Shown one piece after another: positions 1-64,000 of a stretch of 64,000 nucleotides of DNA. Under the pieces are notes generated by a model. That model did not search any database and was not told where the DNA came from. It saw only the letters and a program-made list of their open reading frames with translations. Every line of letters starts with the position of its first letter. The first letter of the stretch is position 1. The stretch spans positions 129,693-193,692 of the forward strand of contig CAVTIJ010000008.1 of the NCBI GenBank assembly GCA_963734885.1. Direction: 5' to 3'. Source of the DNA: an uncultured Bacteroidales bacterium (GTDB lineage: Bacteria; Bacteroidota; Bacteroidia; Bacteroidales; VadinHA17). The translations under genes were made by a program, and so were the position numbers.

Positions 1-1436
1 TGACGGGTATTATATATCGCTCCGATAGAGGGCTGCATCAGACTGTATTTTCCTCTTTTTGGTTCGGCATCACCCCAGCATTCAAGGTAATGGTTATCGG
101 GACAAACATATTGTAACAAACTATTCGTCTCATCTGGCGAACCGGATAATCCAATGGTGAGATCTACTTTTTTTAATCCCTCTGTAAATAAAGCACCCCG
201 GTTATAAACAGGGTTTACATTCCAGATCAGTATTGCTTTCACGTTACCATTCTGCATTCTTACAATAAGCTTTTCCATATCGGAATCGATCGCAGCATGG
301 GTCCTGAGAAATGAGTTGAACAATATTGTCTTTCCGATATTTCCGAGGAGTCTGTTGATCTCATTTACAAGTAATTGAATATGCTTAATATTTGACCCTG
401 AAATAACCAGCGATTTGCCTTTCGACTGAATAAGTTTATTGGATATCTCACCCACATCAACAGATGAGGCAGGAACATCAATCTCTCTGTTTTCCAAAGA
501 TCTGACAACTGATTTATAAATATTCATCAGAATCTCTGTTTCCTGGGAAGGTTTTATCTGGATTCTCTTATCAGCATTACAGCCGGTGAGGCTCATGGTA
601 GATTCAAGCTGAACTAACCAGTTCATGTCTCTTTCCGGAATCCTGCGTGAACTGAATTGCCTGATATATTCTATTGGTGAAAGCCATGTTCCAAGGAAAT
701 CGGCTCCAAAACTTACAATAACATCGGCCTTGTCAAAATGATAATCAGGGATAACCTGTTTACCAAAGCTTATCTTATTCGCCTCAAGCATTGCGGAATA
801 AGAAACAGCATCATATTGTATCCATTCAGTTGTTGGATATCTCTTTTGAAAATCATTTATAACAGTTTCCGCACTCGGGCTGAAAATAGTAGGCGTCAGA
901 AGCACTATCGTCCCGTTTTCTTTAACTATTTTCTCCAGTTTGTCCGTGATTTCGGAATCGGCTGTTTCCCAGGAGGCAGGTTTCCCGTTAATTAAAGGTT
1001 CCCTGAACCGGGCTCCATCATAAAGATCGAGCACAGATGCCTGAACTCTGGCGGTTGTGACACCACCTGTAACAGCAGATTCAGGATTACCTTCAATTTT
1101 AATTGGCCGGCCATCTCTGGTTTTAACAATTATGCTGCAGTATTCATTTCCGTTGACATAGCTTGATGCATAATATAAAGCGTCTCCGGGGATCATCTCG
1201 GGAGGAGCAGTGACATAAGGCACTGCCTTACTTATTTTCTGCCGGCAGGAGGCAAGAGCAGTAACTGCAAAGCTGAACCCGCACAATTTCAGAAAATCCC
1301 TTCTCGAAGCATGCAGTTCCATATTCTGATCGCTCACCAGGTCGAGCAACGGATTCCCGTTTTCCGCTGTCTTTTTGGTTTCAGCGACTTCGCTTATTTT
1401 GTCTTTTGACTGAATGTCTTTCCAATATTTTTTCAT
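1..1436 (-). CDS. actB: Alternative complex III subunit ActB, Tat-exported molybdopterin-oxidoreductase-like; 5' part only, runs off the window edge
   Basis: Manual translation from ATG 1436: MKKYWKDIQ...SRRDFLKLCGFSFAVTALASC...KAVPYV...VKTRDGRPIKIEGNP...ARVQASVLDLYD. Still in frame at position 1 (SLMQPSIGAIYNTR). Follows actA. Missing from the ORF track because it has no stop in the window. Confidence 0.88.
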   Translation of the reverse strand, partial: MKKYWKDIQSKDKISEVAETKKTAENGNPLLDLVSDQNMELHASRRDFLKLCGFSFAVTALASCRQKISKAVPYVTAPPEMIPGDALYYASSYVNGNEYCSIIVKTRDGRPIKIEGNPESAVTGGVTTARVQASVLDLYDGARFREPLINGKPASWETADSEITDKLEKIVKENGTIVLLTPTIFSPSAETVINDFQKRYPTTEWIQYDAVSYSAMLEANKISFGKQVIPDYHFDKADVIVSFGADFLGTWLSPIEYIRQFSSRRIPERDMNWLVQLESTMSLTGCNADKRIQIKPSQETEILMNIYKSVVRSLENREIDVPASSVDVGEISNKLIQSKGKSLVISGSNIKHIQLLVNEINRLLGNIGKTILFNSFLRTHAAIDSDMEKLIVRMQNGNVKAILIWNVNPVYNRGALFTEGLKKVDLTIGLSGSPDETNSLLQYVCPDNHYLECWGDAEPKRGKYSLMQPSIGAIYNTR

Positions 1437-1459
1437 CCTTCAGGAATACTACTGGTTTA

Positions 1460-2854
1460 TTAATAATGACATTTACCACAATCACGGCCTCCTATGCCAA
1501 CAACTCTTATGCTGTCTGCCTTCCCGGCTTTTAACGAATCATAAAATGCAGGATAGTAAGTCTTATAATATGTATTAGAAAAATTTACCTTTCTTGTTTT
1601 ATGACAATCGAGACACCAGCCCATTGACAGATCAGGTACCTGGTACAACCTATTCATTTCCTTAACATTGCCATGGCATGCTTCACAGTTGATCTGACCG
1701 GCACTTACATGCTGCTCGTGGCTGAAGAAAACAAAGTCAGGCAGTCTGTAAATTCTGACCCATTCAACAGGTATTTTCTTATCCAGATGATCTAAAATTT
1801 TAGCAATCTCCGTTGCACCTGAACGCGTTCCATTTCGTACAAGGAAGTGACAATTGTAACATATACTTCCCGGAGGAATGCCGGCAGATTTGCTAATTCT
1901 CGCTGTATAATGGCAATAATTACAATCGGTTTTGTTTTGACCCGCATGAACATAATGTGAGAATTTTATTGGCTGGGCCGGTTCAAATCCCTTGGCTCTT
2001 CCGAGAGCGATCGCATCGACTACCAGCAGCCAGGTAATAAATATGCCGGTCACAGTAATTATCAGCCAATTGATCTTCTTATTTTTAAATATCTTCTTGA
2101 TTATCAGGTCTGTTGCCGACATCAAGAATAATAGTGAAGAGATTATAAATAATAAGAGATATGTAATATCCGGTTTCTTTTGCTTAAGCCCTATATCGAC
2201 AAACTTGTCCATAAAAGCTTTAAGAAGAACAATGTCCCCCGCAGAAAGCTTGAAATCCTTATGGACAAGCTTCATTTTTGGACCGACCGGCTTCAACAGC
2301 ACCTTGCTTAAATCTTTCGCGGATTTATGATGGTACTTTACAGAAATTTCAAAAGCATCCGGATTCCAGTTGAGTGTATCGGAAACAGCTGTATTATGGC
2401 ATGACGCGCAATTTATAGATTCATTCCCGAGATATACTAATCCATTGAAAAGCCTTTCACCCCTGATTAATTCTTCACGGGTAAACGTACTTTGTTTTAG
2501 TATTACTGAGTCGGGCAAAGGCTGTTTACCAGTACTCTGGGAAGAAGCCTTGACAGAGTCAACTCCTTTTAACTTTGTTGTATCTGTCCCCTGAAATTTA
2601 CCTGAGTCCTTTAACGGAGGTTGCCCGGCTCCTTTGACCAAAGTTTTTGATGAATCCAGCACCCGGGCATTTGATGTATCTTTTATCGGAACCCTGGGTA
2701 ATCCTTTCCGTTGAACTTTTGTTGTATCTTTTGCCTGAAGTGGACATACATTTGTTGCCGACGCTGCACCAGACAAGATGAAAGAAAGAGTCAATAACAG
2801 GAAAAGGATTGGAAGCAAATTTCTAAATTTTCCTACCGGAGAGTAAATACCCAT
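1460..2854 (-). CDS. actA: Alternative complex III multiheme cytochrome c subunit ActA (monoheme domain, 2 TM, pentaheme domain)
   Basis: Six CxxCH motifs (CASCH, CNYCH, CYNCH, CEACH, CLDCH, CGKCH); QPIKFSH..H, LPDFVFFSH and LSMGWCLDCH motifs; directly upstream of actB. Confidence 0.9.
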   Translation of the reverse strand: MGIYSPVGKFRNLLPILFLLLTLSFILSGAASATNVCPLQAKDTTKVQRKGLPRVPIKDTSNARVLDSSKTLVKGAGQPPLKDSGKFQGTDTTKLKGVDSVKASSQSTGKQPLPDSVILKQSTFTREELIRGERLFNGLVYLGNESINCASCHNTAVSDTLNWNPDAFEISVKYHHKSAKDLSKVLLKPVGPKMKLVHKDFKLSAGDIVLLKAFMDKFVDIGLKQKKPDITYLLLFIISSLLFLMSATDLIIKKIFKNKKINWLIITVTGIFITWLLVVDAIALGRAKGFEPAQPIKFSHYVHAGQNKTDCNYCHYTARISKSAGIPPGSICYNCHFLVRNGTRSGATEIAKILDHLDKKIPVEWVRIYRLPDFVFFSHEQHVSAGQINCEACHGNVKEMNRLYQVPDLSMGWCLDCHKTRKVNFSNTYYKTYYPAFYDSLKAGKADSIRVVGIGGRDCGKCHY

Positions 2855-3072
2855 CGTTACAAATTATAGAGTGTCTAATACTTTACTGCAAGAATTAAAT
2901 CGCCCCTCCAAAATCCGCCAGCTCAAAAATATAAAATTGCCACTTAAATTGAAACACCCGCTATCTATTTTATTTAGCGAAACCTAAAACAAAATTCATC
3001 GCCGTTATTAACGGTGCTTCAAATTATAACAACTAAAAATAAAATATTTTACGATATTAGATTCTGTCTTTA

Positions 3073-3080
3073 TATCTTTG
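3073..3080 (+). promoter_or_regulatory. Bacteroidota sigma-A -7 element (TATCTTTG)
   Basis: Matches TAnnTTTG, about 45 nt upstream of the 3124 ORF. Confidence 0.6.
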
Positions 3081-3123
3081 CTTATCATTCACAACTTGTT
3101 TAGGTCGTTGTAATCTTATCTTT

Positions 3124-3951
3124 ATGAATAACAATCAAACCATGAAAAAGATTTTCTTTCCTGTATTAATATTTGTTTTTTCTTCAGTTTTGATTACAGA
3201 TTGCAAGAAGGATAAGGGTGATCCACCACCGCTGCCACCAGCTGAATCTATGACAATTGATTTCAGTAATTTCGCTTCAGCATCGGGGAAATCTCTCGAA
3301 TTTTTACCCGGTCAGAAGGGTACCTCGAACAGTAACTGGGAATATGCGGCAACAGTGGCAGGGGTATGGAAGCTGATTTTAAATACCACTCTTGCAATAC
3401 CGATTGCTGCCTTTCAGGTAGCAGCTCAGCAGAGTCCGGCATTTGTTTCGGGGAAGACATGGCAGTGGAGTTATACCGTAACTTTTATGAATGCAACATA
3501 TAAAGCAAGACTTACGGGACTGATCGGAGCCAGTGACATTCAGTGGAATATGTTTGTTTCACAAGACGGATCATTCAGTGAATTCCTGTGGATAGAAGGG
3601 ACCTCCAGGATTGACGGAACAGGTGGAACATGGACAATTAATCAGGATCCTCAGTCAGGAGTCGCTTTCCTTCAGATTGACTGGGCAAAAACTACAAATG
3701 TTGTCGGAAATATCAAATACACTTATTTAAAACCCGGATCATTTAAAGACAGTTATATCCAATATGGTCTGACATCCAATACCCTGAACGCTTTCTACTC
3801 AATTCATTATTATAACGGTACAAAATTTTCAGACGTCAATGTTGAATGGAACACAACTACAAAAGACGGACATGTAAAATCAGCTGATTATATGGGAGAT
3901 TCAAACTGGTATTGCTGGGATTCAAACAGGGTTAATATCGTTTGCCCTTAG
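3124..3951 (+). CDS. Hypothetical lipoprotein
   Basis: Signal peptide then CKKDKGD; beta-rich body. The start may be the second Met (MKKIFF). Confidence 0.75.
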   Translation: MNNNQTMKKIFFPVLIFVFSSVLITDCKKDKGDPPPLPPAESMTIDFSNFASASGKSLEFLPGQKGTSNSNWEYAATVAGVWKLILNTTLAIPIAAFQVAAQQSPAFVSGKTWQWSYTVTFMNATYKARLTGLIGASDIQWNMFVSQDGSFSEFLWIEGTSRIDGTGGTWTINQDPQSGVAFLQIDWAKTTNVVGNIKYTYLKPGSFKDSYIQYGLTSNTLNAFYSIHYYNGTKFSDVNVEWNTTTKDGHVKSADYMGDSNWYCWDSNRVNIVCP

Positions 3952-3971
3952 ATGATAGCCTGAAATAATAT

Positions 3972-4002
3972 AAAAAATCCCGGCATAATTCCGGGATTTT
4001 TT
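3972..4002 (+). terminator. Rho-independent terminator
   Basis: AAAAAATCCCGG-N7-CCGGGATTTTTT hairpin after the stop at 3951. Confidence 0.85.
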
Positions 4003-4060
4003 GTTTTTATGAAATGAAATCCATTTCTATAGACGCCCTATGTGAACTCACCCCTTCCCC

Positions 4061-4524
4061 CATAGCCGTCAACCTAAGCTTTGGGGATGAATGAGAAACT
4101 GCATAACAAAGTTCCCCTCCTTTTACATCTACAGGATTTCTGAGAAAGAGAAGGGGATCCTTCATTTCACTGGTACTCCGCAAGCTGCGTACCAGCGAAA
4201 TTCAGGATGACAATGTAATTTGGGGCTTGTAGGGGAAGGAAGCGGCGCCTTTTGAATCAATTCTTCTGAATAAAGAAATATTAGCACAAAAGGCGCCGCT
4301 TCCTTCCCCATTATTATCCCATAACAACCTGTCATCCTGAATCTTTCGCAAAATACATATATGAAGTAAATGATAATTTTATCTTGCGGAAGATGAAGGA
4401 TCTCCCAGGGACTACCTGAATTTTAATAAATGCGATGTAAGACAAGCCTACAAAAAAGGGGAAATGTATCTGATTTAATTTCAATACTTTAAACTTTATT
4501 CAACTCCTTAGGTTGACGGTTATG
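4061..4524. mobile_element. Non-autonomous IS-like cassette (MITE/MIC) with IS4/IS231-like ends
   Basis: 18-bp TIRs CATAGCCGTCAACCTAAG (4061-4078) and CTTAGGTTGACGGTTATG (4507-4524), 17/18 match. 10-bp direct repeats CCCCTTCCCC at 4051-4060 and 4525-4534. No ORF in the track. Confidence 0.85.
4156..4430. repeat. Multi-hairpin palindromic element, copy 1 (inside the MITE)
   Basis: 4156-4394 is identical to 4616-4854 (offset 460). Perfect 23-bp IR at 4232-4254/4287-4309 and 12-bp IR TTCAGGATGACA/TGTCATCCTGAA. Confidence 0.92.
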
Positions 4525-4615
4525 CCCCTTCCCCCTCTCTACTTCGTAGCTAATCTTTATAAACATCTTTTATTGATTCACTTTGATCTGCATCAAATTG
4601 GTGGATCGATAAGGA

Positions 4616-4883
4616 GATCCTTCATTTCACTGGTACTCCGCAAGCTGCGTACCAGCGAAATTCAGGATGACAATGTAATTTGGGGCTTGTAGGGGAAGGA
4701 AGCGGCGCCTTTTGAATCAATTCTTCTGAATAAAGAAATATTAGCACAAAAGGCGCCGCTTCCTTCCCCATTATTATCCCATAACAACCTGTCATCCTGA
4801 ATCTTTCGCAAAATACATATATGAAGTAAATGATAATTTTATCTTGCGGAAGATTCCCTAGGGATTACCTGAATTTTAATAAA
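4616..4883. repeat. Multi-hairpin palindromic element, copy 2 (outside the MITE)
   Basis: 239 bp identical to copy 1. It then lacks the terminal GAAGGATC arm and resumes similarity (ACCTGAATTTTAATAAA). Confidence 0.92.
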
Positions 4884-5152
4884 GTTTCAGCTAAGATTAT
4901 TTAGATCCTACTGTTTATTAAAGGAGTACTCCGAAAGCTGATTCTGTCAACGCTAAGGTATTTGATTAACTGACGAAGGAATTTAAAACCACAGCGTTTC
5001 CTGTTTCTTAATTCTTTCCACAGTAGTTTATCAGAATCTTTTGCATTACTTCGTAGTTCCCGTGCCTTCTTTTTTATGAGTTTTTAAATGGATTAGTTCG
5101 CCGTTAATAATTTCAATCAAAATTTTTTTTGTCATTCGAAGAATTTTATTTT

Positions 5153-5169
5153 ACTTTGCAGTTCAAAGT
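5153..5169. promoter_or_regulatory. Palindromic operator ACTTTG-N5-CAAAGT, site 1
   Basis: Just upstream of ATG 5179; the same motif recurs upstream of creD. Confidence 0.7.
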
Positions 5170-5178
5170 ACTTTTAAG

Positions 5179-5784
5179 ATGACCAAAATGGAAACAAGAA
5201 CAGATTATTCTGAGGATATAAAAACTATCAAAAGGATCATGGAGGAATCTTCAAGATTTCTGTCACTGAGCGGTTTATCAGGGATTTTTGCAGGTTTTCT
5301 GGCTTTTTTGGGAGGATTTGTCGCCTATTTTCTGATGCTTCAGAAAAATCAGGATAGCTCAATTCTTAAAATAGAAATTATAGTTATTGCAATAATAGTT
5401 CTGGTCCTCGCCCTGGCCGGCTCATTCTATTTCTCTATAAGGAACGCCAGGAAGAAAGGACAAAAAGTATGGGCACCAGTTTCACGGCGACTGTTATTGA
5501 ATTTGTTCATCCCTCTTGCCACAGGTGGATTTTTTATTCTGATACTATATTTTGACAACCAGTTGCAGCTTATAGTCCCTGCCATGCTGATTTTTTACGG
5601 ACTTTCACTGGTAAGCGCTGGCAAGTTCACTTACAACGAAATCTTCTATCTTGGTCTGGCTGAGTTGATAACCGGGTTTATTGCTGCTATTTTCCAGGAT
5701 CATTTCATTCTGTTCTGGATCTTCGGTTTTGGGTTCCTTCATGTCATCTATGGTCTAATAATGTACAGAAAATATCAAGGATGA
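5179..5784 (+). CDS. Multi-TM membrane protein of the creD-associated locus
   Basis: About 6 hydrophobic segments and an IKRIMEESSRFLSLSGLSG N-terminal motif; overlaps the start of the regulator gene. Confidence 0.75.
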   Translation: MTKMETRTDYSEDIKTIKRIMEESSRFLSLSGLSGIFAGFLAFLGGFVAYFLMLQKNQDSSILKIEIIVIAIIVLVLALAGSFYFSIRNARKKGQKVWAPVSRRLLLNLFIPLATGGFFILILYFDNQLQLIVPAMLIFYGLSLVSAGKFTYNEIFYLGLAELITGFIAAIFQDHFILFWIFGFGFLHVIYGLIMYRKYQG

Positions 5785-6077
5785 AAACCGATATATCAGG
5801 CTTAAATAAACTTTTTGAAAACCGGGTACGGCTTGGAATAATGTCGATTCTGGCTGTAAATGAATCAAGTGATTTTACCGATCTTAAGGAATCTCTCTCT
5901 GTGACCGATGGTAACCTTGCAAGCCACCTTAAAGCACTGGAAGAGGGGAAGGTTATAATGGTCAATAAACAGTTTATCGGAAGAAAACCAAATACAAGTT
6001 ATTCTATCACTGAATATGGCACGTACCTGTTTCGCAATCATATAAATGCACTCGAAAATCTTATTAAATCACAATAA
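5781..6077 (+). CDS. Winged-HTH transcriptional regulator (HTH_34, ArsR/MarR-like)
   Basis: RVRLGIMSIL...TDGNLASHLKALEE...GRKPNTSYSIT motif. Confidence 0.88.
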   Translation: MKTDISGLNKLFENRVRLGIMSILAVNESSDFTDLKESLSVTDGNLASHLKALEEGKVIMVNKQFIGRKPNTSYSITEYGTYLFRNHINALENLIKSQ

Positions 6078-6093
6078 TTTTTTTTAGCAATAC

Positions 6094-6110
6094 ACTTTGC
6101 AATTCAAAGT
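6094..6110. promoter_or_regulatory. Palindromic operator ACTTTG-N5-CAAAGT, site 2
   Basis: ACTTTGCAATTCAAAGT, 24 nt upstream of the creD ATG. Confidence 0.7.
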
Positions 6111-6134
6111 ACTTTTAAATAAATATGCATTACT

Positions 6135-7457
6135 ATGAAAATTGAAATTGATGAAAACAAAAAATGGCAACACTCTCTGACAATAAAGATAGTGTTGCTT
6201 GCATTCCTGGGGCTGTTTTTGATGATACCCCTGGAGATGATTCAGCTGATTATAAAAGAAAGGCAAAAAACATCAGAAGATGTGAAAAAAGAAATTGCTT
6301 TCCAGTGGGCTGGTCCGCAAATAATTTCAGGACCTGTCCTGAACATCCCTTCCATGGTGTATCCTGCAAAAATGGATGCCGAACCTTATGTTGTGGTCTT
6401 TCATATAATGCCTGAAACTCTTAATATAAAAGGAGAAATACAAACAGAGAAAAGACACAGAAGTATTTATCAGGCAGTAGTTTACACGACGGATCTTAAC
6501 ATTTCAGGCAATTTCATAATTCCTGAACTGAATAAAGATGAAAGAAGCGAAATACTCTGGAAAGACGCTTATTTCACCGCTGGAATAAGCGATAACAGGG
6601 GACTCAAAGGTAAAATCTGGTTAAAAACAGATAGCGGAAGTCTGGAGGCTGTTCCGGGACTGAAGGACGCGGATCTTTTCAAATCGGGTATTAGTTTTCC
6701 CGCCAATCTTTCATCAATGACCGAGGGATTTAAATTTTCGCTTGATTTTAAAGTCTCCGGGTCAGAAGGACTGAGTTTTTCACCGCTTGGAAAATCGACC
6801 GAAATAGTCCTTTCCTCAGGATGGAATTCACCGGGCTTCAAAGGTAATTTTCTGCCGGTGGAAAGGAAGATAAGCGAATCGGGCTTCGAAGCGAAATGGT
6901 CAGTCACTAACCTTAACAGGAACTTCCCGCAGGTCTGGACCGGAAGCTCATTTAATCCGGCAAATGATTCATTTGGAGTAGACTTTGTTCTCCCGGTTGA
7001 TCATTATCAGAAGGCGCTCAGAAGTGCTAAATATGGCATCCTTTTTATTGCTCTGACTTTCCTTGCACTGATCTTTGCAGAAATGAGAGTAAAAGAAAAT
7101 ATCCATGTTTTCCATTATCTCCTTGTAGCGCTTGGCCTTGTTTTGTTTTTCTCACTCCTCAACGCTCTCAGTGAGTATACCGGTTTTAATCTTGCATATC
7201 TGATATCAGCATTGTCAACGATTTCGCTTATTACTTACTTTTTGCATAATATCTTTAAAAAGAAGCAGACTGTTTTTCTGATTTCCGGTTTGCTTATTTT
7301 GCTCTATTCATTCATCTTCATACTATTGACTCTTAATGACTATGCTTACCTGGCCGGAAATATCGGCCTCTTTGTATTACTTGCAATAACTATGAGGCTC
7401 TCCGTCAGACTTGATCTTTTCAGGAACCAGAATAAGGCTGACAGTACCATTCAATAA
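6135..7457 (+). CDS. creD: Cell envelope integrity inner-membrane protein CreD
   Basis: Q.ISGPVL.IP, WNSPGF.GNFLP, FGVDFV.PVDHYQ...RSAKYG.LFI motifs; C-terminal TM bundle. Confidence 0.93.
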   Translation: MKIEIDENKKWQHSLTIKIVLLAFLGLFLMIPLEMIQLIIKERQKTSEDVKKEIAFQWAGPQIISGPVLNIPSMVYPAKMDAEPYVVVFHIMPETLNIKGEIQTEKRHRSIYQAVVYTTDLNISGNFIIPELNKDERSEILWKDAYFTAGISDNRGLKGKIWLKTDSGSLEAVPGLKDADLFKSGISFPANLSSMTEGFKFSLDFKVSGSEGLSFSPLGKSTEIVLSSGWNSPGFKGNFLPVERKISESGFEAKWSVTNLNRNFPQVWTGSSFNPANDSFGVDFVLPVDHYQKALRSAKYGILFIALTFLALIFAEMRVKENIHVFHYLLVALGLVLFFSLLNALSEYTGFNLAYLISALSTISLITYFLHNIFKKKQTVFLISGLLILLYSFIFILLTLNDYAYLAGNIGLFVLLAITMRLSVRLDLFRNQNKADSTIQ

Positions 7458-7484
7458 TAACTGACATCGCAGCCCGAATACTAA

Positions 7485-7524
7485 AAGCGCAGCACGAACA
7501 TCATGTTTTTGCTGCGCTTCTTTT
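7485..7524 (+). terminator. Rho-independent terminator
   Basis: AAGCGCAGCA...TGCTGCGCTT stem followed by CTTTT. Confidence 0.7.
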
Positions 7525-7589
7525 ATTATGTGAAATTGTTGTCTTCTTTTTTTTTACTATTTTGCGCTCCTTAATTTTAAAATTTCATA

Positions 7590-8198
7590 ATGACAACTGG
7601 GAAAAAGGCTGTTTTACTTATCATATTGATTCTTATTCTCGATCAGTTCCTCAAAATATGGGTCAAGACTCATATGGCGATCGGAGATGAAATACATCTT
7701 TTTGGAAACTGGGGAATGCTTCACTTCATTGAGAATAACGGAATGGCATTCGGCATGGAAATGGGCGGGAAACCAGGAAAGCTGATTCTGAGCGTTTTCC
7801 GTGTTATTGCAATTTTTGGGATAGGCTGGTTCCTTGTTTCCCTCGTCAAACGAAGGGCAAATCTGAGTTTAATCCTGGCTGTCAGTGCGATAATGGCAGG
7901 AGCAATCGGGAATATAATCGACAGTGCATTTTATGGCATGATCTTCAGTGAAAGCTTTAATCAGCATGCAATACTTTTCCCCCCGGGAGGAGGCTATTCC
8001 TCTTTCCTGCACGGCAGGGTTGTAGATATGTTCTATTTCCCGATTATAAACACGCACTGGCCTTCGTGGTCGCCATTTCATCCCGGAGAATCACTTGTGT
8101 TTTTCCGTCCGGTATTTAACGTTGCCGACTCTTCAATAACCTGCGGTGTAATTTCAATCGTTTTGTTCCAGAAGAGGATGTTCAGGAACCTGACATAG
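7590..8198 (+). CDS. lspA: Lipoprotein signal peptidase II
   Basis: DQFLK, ENNGMAFG, GAIGNIID, GRVVDM and PVFNVAD motifs; Bacteroidota-type insertion. Confidence 0.95.
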   Translation: MTTGKKAVLLIILILILDQFLKIWVKTHMAIGDEIHLFGNWGMLHFIENNGMAFGMEMGGKPGKLILSVFRVIAIFGIGWFLVSLVKRRANLSLILAVSAIMAGAIGNIIDSAFYGMIFSESFNQHAILFPPGGGYSSFLHGRVVDMFYFPIINTHWPSWSPFHPGESLVFFRPVFNVADSSITCGVISIVLFQKRMFRNLT

Positions 8199-8279
8199 GG
8201 GCGCAGGGCGCAGGGCACAGAGGAGAATAATTTTTTCAGTAACCACACGCAAGACCGCAAGACCGCAGGACCGCAGGAC
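8199..8279. repeat. Short tandem repeats: 7-mer GGGCRCA x3 and 8-mer CGCARGAC x4
   Basis: Read directly, between convergent lspA and the ArsR gene. Confidence 0.8.
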
Positions 8280-8290
8280 CCCTAGACAAT

Positions 8291-8587
8291 CTATTGGCAG
8301 CAGCCGCTGACACAATTCAAAATTGTTTTCAGGTTTTCATGCTTCAGGTAGTACCAGGTGTTTTTACCTTCTCTTTTTGAAGCCAAAACTCCCTTATCTT
8401 TCAGTATGCCCAAATGATGAGAGGCTGTAGATTGCTCTATCCCCAGTTGCTGATGAATTTCTGTGACAGTTCTTTTTTTCCCGTCTTCCAGACATCCGAC
8501 AATTGTTATTCGTACCGGATGAGCAATAGCTTTTAACATTCCTGCTGCTTTTTCAAGACTCTCCGGATTAAGATCTTTAAATTCCAT
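8291..8587 (-). CDS. ArsR/SmtB-family regulator (HlyU/BigR-like)
   Basis: LKAIAHPVR, QSTASHHLGILK and KREGK..WYYL motifs; C-terminal cysteines. Confidence 0.9.
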   Translation of the reverse strand: MEFKDLNPESLEKAAGMLKAIAHPVRITIVGCLEDGKKRTVTEIHQQLGIEQSTASHHLGILKDKGVLASKREGKNTWYYLKHENLKTILNCVSGCCQ

Positions 8588-8740
8588 TATTTGATTATTT
8601 TGTCAGGCAAATATATATAAATATGTTGATATGATGAAAATCTCTCATTACCAGCTTAAAGGTGAAAGAAGATTAAAGAACTGTCTTTAAACAGGATCTG
8701 GAGTTGCTGATTTTATTATATTTGACTGAAATAAAAATTT

Positions 8741-9715
8741 ATGTCTGCTCTTACCGGAATAAAGAGACCTGTCGAAATTGAGATGGCTGAGTTTGAAACT
8801 TACTTTAGCCGCACAATGCACAGCGATATCCCTTTATTGAATATCATTCTCAATTATATTTTACGGCGCAAAGGAAAGCAGATGAGACCGTTGCTGGTAT
8901 TTCTTACTGCCCGTCTTAATGGTGAAATTGAAGAGGCTACATATATTGCAGCAACCTGTATTGAGCTTCTTCACACTGCCTCCCTGGTTCACGATGATGT
9001 GGTGGATGATGCTCATGAAAGACGCGGATCTCTTTCGATTAATGCTTTATGGAATTCAAAAATCGCTGTTCTGCTTGGCGATTACCTGCTTTCTTCCGGT
9101 ATGCATATTTGTGTTGAGAAATCGAGATACGATATGCTTGAGATTATTTCGGAAGCAGTTAAATCGATGTCGGAGGGAGAATTACTTCAGCTTCAGAAAG
9201 CCAGAAAATTAAATATTAAGGAAGAAGATTATTATAAGATCATTATCAGTAAGACAGCTGCCCTTTTATCTGCTTGTACTGCATGCGGTGCAAGATCTGT
9301 AACGGAAGATCCTGAAACGATTCAGGTAATGAAAGATTTTGGCGAAAATATAGGAATTGCTTTCCAGATAAGGGATGATATCCTTGATTATGAAGGAACC
9401 GGATTGACAGGCAAGGCTGTCGGGAATGACATTAAAGAAAAAAAGATCACTCTTCCTTTGATTCATGCCCTTGAACAGGCCGGAAACTCCAAACGAAGGC
9501 ATATTCTTAACATTGTCAGAAGCAGGAAGAAGAGCCGTTCAGAAATAAATGAAGTAATAAGCTTTGTGACCGAATATGGCGGAATTGATTATTCCGAACT
9601 TAAAATGAACCAGTTCAGGGATAAAGCTCTTGCAATACTTGATTCCTACAAGGATTCAGAAGTAAAAGAATCACTCAGGGAATTCGTTCAGTATACCACT
9701 TCAAGAAAAAAGTAA
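8741..9715 (+). CDS. ispB: Polyprenyl diphosphate synthase
   Basis: GKQMRP, first aspartate-rich motif LVHDDVVD..RRG, KT, second motif FQIRDDILD. Confidence 0.9.
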   Translation: MSALTGIKRPVEIEMAEFETYFSRTMHSDIPLLNIILNYILRRKGKQMRPLLVFLTARLNGEIEEATYIAATCIELLHTASLVHDDVVDDAHERRGSLSINALWNSKIAVLLGDYLLSSGMHICVEKSRYDMLEIISEAVKSMSEGELLQLQKARKLNIKEEDYYKIIISKTAALLSACTACGARSVTEDPETIQVMKDFGENIGIAFQIRDDILDYEGTGLTGKAVGNDIKEKKITLPLIHALEQAGNSKRRHILNIVRSRKKSRSEINEVISFVTEYGGIDYSELKMNQFRDKALAILDSYKDSEVKESLREFVQYTTSRKK

Positions 9716-9717
9716 TA

Positions 9718-11001
9718 TTATTCCGGCTCCAGCCTTATCGCGGCGACTTTTCCCAAATCCGCTTCATAATATCTTGACCCAAACCAGAACAATAGAGCTC
9801 CCAATAAAAGTATAAATGGCAGGACTGATAGTGCAGTCTGTATATTTGTCAGGTCATAAATTTTACCCATTACGATGGGAGCAGTTGAAGCTCCCAGGAG
9901 GTTCTGAACCACCACGGCAATAGCATAAGACGTTGCCCTGAGGCCGGGATGGATTACGTCCTGAGTGACCGAAGCTGCACCTGATATAAATGCCAGAACA
10001 AGCACTCCGAAAATCAGAAAAAGGACATACTGAATTGTCCCTTTAAAAAAGACCAGCGCGAGAAACAGAACTATCGCTGAGAGTAATGTGGATGTCGCCG
10101 GAAACAAAAGTCTTGCATTAACTTTTGATTTCCTCCATAAGTCAGTCAGGAATCCGCCCAAAGGAGCCCCTACCAGCGCCAGCACCATTACAGAGCTTGC
10201 CATCTTCCCGGCAGTCTCCTGAGGCAGATGCCTCATATTTTCAAAGTATGTCGGCAGCCAGGTCAGCATTGACGTAGTAACAAAAACTACACACGCTATG
10301 CCCAGGTAAGTAAATAGAACAGAAGGTTTGGTAAAAAATTCTCTGACCATATCTTTCTTTTCCATCTTTATTTTGTTGCTGTTTTTATCATAAAAAGAAA
10401 GATCGACTGTTTTATAATCCTTAACAAAGAGGAAAAGGACGGCTATTATAAATCCCGGGACTGCAACGATTCCAAAAGCGTGCTTCCATCCCAGTTTTGC
10501 AGCTATTATTCCTCCCAGAAGTACACCAATTGCGGAACCAAGGGGAATTGATGCGTTCCATAATCCCATCATCCTCGCCCGTCTTTCAACCGGATATAAC
10601 CCCGAAATCATGGCACTCCCCCCTGGAGCATAACCTGCTTCTCCGACACCAATTAACATGCGGGCCATAAAAAGCTGTACGAAATTGCCTGTGAGGGCAC
10701 ATAACGCTGTCGCAAGACTCCACATTATTGCCATCACTCCAATTGTTTTCGTTCTGCTCCACCTGTCGACCAGTATCGAAATAGGGAATGTAAGAATGAC
10801 AATTGCCCAGTAAACGGCTGATACCAGCAAACCGCTTTGCGTATGTGATATCCCCCAATCTTTTTCAATAGATGTAAACATGGATGTCACAACCATTCTG
10901 TCGATATAGTCAAACATATATAACAGAAACAGCAGCATAAAAACATAATTGGAATACCTCAGGGAAAACAGATACCCTGAACGATCTACAGGCTTTTTCA
11001 T
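9718..11001 (-). CDS. MFS transporter (spinster-like)
   Basis: YIDR, DRWSR and ARMLIGVGEA motifs; about 12 TM segments. Confidence 0.9.
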   Translation of the reverse strand: MKKPVDRSGYLFSLRYSNYVFMLLFLLYMFDYIDRMVVTSMFTSIEKDWGISHTQSGLLVSAVYWAIVILTFPISILVDRWSRTKTIGVMAIMWSLATALCALTGNFVQLFMARMLIGVGEAGYAPGGSAMISGLYPVERRARMMGLWNASIPLGSAIGVLLGGIIAAKLGWKHAFGIVAVPGFIIAVLFLFVKDYKTVDLSFYDKNSNKIKMEKKDMVREFFTKPSVLFTYLGIACVVFVTTSMLTWLPTYFENMRHLPQETAGKMASSVMVLALVGAPLGGFLTDLWRKSKVNARLLFPATSTLLSAIVLFLALVFFKGTIQYVLFLIFGVLVLAFISGAASVTQDVIHPGLRATSYAIAVVVQNLLGASTAPIVMGKIYDLTNIQTALSVLPFILLLGALLFWFGSRYYEADLGKVAAIRLEPE

Positions 11002-11176
11002 TCAGAATCGAGATTTGTTCAACGTCAATACCAAGTACGGAAAAATAAATGTTAGTTAAAATATTTAGTCCCTTTTTTAAGTCTTTATACTTAGCCATTC
11101 ATGTTCAGTGACCTTTGTGGTTAAAAGAAAAAAAATTACTACTTTTCAGTGTTAAAACTAAAAACATCCTAAAGCT

Positions 11177-11626
11177 ATGACAACTTTAAAACAAATTAAT
11201 GAATTTCTTGATTCGCAGCCCATTGCGCTGGTGGGAGCATCACGCAATCCCAAAAAATTCGGTTACTCTGTTCTTAAAGAGCTTAAAGAAAAAGGCATGA
11301 AAATAATCCCAGTCAATCCTTTGGCAAGGGAAATTTTGGGAGAAAAATCTTACCCGAATGTAAAAATGCTTCCTCCTGAGGTAAAAAGCATCATTGTGGT
11401 AACAAAAAAGGATAAAACAGCCGCTGTCATACGCGAAGCAAAAGAAATGGGAATAAAAAATATCTGGATTCAGCAGATGGCAGACAGTAAGGAAGCGCTT
11501 GATGAACTTAAAGATTCCGGGATAAATTTTATCAAAGGTGAATGCATCCTCATGCATTTCAAGCCTCACAGTATCCATAAGTTCCATGGAAGTCTCAAGA
11601 AACTTTTCGGGCGATTCCCTAAGTGA
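11177..11626 (+). CDS. CoA-binding protein (YccU-like)
   Basis: IALVGASRNPKKFG, IPVNP and IWIQ motifs. Confidence 0.88.
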   Translation: MTTLKQINEFLDSQPIALVGASRNPKKFGYSVLKELKEKGMKIIPVNPLAREILGEKSYPNVKMLPPEVKSIIVVTKKDKTAAVIREAKEMGIKNIWIQQMADSKEALDELKDSGINFIKGECILMHFKPHSIHKFHGSLKKLFGRFPK

Positions 11627-12039
11627 TGGCAGAAAGCGAAGCTCCTTACAGTCTTAAATTCATTGTCCGCGATTACGAGTGTGATCTTCAGGGCGTCGTA
11701 AATAATGCTAATTATCTGCATTATCTTGAGCATGCCCGACATGAATTTCTTATTTCACGCGGGGTTAGTTTTGTTCAGCTTCACGATGAAGGAATTGATC
11801 TGATCGTTACGAAAGTTGAAATTGAATATAAATTCCCACTCAGAAGTCGTGATGAGTTTGTTGTTTCGGTGAGTATCAGGAAGGAAGGAAATGCACGAAT
11901 TGTTTTTGTACAGGATATCTTAAGACTGACTGACAGGAAATTAATTGTACAAGCCAGAGTTACCGGGATTGCTACAAAAAAAGGCAGACCAATAGCTCCG
12001 CCGGAACAGCTCATTGTCAAACTTGGATTAGTATCGTAA
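11623..12039 (+). CDS. Acyl-CoA thioesterase (YbgC/4HBT family)
   Basis: VRDYECDLQGVVNNANYLHYLEHAR motif. Confidence 0.92.
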   Translation: MMAESEAPYSLKFIVRDYECDLQGVVNNANYLHYLEHARHEFLISRGVSFVQLHDEGIDLIVTKVEIEYKFPLRSRDEFVVSVSIRKEGNARIVFVQDILRLTDRKLIVQARVTGIATKKGRPIAPPEQLIVKLGLVS

Positions 12040-12058
12040 ATTCAAATATTGTTTTCAA

Positions 12059-13942
12059 ATGAGAACCAGAAAAAATTGGTTTTTAAAGTTGGTTTTATTT
12101 GTCGCCATTCTTCCCGGTACCTCTTATATCCACTGTCAGCAATTAACCCAGCTGAAACAAAAGTATGACAAACAGGAAGTGTACATAACGATGAGAGACG
12201 GAGTCAGACTTTTCACATCGGTATATACTCCTAAAAATGATTCATTAAAACATCCCATTCTTTTTAGCCGGACACCTTACAATATCGAACCCGGAGGACC
12301 CGACAACTTTAACTATTTCGTGCAGCTTTACAAAAGGTATACTGATGAAGAATATATCATGGTTTACCAGGACGTTAGGGGAAAATACATGAGTGAAGGC
12401 GAATTCGTGGACATTCGTCCTATTGTCGCTGTAAAAAAGAGCAATAAAGATATTGATGAATCAACCGACACCTGGGATACCGTCGACTGGCTGATAAAAA
12501 ACATAAAAAACAATAACGGGAATGTGGGCATTATGGGCGTCTCATATCCCGGTTTTTATTCTACAATGAGTTTGATAAACGCTCATCCCGCAGTTAAAGC
12601 AGTTTCTCCTCAGGCGCCTGTAACAGCCTGGTTTTTAGGCGATGATTTTCATCACAACGGCGCTTTTTTTATTCTTGATTGCTTCACATTTTATTACAGT
12701 AATGGACGCCCGCGAAAGGCTTTATCAAGAAACGAATATCCTTCGTTTAAATGGCCTGTATCAGATAATTATGAATTTTTTATGTCACTTGGGGCTGACA
12801 GGAATATTACCTCTGAATATATGGGTGATAGTATCAAATTCTGGAATGATGCGTTTGCGCATCCTGACTACGACAGTTTCTGGAAATCAAGGGATCCAAG
12901 ACAATATCTGAAAAATGTCACTCCTGCTGTTATGACAGTTGGCGGATGGTTCGATGCAGAGGATCTTTACGGGACATTGCATACTTATCAGGCAATTGAA
13001 AAACAGAATTCACAAAACGTGAAAAACACTCTTGTGATGGGACCATGGTCCCACGGTCAATGGGGAGCAGGAGAAGCCAGGAACCTCGGAAATATTTACT
13101 GGGGTCTGGATGCAAATGAGAAATTCCATGAACAGGAAAAACAGTTCTTTAATTATTATCTGAAAGGAGAAGGATCAGGTAGCTTCCCTGAGGCAGAGGT
13201 CTTTGTGACCGGATCAAACGAGTGGAGAAGTTTTGATAAATGGCCCCCTGAAAACCGGGTGGAAAAGACTTTTTATTTTTATCCTTCGGGAATGATCTCC
13301 GATACGCGACCTTCATCAAATGGAGGATTCGACGAATATGTTTCTGACCCGATGAAACCTGTTCCGTACTGCAATGAGATCCATACTGACAGGACCAGAG
13401 AATACATGACAGATGACCAGCGTTTTGCGGCAAGGCGTCCCGACGTAATGGTTTACAAAACTGATGTCCTCAATGACGATATCACAATCACGGGCCCTAT
13501 TAATGCTGATTTGTTTGTATCAACTACAGGGACCGATGCGGATTTTGTCGTAAAAGTCATTGATGTCTTCCCTGATGATCTGGTTGCTCCTCCCAATGAG
13601 GAAGTTAATACTCCTTTGGGTGGTTACCAGATGCTTGTAAGAGGAGAGATCTTCAGGGGCAGGTATCGCAATAGTTTTGAAAAACCTGAAGCTTTTGTTC
13701 CTGGAAAAATCGTAGAAGTGAAATATGAAATGCCCGATATAGCCCACACTTTCAGAAAAGGCCATCGCATCATGATTCAGGTCCAGAATTCATGGTTTCC
13801 TCTTGTTGACAGGAATCCGCAAAAATTTGTTGATATTTACAAGTGCACTGAGAAAGATTTTCAGAAAGCGACGCAGAGAATCTATCATGATGCAAGGTAT
13901 CCATCAAATCTGAAGATGTCGGTTTTGCAGGAGAAAAAATGA
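12059..13942 (+). CDS. CocE/NonD family serine hydrolase (alpha-amino acid ester hydrolase-like), exported
   Basis: MRDGVRL, RTPY, QDVRG, GVSYPG nucleophile elbow, GPWSHG; signal peptide. Confidence 0.93.
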   Translation: MRTRKNWFLKLVLFVAILPGTSYIHCQQLTQLKQKYDKQEVYITMRDGVRLFTSVYTPKNDSLKHPILFSRTPYNIEPGGPDNFNYFVQLYKRYTDEEYIMVYQDVRGKYMSEGEFVDIRPIVAVKKSNKDIDESTDTWDTVDWLIKNIKNNNGNVGIMGVSYPGFYSTMSLINAHPAVKAVSPQAPVTAWFLGDDFHHNGAFFILDCFTFYYSNGRPRKALSRNEYPSFKWPVSDNYEFFMSLGADRNITSEYMGDSIKFWNDAFAHPDYDSFWKSRDPRQYLKNVTPAVMTVGGWFDAEDLYGTLHTYQAIEKQNSQNVKNTLVMGPWSHGQWGAGEARNLGNIYWGLDANEKFHEQEKQFFNYYLKGEGSGSFPEAEVFVTGSNEWRSFDKWPPENRVEKTFYFYPSGMISDTRPSSNGGFDEYVSDPMKPVPYCNEIHTDRTREYMTDDQRFAARRPDVMVYKTDVLNDDITITGPINADLFVSTTGTDADFVVKVIDVFPDDLVAPPNEEVNTPLGGYQMLVRGEIFRGRYRNSFEKPEAFVPGKIVEVKYEMPDIAHTFRKGHRIMIQVQNSWFPLVDRNPQKFVDIYKCTEKDFQKATQRIYHDARYPSNLKMSVLQEKK

Positions 13943-14012
13943 GATTACTCGCGATGACAGGAGTATCAACTATAACAACATAATTTTGTTAAATCTGTAT
14001 AAATAGTAAAAG

Positions 14013-14933
14013 ATGAAAAGGAATATTACCAGGAGACAATTTCTTACGACGACTGTAACTGTTGGAGCCGGTTCTGTATTGTTAGGGAAATCAGCCCTGC
14101 GGTTGCCTGCCCCTGCCCCTGTCCCGGTTCTGTCGTCTGATCCGCTTCAGATTGTAACCCTTGGAAAATCAGGGATTAAAACAACACTTCTCGGAATGGG
14201 AACAGGCTTCAGCGGATACAACAGGTCTTCGAATATTACCCGCGCAGGCGTTGCAGAATCAGTGATCCATGCAGCTTACGAAAAAGGTATCCGTTTTTTT
14301 GATTGTGCCGACAGCTACGGGACCCATCCATTCACAGCGGCAGCTTTGAAAGACTATCCAAGGGAATCATATACATTAAGCTCAAAAATATGGGTTGGCC
14401 CGGGTGGCATACCCGATCGCGAACGTCCTGATGCTGATGTTGTTGTCGACAGATTCCGCAAGGAACTTAAGACCGATTATCTTGATATGATCCAGATCCA
14501 TTGTATGACTGATGCCAGGTGGACCGACAAGGAAAAGAAACAAATGGATATCCTTGAAAATCTGAAAGTAAAGAAAATCATTGGAGCACATGGCGTATCT
14601 GTTCATTCTCTGGAGGCAATGGAAGCGGCAGTTAACAATCCATGGATTGACGTAATACATGTCAGGATCAATCCTTTTGGTGAAGTGATGGATAAAGGCG
14701 ATGTTAATCAGGTTATTCCTGTAATTGAAAAACTTCACAAAGCAGGTAAGGGAGTTATTGGAATGAAACTGATTGGCAATGGAAATTTCAGGGATGATTC
14801 CGATAAGATTGATGCATCGCTTAAGTATGTTCTGGGACTTGGCACAGTAGATATGATAATCGTCGGATTTGAAAAACCCGAACAGATTGATAATTATCTG
14901 GGAAGGATGAAGAAGGTGCTGGCGGTTAAGTAA
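14013..14933 (+). CDS. Aldo/keto reductase with Tat signal
   Basis: TRRQFL signal; LGMGT, FDCADSYG, LKTDYLD and GVSVH motifs. Confidence 0.9.
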   Translation: MKRNITRRQFLTTTVTVGAGSVLLGKSALRLPAPAPVPVLSSDPLQIVTLGKSGIKTTLLGMGTGFSGYNRSSNITRAGVAESVIHAAYEKGIRFFDCADSYGTHPFTAAALKDYPRESYTLSSKIWVGPGGIPDRERPDADVVVDRFRKELKTDYLDMIQIHCMTDARWTDKEKKQMDILENLKVKKIIGAHGVSVHSLEAMEAAVNNPWIDVIHVRINPFGEVMDKGDVNQVIPVIEKLHKAGKGVIGMKLIGNGNFRDDSDKIDASLKYVLGLGTVDMIIVGFEKPEQIDNYLGRMKKVLAVK

Positions 14934-14957
14934 GGAGCGGTCGCGACCGTTCCTTAC
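14930..14957. repeat. REP-like palindrome GTAAGGAGCGGTCGCGACCGTTCCTTAC
   Basis: 28-bp palindrome with one mismatch, overlapping the AKR stop codon. Confidence 0.7.
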
Positions 14958-14973
14958 AACACATAATTATAAT

Positions 14974-15873
14974 ATGAACATGAAAAAAATTCTCATTTCA
15001 CTGGCACTCCTGAGCCTCTGCTTTGCTTTTGTCCCAAAAACAAGTCTGGATGAGATAATCAAACCCGGTACAAAGCTTGAGGAGCTCGCCGATGGATTTT
15101 CATTCACAGAAGGTCCGGCGTCAGATGCAAAAGGAAATGTTTACTTCACCGATCAGCCAAATGACAGGATAATGATCTGGAGTATATCGGGCAAGCTATC
15201 AACATTCATGCAGCCCTGTGGCAGGTCAAATGGACTCTCCTTTGACAATAAAGGCAATCTGTGGGCCTGTGCTGATCAGAAGAATGAACTATGGTGTATT
15301 GCTCCCGATAAAAAGGTTACGGTTATTCCATCAAAATATCATGATAAAGCCCTGAACGGACCAAATGATCTCTGGAATACTCCTGACGGCGGTGTTTACT
15401 TCACTGACCCGTTTTATAAACGCCCGTGGTGGGATCATGATACCATGCCTCAACCCATTGAGGCTGTCTATTACCTTGCTCCTGATCATAAGACGATTAC
15501 CATGGTGATCAGTGATTTGCAGAAGCCAAACGGAATAGTTGGAACAGCTGATGCTAAAACGCTTTTTGTAGCTGACATTGCCGGTAATAAAACCTGGAAA
15601 TATACTATAAACAAGGATGGCAGTCTGACAAATAAAAAACTGTTCTGCGAAATGGGATCAGACGGCATGACAATTGACACTAAAGGGAACATTTATCTTA
15701 CCGGAAAAGGGGTGCAAATCTTTGATAAAGACGGTCTTTTTATTGGAAACATTTCCGTTCCCGAAAGCTGGACAGCAAATGTATGTTTTGGTGGACCCGA
15801 CATGAAAAGCCTGTTCATAACGGCAAGTAAGGGTTTTTACATGATCCGCACCCTTATAAAAGGCGTCTGTTGA
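14974..15873 (+). CDS. SMP-30/gluconolactonase family protein
   Basis: FTEGP, SNGL, PNDL, YFTDP, PNGI and DGMTID motifs; signal peptide. Confidence 0.93.
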   Translation: MNMKKILISLALLSLCFAFVPKTSLDEIIKPGTKLEELADGFSFTEGPASDAKGNVYFTDQPNDRIMIWSISGKLSTFMQPCGRSNGLSFDNKGNLWACADQKNELWCIAPDKKVTVIPSKYHDKALNGPNDLWNTPDGGVYFTDPFYKRPWWDHDTMPQPIEAVYYLAPDHKTITMVISDLQKPNGIVGTADAKTLFVADIAGNKTWKYTINKDGSLTNKKLFCEMGSDGMTIDTKGNIYLTGKGVQIFDKDGLFIGNISVPESWTANVCFGGPDMKSLFITASKGFYMIRTLIKGVC

Positions 15874-15986
15874 TATCAGCTTTTTTCAGTTAATAACATT
15901 TATCACTTTAACATTTTTGTAATTAAAATTATTTTATCATTGTACTCTGTTTTGAACCTAAACTGAACGTGATCTTATTCTGACCA

Positions 15987-16199
15987 ATGATAAATAAAAT
16001 AGAGTTTCTGGAAGGGACCCGAAGAGCTGATATTAAGCCTGGTATAGATGTCAGAGTCGAACTGACTGAACATAAACGCACCGGCAAGCTCACGGAAGGA
16101 AAGGTAAAGGAAGTTCTGACAACCTCACCAAATCATCCTCATGGAATCAAAGTTATGCTTGAAAATGGTCTTGTCGGCCGGATCAAGGAGATAATCTGA
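15987..16199 (+). CDS. YwbE family protein (DUF2196)
   Basis: RTGKLTEG.VKEVLT.SP.HPHGIKV.L..G.VGR. Confidence 0.9.
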   Translation: MINKIEFLEGTRRADIKPGIDVRVELTEHKRTGKLTEGKVKEVLTTSPNHPHGIKVMLENGLVGRIKEII

Positions 16200-16301
16200 T
16201 TCTGCTATTGATCGATCAATCAAAAAATTATCTAAATTTGACCTCCTTGGAAACATTGTAGTTTTCAATGCTGCTTTGTTGTTAACCGTCTTAATGATAA
16301 T

Positions 16302-17630
16302 ATGATGAAATACGAGGATTTTCTTGTAACCACACTCGGGAAAGCTGGTGTAGTATCACCTCTTAAACATACTAATCGACCGGAGAATCCTGTCTATAAA
16401 TTTGTAGACGATAGTGAAAGAATTTTATATGATGTCTCTCTCGAAAATTTCAAAAAATGTCATGAGACGGGGGAACTTCCTGTGTCGTTCGAAAAAGCCG
16501 GTCCTAAAGAAAACATATACTTTGAACCGGCAAAAACCAAAGTAGGAATTGTGACATGCGGTGGCTTATGTCCCGGCCTGAATAATGTTATAAGAAGTCT
16601 GGTCAATGAACTTCATTACCGTTACGGGATAAACCGTGTTCTCGGAATACAATACGGTTATGAAGGCTTCATACCCGCATATAATCATCCTGTCATTGAA
16701 CTCACTTCAACAATGGTCAATTATATCCATCTTACGGGAGGTACCTTTCTGGGATCCTCAAGAGGAGAACAGGATGTGGAAAAAATTGTAGATACGCTTG
16801 AGATCCTCAATATTAATATCCTGTTTTGTATTGGCGGTGATGGAACATTGAGGGGAGCACATGCTATACACAAAGAAATTGAAAAGAGGAAGCTTAAAAT
16901 CAGTGTCGCCGGTATTCCCAAGACAATTGACAATGATATCGATCTGATCCAGAAGTCATTTGGTTTTGAAACCGCTTTTTCGATTGCCAATGATATAATA
17001 CGAAATGCCCATAATGAAGCCTCCGGAGCATATAATGGGATCGCACTGGTTAAACTCATGGGCCGTGATTCGGGATTTATAGCAGCAAGTGCAGCTCTGG
17101 CTATTCAGGAGGTAAATTTTGTACTTGTCCCAGAAATTACATTTGATCTTGAGGGTCCGCAGGGCTTTCTGAATGTTCTTAGGAAACGGCTCGAAGAACG
17201 CCATCATGCAGTTATTGTTGTTGCTGAAGGGGCTGGACAACATCTGTTCGATTGTTCCGAGAATAATAAAGATGAATCAGGCAATGTGAAGTATAAAGAT
17301 ATTGGGATTTATCTTCGCGATAAAATTACAGAAGAATTTAAAAATACAGCATTTGCCCATTCGATTAAATATATCGATCCGAGCTACATTATACGCAGCG
17401 CACCAGCAAATGCAAATGATAGTAAATTCTGCAATTTGCTCGCTCAGAATGCGGTACATGCAGCCCTTTCGGGGAGGACCAATTTTGTCACAGGATTTTG
17501 GAACAACCAGTTTACAATTATGCCAATCGAGATGGTAGTTGCAAAACGAAAAAAAATCGACATTGAAGGTGAATTATGGTGGAATGTCCTGGAGGCAACC
17601 GGACAGCCAGTAAGCATGAAAAACTCATAA
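16302..17630 (+). CDS. pfkA: ATP-dependent 6-phosphofructokinase (group X type)
   Basis: TCGGLCPG, GGDG (the glycine indicates ATP use), PKTIDND and MGR motifs. Confidence 0.93.
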   Translation: MMKYEDFLVTTLGKAGVVSPLKHTNRPENPVYKFVDDSERILYDVSLENFKKCHETGELPVSFEKAGPKENIYFEPAKTKVGIVTCGGLCPGLNNVIRSLVNELHYRYGINRVLGIQYGYEGFIPAYNHPVIELTSTMVNYIHLTGGTFLGSSRGEQDVEKIVDTLEILNINILFCIGGDGTLRGAHAIHKEIEKRKLKISVAGIPKTIDNDIDLIQKSFGFETAFSIANDIIRNAHNEASGAYNGIALVKLMGRDSGFIAASAALAIQEVNFVLVPEITFDLEGPQGFLNVLRKRLEERHHAVIVVAEGAGQHLFDCSENNKDESGNVKYKDIGIYLRDKITEEFKNTAFAHSIKYIDPSYIIRSAPANANDSKFCNLLAQNAVHAALSGRTNFVTGFWNNQFTIMPIEMVVAKRKKIDIEGELWWNVLEATGQPVSMKNS

Positions 17631-17631
17631 T

Positions 17632-18249
17632 ATGATTAAGAATCTCATTTTTGATCTGGGGAATGTTCTTATCAGCTTTAAGCCGTCTGAATACTTTGAT
17701 AAGAAAAAATATCCTGTAAATATTAAAGCCACCATCCTGGCTGATATTTTCGGAAGCAAAGAATGGCAAATGCTCGATAAGGGGGAAATCTCTACCCCGG
17801 ATGCGATAAATGCTATCGCAAAAAGCTCATCTCTTAAAACAGAAGAAATAATCCATATTTTCAATTTACGGACTGATCTGATGTTTCCCCTCGATTCAAA
17901 CGTCAAGCTCCTTCCTGGATTGTTAAAACGGGGTTTTAAGCTATATTATCTGTCAAACTTTCCACTCGACATTTTTGACGAAGTCAGATCGGGCTATTAT
18001 TTCTTTAAATATTTTGATGGGGGATTAATTTCTGCCGAAGCTAAATCAGCAAAACCTGATAAAAGGATTTATGAAATTCTTATGGAAAGATATTCCCTGA
18101 TAGCTGAGGAGTGTCTTTTCATTGACGACACTGAAGTGAATGTCACTACAGCCCGGAGTTTTGGTATGACGGGTCTTTTTACAAACGGGTCGCTTGAAAT
18201 AGCAAAAGAGGTCGAGAGGGTTTTGAAGAACTCAACAGGAATAAATTGA
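17632..18249 (+). CDS. HAD-family phosphatase (YihX-like)
   Basis: FDLGNV, LSN, KP and FIDD motifs. Confidence 0.9.
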   Translation: MIKNLIFDLGNVLISFKPSEYFDKKKYPVNIKATILADIFGSKEWQMLDKGEISTPDAINAIAKSSSLKTEEIIHIFNLRTDLMFPLDSNVKLLPGLLKRGFKLYYLSNFPLDIFDEVRSGYYFFKYFDGGLISAEAKSAKPDKRIYEILMERYSLIAEECLFIDDTEVNVTTARSFGMTGLFTNGSLEIAKEVERVLKNSTGIN

Positions 18250-18254
18250 AATCC

Positions 18255-18373
18255 TTTAACCACAAAGGTCACTAAGGAAGAACACAAAGAACACAAAGTC
18301 CGGAAAACTATCGGATGAAGTGGGTTTTAACTTTGTGCCCTTTGAGCCTTCTTTGTGCTCTTTGTGGTTAAAA
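18255..18373. repeat. Intergenic inverted element built from CACAAAG units (AACCACAAAG...CTTTGTGGTT)
   Basis: Four CACAAAG-like units, a spacer, then four inverted units. Related copies at 35628 and 50384. Confidence 0.85.
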
Positions 18374-18518
18374 AAGCTAATTCGCTGTTTCTGCATCAAA
18401 AATTCACGCCCATGCGGGCACTTCCTCAAAAATATTCAATTCTCGCCGACTTAAAGGATAAGATAAATTGTATTAATTATCACTGTATGTGTGATTTAAG
18501 ATACATATAATTCAAAAG

Positions 18519-18534
18519 TGTTCCACGTGGAAAC
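18519..18534. promoter_or_regulatory. parS site (near-consensus)
   Basis: TGTTCCACGTGGAAAC, just downstream of uvrC. Confidence 0.7.
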
Positions 18535-18539
18535 TGTGC

Positions 18540-20333
18540 CTACTTTTTGAAATATTCTGTTAAAACTGCACTTTTTGCTGTGCCAACCAGCTTTTTTAGT
18601 TCCTCTGGCGACGCGTCCTTAATTTTCTCAGCTGACTCGAAATGCTTAAGAAGAATTTCTTTTGTCTTCGGTCCGATTCCTTTTATCTGATCGAGATCTG
18701 ATTTTATCATTTCGGAGGAACGCTTATCGCGATGAAAATTTATACCGAACCTGTGAGCTTCATTTCTGAGATGCTGGATAATTTTCAGACTTATTGAATT
18801 TTTATCGAGATAAATAGGAACACTGTCTCCCGGGAAATAAATTTCTTCAAGTTTTTTTGCGATCCCGATTACGGTTATCTTTTCCCTGAGTTGAAGTTTA
18901 TCGAGACTTTTCATTGCGGATGAAAGCTGTCCTTTCCCTCCGTCTATTATGACAAGCTGGGGCAATTTTTGATTTTCATCTATCATTCTGTGGTAACGCC
19001 TGTATACTATTTCTTCCATCGAAGAAAAATCATCGGGTCCTGTCACTGTTTTAATATTAAAATGCCGGTATTCATTTTTGCTCGGCCTCGCATTTCTGAA
19101 CACTACACATGCAGCAACAGGATTTGAACCCATAATGTTTGAGTTGTCAAAACATTCAATATGTACAGGCAAGTCGGGCATATGGAGATCATTTTTCAGT
19201 TTTTCGAGGTTCTTGCCTGTTCTGACCTGAGGTGAATGCTCCATCCGGCTTTTCTTCTGTTCAAGTTTATAGTAGATGGCATTGCGCTCAGCAAGTTCCA
19301 GAAGTTTTTGTTTTTCGCCGGCTTTAGGCACTGTATAAGTGACCTTATCAAGAAGCAGATCGGGCATAAAAGGAACAATTATTTCAGGCGAATCGCTGGC
19401 AAATCTTTGCCTGATTTCAGTGATTGCAAAACCGAGGATTGATTCTGTTTCTTCCTCTACCCTTATTTTCAATTCTACTGTAAATGCCTGTATTATAGAT
19501 CCTTGAACTACTTTAAGATAGTTTACATATGCATTATCCGATTCCTGGGTAAAGGCGAAAACATCTACGTTTCTGATACTATTGCTAACCACAGTAGACC
19601 GGCTCCTGAATTTCGACAGAATATCAATCTTTTCCTTTACAGCCTGTGCCTCTTCAAACCTTAGTTCTGAAGAGTATTTCTTCATATCTCTCTTCAGGTG
19701 ATCGATCACTCCCGAGATATTTCCTTTTAAAATATCTTTTATCTGGTTAATATTCTCCAGATGCTCACTTTCAGGCTGATTCCCAACGCATGGACCTTTG
19801 CAGTTCCCAAGATGGTACTCAAGGCATACTTTATATTTTCCCGATTCAATATTTGACTGCGAAAGATTAAGAGTACAGGTTCTGATTTTATATAACGGCC
19901 TGATGAAGCTAATCAATGTCTTAACCATCAGAGCGGAGGTATAAGGACCAAAATACAAAGATCCGTCCCTTACCGGATTTCTTGTACTGAACACCCTTGG
20001 AAAAGGCTCATTTTTTATGCAAATCCATGGAAATGTCTTATCGTCCTTAAGGAGTATATTATACCTGGGTTGATGTCGTTTAATAAGATTGTTCTCAAGT
20101 AAAAGTGCATCTGATTCATTGTCTACAACGATATGCCTGATATCGGATGTTTTCCGGAGCAGTGCGACTGTTTTTCCCGACTGATTTTTCGAGAAATATG
20201 ATGTAACTCTTTTCTTCAGGTTCTTGGCTTTTCCAATATAAATGGTCACCCCTGCAGCGTCAATAAACTGATATATTCCTGGATTATCAGGAATGGAAGA
20301 CAGAATTGCTTTAAATTTTTCGTCGGCCGCCAT
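18540..20333 (-). CDS. uvrC: Excinuclease ABC subunit C
   Basis: GIY-YIG domain (PGIY..IYIGKAKNL), CFDNS, IDGGKGQ and C-terminal HhH. Confidence 0.97.
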   Translation of the reverse strand: MAADEKFKAILSSIPDNPGIYQFIDAAGVTIYIGKAKNLKKRVTSYFSKNQSGKTVALLRKTSDIRHIVVDNESDALLLENNLIKRHQPRYNILLKDDKTFPWICIKNEPFPRVFSTRNPVRDGSLYFGPYTSALMVKTLISFIRPLYKIRTCTLNLSQSNIESGKYKVCLEYHLGNCKGPCVGNQPESEHLENINQIKDILKGNISGVIDHLKRDMKKYSSELRFEEAQAVKEKIDILSKFRSRSTVVSNSIRNVDVFAFTQESDNAYVNYLKVVQGSIIQAFTVELKIRVEEETESILGFAITEIRQRFASDSPEIIVPFMPDLLLDKVTYTVPKAGEKQKLLELAERNAIYYKLEQKKSRMEHSPQVRTGKNLEKLKNDLHMPDLPVHIECFDNSNIMGSNPVAACVVFRNARPSKNEYRHFNIKTVTGPDDFSSMEEIVYRRYHRMIDENQKLPQLVIIDGGKGQLSSAMKSLDKLQLREKITVIGIAKKLEEIYFPGDSVPIYLDKNSISLKIIQHLRNEAHRFGINFHRDKRSSEMIKSDLDQIKGIGPKTKEILLKHFESAEKIKDASPEELKKLVGTAKSAVLTEYFKK

Positions 20334-20410
20334 CTGGATTGAAGAATTTTATGCAAAGATAGTGAATGTCCTACTTCTGATATAAATTTAAATATGATTG
20401 TGATTTATCG

Positions 20411-20441
20411 CTCCTTTAGGGGAGATGTCGCGCAGCGACAG
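20411..20441. repeat. Short REP-like double hairpin
   Basis: CTCCTTTAGGGGAG followed by TGTCGCGCAGCGACA. Confidence 0.5.
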
Positions 20442-20456
20442 TTACAGACAGATTTT

Positions 20457-22072
20457 TTAAACAAACAACGACACCGGCTGGAATTTCTTGACATCAAATA
20501 ATCCACTGTCCCCTATTTTCAAGTCAGGAATAACAAGGAGAGCCATAAATGAAAGTGTCATAAAAGGAGCTTTCATTGAACATCCGAGTTTATTTACGAG
20601 CTGATTCAGATTTTCATATTCATCGGCAATTTCTTCGCAAGAGCGGGTTGTCATTATACCAGCAATATCAAGCCTGACAGACTCAAGGTCTTCCCCCGAT
20701 GAAACAGCAATACCGCCTTTTAAAGTTATGATCCGGTTAATAGTTTCAACAATATTTTTATCTTCTACTCCTACGGCAATTATATTATGACTGTCGTGCG
20801 CTATTGAACTTGCAAAGGCGCCTGTTTTAGTCCGAATCCCTTAATAAATCCAACCGCAGGAGGCAAATCACGATACCGGTCCTTTACCACGATTTTTAAA
20901 ATATCGTGCTTAGCATCTGAGCTCACAAATTCTGAGTCGCCCGAATTAACAATAATCTCACCTGTAAGAAGCTCTCCTTCTGCAGCTGTTATTATTCTTA
21001 TGTCACCATTCTTGTTTTGAACCTGAATATCTTTCTCAGTTACCAGACAGCAATTGAAGTTGTTTACTGCTTCTCCGGGTTTATAATCGAAAAGCACCCT
21101 GCCATTATCAAAGACTTTAACGCCTTTTATCCAGGTCTCACTTACATTCATCTTATCAAGACTGTCAACAAGAATAAAATCTGCGCTATCACCGGATCTG
21201 AGCAAACCCATATCAAGTTTATAATGTTCCACGGGATTAACTGTCGAACTTCTCAAAACATCAAAAACATCATAACCCTCGGAGATCAGTCTGGCGATTA
21301 ATTTATTAATATGTCCTGCCCTAAGCATTTCAGGATGCAGATCATCGCTGCAGAGCATTACTTTATCGGGGTTTGTCCTGTATAATTCTTTAAGTGCATT
21401 CAGATTCTTGGCAGCACTGCCCTCTCGTATCAGTATCTTCATTCCGAGTGCAATTTTCTCCTCAGCTTCTTTCAGGTTGCTGCATTCATGATCAGTTGAA
21501 ATACCTGCTGCAACATATTTTTTTAATGAATTACCACTCAGTCCGGGTGCATGTCCATCAATTGGCTTCCCAAGCTTCCTTGCACAATCGAGTTTTTTCA
21601 CGACCTCTTCATCATCATAAATAACTCCCGGAAAGTTCATCATTTCCGACAGGTATTTTATCTCGTCCATTTCCAGAAGCATCTCTACTTGTTCATGATC
21701 CAGGATTGCGCCGTTACTTTCAAAACTTGTAGCCGGTACGCAGGAGGGCGCGCCAAAGTAAAAGTTTAGAGGTACTTTTTTTGCATCGTCAATCATGAAC
21801 TCCACACCTTTTATTCCCAAAACATTTGCAATCTCATGCGGATCTGACACTGTCCCACATGTTCCATGTTTAACTGCCATTTTTGCAAATGCCCCTGGTG
21901 TAACCATCGAACTTTCGATATGAATATGTGAATCTATAAGTCCGGGTAAAATAAAATCTCCCAGAGCTTTATCGGTTCTCTCAATACTTTTTATCCTTCC
22001 TTCCAGAACTTCCACAACTGCAGGAAATATTTTTCTTGAATGAACATCAACCAGTTGTCCGGAAATTTTCAT
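20457..22072 (-). CDS. ade: Adenine deaminase, split by an apparent 1-nt frameshift near 20825
   Basis: DSHIHIESS, DPHEIANV, EMMNFPG, DHE and IREGSAAKN motifs. Adding one A in CTAAAACAGG restores GAFASSIAHDSHN and joins the C-terminal PFMTLSFMALLVIP ORF. Confidence 0.92.
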
Positions 22073-22099
22073 AAATTTATTTTTAATTTAAAAAATAAT

Positions 22100-22115
22100 T
22101 GTTCCACGTGGAACA
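22100..22115. promoter_or_regulatory. parS site (perfect palindrome)
   Basis: TGTTCCACGTGGAACA abutting the mnmG stop codon; fits the TGTTNCACGTGNAACA consensus. Confidence 0.9.
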
Positions 22116-23990
22116 TTATCTTCCGAGGTACATTAGTAAAATATTGATGTCCGATGGTGAGACTCCGCTTATGCGTCCGGCCTGTCCAATATTTACAGGC
22201 TTTATCTTGCTCAGCTTTTGTCTGCCTTCGGTAGAAATAGAAACCAATTCATTAAAATTTACATCTTTCGGTATCTTCAGATTTTCCAGTCTTTTGATCT
22301 TATCAGCAACAGTTTTCTCCCGCTGGATGTACCCCTCATATTTGATTTTAATCTCAGCCGACTCTGTAACCTCCCGGAACCGATCAGAGTTAAATACCTT
22401 CAGTTTTTCTCCTCCCTTTATTTCTTTCAATAGAGATCCTATTTCTATCTGAGGTCTGGCTGCAATATTTATTGCCTTAATCTTTTGTACTATATTATTA
22501 GTGCCTGCCTTTCCCAGGAATTCATTTATCTCATCAGGGTTTACACTTGTTGCAGAAAGAAAATCAATGATTTCTCTGGACATCTCTTCCTTCTCTTCAA
22601 GATGCGTCACTCTGTCAATTTTTGCAGTTCCGATTTCAAAAGCCTTTCTTGTCAGTCGTTCATCGGCATTATCCTGCCGCAAAAGTATTCTGTATTCCGC
22701 TCTAGATGTAAACATTCTGTAAGGCTCGTCAACACCCTTTGTTACCAGATCATCTATCAGGACTCCAATATACGATTCTTCTCTTCCAAGTATCATTGGT
22801 TCCTGATCCCGCATTTTCAGTACAGAATTAATTCCCGCCATCAACCCTTGAGCTGCAGCTTCCTCATATCCTGTCGTACCATTGATCTGCCCGGCGAAAT
22901 ACAGGTTTTTTATTGTTTTAGTTTCGAGCGTATGTGTGAGCTGAGTAGGTTGAAAAAAATCATACTCTATTGCATAACCGGGCCTGAACATTTCTACCCT
23001 CTCTAAACCCTTTACTTTCCGTAAAGCCTTTAATTGTACTTCAAGAGGCAGACTACTCGAAAATCCATTTATATAATATTCAATTGTATCCTCACCTTCA
23101 GGTTCGATAAAAAGCTGATGCGATGTTTTATCTTTAAAAGTTACGACTTTGTCCTCAATGCTCGGACAGTATCTCGGGCCCCTTCCTTTTATCCTTCCTG
23201 TAAACAGAGGACTGTATTGTAGTCCTTTTCTTATCTCTTCATGAACTTCCTCATTCGTATGAGTTATATAACAGCTTTTCTGCGAAAGTGCATTTTTCTC
23301 TTCCTGCAGATAAGAAAAAGTTTCACCTTCATCATCACCCAATTGTTCTGTCATCTCGCAAAAGTCAATCGATCTGCCATCAACCCGTGCGCTGGTTCCT
23401 GTTTTCATTCTTTCAACAGAGAATCCCAGTTGTTCAAGTTGCTCACTTAATCCGGTTGACGCCTGTTCTCCCGATCTTCCTCCTGTTATATTTGTAAAAC
23501 CTATATGCATCAATCCATTCAAAAAAGTCCCATTTGTAAGGATGACTCCTTTTGAATAAAACCTTGTACCAAATGAAGTTTCAACACCCGTCACTTTCAT
23601 ATCTTCCAGTAACAGGGATTTGGCTTGTTCCTGCCAGATATAAAGATTCTCAGTTCTTTCAAGCACTTTCCTCCATTCAATAGTAAACTTCTGACGATCG
23701 CATTGCGCTCTTGGACTCCACATTGCTGGTCCTTTTGATTTGTTAAGCATCCGGAACTGAATCATACTTCTGTCAGTAACTATCCCGCTCATCCCTCCCA
23801 TTGCATCAATTTCTCTTACTATCTGTCCCTTTGCGATGCCACCCATAGCAGGGTTGCACGACATCTGCGCCAGCTTTGTCATATCCATTGTAATCAGGAG
23901 TGTCTTTGCTCCCATTGTTGCCGAAGCATGTGCTGCTTCACAACCGGCATGACCACCTCCAACGACTATTATATCATATTGAAAATCCAT
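22116..23990 (-). CDS. mnmG: tRNA U34 carboxymethylaminomethyl modification enzyme MnmG/GidA
   Basis: GGGHAG, MSCNPAMGG, GPRYCPSIEDK and AGQINGTTGYEEAA motifs. Confidence 0.98.
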   Translation of the reverse strand: MDFQYDIIVVGGGHAGCEAAHASATMGAKTLLITMDMTKLAQMSCNPAMGGIAKGQIVREIDAMGGMSGIVTDRSMIQFRMLNKSKGPAMWSPRAQCDRQKFTIEWRKVLERTENLYIWQEQAKSLLLEDMKVTGVETSFGTRFYSKGVILTNGTFLNGLMHIGFTNITGGRSGEQASTGLSEQLEQLGFSVERMKTGTSARVDGRSIDFCEMTEQLGDDEGETFSYLQEEKNALSQKSCYITHTNEEVHEEIRKGLQYSPLFTGRIKGRGPRYCPSIEDKVVTFKDKTSHQLFIEPEGEDTIEYYINGFSSSLPLEVQLKALRKVKGLERVEMFRPGYAIEYDFFQPTQLTHTLETKTIKNLYFAGQINGTTGYEEAAAQGLMAGINSVLKMRDQEPMILGREESYIGVLIDDLVTKGVDEPYRMFTSRAEYRILLRQDNADERLTRKAFEIGTAKIDRVTHLEEKEEMSREIIDFLSATSVNPDEINEFLGKAGTNNIVQKIKAINIAARPQIEIGSLLKEIKGGEKLKVFNSDRFREVTESAEIKIKYEGYIQREKTVADKIKRLENLKIPKDVNFNELVSISTEGRQKLSKIKPVNIGQAGRISGVSPSDINILLMYLGR

Positions 23991-24414
23991 AATCCTTTGA
24001 CTTTAGTGAATCCAACCAGTAATCCTCCTTCTCCCTCATTTCAATCTTTTCCTCTTCACTTTTATCATTATATCCTAACAGATGTAAAACGCCATGAATT
24101 AATACACGCAATAATTCTGCTTCTAAACTAACATTATAGTTTAGCGCATTTTCTTTTACTCTATCCAGGCTTATATAAACTTCACCGTTGATTACATCCG
24201 CTTCATTATAATTAAAGGTAATAACATCGGTATAGTAATCATGTTCGAGAAATTCAATATTAATTTCCTTCAGATGCTCATCAGTGGTAATTATGAAATT
24301 AAGATTCCCGGATGTTTTATGTTCACTGGCGATTATCTCCCTGATTATCTCCTTTGCTTTTCGCGAGTTTTTAAGCCTGAAGACCGTTTCATCATAGAAT
24401 ATTCTGATACTCAA
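23974..24414 (-). CDS. ybeY: rRNA maturation endoribonuclease YbeY
   Basis: TDVITF and HGVLHLLGYND motifs. Confidence 0.95.
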   Translation of the reverse strand: MSIRIFYDETVFRLKNSRKAKEIIREIIASEHKTSGNLNFIITTDEHLKEINIEFLEHDYYTDVITFNYNEADVINGEVYISLDRVKENALNYNVSLEAELLRVLIHGVLHLLGYNDKSEEEKIEMREKEDYWLDSLKSKDYGFSI

Positions 24415-24815
24415 GATAAAATATTCTTAAATGTCATTGTTACTGAATTTCCCCTTTCACTATATTCAATTTTGTCAGCAAGGTGCGACATAAGATAAAT
24501 ACCGCGCCCGTTCAGGGCTTCAATATTTTCGGGAGTTGTGGGATCCGGTACCTTTTCAGGCCTGAAACCAGGGCCTTCATCAGTGACGGTTATATTCAGC
24601 TGATCACAATTATATGAAATCTCAATATCAACAATTTTCTGAGGGTCCAGATGATTTCCATGCAATATTGCATTATTAACCGCTTCCATGGCGGATACCA
24701 TAATCTTACCGTAATTATCCTGAGAAATACCTATGACAGCAGTCGCCTCATCAATTGCATTTTCTACAATCCTTAAGTTCCCTACTTCAGATTCAATTCT
24801 GATCTTTTTATACAT
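24411..24815 (-). CDS. RsbW-like anti-sigma factor / HATPase_c protein
   Basis: EAVNNAILHG, DEGPGF and GRGIYLM motifs. Confidence 0.88.
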   Translation of the reverse strand: MYKKIRIESEVGNLRIVENAIDEATAVIGISQDNYGKIMVSAMEAVNNAILHGNHLDPQKIVDIEISYNCDQLNITVTDEGPGFRPEKVPDPTTPENIEALNGRGIYLMSHLADKIEYSERGNSVTMTFKNILS

Positions 24816-24872
24816 AACTAATTAACTGCCAACCCTTATACTTAAATATTCCAAATATGTTACATAAATCAA

Positions 24873-26054
24873 TCAGTTTTTTGAAATCCACAACTCCGGA
24901 TCTAATTTTTCCTTTTCCTCGAATATCATAAACTTCAGAATTGATTTATTTCCATTATCAGTTTCGCAAAAAACGTTTCCAATTTCCTGCTTAGTACCAA
25001 CCTTGTCGCCGGGTTTGACTTTCAAATCTACGATATTTTGATAAACTGAAAGATATTTCCCGTGTCTTATAATCACTGTCATGTTTGCCCCTTCAATAAA
25101 AAATACCTTGGCAACCTCTCCCTTGAAAACGCTTCTCACAGCGGTTTTCCCCAGACTTGTGATTTCGATCCCTATATTGTTTTCAGTCACATACTTAAGT
25201 ACAGGATGCTTCTGTATTCCAAATTGACTTGTAATGATGCCCCGGTCAACCGGCCATGGCAACCTGCCCTTATTTTCTGCAAAATTTTCTCCTATAAGCT
25301 TCTGCTCAGGTGTATTATCCGATTTAATTACTTTCTTTCTTTCTTCTTCAAGAATCCGTGCTATTTCTTTTTCAATCTTCCCGGCAATCTTTTTTTTCTC
25401 TTCAAGATCCTTCTTCAATTGCTTTTCTTTCTTGCTTAACGATTTAACCATCTGCTGCTTTCTGTCCTGTTCAGACTGCAAAAGATATTTTTGTTGTTCT
25501 TCTTTTGATTTTAAAACTGAAATCCTATCCAGGTCATTCTGTAAACGGTTTTTTGTTGCCTGTATCTGTTCCTTAAGTTCCATTATAGTTTCAGCCTCCC
25601 TCCGTCTGAATTTTGTAACCTGCTGCAGATATTTTAAACGTTTATACCCCTGATTAAAGTCTTTCGCCGATAGTATATATACCAGTTCAGGATTCTCTTT
25701 CTTCGATTTATATGAATTTACAACAGCGCGGGCATAATCCTTTTTCAATTCAATCAAATCGCTTTCCATCATATCTATTGCGATTGTATTCAGATCTATC
25801 CTGTCTGTTACAAGATTTATTTCATCCCTCATTCCCCGTATAACTGATTCCCTTAAATTAAGTTTGTTACCTATAATTTTAATTTCATTCATGCTCTCCT
25901 CCCTTTTCTTAGTAGTGGATTTGAGCATATTATCTACATAATTAATTTCATTAAGCGTAGAATTCCTTCTTTGCTCCAATTCAGCTTTTGTCTGGGCTGC
26001 TGAGTTGTAAAATACAATAAAACATAAAATACAGCCAAGGATCACCTGTCTCAT
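24873..26054 (-). CDS. envC: Murein hydrolase activator EnvC family (coiled coil plus degenerate M23 domain)
   Basis: Signal peptide, long coiled coil, KGRLPWPV, IIRHG; no HxxxD zinc motif. Confidence 0.85.
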   Translation of the reverse strand: MRQVILGCILCFIVFYNSAAQTKAELEQRRNSTLNEINYVDNMLKSTTKKREESMNEIKIIGNKLNLRESVIRGMRDEINLVTDRIDLNTIAIDMMESDLIELKKDYARAVVNSYKSKKENPELVYILSAKDFNQGYKRLKYLQQVTKFRRREAETIMELKEQIQATKNRLQNDLDRISVLKSKEEQQKYLLQSEQDRKQQMVKSLSKKEKQLKKDLEEKKKIAGKIEKEIARILEEERKKVIKSDNTPEQKLIGENFAENKGRLPWPVDRGIITSQFGIQKHPVLKYVTENNIGIEITSLGKTAVRSVFKGEVAKVFFIEGANMTVIIRHGKYLSVYQNIVDLKVKPGDKVGTKQEIGNVFCETDNGNKSILKFMIFEEKEKLDPELWISKN

Positions 26055-26812
26055 AGCAACTCAATTAATTCGTAACCCTTACCAGGTACAAAACTTATAT
26101 TTCCGCTCCATGGTGACTGCACTTTCAGAATCTTAATCTTTACCGTGATACCATATACATTATCATCAAACTCAATTTTCCGCGGAATAAGTCCATTTCC
26201 AGCATTAAAGTAATTGGCAAAAATGATGTTAAGACCTTCTTTGTTGATTCCTCTTATTTGATTAACAGTGAGTAATTTACGTTTTTTACAATCGATACTA
26301 TAGCTTAACGGAACTCCATTCAGCTGGCAATCAATTGTAAACTTGTCTTCAATACATTTAACTGCAGATGTTCTGCACTTCTTATCCAAAAGCATATCAC
26401 CAAAGATAAGAGGAAGAAAACTTTGAGAAAGCCCATATTTTCTCTGAAGATAAACTGACGTTCCATAATACAGCTTCCTGTTTATCCTGTCATTCATTTT
26501 AATACTGTCACCCGATATATAAATACGAGCTCCTTCAATGCCAGTCCTGCTCCTGACGCTAATCAGATATTTGTCAGGTTTCTCGAACTTGATGTTGGCT
26601 GTGAACTTATCGTTACCAGCCGAAGAAATGGTTTCAATTTCAGCCTTTTGAATAAAAAATCCACTATTTGTAATGTTTTGATATTCCGTGCTTTCGAAAA
26701 TATTTCCACTGATACTTGCAGGTAAATCAGGTACTGTTTTCCCATTGTTTTTAAAAACAGAACAACCTCCAAATAAAATTCCCAGAAGAAGTATTCTAAC
26801 TATTTTCCGCAA
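26051..26812 (-). CDS. DUF4292 family lipoprotein
   Basis: Lipobox (GGC), GIEGARIYI motif, and the usual position between the TPR gene and envC. Confidence 0.7.
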   Translation of the reverse strand: MRKIVRILLLGILFGGCSVFKNNGKTVPDLPASISGNIFESTEYQNITNSGFFIQKAEIETISSAGNDKFTANIKFEKPDKYLISVRSRTGIEGARIYISGDSIKMNDRINRKLYYGTSVYLQRKYGLSQSFLPLIFGDMLLDKKCRTSAVKCIEDKFTIDCQLNGVPLSYSIDCKKRKLLTVNQIRGINKEGLNIIFANYFNAGNGLIPRKIEFDDNVYGITVKIKILKVQSPWSGNISFVPGKGYELIELL

Positions 26813-28527
26813 TTTTCAATTTCTTTTAATAATTCAGTTTTTGTACTGTCGAGCTTCAAAGCAGTGTTCCAGTTTACGACTGCCTCAGAACATTTCTTTT
26901 CTTTCTGAAGGATATACCCGTAATGTTCATACCACACAGCATCGGGTTTGTCGCCACTCTTTATTATTTCTTCAAAAACTTTCGCCGCCTCCTGCAGTTT
27001 ACCACGTTTATACAAAACCCATCCGTATGTGTCAAGAAAAGTAGTGTTTCCTTTATCCATTTCTGTAGCTCTTTTCGACATTTCTTCTGCCTCTTTGAGC
27101 CTGGTATTTTGTTGTGCAAGATAATAGGCATAATTATTGATTACAGTAACATCATCCTTGTTGTTTTTTAACGCCTGATCGAATGTTTCAAATGATTTAG
27201 CATAATCTTTCATCCTGTAATAGACATCTGCTCTCATTGTAAGTACCTGACTCAGAGAATCCTTATTGTTTCCGGCCAGGATTTCGGCCTTTTTCAATTC
27301 ATCAATCGCAATTGAATATTTTCCTGTTTCAAGAGCTGCATTGGCATAAAGCAATTTTGCTGTAAAAGATGTGTTAAACCTTGTTGCGCATTCTTCACCC
27401 CTTGATAATAACTTATTAAAATCTTTATTTTGAAGATAAACGAAAAGAAGCTTCTCCCAGGCATAGTAGTTATCGGGAATTGCTTTGACTATTTCTTCTA
27501 ATCTTTGAGCTGCTTCATCAAGCTTATTTTCTTTAATCAATAATTCAGGCCGTAATAATGGGATAATATTATCACTATTATAATTTGCTTCCAGTACCAG
27601 CAATGAAATTGCAAGCTTGTCCATTGACTCCTTTTTAAGATCCGGCAGTTCAATGATACGGCCCATCAGTGAGATCTTACTGTCTCTGTCAACATTATTG
27701 TTCAATAATACAGTATTAAGGTACAAAAACAACTCGTCATAATTCTTTTGCCTGATCAGAAAGTCACAGAGAGCGAGCTGAATCTGAGCGTTATCCGGAT
27801 TATTTTCCAAAAGGTTATTGTAAACTTCCAAAGCTTTTCCGTTTTCTCCTTTTTCCTGATAAATTTCAGCAAGGATACCGTTATACAAAATTTCCTCCGG
27901 AAATTCTTTCAGCAAGGCTTTAGTCTTTTCCAAAGCATCATCCAGTTTTCCCTCTGCCATCCGGTTTTTAATCGAAGAAAGCGTCGATTTTTCATTCACT
28001 CCATACTTATTATCAAAAGAATCAAAAATTGTATTTGCTTCTTCATATTTCTTATCCTCAGAATAAAGGTTTCCAAGAGTCAGCTGCAGATCTTCATTTT
28101 CCGGATACAACTTAGCAGCCTTTTGATAATAAATTATAGAACTATCCAGATTTTTCTCCTGATAATAAAGTCCCGCAATCATTGTGAGATACCATATATT
28201 ATCACCATCGACCGATAATGCTTTCAGGGCATATTCCTTTCCACTTTTTATATCCCCGTTTGCAATTACGATCTGAGCCATTTCATAATAAGCCGCATCA
28301 CTTTCAGGATTAATTTTAAGGCACTGTTCAAAATATTTCAGAGCATCGCCTCCATTTCCAAGTAACTTTTGCTTAATGGCTTCAACATAAAGTTCATTAT
28401 AAGCCGCAGAGTCATAATCATTTACAGCTAAATACTTTGTTTCTGACGGAGCGAGTCTTTTACCGCATGATAAAAAACTCAAAATTAGAAAAGCAAAAAA
28501 ACCTAAATAGTATTTATATGATCTCAT
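26800..28527 (-). CDS. Tetratricopeptide-repeat lipoprotein
   Basis: LSC lipobox; many TPRs; NNYAYYLA and FLDTYGWVLY motifs. Confidence 0.9.
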   Translation of the reverse strand: MRSYKYYLGFFAFLILSFLSCGKRLAPSETKYLAVNDYDSAAYNELYVEAIKQKLLGNGGDALKYFEQCLKINPESDAAYYEMAQIVIANGDIKSGKEYALKALSVDGDNIWYLTMIAGLYYQEKNLDSSIIYYQKAAKLYPENEDLQLTLGNLYSEDKKYEEANTIFDSFDNKYGVNEKSTLSSIKNRMAEGKLDDALEKTKALLKEFPEEILYNGILAEIYQEKGENGKALEVYNNLLENNPDNAQIQLALCDFLIRQKNYDELFLYLNTVLLNNNVDRDSKISLMGRIIELPDLKKESMDKLAISLLVLEANYNSDNIIPLLRPELLIKENKLDEAAQRLEEIVKAIPDNYYAWEKLLFVYLQNKDFNKLLSRGEECATRFNTSFTAKLLYANAALETGKYSIAIDELKKAEILAGNNKDSLSQVLTMRADVYYRMKDYAKSFETFDQALKNNKDDVTVINNYAYYLAQQNTRLKEAEEMSKRATEMDKGNTTFLDTYGWVLYKRGKLQEAAKVFEEIIKSGDKPDAVWYEHYGYILQKEKKCSEAVVNWNTALKLDSTKTELLKEIENCGK

Positions 28528-28529
28528 AT

Positions 28530-28700
28530 TTACAAATTACCTGTATTTTCAAATCCTCCTCCTTCTGAATTAAATTGAGTCTGACAGCTTCTTAAGCGTT
28601 CTCTATCTGACTTTCTTTCCAGTCTTTTATAACGAAGTTTTCATTCGATAAGTTCATAAATGTTACACAAACTTTGTCACAATAGTCCTGCCGGAAGAGG
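28530..28700 (-). pseudogene. dut: Degenerate dUTPase remnant
   Basis: Minus strand reads DYCDKVCVTFMNLSNENFVIKD, like dUTPase DYRGEI.VIL.NLS.E.F.I.DG. After a stop and frameshift comes GGGFENTGNL*, like motif V GGFGHTG. It ends 2 nt before the TPR ATG, where dut normally lies. Confidence 0.72.
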
Positions 28701-28919
28701 ATGCTTTGACTTGTGTATTCCTTATATTATAAATTTAAAATTTGAAGAAATTAAAGAACCAATTGACAAATATACTGCTAAAGCCTTTACCAATACATTT
28801 CTATGGATGAATTGGCTAAAATAATACAATTTGAAAATCAATATTTTCAGTAATGCTCAAAGTTAAATATCTTTGCAGACACATTTACAGTGTTTTTCGT
28901 AACCAATTTAATAAGCTTC

Positions 28920-29734
28920 ATGAAATTTAACTTTAAAAAGTCAGCATTTATTCTTAGTCTCATTTTTCTTGTTTCCTGCAATTCCCAATCAGGCAATGAT
29001 AATTCCATTGTTCTTATCAAAACCTCGCTTGGCGATATGAAGATTAAACTATACGACAGTACTCCGATACATCGCGATAACTTCATTCATCTGGTCAATT
29101 CACACTTCTATGATGGTATTTCATTTCATCGTGTCATAAAGAATTTTATGATACAGGCCGGTGATCCGGATACAAAGTCAGCCTCTTCGAAGAAGCTTCC
29201 CGACTCATTAAAGACCTATACAATCCCTGCTGAATTTAATAACCTTTATTTTCATAAAAAGGGTGCATTAGCCGCAGCGAGGCAGGGGGATGATGTTAAT
29301 CCACAAAAAAGATCCTCAGGAACACAATTTTATATTGTTCAGGGAGTTAAGTTTTCTGACGATGAGCTAAATCAAATTGAACAGCGAGCTAACAGTACTG
29401 TGAAACAAAGTAAGTTTAACAGTTTTATCAAGTCCACGACTGACAGTGTCAGGATGACTGGCAAAGAGGTTACCGATGCAGAAATTCAGCAGATTGCCTC
29501 TCTTAAAATGTTTCAGTTTCTTTCATCGTATAAAGATTTTAAACTTTCTGAAGAAGAAAGAAATATTTATAAAACAACCGGTGGTACTCCGCGTCTTGAT
29601 GGCAGCTATACTGTTTTTGGAGAAGTAATTGAAGGTCTTGACGTGATAGATAAAATTGCAGAAGTACCCACTGATGCAAATGGTAAACCATTGAATGATA
29701 TTAAAATTTTAAAAATAAAAATTGTAAAAAACTG

Positions 29735-29735
<1 letters not shown>
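28920..29735 (+). CDS. Cyclophilin-type peptidyl-prolyl isomerase, lipoprotein
   Basis: FHRVIKNFMIQAGD, GALAAAR, SSGTQFYIV and LDGSYTVFGEV motifs; VSC lipobox; -7 promoter TATCTTTG at 28868. Confidence 0.93.
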
Positions 29736-30773
<1,038 letters not shown>

Positions 30774-30809
30774 AATTAAACATGAATAATAAATAAGAGA
30801 GGAGACGAA

Positions 30810-31520
30810 ATGAAACAACAGGAAATTCGCGTCCCGCTTTGCGATAGTTGCTCCCTTGAAACGGGATCAATTTTTAAATATCTTACACCGGAAGAAGTTG
30901 ATGCTCTTAATTTTGCAAAAGATTTTCGTCAATATAAACGAGGCGATATTCTTTACCAGGAGGGCAATCGTATAAGCGGATTCTTTTGTATTCACAGAGG
31001 GATAATAAAAGTATTTAAAACAGGGTTCGACGGAAAGGAACAGATTATAAGATTTGCAAAAGATGGAGATATTATTGCTTACAGAAGCGTTCTGAGCAAT
31101 GAGCTTGCCTGCACATCCGCTAAAGTAATTGAGGATTGCATGGTATGTTTTATTCCTTCAGAAATTCTGGTGTCGTTTATTAAATCGAATCCGACATATG
31201 CACTTGAGCTGCTTAAGCTTGCTTGTCATGAACTGGGTGAAGCAAATTCATTTATCACCGATATAGCCCAGAAAACTGTCAGAGAACGTCTTGCGGAGAT
31301 TCTTCTTTTCCTTGTAAATGACTTTGGACTCGATGATGATCAATTTCTAAACATATCCCTTACACGGGAAGAACTTGCAAACATTGTCGGAACAGCTACA
31401 GAATCAGTTATCAGGCTGTTATCTGAGTTTAAGTCAGATAAGCTCGTGGAGCTGAATGGGAGGAAGATCAAAATACTGAATACGAAGGGGCTGGAGAAGA
31501 TTAGTAATGTGTTTAATTAG
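30810..31520 (+). CDS. Crp/Fnr family transcriptional regulator
   Basis: N-terminal CxxC, cNMP-binding domain and LTREELANIVGTATESVIR HTH. Confidence 0.93.
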   Translation: MKQQEIRVPLCDSCSLETGSIFKYLTPEEVDALNFAKDFRQYKRGDILYQEGNRISGFFCIHRGIIKVFKTGFDGKEQIIRFAKDGDIIAYRSVLSNELACTSAKVIEDCMVCFIPSEILVSFIKSNPTYALELLKLACHELGEANSFITDIAQKTVRERLAEILLFLVNDFGLDDDQFLNISLTREELANIVGTATESVIRLLSEFKSDKLVELNGRKIKILNTKGLEKISNVFN

Positions 31521-31527
31521 ATAATTA

Positions 31528-31554
31528 TAGGGACGTTGCATGCAACGTTCCTAC
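31528..31554. repeat. REP-like palindrome (GTAG-type on the minus strand)
   Basis: TAGGGACGTTGCATGCAACGTTCCTAC; near-identical to the copy at 51861. Confidence 0.8.
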
Positions 31555-31564
31555 CTTCAATGTC

Positions 31565-32590
31565 CTAGAACAGCCTCCCCGTCGTATCTCCCCCGAACTG
31601 TTTTCCCAGGTGTTTGTATGCATGTTCGGTGGCCTCTCGTCCCCTGGGCGTCCTTTTGAGGTATCCTTCTTTAATCAGAAACGGTTCATAGACTTCTTCT
31701 ATGGTTCCGCTTTCTTCACCGACAGCTGTTGAAATAGTATTCAATCCAACAGGTCCGCCACTAAACTTATCAATTATAACAGAAAGGATCCTGTTATCCA
31801 TTTCATCGAGACCATGCTGATCGATGTTCAGAGCCTTTAGACCATATTTTGTAATGTCAAGATCGATTTCTCCCGAACCTTTTACCTGAGCAAAATCCCT
31901 TACTCTTCTCAGTAAAGCATTGGCAATTCTTGGGGTACCTCTGCTTCTTCTTGCAATTTCAACAGCAGCTGTTTCTTCTATTTTCACATTCAATATTCCG
32001 GCTGATCTTTTTACAATCCCGGTAAGTATTTCATGGTCATAATATTCAAGATGAAATTTAATTCCGAATCTTGCCCTTAACGGACTTGTCAGAAGTCCTG
32101 AACGGGTGGTAGCACCAATAAGGGTAAAATTATTAAGTGTTAGTTGTACACTTCTGGCGCTTGGACCTTTATCGATCATTATATCGATCTGAAAGTCTTC
32201 CATTGCAGAATAAAGATATTCTTCAACAACCGGGCTTAGTCTGTGGATCTCATCAATAAAAAGAACATCGCCTTCCTGAAGATTTGTCAATAATCCGGCC
32301 AGATCGCCCGGTTTATCGAGCACCGGACCGGAAGTGACGCGCAAATTAACCTGCAGTTCATTTGCAATGATAGTTGCAAGGGTAGTTTTTCCCAAACCCG
32401 GAGGGCCATGCAAAAGTACATGGTCGAGCGATTCACCCCTTTGTTTGGCTGCCGTAACAAAAACGACAAGGTTATCGATTACTTGTTTCTGACCTTTGAA
32501 ATCGCTGAAGCTTAATGGTCTCAGCTGCTTTTCGAATTCTTTGTCGTTAGGTGTTATAATATCTTTTCTGATATTAATATTTTCTTCCAT
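31565..32590 (-). CDS. ruvB: Holliday junction branch migration helicase RuvB
   Basis: [21 protein letters not shown] and RGTPR motifs. Confidence 0.98.
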
Positions 32591-32602
32591 AACGCAAAGT
32601 AA

Positions 32603-34156
32603 CTATTTTATCAGCTTAGTTTCGCTTACAGGAAGCTTAATTCTGACTCCATTTATACTTACCTCAACATCATCTTTATATGCGATTGTAAGGAATTGCA
32701 ATCCATCTTCATCAAATTTTTTCCAGGTCTTTTGCCGTATACCCATCTCATAATATTGCTCTTCCTTGACTTTCCCGTTCTCAAAATAGTAAACCTGGGG
32801 ACCATCCGGATTTCCCTGTATAAAGTTCCCCTTGAATTTAAGCTTCCCGTTACTATAGTATGACTTCCATACTCCATCTCTAAGGCCGGTGATGTATTTT
32901 CCTGTTTCAGTAAGGTCGCCAAATTTATATTTCCAGTCACCGTTTTTTTCGCCATCTGAGTATTGACCCTGCGCAATTATCTCTCCTGTAGCGGAGTACT
33001 CTGTTGACAATCCATCGCGCTGGCCCTGGAAATATTCCTCTTCCTTCAATAAAGTGCCGTCATCATAGTACCAGCTCCATAGTCCATCGGGTCGACCGTT
33101 ATTATAAGAACCTGTCTGTTCTGTTTTGCCGGCTATGTTATAAAATTTCCATTGACCTGTTCTCCTGCTATCGGTATACTGGCCTTCTGACTGCACCTTT
33201 CCATCGGGATACAGATCTTTCCATTTTCCATTATATTTTCCTGATTCATCAACAATACCTTCCGATAGCTTCAATCCGTTGTCGTTGTATATATAAGCAT
33301 TTGTTACTTTGCCGTCGCTACCGAATTCTCTGTGAACACCAACAGGAATTTTATTGCGGTATGGTCCGCTATATGTTAGTTTTCCATTCTCATCATGCCT
33401 TGTAACAATTTCTATATCAGGAGCATCTTCGACATTAGACTTCACAATGGCCCCATTTTCATAAAGCATTGTAAGAACAAGTTTTCCCCTGGAATCATAT
33501 TCTTTATAATAGCCATGCATCAGGTCGTCCTTATATGTTTTTTCGGATTTAATGCTTCCGTTTGGATAGAATTCTTTCCACTCACCCTGTTTTAATCCAT
33601 TCTTGTCAGTTCTGTTTATCTTCTCGCGGCTTACAAGAAAATCATTCCTGTATTCAAGCAACGTTATAATATTACCATAGCTGTCAAATTCTTTTGACAG
33701 TCCTTCTTTTTTCCCGTCGCGGTACGTAAAAGTCTGCTGGATCTTTCCGTCGGGAAAATATGTATAGGCAGTACCAGCCTTTTTATCAGCAGAATACAGT
33801 TCTTTTGACCAGATATAAATTCCCCTTGTGGCATCGGTTTTATATTTAAAATACCAGCCGTTTTTCTTGCCATACAGATAATTGATCTTTTCCGTGGTAT
33901 CACCCGATTGATCGTAAAATACCCAGATGCTGTCGAGAAGATAGTTTGTTCTTCTTCCTTCTGATTTCTTTACCCCTGTAACATAAAAACTCTTCCAGAA
34001 ACCCTCAGGTTTTCCATTTTTTATAGTACCCTCACTTGAAACTGATCCGTTCGGATACTTAAATACCTGGTAGCCATCCTTTAAAGTACCGTTTTCCTGC
34101 GAGAAACTTATTTTACAGATAAAAATAAAAAACACTAAAATGAAAATTCTTTTCAT
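32603..34156 (-). CDS. MORN-variant repeat protein (YwqK-like), exported
   Basis: Repeated G.W..YY.NG units; signal peptide. Confidence 0.85.
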   Translation of the reverse strand: MKRIFILVFFIFICKISFSQENGTLKDGYQVFKYPNGSVSSEGTIKNGKPEGFWKSFYVTGVKKSEGRRTNYLLDSIWVFYDQSGDTTEKINYLYGKKNGWYFKYKTDATRGIYIWSKELYSADKKAGTAYTYFPDGKIQQTFTYRDGKKEGLSKEFDSYGNIITLLEYRNDFLVSREKINRTDKNGLKQGEWKEFYPNGSIKSEKTYKDDLMHGYYKEYDSRGKLVLTMLYENGAIVKSNVEDAPDIEIVTRHDENGKLTYSGPYRNKIPVGVHREFGSDGKVTNAYIYNDNGLKLSEGIVDESGKYNGKWKDLYPDGKVQSEGQYTDSRRTGQWKFYNIAGKTEQTGSYNNGRPDGLWSWYYDDGTLLKEEEYFQGQRDGLSTEYSATGEIIAQGQYSDGEKNGDWKYKFGDLTETGKYITGLRDGVWKSYYSNGKLKFKGNFIQGNPDGPQVYYFENGKVKEEQYYEMGIRQKTWKKFDEDGLQFLTIAYKDDVEVSINGVRIKLPVSETKLIK

Positions 34157-34159
34157 GAT

Positions 34160-35107
34160 TCAAAGACCAAGTTTTTCTGATATTTCCATCATTCTTTTAA
34201 TTGGCTTTTGTGCCTTGATCAGGATTTTCTGATCTATATTAATTTCTGGTTTTTCGTATTTAAGACAATTAAGTATTTTTTCGATAGTTATAAGTTTCAT
34301 AAAACTGCATTCGCTGCATCCGCATGTAGAATCTGTTGGAGGAGCAGGAATGTAAGTTTTAGAAGGATCCTGCTTTCTCATCTGATGGATAATACCGACC
34401 TCAGTTGCTACAATATAGCAATTTCCCGTGTCTTTTTTTGTGAATTGCAATAATGATGAAGTAGAACCAATGTAATCAGCAACCATTCTGACCGGGAGTT
34501 CACATTCAGGATGAACAATGATTTTGGCACCTGGGTTCTCCTTTTTTAACCTAAGTATAGCTTCCAGGGAAAATTCTTCATGAACATGGCATGTACCGTT
34601 CCAGATTATCATGTCATAACCCGTTTTATTCAGAACATAATTCCCAAGATTCCGGTCGGGAGCAAATATTATTTTCTCATCTCTGGGTAAGGATTCAACA
34701 ATCTGTACAGCATTTGAGGAGGTACAGATTATATCCGACATTGCCTTTATATCGGCATTTGTATTCACATAAGAAATAACTGTTCTCCCGGGATTTTCAT
34801 TCAGAAATATCTGAAAATCAGATGCCTTGCACGAATTTGCCAATGAACAGCCAGCCATAAGGTCGGGAAGTAATACCTTCTTCCCGGGAGAAAGTATTTT
34901 GGCAGTTTCTGCCATAAATTTGACTCCTGCAAAAACAATGATGTCAGCTGAATTTGATGCAGCTTTCTGCGACAGAGCTAAGCTATCTCCGACAAAATCT
35001 GCAATATCCTGGATATCACCTGTTTGATAATAGTGAGCCAGAATGATAGCATTCTTTTCAGCTTTCAATTTTTTTATTTCCAGAATATTTTGTTCCTGCG
35101 TTTGCAT
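34160..35107 (-). CDS. nadA: Quinolinate synthase
   Basis: ILAHYYQ, GDSL, AGCSLA, YVN, CHVH and HPEC motifs. Confidence 0.96.
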   Translation of the reverse strand: MQTQEQNILEIKKLKAEKNAIILAHYYQTGDIQDIADFVGDSLALSQKAASNSADIIVFAGVKFMAETAKILSPGKKVLLPDLMAGCSLANSCKASDFQIFLNENPGRTVISYVNTNADIKAMSDIICTSSNAVQIVESLPRDEKIIFAPDRNLGNYVLNKTGYDMIIWNGTCHVHEEFSLEAILRLKKENPGAKIIVHPECELPVRMVADYIGSTSSLLQFTKKDTGNCYIVATEVGIIHQMRKQDPSKTYIPAPPTDSTCGCSECSFMKLITIEKILNCLKYEKPEINIDQKILIKAQKPIKRMMEISEKLGL

Positions 35108-35109
35108 TC

Positions 35110-35620
35110 AAGTAATATTGATCCTCAAAATTAATCATTATTGCAATATGGATTTTTCTTCTGATCGATTTTGAATTGTAATTAACAACATAATATTCTT
35201 ATATCTTTTAATTTAAATTTATTTATGATGAAGATGATATGCTGTTAATTGTGTTGAAAGAATATTCAGATTTTCATTGTATTTCTCATCACTACCGCTA
35301 TACCAACATCTTTTCAACATAAAAAAAATCAACCAATTTTTGAATATCAGCCGATTAGTATAGTAATTAACAATTGTTAAGATGTGTTTGTTGATAGTTG
35401 TAAAATATCGGGATTCACGATTTATACGTTCATTTAAAGTTAATATTTTGGCATTATTTTCTGAAAACTCACATACCTGATGTTCATGACTCATCAGGAT
35501 GTTTGTTATGGTTGATAAACTATCCGATTATAATTTTTTATTGTCAGTTATCAGCAGGTTATTAACAATATCACCCTTATTCATTTCTTAACCACTTTCA
35601 CCATCCATGGTTTTTTAAAA
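35110..35620. other. Candidate chromosomal replication origin (oriC)
   Basis: Very AT-rich gap with clustered DnaA-box-like nonamers: TTTTCAACA 35311, TAATTAACA 35179 and 35364, TGTTGAAAG 35252, TGTTGATAG 35389, GGTTGATAA 35510, TTATCAGCA 35548, TTATTAACA 35559. parS sites and mnmG lie 13-17 kb away. Confidence 0.6.
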
Positions 35621-35627
35621 GACATTT

Positions 35628-35730
35628 TTAACCACAAGGCACAAAGTTATTACGCAAAGGTCACAAAGGTTTAAAATATAAGGTTTCAACTTTGTGCCCT
35701 TTGTGCCTTCCTTGTGTGCTATGTGGTTAA
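35628..35730. repeat. AACCACAAAG-type inverted element
   Basis: Same unit architecture as the copies at 18255 and 50384. Confidence 0.82.
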
Positions 35731-35829
35731 TGGATTTTTTGTTGATATCCTGAATTGAAGATAAAAGAATATTTTTTTCTTTAAATAAACCATTTGTAGT
35801 AATTTGCAGGCAAATTAAAAGACAAAAAG

Positions 35830-36276
35830 TTGGAAAATAAAAGGATTGCAATAACCTCCGATCACGCGGGATATTCCCTTAAAGAAAAAGTATTGGCTTA
35901 TCTTATTAAGGAGAAGTATGAAGTTAAGGATTTAGGATGTTCATCTGAAGAGGCGGTTGATTATCCCGACTTTGGACATCCGCTTGCAAATGCTGTTTCT
36001 GCAGGAGAATTTGAATATGGTATATCAATTTGCGGAACAGGAAATGGTATAAATATGGTAGTTAACAAGCATCCGGGAATACGTTCGGCACTTTGCTGGA
36101 ATGAAGAGATCTGTCGTCTGGCGAGGGCGCACAACGATGCAAATGTACTCGCATTGCCAGGCTGGTTTATTTCGGAATCTGAAGCGCTATTGATTATTAA
36201 AACTTTTCTGACCACCTCATTTGAAGGGGGGCGTCATGCAAGAAGAGTAGACAAGATTTCACTAAAAATGTATTGA
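35830..36276 (+). CDS. rpiB: Ribose-5-phosphate isomerase B
   Basis: SDHAG, DYPD, CGTGNG, AR.HNDANVL and FEGGRH.RR motifs; TTG start. Confidence 0.95.
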   Translation: MENKRIAITSDHAGYSLKEKVLAYLIKEKYEVKDLGCSSEEAVDYPDFGHPLANAVSAGEFEYGISICGTGNGINMVVNKHPGIRSALCWNEEICRLARAHNDANVLALPGWFISESEALLIIKTFLTTSFEGGRHARRVDKISLKMY

Positions 36277-36277
36277 T

Positions 36278-36715
36278 ATGCTTTCAAATTCCTGCATTTA
36301 TGGTATCCGTGCTGTCATTTATCTTGCAAGTCAGCCCTCATTAAATTTTAAAACGGGAATAAAAAAGATTAGCAGCGACCTGAACCTTCCTGCCCCATTC
36401 CTGGCAAAGATCCTTCAGCAACTGGCCAAACAAAAAATTCTCAGCTCATCAAAAGGTCCGCACGGTGGTTTTTCTTTCCTCAGGGATCCAAAGAAATTGA
36501 CCTTACTTGATATTGTGAATTCAATTGACGGTAATGATATATTTACCAGGTGCATAATTCATAGCGGTTCGTGTGAGGGAGGAGAAAATAAAAACCATTG
36601 TTCCCTGCATAACGATTATGAAAAACCAAGGGAGGAACTTATCAGATTGTTCAGCAATACAACTATTCATGATCTGGTTGAAAAATCTGCCAATCCTGCT
36701 TTAATAACTATCTGA
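36278..36715 (+). CDS. Rrf2 family regulator
   Basis: FLAKILQQL and S.KGPHGGF motifs; three C-terminal cysteines. Confidence 0.92.
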   Translation: MLSNSCIYGIRAVIYLASQPSLNFKTGIKKISSDLNLPAPFLAKILQQLAKQKILSSSKGPHGGFSFLRDPKKLTLLDIVNSIDGNDIFTRCIIHSGSCEGGENKNHCSLHNDYEKPREELIRLFSNTTIHDLVEKSANPALITI

Positions 36716-37087
36716 TTTTGTCTTTTTTGCCGGGTTAAACCAGCTCCATATTAAAATCGAGAGAAGGATGCCGACAGCATTAGCCATGGCATCGAAAACA
36801 CTTCCTGTTCTTGTTTGTGTCAGTGTTGCCTGCAATATCTCCATTAATACTCCATAGAAAAATGGAATAAGACCAATTATGAAGAACTGACGAGGAATTT
36901 GTATTGAATTTCTATGTTCGAGAATTATTACCGACATCAGACTAAAATACATTCCCATATGCACAAACTTGTCGAAATTTGGTATTGAATCGAAAACAGA
37001 TACGCTGTCAAAAGTGTGTGCGTTTGCAAGACTTAAGTACATGATAATCATTGCAACAAGAATCGAAAAAATGTTCTTCTTTATCAT
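36701..37087 (-). CDS. VanZ family membrane protein
   Basis: DKFVH..Y, E.LQ and R.GS..D..AN..G motifs. Confidence 0.88.
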   Translation of the reverse strand: MIKKNIFSILVAMIIMYLSLANAHTFDSVSVFDSIPNFDKFVHMGMYFSLMSVIILEHRNSIQIPRQFFIIGLIPFFYGVLMEILQATLTQTRTGSVFDAMANAVGILLSILIWSWFNPAKKTKSDSY

Positions 37088-37097
37088 AATTTAAAAG

Positions 37098-37203
37098 GCG
37101 TAACGGTGTAAATGTGTAACGGCACAACGGTGTTGTGGCTGTACGACTCAAAGGTACAAAGATCCGGTGGAATAAATGACTACGACAACATGACGTCAAG
37201 ACT
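37098..37203. repeat. Degenerate 8-bp tandem repeats (GTAACGGT/GTAACGGC-like)
   Basis: Roughly 8-nt periodicity seen between vanZ and hemW. Confidence 0.5.
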
Positions 37204-37237
37204 TTTAGTAACTTTGTGCCTCAATGTTGCATAAAAG

Positions 37238-38374
37238 ATGGCAGGCGTATACATACATATTCCCTTTTGTAAAAAGCTTTGTTTTTATTGCGATTTCTAT
37301 CATATTGTCTCTCTGAAAGATAATGCAGATTTTATTGGTGCGCTTTTAAAGGAAGCTTCCTTGAGGAAAGATTATCTGGGCAATGAAAAAGTATTTACGA
37401 TATATTTTGGCGGCGGGACACCATCAGTATTTTCTATAGGAGAAATTGGAATAATAATCGATCATTTAAAGAAACTATTCAATGTTGATGACGGTTGTGA
37501 AATAACGATAGAAATGAACCCCGATGACGTTACACCTCAATATTTGGAAAGTCTAAGGCAGTACGGTGTAAACAGATTAAGTCTTGGTGTTCAGTCGTGG
37601 AGGGATTCTGATCTTAAAATGCTAAACAGACGGCACGATTCAGCCCAGGCGGTTAAGGCTCTTAAGGATACACTTAACGCTGGTTTCGAAAACGTTACAA
37701 TTGATCTTATTTATGGCATACCTGGTATGGGTTTGAAAGAATGGGAATCAAATCTTGATTTCACATTCACATTCGATATCAAGCATCTGTCGGCTTACCA
37801 TCTGACCTTTGAAAAGGGAACCGTTTTCGGAAAAATGCTTGAAAAGGGTGACATTTCTGAAATTGATGAGGATGAAAGCGCTGCGCAGTTCAATACCCTC
37901 ATTGAAAAAGCAGAATCTGCAGGCTTTATCCAGTACGAGATATCAAATTTCGGAAAACCCGGCTATTTTTCTGTTCATAATTCAAATTACTGGAAACAGG
38001 TAAACTACATGGGTTTAGGACCGTCAGCTCATTCTTTTAACGGCTATTCGCGGCAATGGAATGTAAGAGACGTCAAAGGTTATATAAAGGCGATCAATAG
38101 CGGGAAGGAATTTTTTGAAAGCGAGGATCTTGACACAAAAACCAGGTTTAATGAATATATTATGACTTCCCTTAGAACAATGTGGGGCATTGATCTTGAA
38201 TATGTTGAGAAAATGTTTGAAAAAGAGGGTTACGATTATGTATTAAATCTGGCTTCAAAGTACAGGAATTATGGTATGATGAAACAGGAAAAAAATTCCC
38301 TGATTCTTACGAACCAGGGAAAAATGATCTCTGACAATATTATTTCCGAGTTTATGATGTCGGATGACAATTAA
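37238..38374 (+). CDS. hemW: Radical SAM heme chaperone HemW
   Basis: YIHIPFCKKLCFYCDF, GGGTPS, YEISNF and HNSNYW motifs. Confidence 0.93.
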   Translation: MAGVYIHIPFCKKLCFYCDFYHIVSLKDNADFIGALLKEASLRKDYLGNEKVFTIYFGGGTPSVFSIGEIGIIIDHLKKLFNVDDGCEITIEMNPDDVTPQYLESLRQYGVNRLSLGVQSWRDSDLKMLNRRHDSAQAVKALKDTLNAGFENVTIDLIYGIPGMGLKEWESNLDFTFTFDIKHLSAYHLTFEKGTVFGKMLEKGDISEIDEDESAAQFNTLIEKAESAGFIQYEISNFGKPGYFSVHNSNYWKQVNYMGLGPSAHSFNGYSRQWNVRDVKGYIKAINSGKEFFESEDLDTKTRFNEYIMTSLRTMWGIDLEYVEKMFEKEGYDYVLNLASKYRNYGMMKQEKNSLILTNQGKMISDNIISEFMMSDDN

Positions 38375-39277
38375 TTACTTTTTAGACAACATAAAATTTG
38401 TTTTCCCTATTATATTATTCTCAAGATAAAGTTCCACGGTGTAATTTCCGATCACGAAATCTCCATTATTATCGAGGTATATACAAACATCAATATCCTG
38501 GTTCATATAATCCACCTGCCGGGTGGCCGAATAAATAATCTTGTTGCCTTTATACTCAAAAAGATTATCCGGACTAGTTGTAACTACAAGAGAATCGGGT
38601 CTGATAACCCGCATGTAAACATCCTTTTGCCCGGCCTGTGCAAGCGGATTTTCCCTTAATGTAAAACAGATCCTGAGCTTATCCAGATTACCTATCCTGG
38701 TTGTCTCTTTTCGTTTTTTGTTTAACGAAACAGCTACAATATCTTTAGCCTGAATGATCGAGGCAACTTCAACTTTTGAATTAAGTTCTTCTTTTACTTT
38801 CGATAATTCAGTATTTGTATTGCGGACCTGGTTAATCTGTTGTTTGATTTCAGTATTCTCTGATACGAGCAACTTGTTCCTGGTGTTCAGGGAATCGATC
38901 TGTACAATATAGCTTTTCATTATATCTCTCATTGTGGAGATCTCGTTCTTATATTTTTTTATGAGCTGCACGTTTGAGGCATTGAGAGATAACAACTTAA
39001 CTATCTTGTCTTTCTGTCGTTGCAACCCGGCATTCAGAGTATCGTTATTAGTTTTGAGAGTATCATATGCGACAGCCATATGTCTGAGTTCATTTGCAAG
39101 GGAATCTTTTTCCTGGGTAAGAACGGTTTCCATTTCGGCCATTTTGTTCTTCTTGTCAAAATAGAGGTAGATCAAAAAAACCAGGGCAATAGCCAGGATC
39201 ACAGAGGCTGCTATCATACCGGTTGCTGATGATTTTTTTGGTTCCTGATTAATAGGGTTATTATTTAACTCTGCCAT
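38375..39277 (-). CDS. Single-TM coiled-coil hypothetical protein
   Basis: N-terminal TM, long coiled coil, beta-rich C-terminal domain. Confidence 0.7.
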   Translation of the reverse strand: MAELNNNPINQEPKKSSATGMIAASVILAIALVFLIYLYFDKKNKMAEMETVLTQEKDSLANELRHMAVAYDTLKTNNDTLNAGLQRQKDKIVKLLSLNASNVQLIKKYKNEISTMRDIMKSYIVQIDSLNTRNKLLVSENTEIKQQINQVRNTNTELSKVKEELNSKVEVASIIQAKDIVAVSLNKKRKETTRIGNLDKLRICFTLRENPLAQAGQKDVYMRVIRPDSLVVTTSPDNLFEYKGNKIIYSATRQVDYMNQDIDVCIYLDNNGDFVIGNYTVELYLENNIIGKTNFMLSKK

Positions 39278-39461
39278 TTATCTTATTGTGTTTAAAATAT
39301 TTCGCCACAAAATTAGTAATATCATTATGATTTTTCAAAAATAGTCGTCAATTATTAAATTTACCAGCCGGCGATTGGCCGGGGCATTTCATTCAATTAA
39401 AAATATAAACATTAAATTCGGGTTTTTGTTATATTGTTTAAATAAAGATAATCAGTCGCAA

Positions 39462-40307
39462 ATGAAATATGTCGGTGCACATGTAAGCGCAGGCGGAGGA
39501 GTAGAGAATGCTCCTTTGAATGCTAAAGAAATAGGAGCCAGGGCTTTTGCTCTTTTTACGAAAAATCAGAGACAGTGGAAGGCCAATCCCTTAACGCTTG
39601 CAACCATTAAAGCGTTTCGGGAGAATTGTGAAAAGTATGACTTTAAACCATTTCAGATCCTGCCGCACGACAGTTACCTGATTAACCTGGGTCACCCAGA
39701 TAAAGAATTACTTGAAAAGTCGAGAATGGCTTTTCTTGACGAGATGCAGAGATGCGAGCAATTAGGGCTCGACAGGTTAAATTTCCACCCCGGAGGTCAT
39801 CTTAACATTATCAGTGAAGAAGAATGCCTGAGCAGGATATCAGAATCGATAAATATTGCTCTTGATAAAACAAAAGGCGTTATAGCTGTGATTGAAAACA
39901 CCGCAGGCCAGGGTTCAAATATGGGGCACAAATTTGAACAGTTAAAGTCAATCATTGATAAAGTAGAAGATAAATCGAGAGTAGGAGTTTGTATTGATAC
40001 CTGTCATGCATTTGTGTCGGGATATGACATTAAAACCAGGGAAGGATATCAGGAAACATTCAATATGTTTGATAATATTGTGGGATTCAAATATTTAAAA
40101 GGAATCCATCTAAACGATACAAAGAAGGAACGTGGAACAAAAGTTGACAGGCATGACAGTATAGGGAAAGGTTTTCTCGGGCATGACACCTTCAGTATGC
40201 TTATGAATGATCCCAGGTTTGATGACCTTCCTCTGATCCTTGAAACTCCGGATGAAACTTTGTGGGCAGCAGAGATTAAAAATCTTTATGAGCTGGTGGA
40301 AAAGTGA
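39462..40307 (+). CDS. nfo: Endonuclease IV
   Basis: [35 protein letters not shown] and LETP motifs. ATG 39462 is preferred over the upstream TTG. Confidence 0.96.
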
Positions 40308-40418
40308 GCTTATTTTCCTGACACACATATCCTGCTTAAACTTAACCCATCCTACCTCACGGGCTGGTGAAAAGATCTTTTTGATTTTCGATTTTTTCAA
40401 CATCCCCCAGAGGTGAAG

Positions 40419-41210
40419 TCAGGCTAGCTTCAACCCAAGAAACACATCCACATCGATATCTTCCAGCTTTTCTTTAGTTGCACGATAACCGATATCAAAT
40501 ACTTCCTGAGATTTTTCAGGATCAAGGAACCCATAGTTTCTTAATTCCGCAGGCGCAATAAACATATCGAAGCGCTTTGCCTTGTCAAGTACATCCTTTG
40601 ACATGCTGAGCATGAATGTGCGTGCTGCGATGCTGATGAGCCCGCTGATTTTATCGATATGACCGGCAGGATTGACAAATGAACCTATAATAATATTGCA
40701 TGAATTTTCTATCGGCCTGATAGGCAGGTTGTCGAGGACGCCTCCATCGACATATGAGATATCATTTATTTTTACAGGCTGAAAGAGGACAGGAATGCTG
40801 GCTGAGGCAATTACAGGCTCAAACAGATCGCCTTCAGAAAAATAAACGACTTTACCGTTGTTCAGATCAGTTGCCGAAACGAATAAAGGAATTTTCAGAT
40901 CGCTGAATGTTTTTGAACGGAGGCTTGTTTTCAGGATTTTAATGATCCCGTTTATCTGCAGCAGTCCTTCCCGGGGCATGGCGGGCCGCATAAAATCAAA
41001 CCGGCTGGCCCAGTTCATCATAGTCAGGATTTCACGTGGAGAATAGCCATCAGCATATAGGACACCAACGAGCGCACCCGCGCTGGTTCCTGAAATAACG
41101 TCGGGAAAGATCCCCGCTTCATTTAGCGCCTGGATTGCTCCAAGATGTGCGAAACCTCTTGTTCCGCCCCCGCTGAGTACCAATCCGACTTTGAATTTCT
41201 TATTCGACAT
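40419..41210 (-). CDS. Patatin-like phospholipase
   Basis: GGGTRG, GTSAG and DGG motifs. Confidence 0.93.
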   Translation of the reverse strand: MSNKKFKVGLVLSGGGTRGFAHLGAIQALNEAGIFPDVISGTSAGALVGVLYADGYSPREILTMMNWASRFDFMRPAMPREGLLQINGIIKILKTSLRSKTFSDLKIPLFVSATDLNNGKVVYFSEGDLFEPVIASASIPVLFQPVKINDISYVDGGVLDNLPIRPIENSCNIIIGSFVNPAGHIDKISGLISIAARTFMLSMSKDVLDKAKRFDMFIAPAELRNYGFLDPEKSQEVFDIGYRATKEKLEDIDVDVFLGLKLA

Positions 41211-41218
41211 ACCTCCTC

Positions 41219-42511
41219 CTATATTTTAAACATATCAAACAGTAACTTGATGTTCAGGAAAGTAACAATAAACGCAATGGCCAACAAAAGGCTAATAAGA
41301 AACCGGCTGTTAGCATATTTTCCCATAACCTTTTTTGAAGAAGTCAGATAAACCTGGATAGCCACGGTAAATGGCAGCTGTATACTAAGGAATACCTGCG
41401 ACAAGATAAGCGCTTTAAAAGGATCTCCTATAAAAAAGACTATTAATAAAGCTCCGGCCAGTGAAATGATAATTCCTATTCTTGAGTGGTTATCTTTAAC
41501 ATTATAAGGTTCTTTATACATTCCTGAAACAATTGATCCTCCGGCCATGCCTGAAGTGATTGATGATGCGATGCCGGCAAGAAGAAGCGCCACAGCAAAA
41601 ACAACTGATGCATTTGAACCAAGAAGAGGTTCAAGAAGACTTTTTGCCTGCTGGAGCTCGTCAACTTTAAGATTTCTTGAATAAAATGCTGAAGCTGCAA
41701 GAAGTATCATGGCACTATTAATTGCCCATCCGACAATCATCGAAAATAAGGTGTCAGCAAATTCGAACCGGAGTTGCTTTTTAATGACCTTATCATCCTC
41801 AAGGTTCCACTGACGGCTTTGTATTATCTCCGAATGCAGAAAGAGATTATGTGGCATAACCACAGCACCCATTACACTCATTATCAATAAAATAGATCCA
41901 TCAGGAAAAGAAGGCTTTATCCATGCTACCCCGGCCTGTATCCAGTCAATTTTAACCAGGAATAATTCATATAAAAAAGATAGTCCGATAACCGAGACAA
42001 AACCAATTATCCAACTCTCAATCTTTCTATAGGAATTTGTTAATAGCATAATCAGAACAAAAATCGTTAACAGAGTGGCGCCCAGTTTTATGGGAACATT
42101 AAAGAGCATATTTAGAGCAATGGATCCACCCAGGATTTCTGCCAGTGAGGTTGATACTGAAGCAAGCACTGCAAAAGAAAGAACTGATTTTGAAACAGAA
42201 GGCTTTAAATATATCATTGCAGCTTCAGAAAGACATAGCCCGGTGGCAATACCTAAATGTGCAACGTTATGCTGTAATACAATTAACATTATTGTGGAAA
42301 GGGAAATTACCCACAAAAGTGTGTACCCGAATTTTGATCCGATTGCAATATTTGCCGCCCAGTTTCCGGGATCGATGAACCCGATGGTTACCAGAAGTCC
42401 CGGACCAATATATTTGAAAATATCAAGAGCCCCGAAGGTACGATTGTGATCTTTTCTTTTCAGGTCCCTGAAAAATCCGAAAAAATTAAACAGATTTTTG
42501 AAATTCTGCAT
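41219..42511 (-). CDS. mntH: Nramp divalent metal transporter
   Basis: GFIDPGNW and VMPHNLFLHS motifs. Confidence 0.9.
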   Translation of the reverse strand: MQNFKNLFNFFGFFRDLKRKDHNRTFGALDIFKYIGPGLLVTIGFIDPGNWAANIAIGSKFGYTLLWVISLSTIMLIVLQHNVAHLGIATGLCLSEAAMIYLKPSVSKSVLSFAVLASVSTSLAEILGGSIALNMLFNVPIKLGATLLTIFVLIMLLTNSYRKIESWIIGFVSVIGLSFLYELFLVKIDWIQAGVAWIKPSFPDGSILLIMSVMGAVVMPHNLFLHSEIIQSRQWNLEDDKVIKKQLRFEFADTLFSMIVGWAINSAMILLAASAFYSRNLKVDELQQAKSLLEPLLGSNASVVFAVALLLAGIASSITSGMAGGSIVSGMYKEPYNVKDNHSRIGIIISLAGALLIVFFIGDPFKALILSQVFLSIQLPFTVAIQVYLTSSKKVMGKYANSRFLISLLLAIAFIVTFLNIKLLFDMFKI

Positions 42512-42698
42512 ATGAAAAATGTCAAATCAGAATGAAATATCATGACAGTAACAAAGATAAACAATGAAATGCAATTTAATTTGGCAGAAAAGACCGAATT
42601 GGGTTCTCTAATATTCAGAAAATACAATCTTTAGTTAATGAATGATATACTCCACAAATGTCTTATTTCATTTTTTATGAAGTTAGTCGTGAAATCGA

Positions 42699-42754
42699 GG
42701 GGATCCTTCGTTGTAGCAAACCCTCGCAGGCTCGGGTGTGCTTCAACTCAGGAT
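42699..42754. repeat. Single-arm relative of the 4156 element (GGATCCTTC-hairpin-TCAGGAT)
   Basis: Same flanking words as 4153-4208, with a different internal hairpin that has a similar CGCARGCT loop. Confidence 0.7.
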
Positions 42755-42897
42755 CTGCCTTAAATTCATTGTCAAAATGTACATGGCATTAATTCAGCTT
42801 TTTACATCTGTATGCTAAACTCATATCATAGGACAAATAAAAATCTATAGATTTGTACCGGGAATTTCTTCACATTTTAGCACTAAAACTTCTAAGT

Positions 42898-43188
42898 ATG
42901 CAATTTCTACTTTTGGCTTACGACGGAACTGACACAGAGGCTCTGACACGCAGATTAAAGGTCAGGGACGAACATCTGAGGAGAATAAGCGGATTGAAAA
43001 AAGAGGGTGAGTTTATATCTGGCGGCGCTATTCTTGATAAAGAGGGTAAAATGATTGGATCAATGATCATTTATGATTATCCCGACAGGCAGGCGCTAGA
43101 TGAGATGTTAAAAAATGAACCCTACTTCACTGACGGAGTCTGGAAAAAAATAGAGATAAAACCATTCAGGCTGGCAAAAATTGAATAA
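42898..43188 (+). CDS. YciI family protein
   Basis: RR...R..HL, GGAIL...GKMIGS and EPY motifs; ATG 42898 preferred. Confidence 0.88.
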   Translation: MQFLLLAYDGTDTEALTRRLKVRDEHLRRISGLKKEGEFISGGAILDKEGKMIGSMIIYDYPDRQALDEMLKNEPYFTDGVWKKIEIKPFRLAKIE

Positions 43189-43224
43189 ACAAAAACGCTT
43201 ATGGTATTCTTAATAGATTTTATT

Positions 43225-43298
43225 ACCCCCTTCCCAACCTTCCCCCACGGGGGAAGGAGTTAGTACAAACTTTTCCCCGTTGGGGAAAGAAAGGGGGT
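43225..43298. repeat. CCCCCTTCCCAACCTTCCCCC-type double-hairpin element
   Basis: Near-identical copy at 45652-45727. Confidence 0.85.
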
Positions 43299-43338
43299 AC
43301 TTGATTAAAAAGAAAGCCGTAATTTTAAAACATTAAAT

Positions 43339-43791
43339 ATGGATATCAGAAAATTTACGCCTGTTGTTGATAAGAAGGTTCTGATAATTCTTCCAGGAAT
43401 TATGTGGTGTGGTGTTGGAGTAATGCTGATAAGTTTTGCAATCTCCTGGCTGTCGCCATATCCTGAGAAAGAAGAGATCTTATTTTTTTCAGCAGGATTC
43501 CTGGCTGCAATGCCAATTCATCATTTTGGATTCCTCAGGATTGTGGATAAAAATCTGAAGAGACTTCTCCCGCTGACAGAAAAGAAATGTGTGTTCTCCT
43601 TTATGACTTTAAAAAGTTATCTGACTGTGTTGGTGATGGTTGCAATGGGAATAACTCTCAGGCATTCCTCGTTTCCAAAACGCTACTTGTCAGTTCTTTA
43701 TAATGGAATCGGATTGGCCTTATTCCTTTCCGGCATAAGATATTTCAGATTCTTTTTTAAATTATTGGTTGCGAAGGAATCGGGAATATAA
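43339..43791 (+). CDS. Hypothetical membrane protein
   Basis: About 4 TM segments. Confidence 0.7.
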   Translation: MDIRKFTPVVDKKVLIILPGIMWCGVGVMLISFAISWLSPYPEKEEILFFSAGFLAAMPIHHFGFLRIVDKNLKRLLPLTEKKCVFSFMTLKSYLTVLVMVAMGITLRHSSFPKRYLSVLYNGIGLALFLSGIRYFRFFFKLLVAKESGI

Positions 43792-43794
43792 AAC

Positions 43795-45060
43795 TTACCG
43801 GCGCCCTTCGGAGTGAGAAAGGTATTTCAGAATATCCCTGAAAACCATTGCCCTGATTGGGGCCACATTATAATATTCACCATTATTCAGCAATCCGGTA
43901 TTTTGTCTGTTTATTAAAAGAATTACGGAGACATTATACTTTGGAATTACAGTTATGCTTGTACCGGTAAACCCTGTATGGCCAAATGTACCTTCAGGTC
44001 CGTTTTTCATAAATGAATTATCAGGATCCATCATCCAGCCCAAACCATTATTGAATTTATCTTTTGTAAGAAACAATTGTATTGTTTTTTCTGAAATAAA
44101 CTGTTTTGAGCCTGCCTTGCCTTTATTAATAAGCATATCAACTAATTTCTGAAGATCAGCAACATCGGAAAATAGTCCGGCAGCTCCCGAAACACCACCA
44201 TTTGCATACCAGGCATTCCCATCATTCACTTCACCCTTCAGAGTATAATTCCGCCAGCCATTCCATAAATCGGGATCAATCTCCTTGATTTTGAATCCGA
44301 GAGTTGAATCATAAACCATCCTTTTTTCATAAGGATTTCCGTGTGAAGTGGCAGCAATTTTTTTAATTTCCGGTGATTTAAGAGGATTATAAGTTGTTTT
44401 CGTCATGTGAAGAGGAAAGAAAATATTTTCCTTTTCGAAGGTTTCGAGAGACATCCCTGAAACTGTTTCAATTATTTCACCGAGAATTACAAATCCTAAA
44501 TCGCTGTAACGACGTTGTGCTCCTACCGGGAATCTGAGAGGAAGCTCTCCGATCAGCCTGTAGCTTTGTTCTTTATTTGAGGCCCTGTAATAAAGTGGAT
44601 ACCATTCATATAGACCGGCTGTATGAGTAAGGAGATGGCGGATAGTTATTTCTTTTTTATCAGGCGAGCCGAAAGCTTTTATGTACTTTGAAACCGGATC
44701 ATCAACACTAAGTTTTCCCCTGTCGACCAGCAACATAACAGAGGTTGTGGTTCCGATCACCTTTGTAAGCGACGCTATATCAAACAGATGTTCAGTTGTC
44801 ATTTCCTCCGGTTGCTGCAAAACGTGATGATTGTAGTCATACTTTTGCGCATAACCGTAAGCATGTTTGTAAATTACCTGGTCGTTTTTCTTAATTTCGA
44901 TCACCGCTCCCGGAATCTCATCGAGATCGACTTTCGTCTGGAGTAGGCTGTCAATTTTTGCAATCAGGTGAGCTCTTGCGTTCTTTGGATTGCGAGACTG
45001 GCCTTCCGAAGAAATAAATGAAACAAGAAAGAGCAGAACAAAAAACATCAGCTTGCGCAT
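43795..45060 (-). CDS. Exported serine hydrolase, beta-lactamase class C / AmiE-like fold
   Basis: FDIASLTK, LLTHTAG, YSD and FGHTGFTG motifs; signal peptide. Confidence 0.92.
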   Translation of the reverse strand: MRKLMFFVLLFLVSFISSEGQSRNPKNARAHLIAKIDSLLQTKVDLDEIPGAVIEIKKNDQVIYKHAYGYAQKYDYNHHVLQQPEEMTTEHLFDIASLTKVIGTTTSVMLLVDRGKLSVDDPVSKYIKAFGSPDKKEITIRHLLTHTAGLYEWYPLYYRASNKEQSYRLIGELPLRFPVGAQRRYSDLGFVILGEIIETVSGMSLETFEKENIFFPLHMTKTTYNPLKSPEIKKIAATSHGNPYEKRMVYDSTLGFKIKEIDPDLWNGWRNYTLKGEVNDGNAWYANGGVSGAAGLFSDVADLQKLVDMLINKGKAGSKQFISEKTIQLFLTKDKFNNGLGWMMDPDNSFMKNGPEGTFGHTGFTGTSITVIPKYNVSVILLINRQNTGLLNNGEYYNVAPIRAMVFRDILKYLSHSEGRR

Positions 45061-45070
45061 AATTTTTTTT

Positions 45071-45568
45071 TTAGTTTTTGACTTTTCCGGAATATCCTAC
45101 ACGCGGACCAACCGTTTTGCGAAGAAGCAATTCAGTAAATCCTTCTCGTACAAAATTATCCATTTCCCCTATAAGCTTAAACCCAAAATCGTAATAAAGT
45201 TTAATTGCTCCTTTATTAAATGATGACACACATATAAATACATTAGGAGAAAATTTCAATATTCTTTCTTCACAAAAAACGAGCAGTTTTCTACCCAGAC
45301 CTTTTCCTCTGTAATCTTCTCCAACACATATCGTTTGAATATACCCTGAGAAGGTGCCGCATGTTTGTAATATTACAAATCCTGCAACTTCTTCCTCTAC
45401 ATCAATAGTATAAATCTCTTTGCATTTCCCTTCAAAAGCCAACAGGCATTGGGCGTAATCCATCTGCAGGGTAATCCATGGATCGGTTACGGTCATCATC
45501 CGGGCACATATAGCAAAATCTTTTGGATCAGCGGTTTGTCTGATTATTATTTTTTGATCATTCTTCAT
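45071..45568 (-). CDS. GNAT N-acetyltransferase
   Basis: YRGKGLG and N..AIKLY..FGF motifs. Confidence 0.9.
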   Translation of the reverse strand: MKNDQKIIIRQTADPKDFAICARMMTVTDPWITLQMDYAQCLLAFEGKCKEIYTIDVEEEVAGFVILQTCGTFSGYIQTICVGEDYRGKGLGRKLLVFCEERILKFSPNVFICVSSFNKGAIKLYYDFGFKLIGEMDNFVREGFTELLLRKTVGPRVGYSGKVKN

Positions 45569-45651
45569 TCACAGGTTGTATAAAAAAAATCCGTACACTA
45601 AGGTTTGCACTAAGGAGGTTAAGCAATTGATTCTTTCTGTATGATTTTTTT

Positions 45652-45727
45652 ACCCCCTTCCCAACCTTCCCCCAAGGGGGAAGGGGTAAGCTACCATTTC
45701 CCCCTTGGGGGAAACAGGAAAGGTGGT
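45652..45727. repeat. CCCCCTTCCCAACCTTCCCCC-type double-hairpin element
   Basis: Near-identical to 43225-43298. Confidence 0.85.
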
Positions 45728-45729
45728 AA

Positions 45730-47196
45730 TCAAATTACATATTCACTTTGTCTCTTCCTTATTATGAATAAGAACAAAATCGTCAAAAAAGCATTCACAA
45801 AAATATTCATAAACCCGAAATCAAAGTTAAATGCTTTTATAAAGAATCCGTTCAGCAGCCAGGTCACAAATGCTGCTGAGACACATGCAAAAGGAACCCA
45901 TTTCTCTTTGAATCTGATCTTAGTAAATAACCCCGTAAGATACAGTCCCAGGATAGGGCCATACGTATAACCAGCTATTTTGAAGATGGTATTTATTATT
46001 GCTCCTTTGCTCCCCCAGAATGACATTACTATTATGAACATGACAACGTTAACTCCCAGAAGAACACGGTTTTTTATTCTTTTTCTGTCCCCTGCCGGTT
46101 GATTTTCGATGTCCATGAAATCGTAACTGAAAGCAGTGGTAAGTGCTGCAATGCATGAATCGATGCTTGCAAAAGTTGAGGCAATTACCCCTATCAGAAA
46201 AGCAATTGCACCAATTTTTCCAAAGTAATTCAATGTCAGCAACGGATACAGGCCATCGGTATTTACAAATTTTCCATCCTGGGTTGTCAGGGTAATTCCG
46301 TGGCGTTCTGCGTATAAATAGATAAGTATGCCCAGTCCAAGGAACATAGTTTGTGCAAATGCTATGAAGAAGCTGAAAGTGAGAACGTTTTTCTTGGCAT
46401 CCCGGGCATTTCTGACTGTCAGGGTTTTTTGCATCATACTCTGATCAAGCCCTACCAGTGCCACTGTAATAAGAAGGCCCGAGATAAACTGTTTGAAAAA
46501 GTTAGATCCTGAATGAAAATCCCAGTCAAAAAATTTTGCATAAGGATGGTGAACAATTGTCTTTGCCATTTCAGAGAGTGTCAGCCCCAGCGAATTTTTG
46601 ATCGTTATGATCGAAATTACAATCACTGTTATAAGAAATAAAGACTGAAGGGCATCTGTCCAGACTATTGTCTTGATACCTGATTTGTTGGTATATAACC
46701 AAATGAGAAGCAGGACTGTAATAATTGTTACAAAATAGGGAATATGAAGAGCATCAAAGAAAGCAAACTGCAATATTTTTATTGATAGGAGCAGGCGGAG
46801 AGCTGCTCCGAAGGATTGTGACACCAGAAAGAATAAAGATCCGGTTTTATATGTCACATTTCCAAAACGGATATTCAGATAAGTATAAATAGAAACAAGC
46901 TTTAGCCTGTAATAGATAGGAGTCAACACAAAAGCAATGAACAGATAACCAACAATGGTTCCCAGGATAAACTGGAAATAATACAGATTGTTATTACCGA
47001 CATTTCCCGGGATCGACACCAGAGACACAGCCGAAATACCTGATCCAATCATACCAAATGCTACAAGGAACCAGGGTGAAGCCCTGTCTCCGTCGAAAAA
47101 TGTCGAATCATGCACATGTCGGGATGCAATCCTCGAAATGATCATTAGGATTGAGAAATAAAGAATGATTATAATGAATAACAAAAGAGGGCTCAT
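45730..47196 (-). CDS. Sodium:solute symporter (SSS)
   Basis: PWFLVAFGMIG, SIY.YL..RFG, WTDALQ and GLDQ.MMQK motifs. Confidence 0.92.
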   Translation of the reverse strand: MSPLLLFIIIILYFSILMIISRIASRHVHDSTFFDGDRASPWFLVAFGMIGSGISAVSLVSIPGNVGNNNLYYFQFILGTIVGYLFIAFVLTPIYYRLKLVSIYTYLNIRFGNVTYKTGSLFFLVSQSFGAALRLLLSIKILQFAFFDALHIPYFVTIITVLLLIWLYTNKSGIKTIVWTDALQSLFLITVIVISIITIKNSLGLTLSEMAKTIVHHPYAKFFDWDFHSGSNFFKQFISGLLITVALVGLDQSMMQKTLTVRNARDAKKNVLTFSFFIAFAQTMFLGLGILIYLYAERHGITLTTQDGKFVNTDGLYPLLTLNYFGKIGAIAFLIGVIASTFASIDSCIAALTTAFSYDFMDIENQPAGDRKRIKNRVLLGVNVVMFIIVMSFWGSKGAIINTIFKIAGYTYGPILGLYLTGLFTKIRFKEKWVPFACVSAAFVTWLLNGFFIKAFNFDFGFMNIFVNAFLTILFLFIIRKRQSEYVI

Positions 47197-47353
47197 CAGG
47201 GGTTTTAATTATCAGGATTCAAACCTAGTGAAAAAGAGCGATAAATTATATTTCTTTAACTTTACTCCGGGGAAAATTCTTATTTATTTTGTTGACGGGG
47301 AATTTATCCCTTAACCTGTTTATCTTTAAAAAAACATCAAAAACAATCAACCT

Positions 47354-48235
47354 ATGAAAAAGTTAAAAATTATTTTACCTGTTTTATTATTCACAAGCTT
47401 GTTATCTGCGCAAAATTCTGATCAGGGAAAGCTTCCTTATAAAATGGAAGACATCACGTCACCGAAATTTCCAAAAGCAGTGGAAATGGCAGGAGGAGTG
47501 GCAATTATTCCTCTTGGTATAATCGAAAAACATGGACCGGCTCTTCCGCTGGGAACAGATATGTATGAATCAAGGGAAATTGCATTTCATGCTGCTCAGA
47601 AAGAATATGCAGTAGTTTTTCCACCTTATTTTGTTGGTCAGATCAATGAAGCACGTCATCAGCCGGGGACTGTCGCATATTCTCATGAACTGATATGGAA
47701 CATGCTCGAAGAGACCTGTTCCGAATTATCCAGAAATGGATTAAAGAAAATAATTCTCCTTAACGGACATGGAGGTAATACTTCGTTTCTTCAGTATTTC
47801 TGTCAAACTCAACTGGCCAAACAACACGATTATGTTGTAGTATTATTCCAGCAGGGGAAGGATGAAGTGAATGGCGCAGAGATCAAATCACTCAGAAAAG
47901 CAAAACTCGATTCTCATGCAGGAGAAGGTGAGACATCAATGATGTTCTATATTAATCCTGCCTTTGTTGATCAGGAAGCATTAACGAGTCAGTCGGGCCT
48001 TGACCAGAACAGGTTGAGTATTCCATTTGGCTATGCCGGGATCTGGTGGTATGCCAAGTATCCAAACCATTTTGCAAGCGACGTAAATACCCCAAACAAA
48101 AGATTGGGTGAATTAATGATTGAAAGCGAGTCGGGACAGGTTGCGCAATTGATTAAGTTCCTCAAGAATGACAATTCTATTAAACAGTTGCAGGATGAGT
48201 TTTTTAACAGAGCAGATAACCCATTACAGAAATAA
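47354..48235 (+). CDS. Creatininase-family amidohydrolase with signal peptide
   Basis: EKHG..LPLGTD, NGHGGN and HAGE.ET motifs. Confidence 0.88.
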   Translation: MKKLKIILPVLLFTSLLSAQNSDQGKLPYKMEDITSPKFPKAVEMAGGVAIIPLGIIEKHGPALPLGTDMYESREIAFHAAQKEYAVVFPPYFVGQINEARHQPGTVAYSHELIWNMLEETCSELSRNGLKKIILLNGHGGNTSFLQYFCQTQLAKQHDYVVVLFQQGKDEVNGAEIKSLRKAKLDSHAGEGETSMMFYINPAFVDQEALTSQSGLDQNRLSIPFGYAGIWWYAKYPNHFASDVNTPNKRLGELMIESESGQVAQLIKFLKNDNSIKQLQDEFFNRADNPLQK

Positions 48236-48257
48236 TCGGCAATTATTATGAATTACT

Positions 48258-48296
48258 AAAGGGTCCATGGTTGGTTTTTGCCACGGACCCTTTTTT
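48258..48296. terminator. Terminator, probably bidirectional
   Basis: AAAGGGTCCATGG...CCACGGACCCTTTTTT between convergent genes. Confidence 0.8.
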
Positions 48297-48327
48297 AATA
48301 TTTCCGTGCGTAAACTGTGGTTCGTGT

Positions 48328-50256
48328 CTATATTTTACTTTGAGAGATCCTTTGTTCAGCAGCCTGAAGTATCATTTCCAGCAGTTTAGCGTAGCTGATA
48401 TTGCTTATTCCTGCCATTTTAGCAAGATGACCGTCCCAGCACCAGCCAGGATTTGGGTTTACCTCGAGCAATTTAGGAATGCCAGCCGAATCAAGTCTGA
48501 AATCAAACCTGCAATAATCGCGGCATTCAAGACGCGTGAACAGTTTTACACAATTTTCAATAATTGATTTTTCAACATCCTCCTGCAATTCAGCCGGGAT
48601 TGATCTTAAAAGGTTGAAGTAAGGAGAATCAGGAACCCATTTTGCTTCATAACCACATATTTTTGGCAGATCAGGAGGAAGCTGTGAATAATCCTCTTCA
48701 ATTATCGGCAAGGTAACATATGATTCAGGAGGGTTCCCGATAATTCCCACGCTAAGTTCTTTTCCTGTAAGGAATTCTTCAACAAGGATGGAACTCTCAT
48801 AACCGAAGTCGTGCCGTATTTTAAGGATGGCATCATTCAGTTCTTCAATCGAGTTAGCCACACTCTGCTGGGTAATGCCGAAGCTGCTGTCAGCAAAGTT
48901 AGGTTTTGCAATTACAGGGAAATCGATCTGGAGGTCAAATACATTATCTTCCGATTTCACAAAGAAAGCATTTGCAACCGGCACTCCGATCTCCTTTGCC
49001 ACTCCTCGTATCAGCGACTTATCGTAACAATAAGCCAGGCTCTGGGGACCTGACCCGGAATAAGGAATGCCAAGGACCTCCAGAATTGCAGGGATGTGCA
49101 ACTCTTTCCGTGCTTCATTATTATAGCCTTCATCGCATAAATTGAATACATAATCGATTTTTTGCTTGTTCTTAAGCAAATCGGCATATAATGTTGTATG
49201 ATAATTAAGATACGAAAACCTGTTCCCCTGCAGAGACGACAATGCAGTTTTAAGTTTTTCAATAGTAATAAAGTCATCATCATCAAATATGCTCGATGGT
49301 TTGACAATGTCCGGTTTTGTAGGATCACCCATCAGGACTAGAACATTTTTGACCTCGGGAGATCTTGCCTTTACCGGCGTCCACTGCTTGATCACTTTTG
49401 CCGTCATGATTATTCTTCTCTCCATCATTCCAAGATCCTGATTGCGAACTGAATTGCTTTCAATGACATCATGAAAATTGACATTCTGGTAGCCCGATTT
49501 TGTAAAAATGTCAATAAGCATTTCATAGGAGTAAAGTCTCTCTGCATAAAACTGATCCACAATAATTCCTTTTTCAGCATGAGAAATTATTTCCCTTGAG
49601 ATGAGTCGCTCGTTATCTTTAGCCAGCGATCGTTCCCGGCACACAAAATACTTCTTGTCTATCCATTCCCAGCTTCTGGGCTGATAATGTGCCCTCAGGT
49701 ATGAGCCATCGGCAACATCAATAAGAAAAGTTCCACCGGGTTTCATGACCCGGAAAACTTCCTTAAGTATCATGACATCATCATCGTTGCTTTCAAAATA
49801 GCCGAAGCTGTTGCCAAGGATCATTACCACATCAAAAGTATCGGGCGGGAAAGGCAGTTTTCTGGCATCTCCTTCCTTGAATGAGATCTTGAGTCCTTCC
49901 TGTTGCACACTTGATTTTGCCTTTCGGATCAGGTAATGAGATCTGTCAAGTCCGGTAACATTTGTAAATCCTTTCCGTGCAAGTTCAATGGAATGTCTGC
50001 CCTGACCGCATGCAAGGTCGAGTATGGCGCTTTCCTTTGGTATATTAAGAATTGAGGTGAATAATTCCACCTCATTCTTTGTAATCTGTTTGTCATCAAC
50101 TACATCTGCATCAGTTTTTAAGTACATCGAGTTAAATATCCGTCTCCACCAATCGGGTCGGAGATATGTTTCAAGATTATCGACAGGACCAAGTATTGCG
50201 TGTCCGTTTTTTCCGTTTTTCTTTATGGTTATTGGTTTGGTCAATTGCTTGTTCAT
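48328..50256 (-). CDS. Class I SAM methyltransferase fused to a D-Ala-D-Ala-ligase-like ATP-grasp domain
   Basis: N-terminal ILDLACGQGRH, GLD, GDAR and NSFGYF motifs. C-terminal FNLCDEG, PYSGS, DK, FPVIAKP, SS.GI, VEEFL.G.E, R.DFR and LEVNPNPG motifs. Confidence 0.88.
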   Translation of the reverse strand: MNKQLTKPITIKKNGKNGHAILGPVDNLETYLRPDWWRRIFNSMYLKTDADVVDDKQITKNEVELFTSILNIPKESAILDLACGQGRHSIELARKGFTNVTGLDRSHYLIRKAKSSVQQEGLKISFKEGDARKLPFPPDTFDVVMILGNSFGYFESNDDDVMILKEVFRVMKPGGTFLIDVADGSYLRAHYQPRSWEWIDKKYFVCRERSLAKDNERLISREIISHAEKGIIVDQFYAERLYSYEMLIDIFTKSGYQNVNFHDVIESNSVRNQDLGMMERRIIMTAKVIKQWTPVKARSPEVKNVLVLMGDPTKPDIVKPSSIFDDDDFITIEKLKTALSSLQGNRFSYLNYHTTLYADLLKNKQKIDYVFNLCDEGYNNEARKELHIPAILEVLGIPYSGSGPQSLAYCYDKSLIRGVAKEIGVPVANAFFVKSEDNVFDLQIDFPVIAKPNFADSSFGITQQSVANSIEELNDAILKIRHDFGYESSILVEEFLTGKELSVGIIGNPPESYVTLPIIEEDYSQLPPDLPKICGYEAKWVPDSPYFNLLRSIPAELQEDVEKSIIENCVKLFTRLECRDYCRFDFRLDSAGIPKLLEVNPNPGWCWDGHLAKMAGISNISYAKLLEMILQAAEQRISQSKI

Positions 50257-50269
50257 CGTTTCAAATTTG

Positions 50270-50301
50270 ATTGTTTATGATTTCATGAAATCATAAACAA
50301 T
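50270..50301. promoter_or_regulatory. Perfect 32-bp palindrome 13 nt upstream of the methyltransferase/ATP-grasp start
   Basis: ATTGTTTATGATTTCA|TGAAATCATAAACAAT; the function is inferred. Confidence 0.6.
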
Positions 50302-50383
50302 GGTAAAATCATATTGATCAGGAGAAAAAACGTGACTTGTTAACAGGTATTGGATTTTATTAACAACAAGAAATCCAAATCCA

Positions 50384-50522
50384 TTAACCACAAAGGTCAC
50401 AAAGGAAAACACAAAGAACACAAAGGGTAAATTCACTTATTGCAGATTTTTTGAGGTCCCCAATCTGTTTGACCATCTTACTTTGTGTACTTTGTGCCTG
50501 CTTTGTGTCCTTTGTGGTAAAA
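50384..50522. repeat. AACCACAAAG-type inverted element
   Basis: Same unit architecture as the copies at 18255 and 35628. Confidence 0.85.
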
Positions 50523-50620
50523 AGCAGCTTTAGCGAAATTACCTGTGGGACAGGATGAGAATTTGTTAAAGAACATTTTGTAACAATGGTTGTTACTGGT
50601 TGTAATTAAATTGATAAAAT

Positions 50621-51202
50621 ATGGCATTTACTTTACAACCCGGGGAGAAGGCAATCGATTTCAGACTTCCCTCAACTGAAGGAAAAGAATACAGCCTGAA
50701 AGATTTTGAAAAATTCAAATACCTGGTTCTCTTTTTCACATGTAACCACTGTCCTTATGTAATTGGTTCTGATGAAACGACCAGGAAAACGGTTGAGAAA
50801 TACAGTAAAAAAGGAGTGGGATTTGCCGGGATTAATTCAAATAGTGAAAATACATATCCTGAAGACAGTTTTCAGGGCATGGTGGAAAGAATGAATAAAC
50901 ATAAATTTCCATGGGTCTACCTTTATGATAAGCCACAGGAGGTTGCCAAAGCATATGGTGCATTACGGACACCTCATTTTTACGTTTTTAATGAAGAAAG
51001 ACGACTCGTATATACCGGAAGAGGAGTTGACAGTCCCAGGGATGTCTCAAGAATGAAGGTCAATGACCTGGATATTGCGCTTGAAGAGCTGACAAGTGAG
51101 AAACCGATTTCTGTTCCTGTGACAAATCCAATAGGATGCAATATTAAATGGGAAGGCAAAGATGCGCACTGGATGCCCCCTGATGCATGTGACCTCGTTT
51201 GA
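50621..51202 (+). CDS. Thioredoxin-fold protein (AhpC/TSA-like)
   Basis: [15 protein letters not shown] and GCNIKW motifs. Confidence 0.9.
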
Positions 51203-51210
51203 TTATTGGA

Positions 51211-51822
51211 TTATGGAGCCACTCTTTTAATAACCCACCGATCTTTATTTTTTGTGTAAGTAAGGCGGTCGTGCAGCCTGAAATTTCCTTCCTGCCAGAA
51301 TTCAAACCAATCAGGAACAAGACGGAAACCGCCCCAGTGTTCAGGTTTTGGAACTGCCATATCGGAGTAAATATTCTTATAAAAAAGGAAACGGTTTTCA
51401 AGATATTCCCGGTCGGGGATGGTTGAACTTTGTTCACTTGCCCAAGATGATAGCTGGCTTTCTTTTGGCCGGGTTTTGAAATACGACTCAGAATCTTCAG
51501 CTGACAGTAACTCAGTCTGGCCTTCAATCCTTATTTGTCGGGCAGATTCAGGCCAATAAAAGAGCAAGGCTGCCCCAGGGTTTGATAACAACTGAATGCC
51601 TTTCCGGCTTTTATAATTTGTGAAGAAGACAAATCCCTTCTTATCATATTCCTTTAATAACACAGTTCTGACTGATGCCTTTCCGTCTTTTGTTGCTGTA
51701 GCCAGACTGACAGAATTGGGGATTTCAATATTGAAGGAAAGGCGATCGGCGTACCATTTTTTAAACTGGTTAAATGGATCGGGATCAATGGTTTTTTCTG
51801 AAAATTCCTTGTTAATTATCAT
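51211..51822 (-). CDS. pdxH: Pyridoxamine 5'-phosphate oxidase
   Basis: RTVLLK, FFTNY.SRKG, RQIRIEG and EFWQ....RLHDR motifs. ATG 51822 is preferred because the longer ORF reads through a REP. Confidence 0.95.
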   Translation of the reverse strand: MIINKEFSEKTIDPDPFNQFKKWYADRLSFNIEIPNSVSLATATKDGKASVRTVLLKEYDKKGFVFFTNYKSRKGIQLLSNPGAALLFYWPESARQIRIEGQTELLSAEDSESYFKTRPKESQLSSWASEQSSTIPDREYLENRFLFYKNIYSDMAVPKPEHWGGFRLVPDWFEFWQEGNFRLHDRLTYTKNKDRWVIKRVAP

Positions 51823-51860
51823 TAATACTATGAGATAAATTAAAAGATTCATCAATTCGA

Positions 51861-51887
51861 TAGAGACGTTGCATGCAACGTCTCTAC
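51861..51887. repeat. REP-like perfect palindrome TAGAGACGTTGCATGCAACGTCTCTA(C)
   Basis: 26-bp perfect palindrome; begins with GTAG on the minus strand. Confidence 0.85.
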
Positions 51888-51982
51888 CAAGGTTACACAT
51901 TAACATTGATTTTAAAGCATTGTTTGAAAAGGAAGAAATTTAAAATTATTCTATATCTTAATCCCAAATAAATTAAACAGAT

Positions 51983-53566
51983 ATGATAACCAGGAAATCC
52001 AACCTTTTTATGACAGCACTTATGACTTTTTGTTTGATGTTTATTCAGACAACAATGAGTGCCAAAACACATTCTGATCTGTCAAAATCAGATATTATCC
52101 CAAAACCTGTTTCAATAAATGCTACAGGGGATTATTTTACTTTAAAATCAGGGTCAGGTATTTACATTAGAGGAGAATCTCCGGAACTAAAGAGAATTGG
52201 ACAATTTCTTGCCGATAAATTAAAATCATCAACAGGTTTCGATATTAGTGTTAAAAGTTCAGATAAAACACCTGGAAACGGGAACATTTTTCTGACTCTG
52301 ACAGGAACCCAGCCCAACCCAAAAATTGGCGATGAAGGATACGAGCTGACCATAACCAAAAAGCTAATTATTCTTACCGCGAACACACCTTCTGGTCTGT
52401 TCCATGGAATTCAGACTATCAGACAGGTGTTCCCTGCAAAGGTTGAAATGTCTTCTGTGCAGGAAGGAACATGGACTGCAGCTACGGGAATTATTACCGA
52501 TTATCCGTCCTATTCATACAGGAGTATGATGCTTGATGTATCACGGCATTTTTTCGGAGTGGAAGATGTAAAGCGATTATTAGATTTTCTAGCTTATTAT
52601 AAAATGGATGCGTTACATCTGCATCTTTCTGATGATCAGGGCTGGAGGATTGAAATCAAATCGTGGCCGAATCTGACTCAGCATGGAGGAAGCACTGCGG
52701 TTGGAGGAGGGAAGGGTGGATTTTATACTCAGGATCAGTATTCGGAGATTGTTAATTATGCAAAAGACCGCTTTATAACAATTGTTCCTGAAATTGATAT
52801 GCCAGGACATACAAATGCTGCTCTTGCTTCTTATGCGGAACTGAATTGCAACGAGAAAGCGACTGAGTTGTATACCGGAATCAATGTAGGTTTCAGTTCA
52901 CTCTGCACAACGCTTGCCGTAACTTATAAATTTATAGATGATGTTGTAAGAGAGCTTGCTGCAATAACCCCGGGCCCATATATTCATATTGGTGGCGACG
53001 AATCGCATTCCACGAAAAGGGAGGATTATATTCCGTTTATTAACAGAGTGCAGGATATTGTTCTTTCAAATGACAAAAAAATTATTGGATGGGATGATAT
53101 AGCAATATCAACACTGAAGCCAAATGTGATTGCGCAGCATTGGGCGAACGTAAAAAATGCACAGATGGCAGTTGACAAGGGTGCAAAAATCCTGATGTCG
53201 CCTGCTATTAAAGCCTATCTTGATATGCAGTATGACAAAACAACAAAGCTTGGATTGCACTGGGCAGCTTACATTGAAGTTGACAGCGCATATATCTGGG
53301 ATCCGGCGACCCTTATTCCGGGAGTAGGGAAGGAGAACATCATTGGAATTGAAGCTGCATTGTGGACAGAGACCATTACGAATATGAAAGATATGGAATA
53401 TATGATATTTCCAAGGCTTCCGGGGTTTGCTGAAATAGGATGGACCACATCTGCCCAAAGAAACTGGAATGAATATAAAGTAAGGTTAGGGAAACAGGGT
53501 GAAAGGTTAAAAGCGATGAATGTAAATTATTATCCCTCGACACTGGTGCCCTGGAGCACGAAATAA
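51983..53566 (+). CDS. GH20 beta-N-acetylhexosaminidase
   Basis: MLDVSRHF, HLSDDQGWR, PEIDMPGH, catalytic HIGGDE and LWTE motifs. Confidence 0.95.
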   Translation: MITRKSNLFMTALMTFCLMFIQTTMSAKTHSDLSKSDIIPKPVSINATGDYFTLKSGSGIYIRGESPELKRIGQFLADKLKSSTGFDISVKSSDKTPGNGNIFLTLTGTQPNPKIGDEGYELTITKKLIILTANTPSGLFHGIQTIRQVFPAKVEMSSVQEGTWTAATGIITDYPSYSYRSMMLDVSRHFFGVEDVKRLLDFLAYYKMDALHLHLSDDQGWRIEIKSWPNLTQHGGSTAVGGGKGGFYTQDQYSEIVNYAKDRFITIVPEIDMPGHTNAALASYAELNCNEKATELYTGINVGFSSLCTTLAVTYKFIDDVVRELAAITPGPYIHIGGDESHSTKREDYIPFINRVQDIVLSNDKKIIGWDDIAISTLKPNVIAQHWANVKNAQMAVDKGAKILMSPAIKAYLDMQYDKTTKLGLHWAAYIEVDSAYIWDPATLIPGVGKENIIGIEAALWTETITNMKDMEYMIFPRLPGFAEIGWTTSAQRNWNEYKVRLGKQGERLKAMNVNYYPSTLVPWSTK

Positions 53567-53601
53567 AATTTATCTTTGTTTCTGACTCTAACGCAGCATT
53601 T

Positions 53602-54618
53602 ATGATCAAAGCGGATAACAAAATCAGCATACCGGTTTTTATCATCCTTGTTGTCTTAAATCTTTCATGCAATAAAAAGATCTCAACCAGGGTTCCGGAT
53701 GTGATAACTACTCCGGCTTCTCAGGTACTTTATTATACAGCATATTCAGGAGGAACAGTTGTAGATGATGGAGGATTAACGGTTTACAGGGGAGTCTGCT
53801 GGAACACTGGTTCAGAGCCTACTATCGACAATGATAAGACAATGGATGGTACCGGAGAAGGCGATTTCACAAGTGCAATGACCGGCTTAAAGCCCGGAAC
53901 CAAATATTACGTAAGAGCTTATGCTTCAAACAATGACGGGATTCAATACGGAGATGAAATAAGATTCACAACCCATATAACCGGAACAAATTTTAATTCC
54001 GGATTGACTTATGGGACCCTGACTGATATCGAAGGCAAAACATATAAAACAATACAGATTGGCGTTCAGACATGGATGGCAGAAAACCTACGAACCACTA
54101 AATTCAATGATGGTACAAGTATTCCATTAGTTGCTTCAAATGCCGGCTGGACAAATCTTGTCACTCCTGCTTACTGCTGGTTTAATAATAATGACACCCT
54201 TTTCGAAAACCTTTATGGAGCATATTATAACTGGTTTGCGGTTAGTTCCGGCAAGCTATGCCCTACCGGTTGGCATGTCCCGGATGATTCTGAGTGGCAA
54301 TTACTTGTTAATTTTCTTGGCGGCGACGAAGATGCCGGATCAAAATTAAAAGAAGCAGGTACGAATAACTGGATTTTTTCAAATAAAGATGCAACCAACC
54401 AGAGTGGTTTTACGGCTCTACCAGCGGGATTGCGTGAAAGCAGTTATGGTATTTTTCAGGGAAATGGAAGTTTTGGCGGATGGTGGTCTGCAACAGAAAT
54501 CAGCACGGGCTCATTGGGTGTTGCCTGGAGCAGGTCTATTCATGGAGACACGACTGTGGTTGGAAGGAATCAGATCTTTAAAAAAGACGGATTTACAATC
54601 CGATGTATTAAATATTAA
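53602..54618 (+). CDS. Lipoprotein with Fn3-like and FISUMP (Fibrobacter succinogenes major paralogous) domains
   Basis: LSC lipobox; YYVRAYA; IG.QTWMAENL, YG.YYNW and CP.GWHVP motifs. Confidence 0.9.
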   Translation: MIKADNKISIPVFIILVVLNLSCNKKISTRVPDVITTPASQVLYYTAYSGGTVVDDGGLTVYRGVCWNTGSEPTIDNDKTMDGTGEGDFTSAMTGLKPGTKYYVRAYASNNDGIQYGDEIRFTTHITGTNFNSGLTYGTLTDIEGKTYKTIQIGVQTWMAENLRTTKFNDGTSIPLVASNAGWTNLVTPAYCWFNNNDTLFENLYGAYYNWFAVSSGKLCPTGWHVPDDSEWQLLVNFLGGDEDAGSKLKEAGTNNWIFSNKDATNQSGFTALPAGLRESSYGIFQGNGSFGGWWSATEISTGSLGVAWSRSIHGDTTVVGRNQIFKKDGFTIRCIKY

Positions 54619-54633
54619 ACAGAACATTATGGT

Positions 54634-54666
54634 AAAAAAAGAAGGTGCCCATTTGACACCTTCTTC
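54634..54666. terminator. Terminator, probably bidirectional
   Basis: AAAAAAAGAAGGTG...CACCTTCTT between convergent genes. Confidence 0.7.
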
Positions 54667-54686
54667 AGTATTATACAATGAATTAT

Positions 54687-55703
54687 CTACCACCATCGTC
54701 TGAAAATGCGGCCGAATCTCCTGTCAAAGCTGGTTGTAGTTCCCGTCTGATTGTTCTTTACGGTTACAAGTGTGAAATGAGGATGGGAAGGATCCGCTTC
54801 AAATATTATCTGATATGAGTCAGTGCCAACCGTATAAGTCATTGTTCCGCTTGAAATTATCAAACTGCCTTTATAAATTGTTACCTCAAGCGGAGTTGTA
54901 ATGTTTTTTGAATAACTATCACCTTTCTCGTCGGTACCCGTTACAGTACCTGTATAGGAAATTGTATCGGATGAAGCGACAAATCTCCATAAGATACGGT
55001 GAGGTTCGAGTGGCCTGTAGATTATGTTCCTGAAATGATAAACGGCGGTTCTGACTTTGTTGACATTCCTCGTGAATTTAAGTGTATCGGTTTTTCCTGT
55101 GCTGACCACTGCAAAACGTGTAGCTGCGGTGATATTATCAATAACAGACAATCTTTCAGACAGGAAGCCCTTAAATTTTAAAGTTGCACTTTGCCTGCTT
55201 ACAGTACGGGTACCATTAATGGTAACGGTAGTGCTGTCGGTACTGACAGAGAAATTGTTAAAAACAAGAGCCCTGGTTACTAATTTCCGATGATTAGGAT
55301 TTGCACTTGTTATCGTAACTGTGATTTTTCCATTCTTAGTGATGTTCTCGTTAATTGAGCTATCCTTATAATTATAGAAAGTAAGTGTGACCACTTTAGG
55401 GAAAGTTGTTGTATCGGGGTGATCAACGGTAATCACTACAGTATCATTCAAAGAGCCAAGCGCTTTAGTTGTAATACCTGAATAATTATTGTTTTGTAAT
55501 TCGTCAAGTTTGCTATCAACATCTTCTTCAGTCTTATCTGCAAGCGCATCCTGGGCGTCAGCATTCTGAAGCTGAATTACCTGTTTGCCGGCAAGAGTGT
55601 TATTGTTGGTAGTAGTGGTATCCTTCTTGCATGAGTATAGTGAAAGGGCTCCTGCTAAAAGGAAGAAGAGCAACCTAAAAAAAATCTTTCTTTTCATAAT
55701 CAT
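54687..55703 (-). CDS. Hypothetical lipoprotein
   Basis: YSCKKD lipobox; Thr-rich beta-strand pattern. Confidence 0.75.
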   Translation of the reverse strand: MIMKRKIFFRLLFFLLAGALSLYSCKKDTTTTNNNTLAGKQVIQLQNADAQDALADKTEEDVDSKLDELQNNNYSGITTKALGSLNDTVVITVDHPDTTTFPKVVTLTFYNYKDSSINENITKNGKITVTITSANPNHRKLVTRALVFNNFSVSTDSTTVTINGTRTVSRQSATLKFKGFLSERLSVIDNITAATRFAVVSTGKTDTLKFTRNVNKVRTAVYHFRNIIYRPLEPHRILWRFVASSDTISYTGTVTGTDEKGDSYSKNITTPLEVTIYKGSLIISSGTMTYTVGTDSYQIIFEADPSHPHFTLVTVKNNQTGTTTSFDRRFGRIFRRWW

Positions 55704-55811
55704 CTAATTTTAGTTAAAGGTTAAATGTGTTACTCTTTTTAGATGGTGCTATTTCTAAAAGGTTTAATAACCTCGTAAAATATATTTTCGATTTTTAAGG
55801 TTCTCAATAAT

Positions 55812-56288
55812 CTATTGTTTTATTAGCTGTCCTCTGATCTCTCCGGCAGGGTATACTGCCGAGTGGACATTTACATAGTACAGATTAGCATTCAATGCGG
55901 AATCCTGTGAGGTTGTCAGAACGGGTGATGTATAATTGATCGGGGAGGTTATTGGAGGGGTGAATGGGAAAATCACATTTCCGGCAACACCAACCGGGCC
56001 CTTGTGAATATGAGAAGCCGTTGCTGTCAACCCTGAAAAGTGCACTACAATTGAAAATATTTTAGTGTCTTTATTATAAGTAAGAGTAGCGTCGCCTGTT
56101 GCGGTAGAGGAATTCGGGGGTGTTTCACTTTCTCCTTTTAATGTTGCTTTAAAGACGACATCGGAGGAACTTTTTTTGCAGGAGGCTGCGATAATTACCA
56201 AACTGGCAAAAAAAACGAACTGAATTTTCCTCAGGATTTGGCTCCTTTTCACCAAAATTATATCCTTACTATAAGTTTTTGATTTCAT
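55812..56288 (-). CDS. CHRD domain lipoprotein
   Basis: L.G..E.PP.SSTATG, ASHIH and YVNVHS..YP.GEIRGQ motifs; start uncertain. Confidence 0.88.
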   Translation of the reverse strand: MKSKTYSKDIILVKRSQILRKIQFVFFASLVIIAASCKKSSSDVVFKATLKGESETPPNSSTATGDATLTYNKDTKIFSIVVHFSGLTATASHIHKGPVGVAGNVIFPFTPPITSPINYTSPVLTTSQDSALNANLYYVNVHSAVYPAGEIRGQLIKQ

Positions 56289-56553
56289 GACCTTAATTAT
56301 TAGTTTATTTTTTGAATCACAAACTATGGTAAGTTTTAACAATATGAGAGAGGGAAATGTTTAGATAACCTGTCATTTTATGAAAGAATTGCTGCCCATG
56401 GTTCTTACTAATTTTAAAGTACTTGCAGATCGGATAAGCTAAAATTCATCAAAATCTCAAAATCTCCCTGAATGAATTAACCTTATTGATTTTGAAATGT
56501 TTTATCTTGTGGATAATTCTGACTTATAGATCAGTAACATAAAAACCAACACT

Positions 56554-57024
56554 ATGAAAAGATTAATATCCCTGGTTCTTTGCGTATTTCTCATCGGTGG
56601 ATTTGCCGGCACAAGCAGCTGTAAGAAAACAGATAAAATCAAAGGGTGCACAGATAAGGACAGCAAAAACTATGACCCTGCTGCCCAGGAAAATGATGGA
56701 AGCTGTTTATATGAAGGCGCTGTTGTATTCTGGTATGATCAGACCGCTTCAGCAGGACTTATTGCCGACAGTGCCACCTCGGTGACATTTTATATCAACG
56801 GGGCAATAGTTGGTTCAACTGTTACCAGTATTTTTTGGGCGACTGCTCCTATTTGTGGTCAAAATGGATCCATTACAGTAAATGAGGATCTCGGAAAGGT
56901 AAAGACGCAGGCGTATACGCTTAGTGTGAAAGACCAGACAGGATTTGAATACTGGAATGCAACTGTTAATGTCACAGCGAATACCTGTATCCAGTTTCAG
57001 TTGCTCTGGAGCAAGAAGAAATAA
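56554..57024 (+). CDS. Hypothetical lipoprotein with a GCTD....NYDP.A...DGSC repeat unit
   Basis: SSCKK lipobox and the Cys-containing motif. Confidence 0.75.
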   Translation: MKRLISLVLCVFLIGGFAGTSSCKKTDKIKGCTDKDSKNYDPAAQENDGSCLYEGAVVFWYDQTASAGLIADSATSVTFYINGAIVGSTVTSIFWATAPICGQNGSITVNEDLGKVKTQAYTLSVKDQTGFEYWNATVNVTANTCIQFQLLWSKKK

Positions 57025-57025
57025 G

Positions 57026-57910
57026 TCAGCGTAAATTCAAAGGTTGAATGTTATCTGGTAGTTTATCAATCGGTGTAATCCGGAGATTCCTGTAAAAGAC
57101 CTCCGAGCCTTCAGATTGGATCTGAATTTTTCCCCTTGTTAAAGGAATTTCTTTTCCTTCAATTGTCTGTCGGGAATTGTGAAGTATCATATTAACCATA
57201 CCGTTAACCACATGTATGCTTGTGGTGCCGAAACAATATAAATCTATTGTGTTCCATTCTCCTGATGGTTTTTCGGCATCGGGAAATTTAATACACCTGC
57301 GGCCGGCAGGGCTGGTGATGCTGAAAGTCACAGGGTTTCCGCCTTCGTTAAAAATATATGTTGAATCAGACTTTTTATTTGAATTAACATCTGCAATTGC
57401 CCCTGCACACGCCCAGTAGTCACCACAATCTCCCTCTTCGATCTGGAACTCATGCGATCTCATCCAATTTCCGCCATCTGCTCCTTGCGGCCCCACAGCA
57501 TCATACATTATACCACTGTCTCTTTTTGCTTTTTTCCTTGGGGGCCATTTCATGTCTCCCCAGCGGAACTGAAGTTGCAGATGATAATTTTCAAATTCAC
57601 TCTTGGTGGAAATGCCACCGAAATATTCACCTGAGATTCTAATCACTTTGGTGTTTCCCTCTTTCACAACGGTAAAGACTTTCGACGGATCTGTATTGAG
57701 ACCGATGGGAATAGTACCGAACTTCTTAAGGGTTGTGTCATATCGGGGACCAAGATAAGTATCCCAACCTGTTAAATCCTTTCCATTAAATAATGGTTTC
57801 CATTTTTGGCCGGAAGAACAACTGCTAAAGATGAAAATAATCAAAGCGGATGCAAATAAGTTTTTATAGTTCACGCTGATAGTTTTTGCAGGAAGGTATA
57901 GCGTATGCAA
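57026..57910 (-). CDS. DUF1080 / 3-keto-disaccharide hydrolase family lipoprotein
   Basis: LFNGKDLTGW, DSGI, EFQI, GEWN and G.IQIQSEG...YRN motifs; start uncertain. Confidence 0.88.
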   Translation of the reverse strand: MHTLYLPAKTISVNYKNLFASALIIFIFSSCSSGQKWKPLFNGKDLTGWDTYLGPRYDTTLKKFGTIPIGLNTDPSKVFTVVKEGNTKVIRISGEYFGGISTKSEFENYHLQLQFRWGDMKWPPRKKAKRDSGIMYDAVGPQGADGGNWMRSHEFQIEEGDCGDYWACAGAIADVNSNKKSDSTYIFNEGGNPVTFSITSPAGRRCIKFPDAEKPSGEWNTIDLYCFGTTSIHVVNGMVNMILHNSRQTIEGKEIPLTRGKIQIQSEGSEVFYRNLRITPIDKLPDNIQPLNLR

Positions 57911-58068
57911 AATCCTTCCACAGTTTTACATTATAAAATTACAACATTTTTGTTGATCACAAAGTTACACGGAGTAATCACGGGACCAGTGACACTCCGG
58001 TAAACTTCGTGGGATTTATTTCTAAAATCTCCTTAGTGAACAAATAGCAATTTTCTCCTGAATTCTAA

Positions 58069-58536
58069 TTAATAACCTGGTGTTGATGGAGTGCCGGGTG
58101 TTGTAGGTGTAGTCGGCATGTTAGTTGGTGCTGTAGCGCTGACTACAACTGTTGCTACCATCGTAGGATGAATTTTGCAGTGGTACGGGAATGTACCTGC
58201 GGTAGTAAAGGTGTGGCTAAAAGATGAACCGGCAGGGACGTTCCCGCTGTCAAACACACCGGTATCGCTGGTAACTGTATGCGTAATAGCATCTTTATTA
58301 GTCCAGGTCACGGTTGAATTTACTGCAACCGTTATTGTGGACGGGCTGAAGGTCATTCCCTGGATTGTAACTGCGTTCGTTCCCGGACCGCCAGTGCCGC
58401 CGGAACCGTTTGCGCTGGGAGACGGGTTCATGTCTTTCGACTTGCTGCAACTATTTATAATAATAAGTATTGCAATTATTATTGTTCCCGGAAGAAACTT
58501 TTTTCTGAATTCTGTTATCTTTTTCATGGCAAACAT
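58069..58536 (-). CDS. Plastocyanin/cupredoxin-domain lipoprotein
   Basis: F.P.TITV, WTN.D...HTV and type-1 copper ligands YHC.IH..M; Pro/Thr tail. Confidence 0.9.
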   Translation of the reverse strand: MFAMKKITEFRKKFLPGTIIIAILIIINSCSKSKDMNPSPSANGSGGTGGPGTNAVTIQGMTFSPSTITVAVNSTVTWTNKDAITHTVTSDTGVFDSGNVPAGSSFSHTFTTAGTFPYHCKIHPTMVATVVVSATAPTNMPTTPTTPGTPSTPGY

Positions 58537-58699
58537 TATTTAATTAATTTAGATTAAATAAACATTGCATTAAAGAGATAAAGCGCTCAAATTACATGCC
58601 AAAGGATAGCATATCAGTAGTATTCTTTATTGGCAACAGAAAAGTTTAAATTCGGGAAGAATTTAAATATCAATTACCATGCAATTAATTAACTGATTG

Positions 58700-59431
58700 T
58701 TATTGCAGTTTATCGAATGAGATCATATCATTCAGGTTCTTTTTGGGTGGTTTTGCAGGCCATTCAACAGGGACTCCCAATGGAGTTATACAGACACGGG
58801 TATAGTTATCAGGTATTTGAAGAACTTCTTTTGTGACACTTTCAGAGATAGCATCGGTGATGAAAACGGTGCCATAGCCTAAAGCTCTAGCTGCGAGCAT
58901 CATATATCCGGCAGCCAATGGCCCGTCCCAATGATTATAATCGGGATATTTTGAATTATTATCGGTTAAGACTACAATGAATACCGGAGCAGAAAAATAA
59001 CCTGCAGAAAGATTTTTTCTTATTTTGGCTTCAAACTGTTCCTTTGTTTCACTTGTAGGATTGGCGCCATAATCAGACAGTGATTCATTAACGCACGCTT
59101 CCATCATCTGATCGATTAATTTCTTGTCCCTTATTACAAGGAACTTCCAGGGCTGCTGATTACCAGAGGTTGGAGCCATGCGTGCAGCATCTAAAATCTT
59201 TATGATTTTTGTTTCGGGTATTGGATCGGGTTTAAATTTTCTGACCGACCGGCGATTATAAATTACATTCCAGATGTCAGTCATCTGGGTGCTGCTGCTT
59301 GTTTTCTTAACGATAGTTTTCGGATTTGCTTTATCCGGCATTGAGCTTTTTGTTTGGGCTGTAGCTGATATTGTGATAATCAGGCTTAGAAAGACTGGCA
59401 AGATTCTGATAATCTTGATTTTTGTATTCAT
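58700..59431 (-). CDS. Nitroreductase family protein with signal peptide
   Basis: RRSVRKF, APTSGNQQPW and LAARALG motifs. Confidence 0.9.
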   Translation of the reverse strand: MNTKIKIIRILPVFLSLIITISATAQTKSSMPDKANPKTIVKKTSSSTQMTDIWNVIYNRRSVRKFKPDPIPETKIIKILDAARMAPTSGNQQPWKFLVIRDKKLIDQMMEACVNESLSDYGANPTSETKEQFEAKIRKNLSAGYFSAPVFIVVLTDNNSKYPDYNHWDGPLAAGYMMLAARALGYGTVFITDAISESVTKEVLQIPDNYTRVCITPLGVPVEWPAKPPKKNLNDMISFDKLQ

Positions 59432-59601
59432 TATCTGAGGTTTAAAATTCTGATTTTATGCAAACTTAACAGAATTATTTTACCCAAATGATGAGAGAAC
59501 TCATCAGAATACAAAAACATTCCTCATCAGCCGGAATTGTGACGAAGTTTCTATAAGATGGTCTCGAACAAATCTGAAGGATCGCCTTTTCAGAATGGTG
59601 A

Positions 59602-59961
59602 TTATTCCTTAAGAGCGAGATCGGTAAACGAAACTTTTTGCAATGGCACTTCAAATGTTTCCAGGAGCATTTTTATGCTGCTAAACCACCTTGCATAGGA
59701 TAAAAATTTTTCCATTTCAGCTTTTGAACATTTTTCCTCGTTTACCACCCTCTCCAGCTTAACAAATTCCTGAGCCCGGATTATTAAATCTTCCAGCAAC
59801 TTTTTTTCTTCTTTATTGGTGCATTTTCTTTTAGTGATCCTGACTAATTGTTCTCTTGTCCTTGAATCCAAATGTCCGAACCCGGTCTGGATCTGGACCA
59901 CAAACTTCTTTAGCTGATTAACATACTCGATCTCTTTTTTCATTGACATTCCTCCCCACAT
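59602..59961 (-). CDS. Hypothetical helical protein
   Basis: 119-aa ORF filling an otherwise empty gap; no recognised motif; may start at an internal ATG. Confidence 0.5.
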   Translation of the reverse strand: MWGGMSMKKEIEYVNQLKKFVVQIQTGFGHLDSRTREQLVRITKRKCTNKEEKKLLEDLIIRAQEFVKLERVVNEEKCSKAEMEKFLSYARWFSSIKMLLETFEVPLQKVSFTDLALKE

Positions 59962-60153
59962 TAGTTACATAAAAACTATCCAAAAACATCTTCTAAAAAA
60001 CGAGAATTGAATGTACCAGATTGTATGTGCTCAAATATAAATTCAATATTCTGTACTGGGCATTTCCCTCTAATAAAACATCAAAATCTGCAAGTTTGTT
60101 CTAAAAAAGGCAGAGCAGATATATTAGCCTGATTCTACAAGACTTATCACAAT

Positions 60154-60171
60154 CAGATTTTGTCCAGAATT
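60154..60171 (+). promoter_or_regulatory. OmpR-type direct repeat box (CAGAWT, 11-bp period)
   Basis: CAGATTTTGTCCAGAATT upstream of the response regulator. Confidence 0.6.
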
Positions 60172-60203
60172 ACATTCTATATTTACAAGGTTAATTTTTA
60201 ATA

Positions 60204-60881
60204 ATGAAGATTCTGATTATTGAAGACGAAAAAGAACTCGTTGCCGCAATAAAAAGTTTCCTCGAAACAGAGGGATTTCTCGTTGAGACAGCGTACTCAT
60301 TTTTTGAAGCCGAAGATTCTCTTTCAACCTTTATATACGATATTATCATTCTCGATCTGACTTTGCCGGGAGGAAACGGACTTGATCTGATAAAGACTAT
60401 TAAAGACATAAACAGGAAGGCTGGTCTGCTGATTGTTTCTGCAAAAAACAGTCTTGATGACAAGATCACCGGACTTGATATGGGGGCTGATGATTACATA
60501 ACGAAGCCTTTTCATCTCGCAGAACTTAATTCGCGTATTAAATCTCTTGCGAGGAGAAGGCATTTTGATGGTTCGAATGTATTAATTTTTAATGAGATAA
60601 GAATTGACACGGAATCCAATGAAGTTTTTATTAACAGCTCACTGCTCGATCTGACAAAGACAGAATATGAGATCCTGCTCTATTTTGTCGTTAACAGGAA
60701 CAAGGTAATCACACGTGAATCAATTGCGGAACATGTTTGGGGAAACAGTATATCATGCTCAGATAATTTCGATTTTATATATAGTCATATAAAGAATATC
60801 AGGAAAAAAATTGAGCTTAACGACGGAAAAAACTATCTCCAGAATATTTATGGCATAGGATATAAATTCTCTGAGCGATGA
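60204..60881 (+). CDS. OmpR-family response regulator
   Basis: IIEDE, LDLTLPGGNG and GADDYITKPF motifs; winged-helix end GIGY. Confidence 0.95.
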   Translation: MKILIIEDEKELVAAIKSFLETEGFLVETAYSFFEAEDSLSTFIYDIIILDLTLPGGNGLDLIKTIKDINRKAGLLIVSAKNSLDDKITGLDMGADDYITKPFHLAELNSRIKSLARRRHFDGSNVLIFNEIRIDTESNEVFINSSLLDLTKTEYEILLYFVVNRNKVITRESIAEHVWGNSISCSDNFDFIYSHIKNIRKKIELNDGKNYLQNIYGIGYKFSER

Positions 60882-62125
60882 AACTTCTTCAAAAGACAAA
60901 CCGGACTTATTTTTTCATCTCAGCAACGGCATTTCTTATAGCCGGAGTAACATTCTACTTTGTCATCAGTTTCTTCTTCAGGGACCAGCTGAACGAAAAG
61001 CTGCGGCGTGACATAAAAAATATAACAAAGTCAATAAAAAGAGATGGGCACATACCAAATTTTTACCCTTTTTTCGAAATCAAAGAAGTCGCAAGTCTGC
61101 CTGAGTCACATGCAAAAACAATTGATACTCTGATCTCCGATGGTTTTGATATGAGAAAAAAAATTTACCGGCAGGTAAGTTTGACAACAATGATTAGCGG
61201 GAAGGAATATTATATTGCTGCCAGAGACACCCTGCTTGAGGAGGATGATCTTCTGGAGGTTATTGCGATGGTAACCGGGTCGGTTTTTATTCTGCTGCTG
61301 ATCTGTCTGTATTTTTTTAACAGGAAACTATCTCTGAAAATCTGGCAGCCATTCTACAAAACCCTTGATGAGCTCAGAGATTTTTCATACGACAAGCCCG
61401 GATTCAGGCTTTCTTCCAAAAGTGATCTTTACGAGTTCACCGAACTGAATACAACTCTTGAAAAGCTTGCACAGAAGGTGATTTCAGACTATCATACATT
61501 AAAAAGATTTACAGAGGATGCTTCACACGAAATACAGACTCCACTTGCAGTAATACAATCAAAACTTGAGTCGTTAATGCAGTTCCCGGATCTTCGAAAG
61601 GATCAGGCTGAACTTATTAACTCGGCTTATGTATATACTCTCCGGATTTCAAAACTTACCCGGACATTGTTGTTGCTTACAAAAATTGCCAATGATCAGT
61701 TTCCTGAAAAAAAAGAAATAAATCTATCCGAATTGATTGAAGAGAAACTTAATATGTTCGAAGGCCAGATCTCAGAGAAGTTGCTGAGAGTCAATAAAGA
61801 GATCAGTCCTGAATGTATGTTACAGACAAATTTTTTTCTTGCAGAATCTCTGACAATAAATTTAATTGGGAATGCGGTGAAGCATAACATTAAGGGAGGA
61901 ATGATTGATCTGAAACTTGACAGAAGCCATCTTGAAATTTCCAATAGCGGAGAAACCCCAACCGTAGAGGTTTCAAAACTTTTTGACAGGTTTTACAAAT
62001 CGGATAAATCATCAGATTCTCCGGGCTTGGGACTGGCTATTGTTAAGGAAATTTGCAGGCTAAACAAGTGGGAAATAGGATATGAGTACTCTGACAAACT
62101 ACATAAAGTTTCACTAACATTCTAG
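60878..62125 (+). CDS. Sensor histidine kinase
   Basis: 2 TM segments; ASHEIQTPL, NAVKH and GLGLAIV motifs. Confidence 0.95.
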   Translation: MKLLQKTNRTYFFISATAFLIAGVTFYFVISFFFRDQLNEKLRRDIKNITKSIKRDGHIPNFYPFFEIKEVASLPESHAKTIDTLISDGFDMRKKIYRQVSLTTMISGKEYYIAARDTLLEEDDLLEVIAMVTGSVFILLLICLYFFNRKLSLKIWQPFYKTLDELRDFSYDKPGFRLSSKSDLYEFTELNTTLEKLAQKVISDYHTLKRFTEDASHEIQTPLAVIQSKLESLMQFPDLRKDQAELINSAYVYTLRISKLTRTLLLLTKIANDQFPEKKEINLSELIEEKLNMFEGQISEKLLRVNKEISPECMLQTNFFLAESLTINLIGNAVKHNIKGGMIDLKLDRSHLEISNSGETPTVEVSKLFDRFYKSDKSSDSPGLGLAIVKEICRLNKWEIGYEYSDKLHKVSLTF

Positions 62126-62127
62126 CA

Positions 62128-62145
62128 CAGAATTTTTACAGAATT
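62128..62145 (+). promoter_or_regulatory. OmpR-type direct repeat box (CAGAATT x2, 11-bp period)
   Basis: CAGAATTTTTACAGAATT upstream of the PepSY-like gene. Confidence 0.65.
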
Positions 62146-62185
62146 GATCTTTATCTTGCCAATCATAAAACCAAAAATATAAATT

Positions 62186-62653
62186 ATGAAAAACTTAATA
62201 GTTCTTGTTGTTGTATTGGCATTTATTTCTTTTCCGGCTTTCAGTCAGAAGAATCCTCCGGATATAGTCAAAAAAGAATTTTCGAAAAAATATTCCGCAG
62301 CGCAGTCAGTAAAGTGGGACAGTGAAGAAAAAAATGAATGGGAAGCAGAATTCACAATGGATGGCAAAAAAATGTCTGCAGCTTACGATAATTCCGGGAA
62401 ATGGATGGAATCAGAAACAGCAATTGCTGAAAAAGAGCTTCCGGAAGCAGTGACAAATACTCTGAATAAAGAATATCCGGGCTATAAAAAAAGCGACATC
62501 TCAATATTCGAGGACTCTAAAAATAAAGGATTTGAATTGTCGTTGAAAAAAGGAGAAGTTACTGTTGAGGTCGTGATTGACAATAGCGGAAAAATTATCA
62601 AAAAGAATGAACTGAAAGAAGAGGACGAAAAAGGAGAGAAAGGAAAGAATTAA
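62186..62653 (+). CDS. PepSY-like (BLIP-like, DUF2874) periplasmic protein
   Basis: Signal peptide; P..V...F..KY, WEAEF and LP.AV...L...Y repeats. Confidence 0.85.
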   Translation: MKNLIVLVVVLAFISFPAFSQKNPPDIVKKEFSKKYSAAQSVKWDSEEKNEWEAEFTMDGKKMSAAYDNSGKWMESETAIAEKELPEAVTNTLNKEYPGYKKSDISIFEDSKNKGFELSLKKGEVTVEVVIDNSGKIIKKNELKEEDEKGEKGKN

Positions 62654-62671
62654 TTTTAGTGGTTATTTAAC

Positions 62672-62699
62672 AAAAAACCGGACTAATAATCCGGTTTTT
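62672..62699. terminator. Bidirectional terminator
   Basis: AAAAAACCGGA-loop-TCCGGTTTTT. Confidence 0.85.
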
Positions 62700-62719
62700 A
62701 CGTTTGATAGTTACACATT

Positions 62720-63490
62720 TTAAGGCTTGATCTTTTCAAACAGGGAAGTCAGTTTGTTTCTGTAGATTTCAGAAATCTGTGATTCGTGCTCTCCGATAGG
62801 TTTCACCGGGATTAGATTCATGACCTCCTGTGCAGGTAAACCTGATTTGAACATCAGTTTTATTGACGCAATCAGAGTATCGTTTATTGAATCATTACTC
62901 TCTTTTTCAGAGAGTCCGATTTTTTGTCCGATATCCGCCAGTTCTTTCCATTGAAACCAGAAATATGTTGGAAGCATGGCTGACATTATTGCATAGCTTT
63001 CAAGTTTTTCTTCAGAAACATCAAAAGTATTTCCCATAAGATTCAGCAGACCGAGAACCAAATGTTTTTCATTTCTGTTAAACTCCGGGGAAAAGCAAAC
63101 AGGATTATACCCTTCATTAATATATGATGTAGCATTTGGGATTAACCTGGCAATGTTTTTAGTCCGGGTCAGTTTTGATGATATTTTCCCAATAGTGATT
63201 TTGGGAGCAAGAGATACAACAATTGAGTTATCGTTTATGCTGTCTTTTATAAGCTCAAGAGTGTCCATTATAACAGGAGGATGAAGGGATATGAAGACAA
63301 CATCCTGGGAAGCTGCAACAGATGCATTATCAAGCTGAATATCAGGAAAAGATTGTTTCAGACTGCCACAGGCGCCCTCGTTTGGATCAGCAACTACAAT
63401 TTTACTGAATTTGGCATTTTTATTTTTAAATGCCTGGAGAAGAATTCTTGTCACTCTTCCGCCACCGATAAAACCAATTGACTGTTTCAT
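62720..63490 (-). CDS. Pyrroline-5-carboxylate reductase-like NAD(P)-dependent oxidoreductase
   Basis: IGFIGGGR Rossmann motif and RLIPN; divergent from canonical ProC. Confidence 0.75.
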   Translation of the reverse strand: MKQSIGFIGGGRVTRILLQAFKNKNAKFSKIVVADPNEGACGSLKQSFPDIQLDNASVAASQDVVFISLHPPVIMDTLELIKDSINDNSIVVSLAPKITIGKISSKLTRTKNIARLIPNATSYINEGYNPVCFSPEFNRNEKHLVLGLLNLMGNTFDVSEEKLESYAIMSAMLPTYFWFQWKELADIGQKIGLSEKESNDSINDTLIASIKLMFKSGLPAQEVMNLIPVKPIGEHESQISEIYRNKLTSLFEKIKP

Positions 63491-63576
63491 AAGGTATAAT
63501 TTGGGTTAAACTTTAACATTATTCCAATTCTATTTTCTTATCCGTAATTTTTAGTCCCGATCAAAAAGTCCACCAT

Positions 63577-64000
63577 TTAAATAGGTTTTATACCTTTCTG
63601 TTGCAGCACTTTAACTAACTCAGCCTCAGGAAAGAATCCTTCATGCCTGAAATATTGCTTTCCGTTTTCATCAAAAAAAAGCTGCGTAGGGATAGCTGAA
63701 ATTCCATATTTAATACCAAAAGGTTTGCCTTCATCGGTCCATACATCATAGAAAATAACCTTTACATCTTTGGAATATTTAGCTTCAACAGATTTCATAA
63801 CAATTTGCATCTGTCTGCATGGTATGCAGCTAACAGAGCCAAATTCGATAAAAGTAACTTTGTATTTTTTCTCAGTCGGAGATGCTTATTGAAGACAATC
63901 CAGAGTCCTTTGCCTTATCGGTAATGTTTGAATTTTGACCACAGGATAACGTAAAAAAAAGTAGCCCCGGAGCCAAAATGGTCAAGAGTACTTTTGTTTC
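63577..64000 (-). CDS. Thioredoxin-family lipoprotein; 5' end beyond the window, apparent frameshift near 63885
   Basis: Upstream frame reads ...LLFFTLSCGQN (lipobox). Downstream frame reads KVTFIEFGSVSCIPCRQMQ...IPTQLFFD...RHEGF. Confidence 0.8.

Follow-up and report, generated by a model that had tools for sequence, protein, structure and literature searches.

The 464-bp unit at positions 4061-4524 of the window (the whole 64,000-nt stretch of DNA analysed here, G000:C8:129693-193692) is very probably a gene-less miniature transposon of the IS231 type (IS4 family), which has spread whole to seven loci of its host genome, likely through a transposase acting in trans with a preference for G/C-run words, and which is likely a composite built stepwise. 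Its parts are of known kinds, namely IS231 cassettes and repeat-targeting IS4 elements, and it is the nested form that appears to be new; a literature search, with ISfinder and most subscription papers outside its scope, returned no paper on the element, on a DUF559 cassette with IS231 ends, or on such nesting. How palindromic repeat families lacking a RAYT partner (the CGTC type) spread is an open question in the excerpted text of PMC3733652, and the locus together with its relatives offers one likely route, in which classical IS4 transposases move repeat dimers and a repeat-flanked DUF559 nuclease gene, apparently from one species to another. It also adds the Bacteroidota to the range of IS231-type elements and cassettes, and provides matched pairs of transposases and ends that avoid genes, which makes the question of targeting directly testable. 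The 464-bp element itself is probably neutral.

Anatomy of the window copy

The unit is bounded by 18-bp inverted ends that agree at 17 of 18 positions. The left end, CATAGCCGTCAACCTAAG, spans 4061-4078 (+ strand), fits the IS231-like pattern CAT-N7-AA-N2-TAA and is identical to the ends of two autonomous IS4 elements (L083/L084), and its inverted counterpart lies at 4507-4524 (- strand). An exact 10-bp target duplication, CCCCTTCCCC, is found at 4051-4060 and 4525-4534. On re-measurement, the length, ends, duplication and coordinates given in the first-pass annotation were all correct, as was its statement that no transposase lies inside: no ORF of at least 80 aa from a start codon occurs in the unit, and the longest ATG-ORF has 57 aa. 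Short, non-coding, with inverted ends and duplications and present in multiple copies, the window copy is a MITE. A MIC (MIC231) is described as two IS ends, without a transposase, around one or more genes, and a conserved CA region beside the left end is reported for MIC231 (excerpts of PMC6199540); the window copy is not one because it contains no gene, whereas its ancestral 726-bp form is. The unit sits in 1.2 kb of intergenic DNA, flanked on one side by a 275-aa gene that belongs to no Pfam family and on the other by a membrane-type gene of 201 aa, with a terminator-like hairpin (3970-4004) just upstream of it, in a genome of 4.3 Mb that is 95.35% complete and has 39% G+C.

From the outside inwards, the nest consists of target repeat, IS231-like shell, DUF559-cassette hairpin, IS50-like mini-element and repeat dimer. 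The earlier reading was right that the unit is inserted in a repeat and bears a cargo, but the depth is five levels, not three. The 5' part of the target, a C-run repeat (4045-4060, + strand), ends in the left duplication copy, and the right copy continues into the remainder of the target repeat arm (4525-4550, +). Inside the left end, a subterminal spacer (4079-4111, +), also present in the 726-bp DUF559 cassette and in the 170-bp form that lacks the gene, leads to the left arm of the hairpin that flanks DUF559 in the ancestral cassette (4112-4124, +), which is the target of the inner element. This inner element, an IS50/Tn5-like mini-element (4123-4446, +), retains neither end intact: the left is mostly deleted, leaving a 7-base remnant (4123-4129), and the right (4430-4446) carries 3 changes in 17 positions. 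It holds two TGTC-tagged palindromic repeats, each with an extended inner hairpin, of 58 nt (4155-4212, -) and 74 nt (4330-4403, +), which face a central purine/pyrimidine hairpin of the dimer (4232-4309, unstranded) with a 23-bp perfect stem in this subfamily. The decayed right arm of the DUF559-cassette hairpin (4447-4464, +) and a right subterminal region (4465-4506, +), which is some 33 bp longer in the cassette relatives, complete the shell.

Copies in the host genome

Ten near-full copies of the unit, with 93-98% identity, occupy seven loci of the host genome. Exact 10-bp duplications of three different sequences flank the copies in the window, at C1:127426 and at C4:373856, while C6:97680 and, at C8:292-294 kb, the units of a tandem array with a 575-bp period show duplications with one mismatch; at the other two of the seven loci (C4:1003596 and C7:44727), the flanks are inverted rather than direct, as expected of recombinants. 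The end pattern matches 12 times in this genome, compared with none for a reversed control pattern. Ten copies, seven loci, varied duplications and the lack of control matches show that the unit is not a product of chance. The anticipated further copies, bounded by the same inverted ends but with different duplications (five of the seven loci have distinct 10-bp duplications) and carrying the same repeat dimer, thus exist, and the distinct duplications suggest that a cognate transposase would have mobilised the unit in trans. All seven loci lie outside ORFs of at least 150 aa. Each of the ten composite copies has lost most of the inner left end and has an altered inner right end, and since these eroded ends are common to all, later spread used the outer ones.

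Several of these loci have further features of their own. The array (G000:C8:292237-294320) has a period made up of the composite element, 109 bp of target and an IS50-like end, and resembles the outcome of repeated unequal crossing-over between duplications. At G000:C7:44570-45606 (L401), a deeper nest comprises an older outer-type left end, a hairpin, an IS50-like mini-element with an exact 9-bp duplication, a target repeat and the composite, both ends of which lack, symmetrically, the outermost 5 bases; a decayed remnant of the DUF559 cassette follows. Another dispersed repeat family, of short ACAAAG-type units, occurs in the window at 18234-18373, 35625-35737, 50362-50523 and 11098-11150, and the composite copies at C1 and C6 adjoin it.

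Outer ends and their transposase

Of 212 genomes of the genus, 86 contain the end pattern, with as many as 77 matches in a single genome, compared with at most one match per strand for the reversed control. In a phylum sample, 13 of 301 genomes match at one mismatch, and several matches are seen only in the host genome and one other; the pattern is therefore patchy outside the genus. Records with the pattern in the public genome collection are mostly titled Bacteroidota, many of them Bacteroidales. Both window ends fit the IS231 signature CAT-N7-AA-N2-TAA (Table 1 of PMC2266710), and 13 of 17 end positions match an end of ISBce4, which is listed under IS231 in the same source.

IS4 transposases were sought in 41 end-rich genomes, with 50 loci (30 and a further 20) inspected. 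Autonomous IS4 elements of 1.6 kb, with the same 18-bp ends and exact 10-bp duplications, were found in same-genus genomes, one of which (G148) has ends identical to those of the window copy. Their transposases pass NF033592 at 194-222 bits. Judged by the IS231 criteria D(60-110)D(100-150)E, Y(2)R(3)E(6)K and a duplication of 10-12 bp, the protein encoded between identical ends in L084 qualifies: its DDE residues are separated by spacers of 70 and 137, and its YREK motif is complete. The resemblance to the IS231 subgroup, proposed in the first-pass annotation, is borne out by the end signature, the 10-bp duplications and these YREK transposases with identical ends in relatives. IS231 is the nearest named group but a distant one: the outer transposase is 31% identical to ISBce4 and 39%, over a partial alignment, to a Clostridium IS4 transposase, whereas many pairs among described members exceed 50%. 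A search of the PDB found no relative of it. As for an autonomous transposase with the same ends, the prediction holds for genomes of the same genus but not for the host itself (95.35% complete), where NF033592, NF033590 and tblastn with 10 outer transposases returned no cognate enzyme. The only two PF01609 matches of the host were considered as partners and rejected; they are unrelated, and such ends are absent from their loci. In L084 (1440-2813) and related outer transposases, there is no ATG near the start and the conserved region begins well before the first ATG, which suggests a non-ATG start or low-level expression.

The system shares with IS231/MIC231, as described in the excerpts of PMC2266710, the end signature, 10-bp duplications, a YREK transposase, transposase-less derivatives with passenger DNA and G/C-rich target ends. 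It differs in that the host belongs to the Bacteroidota, whereas those excerpts describe the subgroup as almost only from Bacillota. In addition, IS231A targets GGG-N5-CCC (excerpts of PMC2577343), whereas the targets here are of 10 bp with the form S3-N4-S3, often CCC..CCC. Unlike MIC231, the window copy has no gene, and the passenger in this family is a repeat-flanked DUF559 module or nested elements.

Target choice

Among 115 paired elements with 70-bp flanks, the 10-bp duplication is exact in 28 and has one mismatch in 11, and an exact 9-bp duplication is found in seven. Another 56 of the 115 show at least four mismatches in the 10-bp comparison, some of which have 9-bp or 11-12-bp duplications, the others being recombinants or old. 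At least five of the six terminal positions are G/C in 31 of the 39 good duplications, against a background of 4.1%, and in all 25 genus-level duplications (two of which are units of one array). The targets are intergenic repeats with G/C runs. That of the window copy is a rare C-run repeat with one empty paralogue, at G000:C8:230544. It had been likened to the repeat family at 43225 and 45652 of the window, and a C-run word is indeed shared, but nothing beyond it; membership of that family was rejected, the target being a different and rarer repeat. The two DUF559 genes of the host genome are flanked by a repeat whose gene-less form constitutes the 43225/45652 family (52 copies), and the copy at C4:373856 does sit in this DUF559-flank repeat.

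A close precedent is ISRm22 (IS4) in the REPs of Sinorhizobium meliloti, where, according to the excerpts of PMC1525189, IS4 insertions are concentrated in G/C-rich extragenic repeats; hybrid copies without matched duplications are likewise known for repeat-targeting IS (excerpts of Tobes and Pareja 2006, PMC1525189). In contrast to ISRm22, two IS4 subgroups and their non-autonomous forms here both target and carry repeats, and the outer element uses several repeat families instead of one site. In L111, L161, L172, L184, L204 and others, with Chitinophagales or Cytophagales titles, the same outer ends occur in a different palindromic repeat with a GTG..CAC core, with duplications of 9-10 bp; target preference thus differs between lineages with the same ends.

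An alternative concerns what the transposases recognise. Instead of a G/C-rich word, they may read a hairpin structure or a repeat-bound protein, and the DUF559 cargo may help to create targets. All seven loci fall outside long ORFs, although 477 of the 813 CCC-N4-CCC/GGG-N4-GGG words of the host genome are inside ORFs; one copy lies in the DUF559-flank repeat; the DUF559 cargo is under purifying selection; and inner elements have struck hairpin centres repeatedly. On the other hand, the reconstructed outer targets fold with a median z of -1.6, compared with -0.1 for controls (below -2 in 38%, compared with 12-15%). As this is just modestly above the controls and the intergenic bias is equally explained by selection against gene disruption, sequence preference combined with such selection suffices, and recognition of structure is unlikely. 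It bears on targeting only and is compatible with the preferred explanation, a miniature IS231-type transposon moved in trans.

A DUF559 cassette as probable ancestor of the shell

A 726-bp element in G010 has the ends and subterminal sequences of the window copy, with a 127-aa DUF559 gene (E 3.9e-22 to PDB 3hrl) between two inverted hairpins. Near-full copies of it are present in about 10 genomes of the genus. The cassettes are 90-97% identical, compared with 67-77% for the gene neighbouring the window copy, used as a marker in 10 genome pairs; a cassette far more alike than the marker, albeit a single one, points to horizontal transfer, and the cassette appears to have moved between species. 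The dN/dS of DUF559 relative to G010 is 0.04-0.43 in 23 of 24 intact ORFs (the remaining one is saturated), which would place the cargo under purifying selection.

Presence of the ends was also assessed in a protein-seeded metagenome scan that is blind to them, covering the best 80 of 385 DUF559 relatives and eight further loci. Among the loci of this set that are scorable on both sides, both outer ends are found in 22 of 25 with DUF559 identity of at least 85%, in 6 of 12 at 60-85%, and in none of 24 below 60%. End presence tracks DUF559 identity, so that one DUF559 clade seems to have been captured and to have radiated inside these ends; the module also occurs free of outer ends, as in L254. 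In G047, a 170-bp form has lost the gene and collapsed to one hairpin, and a hairpin arm is kept in 68 of the 115 paired elements. The shell in the window is likely the gene-less remnant of the 726-bp cassette.

The inner IS50/Tn5-like mini-element

Free copies of the cargo in the host genome have inverted ends of their own, of 17-19 bp, and are centred in the same DUF559-cassette hairpin; six of seven positions of the IS50 end signature are matched in them. Of 11 paired inner-type elements in this genome, three have an exact 9-bp duplication and three have one with a single mismatch; the corresponding numbers across all sequences examined are 11 and 5 of 46. Among 212 genomes of the genus, 43 contain the inner end pattern, and the control pattern has no match. 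A 1772-bp element of G147, bounded by the same end and showing an exact 9-bp duplication, encodes a transposase that passes NF033590 and matches the Tn5 transposase. The inner transposases of L288, L293 and L259 score 310-332 bits with this model and match the Tn5 transposase in the PDB (E 2.4e-25). NF033590 and a search with the inner transposase found no cognate Tn5-like enzyme in the host genome.

Intermediate forms of the nest are found in relatives. In G175 (L293), the same outer shell encloses an autonomous IS50-like element that has an exact 9-bp duplication; in G167 and G129 (L295 and L272), it encloses a 296-bp mini-element with the dimer; and in one array (L297), both hairpins are occupied by inner elements. 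The assignment to IS50/Tn5 is consistent with the end signature, the 9-bp duplications, where this subgroup makes ones of 8-9 bp, and a cognate transposase that has PF14706 and similarity to the Tn5 transposase. The inner element differs from IS50/Tn5 in being non-autonomous, in having a repeat dimer as its load and in its strong preference for the centres of hairpins; in the window, it is moreover immobilised inside another IS4 element. Some IS50-like mini-elements of relatives have an IS200-like Y1 transposase gene as passenger (L303:999-2182, by PF01797; L027:1643-2437, by NF033573; and L313:490-1420, by sequence likeness only), and those of L027 and L313 are themselves within IS231-type ends.

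The repeat dimer as cargo

TGTC tags number 185 in the host genome, compared with 22 in one shuffle, and form 69 dimers, a perfect stem of at least 10 being present in 77 of 80 dimers. Only 21 of the 69 are near inward-facing IS4-type ends, most being outside such ends; the 464-bp unit is therefore one minor vehicle of the family. Thus, the idea that it is a vehicle spreading a structured element is sustained insofar as the other copies bear the same cargo, but it accounts for little of the distribution of that cargo.

The cargo looks like a family of DNA palindromes near CGTC REPs, not a known RNA. As in the excerpts on CGTC REPs (Di Nocera 2013, PMC3733652) and on Ssn/NTS-SRM (PMC11893778), a terminal CGTC/TGTC tag precedes a palindrome, units are paired in opposite orientation, repeats are intergenic, and a small GIY-YIG gene adjoins one dimer of the same plan (G000:C3:16.3-16.9 kb). 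In contrast to the stem of 8-9 bp and loop of 4-5 nt of CGTC REPs, the inner loops are expanded to give units of 58 and 74 nt here, although the commonest tagged unit in the host genome has 27 nt, and there is a third, central hairpin. The published degenerate SRM motif of Ssn has no match in the element and four in the genome, compared with five in one shuffle, and membership of the cargo in Ssn (SRM/NTS) was rejected.

The copies may in principle have been spread by the machinery of the dimer, that is, by a GIY-YIG/Ssn-like nuclease or by recombination and gene conversion, with the IS4 ends dragged along. The dimer family does outnumber the composite family (69 versus 10), the GIY-YIG gene lies beside a dimer of the same plan, homogenisation is real locally (4157-4394 equals 4617-4854), and one locus is the 575-bp tandem array. 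Yet the boundaries of the copies coincide exactly with the outer CAT/ATG ends, and at five loci these are accompanied by fresh 10-bp duplications, which are the mark of the autonomous IS4 partners and not of the dimer; these duplications largely refute this scenario and leave it highly improbable.

Least credible of all, barely worth retaining, is the view that the mini-transposon spreads a structured RNA with a function, or an RNA element that regulates in cis: the fold is very stable (z = -11.8 as RNA and -13.1 as DNA), two-sided changes affect 23 of 72 predicted pairs among 12 inner elements and the cargo lies just after the terminator-like hairpin, but Rfam gave 35 weak matches, none at the gathering cut-off (the best being generic hairpin miRNA models at half the score), no pair of the 22-pair central stem is kept through a one-sided (G-U) change, as a two-strand DNA palindrome predicts, the loop is inverted between copies, the two repeats swap inner hairpins, the two-sided changes are mostly one inherited subfamily split, and the architecture, with its perfect stems, is that of a dispersed repeat.

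Proposed origin of the composite

Under the preferred explanation, that of an IS231-type miniature transposon moved by its outer ends, four steps may be envisaged, the order being read from present-day forms and not from a tree. IS231-type ends would first have captured a DUF559 gene together with the hairpins on either side of it; the result was the 726-bp cassette, which may have moved between species. An IS50/Tn5-type mini-element with a dimer of TGTC repeats would then have entered those hairpins, a repeatedly struck site. Loss of the gene would have followed, most likely when the two hairpins, or inner elements seated in each of them, recombined with one another, because the left flank in the window matches the left hairpin and the right flank is closer to the right one. 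Finally, the inner ends would have eroded, after which the outer transposase may have copied the whole composite. The cargo would be a DNA repeat that travels as a passenger and belongs to a larger family of its own.

A broader scheme is distinctly unlikely: a self-reinforcing mobile guild in which IS231-type ends carry the DUF559 nuclease module across species, the nuclease, maintained by purifying selection, multiplies G/C-run hairpin repeats, and these repeats serve as favoured landing pads for both the IS231-type and the IS50-type transposases, which ferry orphan CGTC-type repeats that have no known transposase. If it held, a single complete round of this cycle would be fossilised in the window element.

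The adjoining element and orthologous spacers

The target repeat that received the unit was struck again at 4551 by another IS50-like end. This second mini-element (4551-4902, +; left end 4551-4569, right end decayed) adjoins the first, and its repeat-dimer core (4617-4854) repeats the cargo 460 bp downstream, a feature overlooked in the first-pass annotation, with no difference from 4157-4394 in 238 bases. Some variants in the shared core are seen in none of the eight other composite copies in the alignment; identity together with private variants therefore argues for recent gene conversion or local duplication. The 10-mer at 4541-4550, immediately ahead of the second IS50-like end, is found again some 500 bp further on at 5047-5056, where no matching right end precedes it, and may be a remnant duplication or a chance match.

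An empty site in related genomes was also anticipated. Among 30 loci of the upstream gene, 10 are syntenic within the examined flank, and eight of these spacers are without ends, the other two being those of the host and of G150. The target repeat is found in none of the orthologous spacers of the 10 syntenic loci, so that the expected site does not appear at base resolution, because the relatives are too diverged; no contig from four soil runs bridges the window site. In G150, a member of the same shell family has inserted independently: the spacer orthologous to window 3952-5178 contains a 439-bp shell member (L397; G150:C6) with an internally deleted DUF559 module, and the spacer is possibly a hot spot.

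Downstream of the unit, a 25-bp direct repeat (96%) at 5153-5177 and 6094-6118 lies upstream of two genes of an operon that includes a winged-helix regulator (5781-6077) and a gene that we take to be CreD-like. The 25-bp motif is conserved in orthologous spacers and is likely an operator or promoter.
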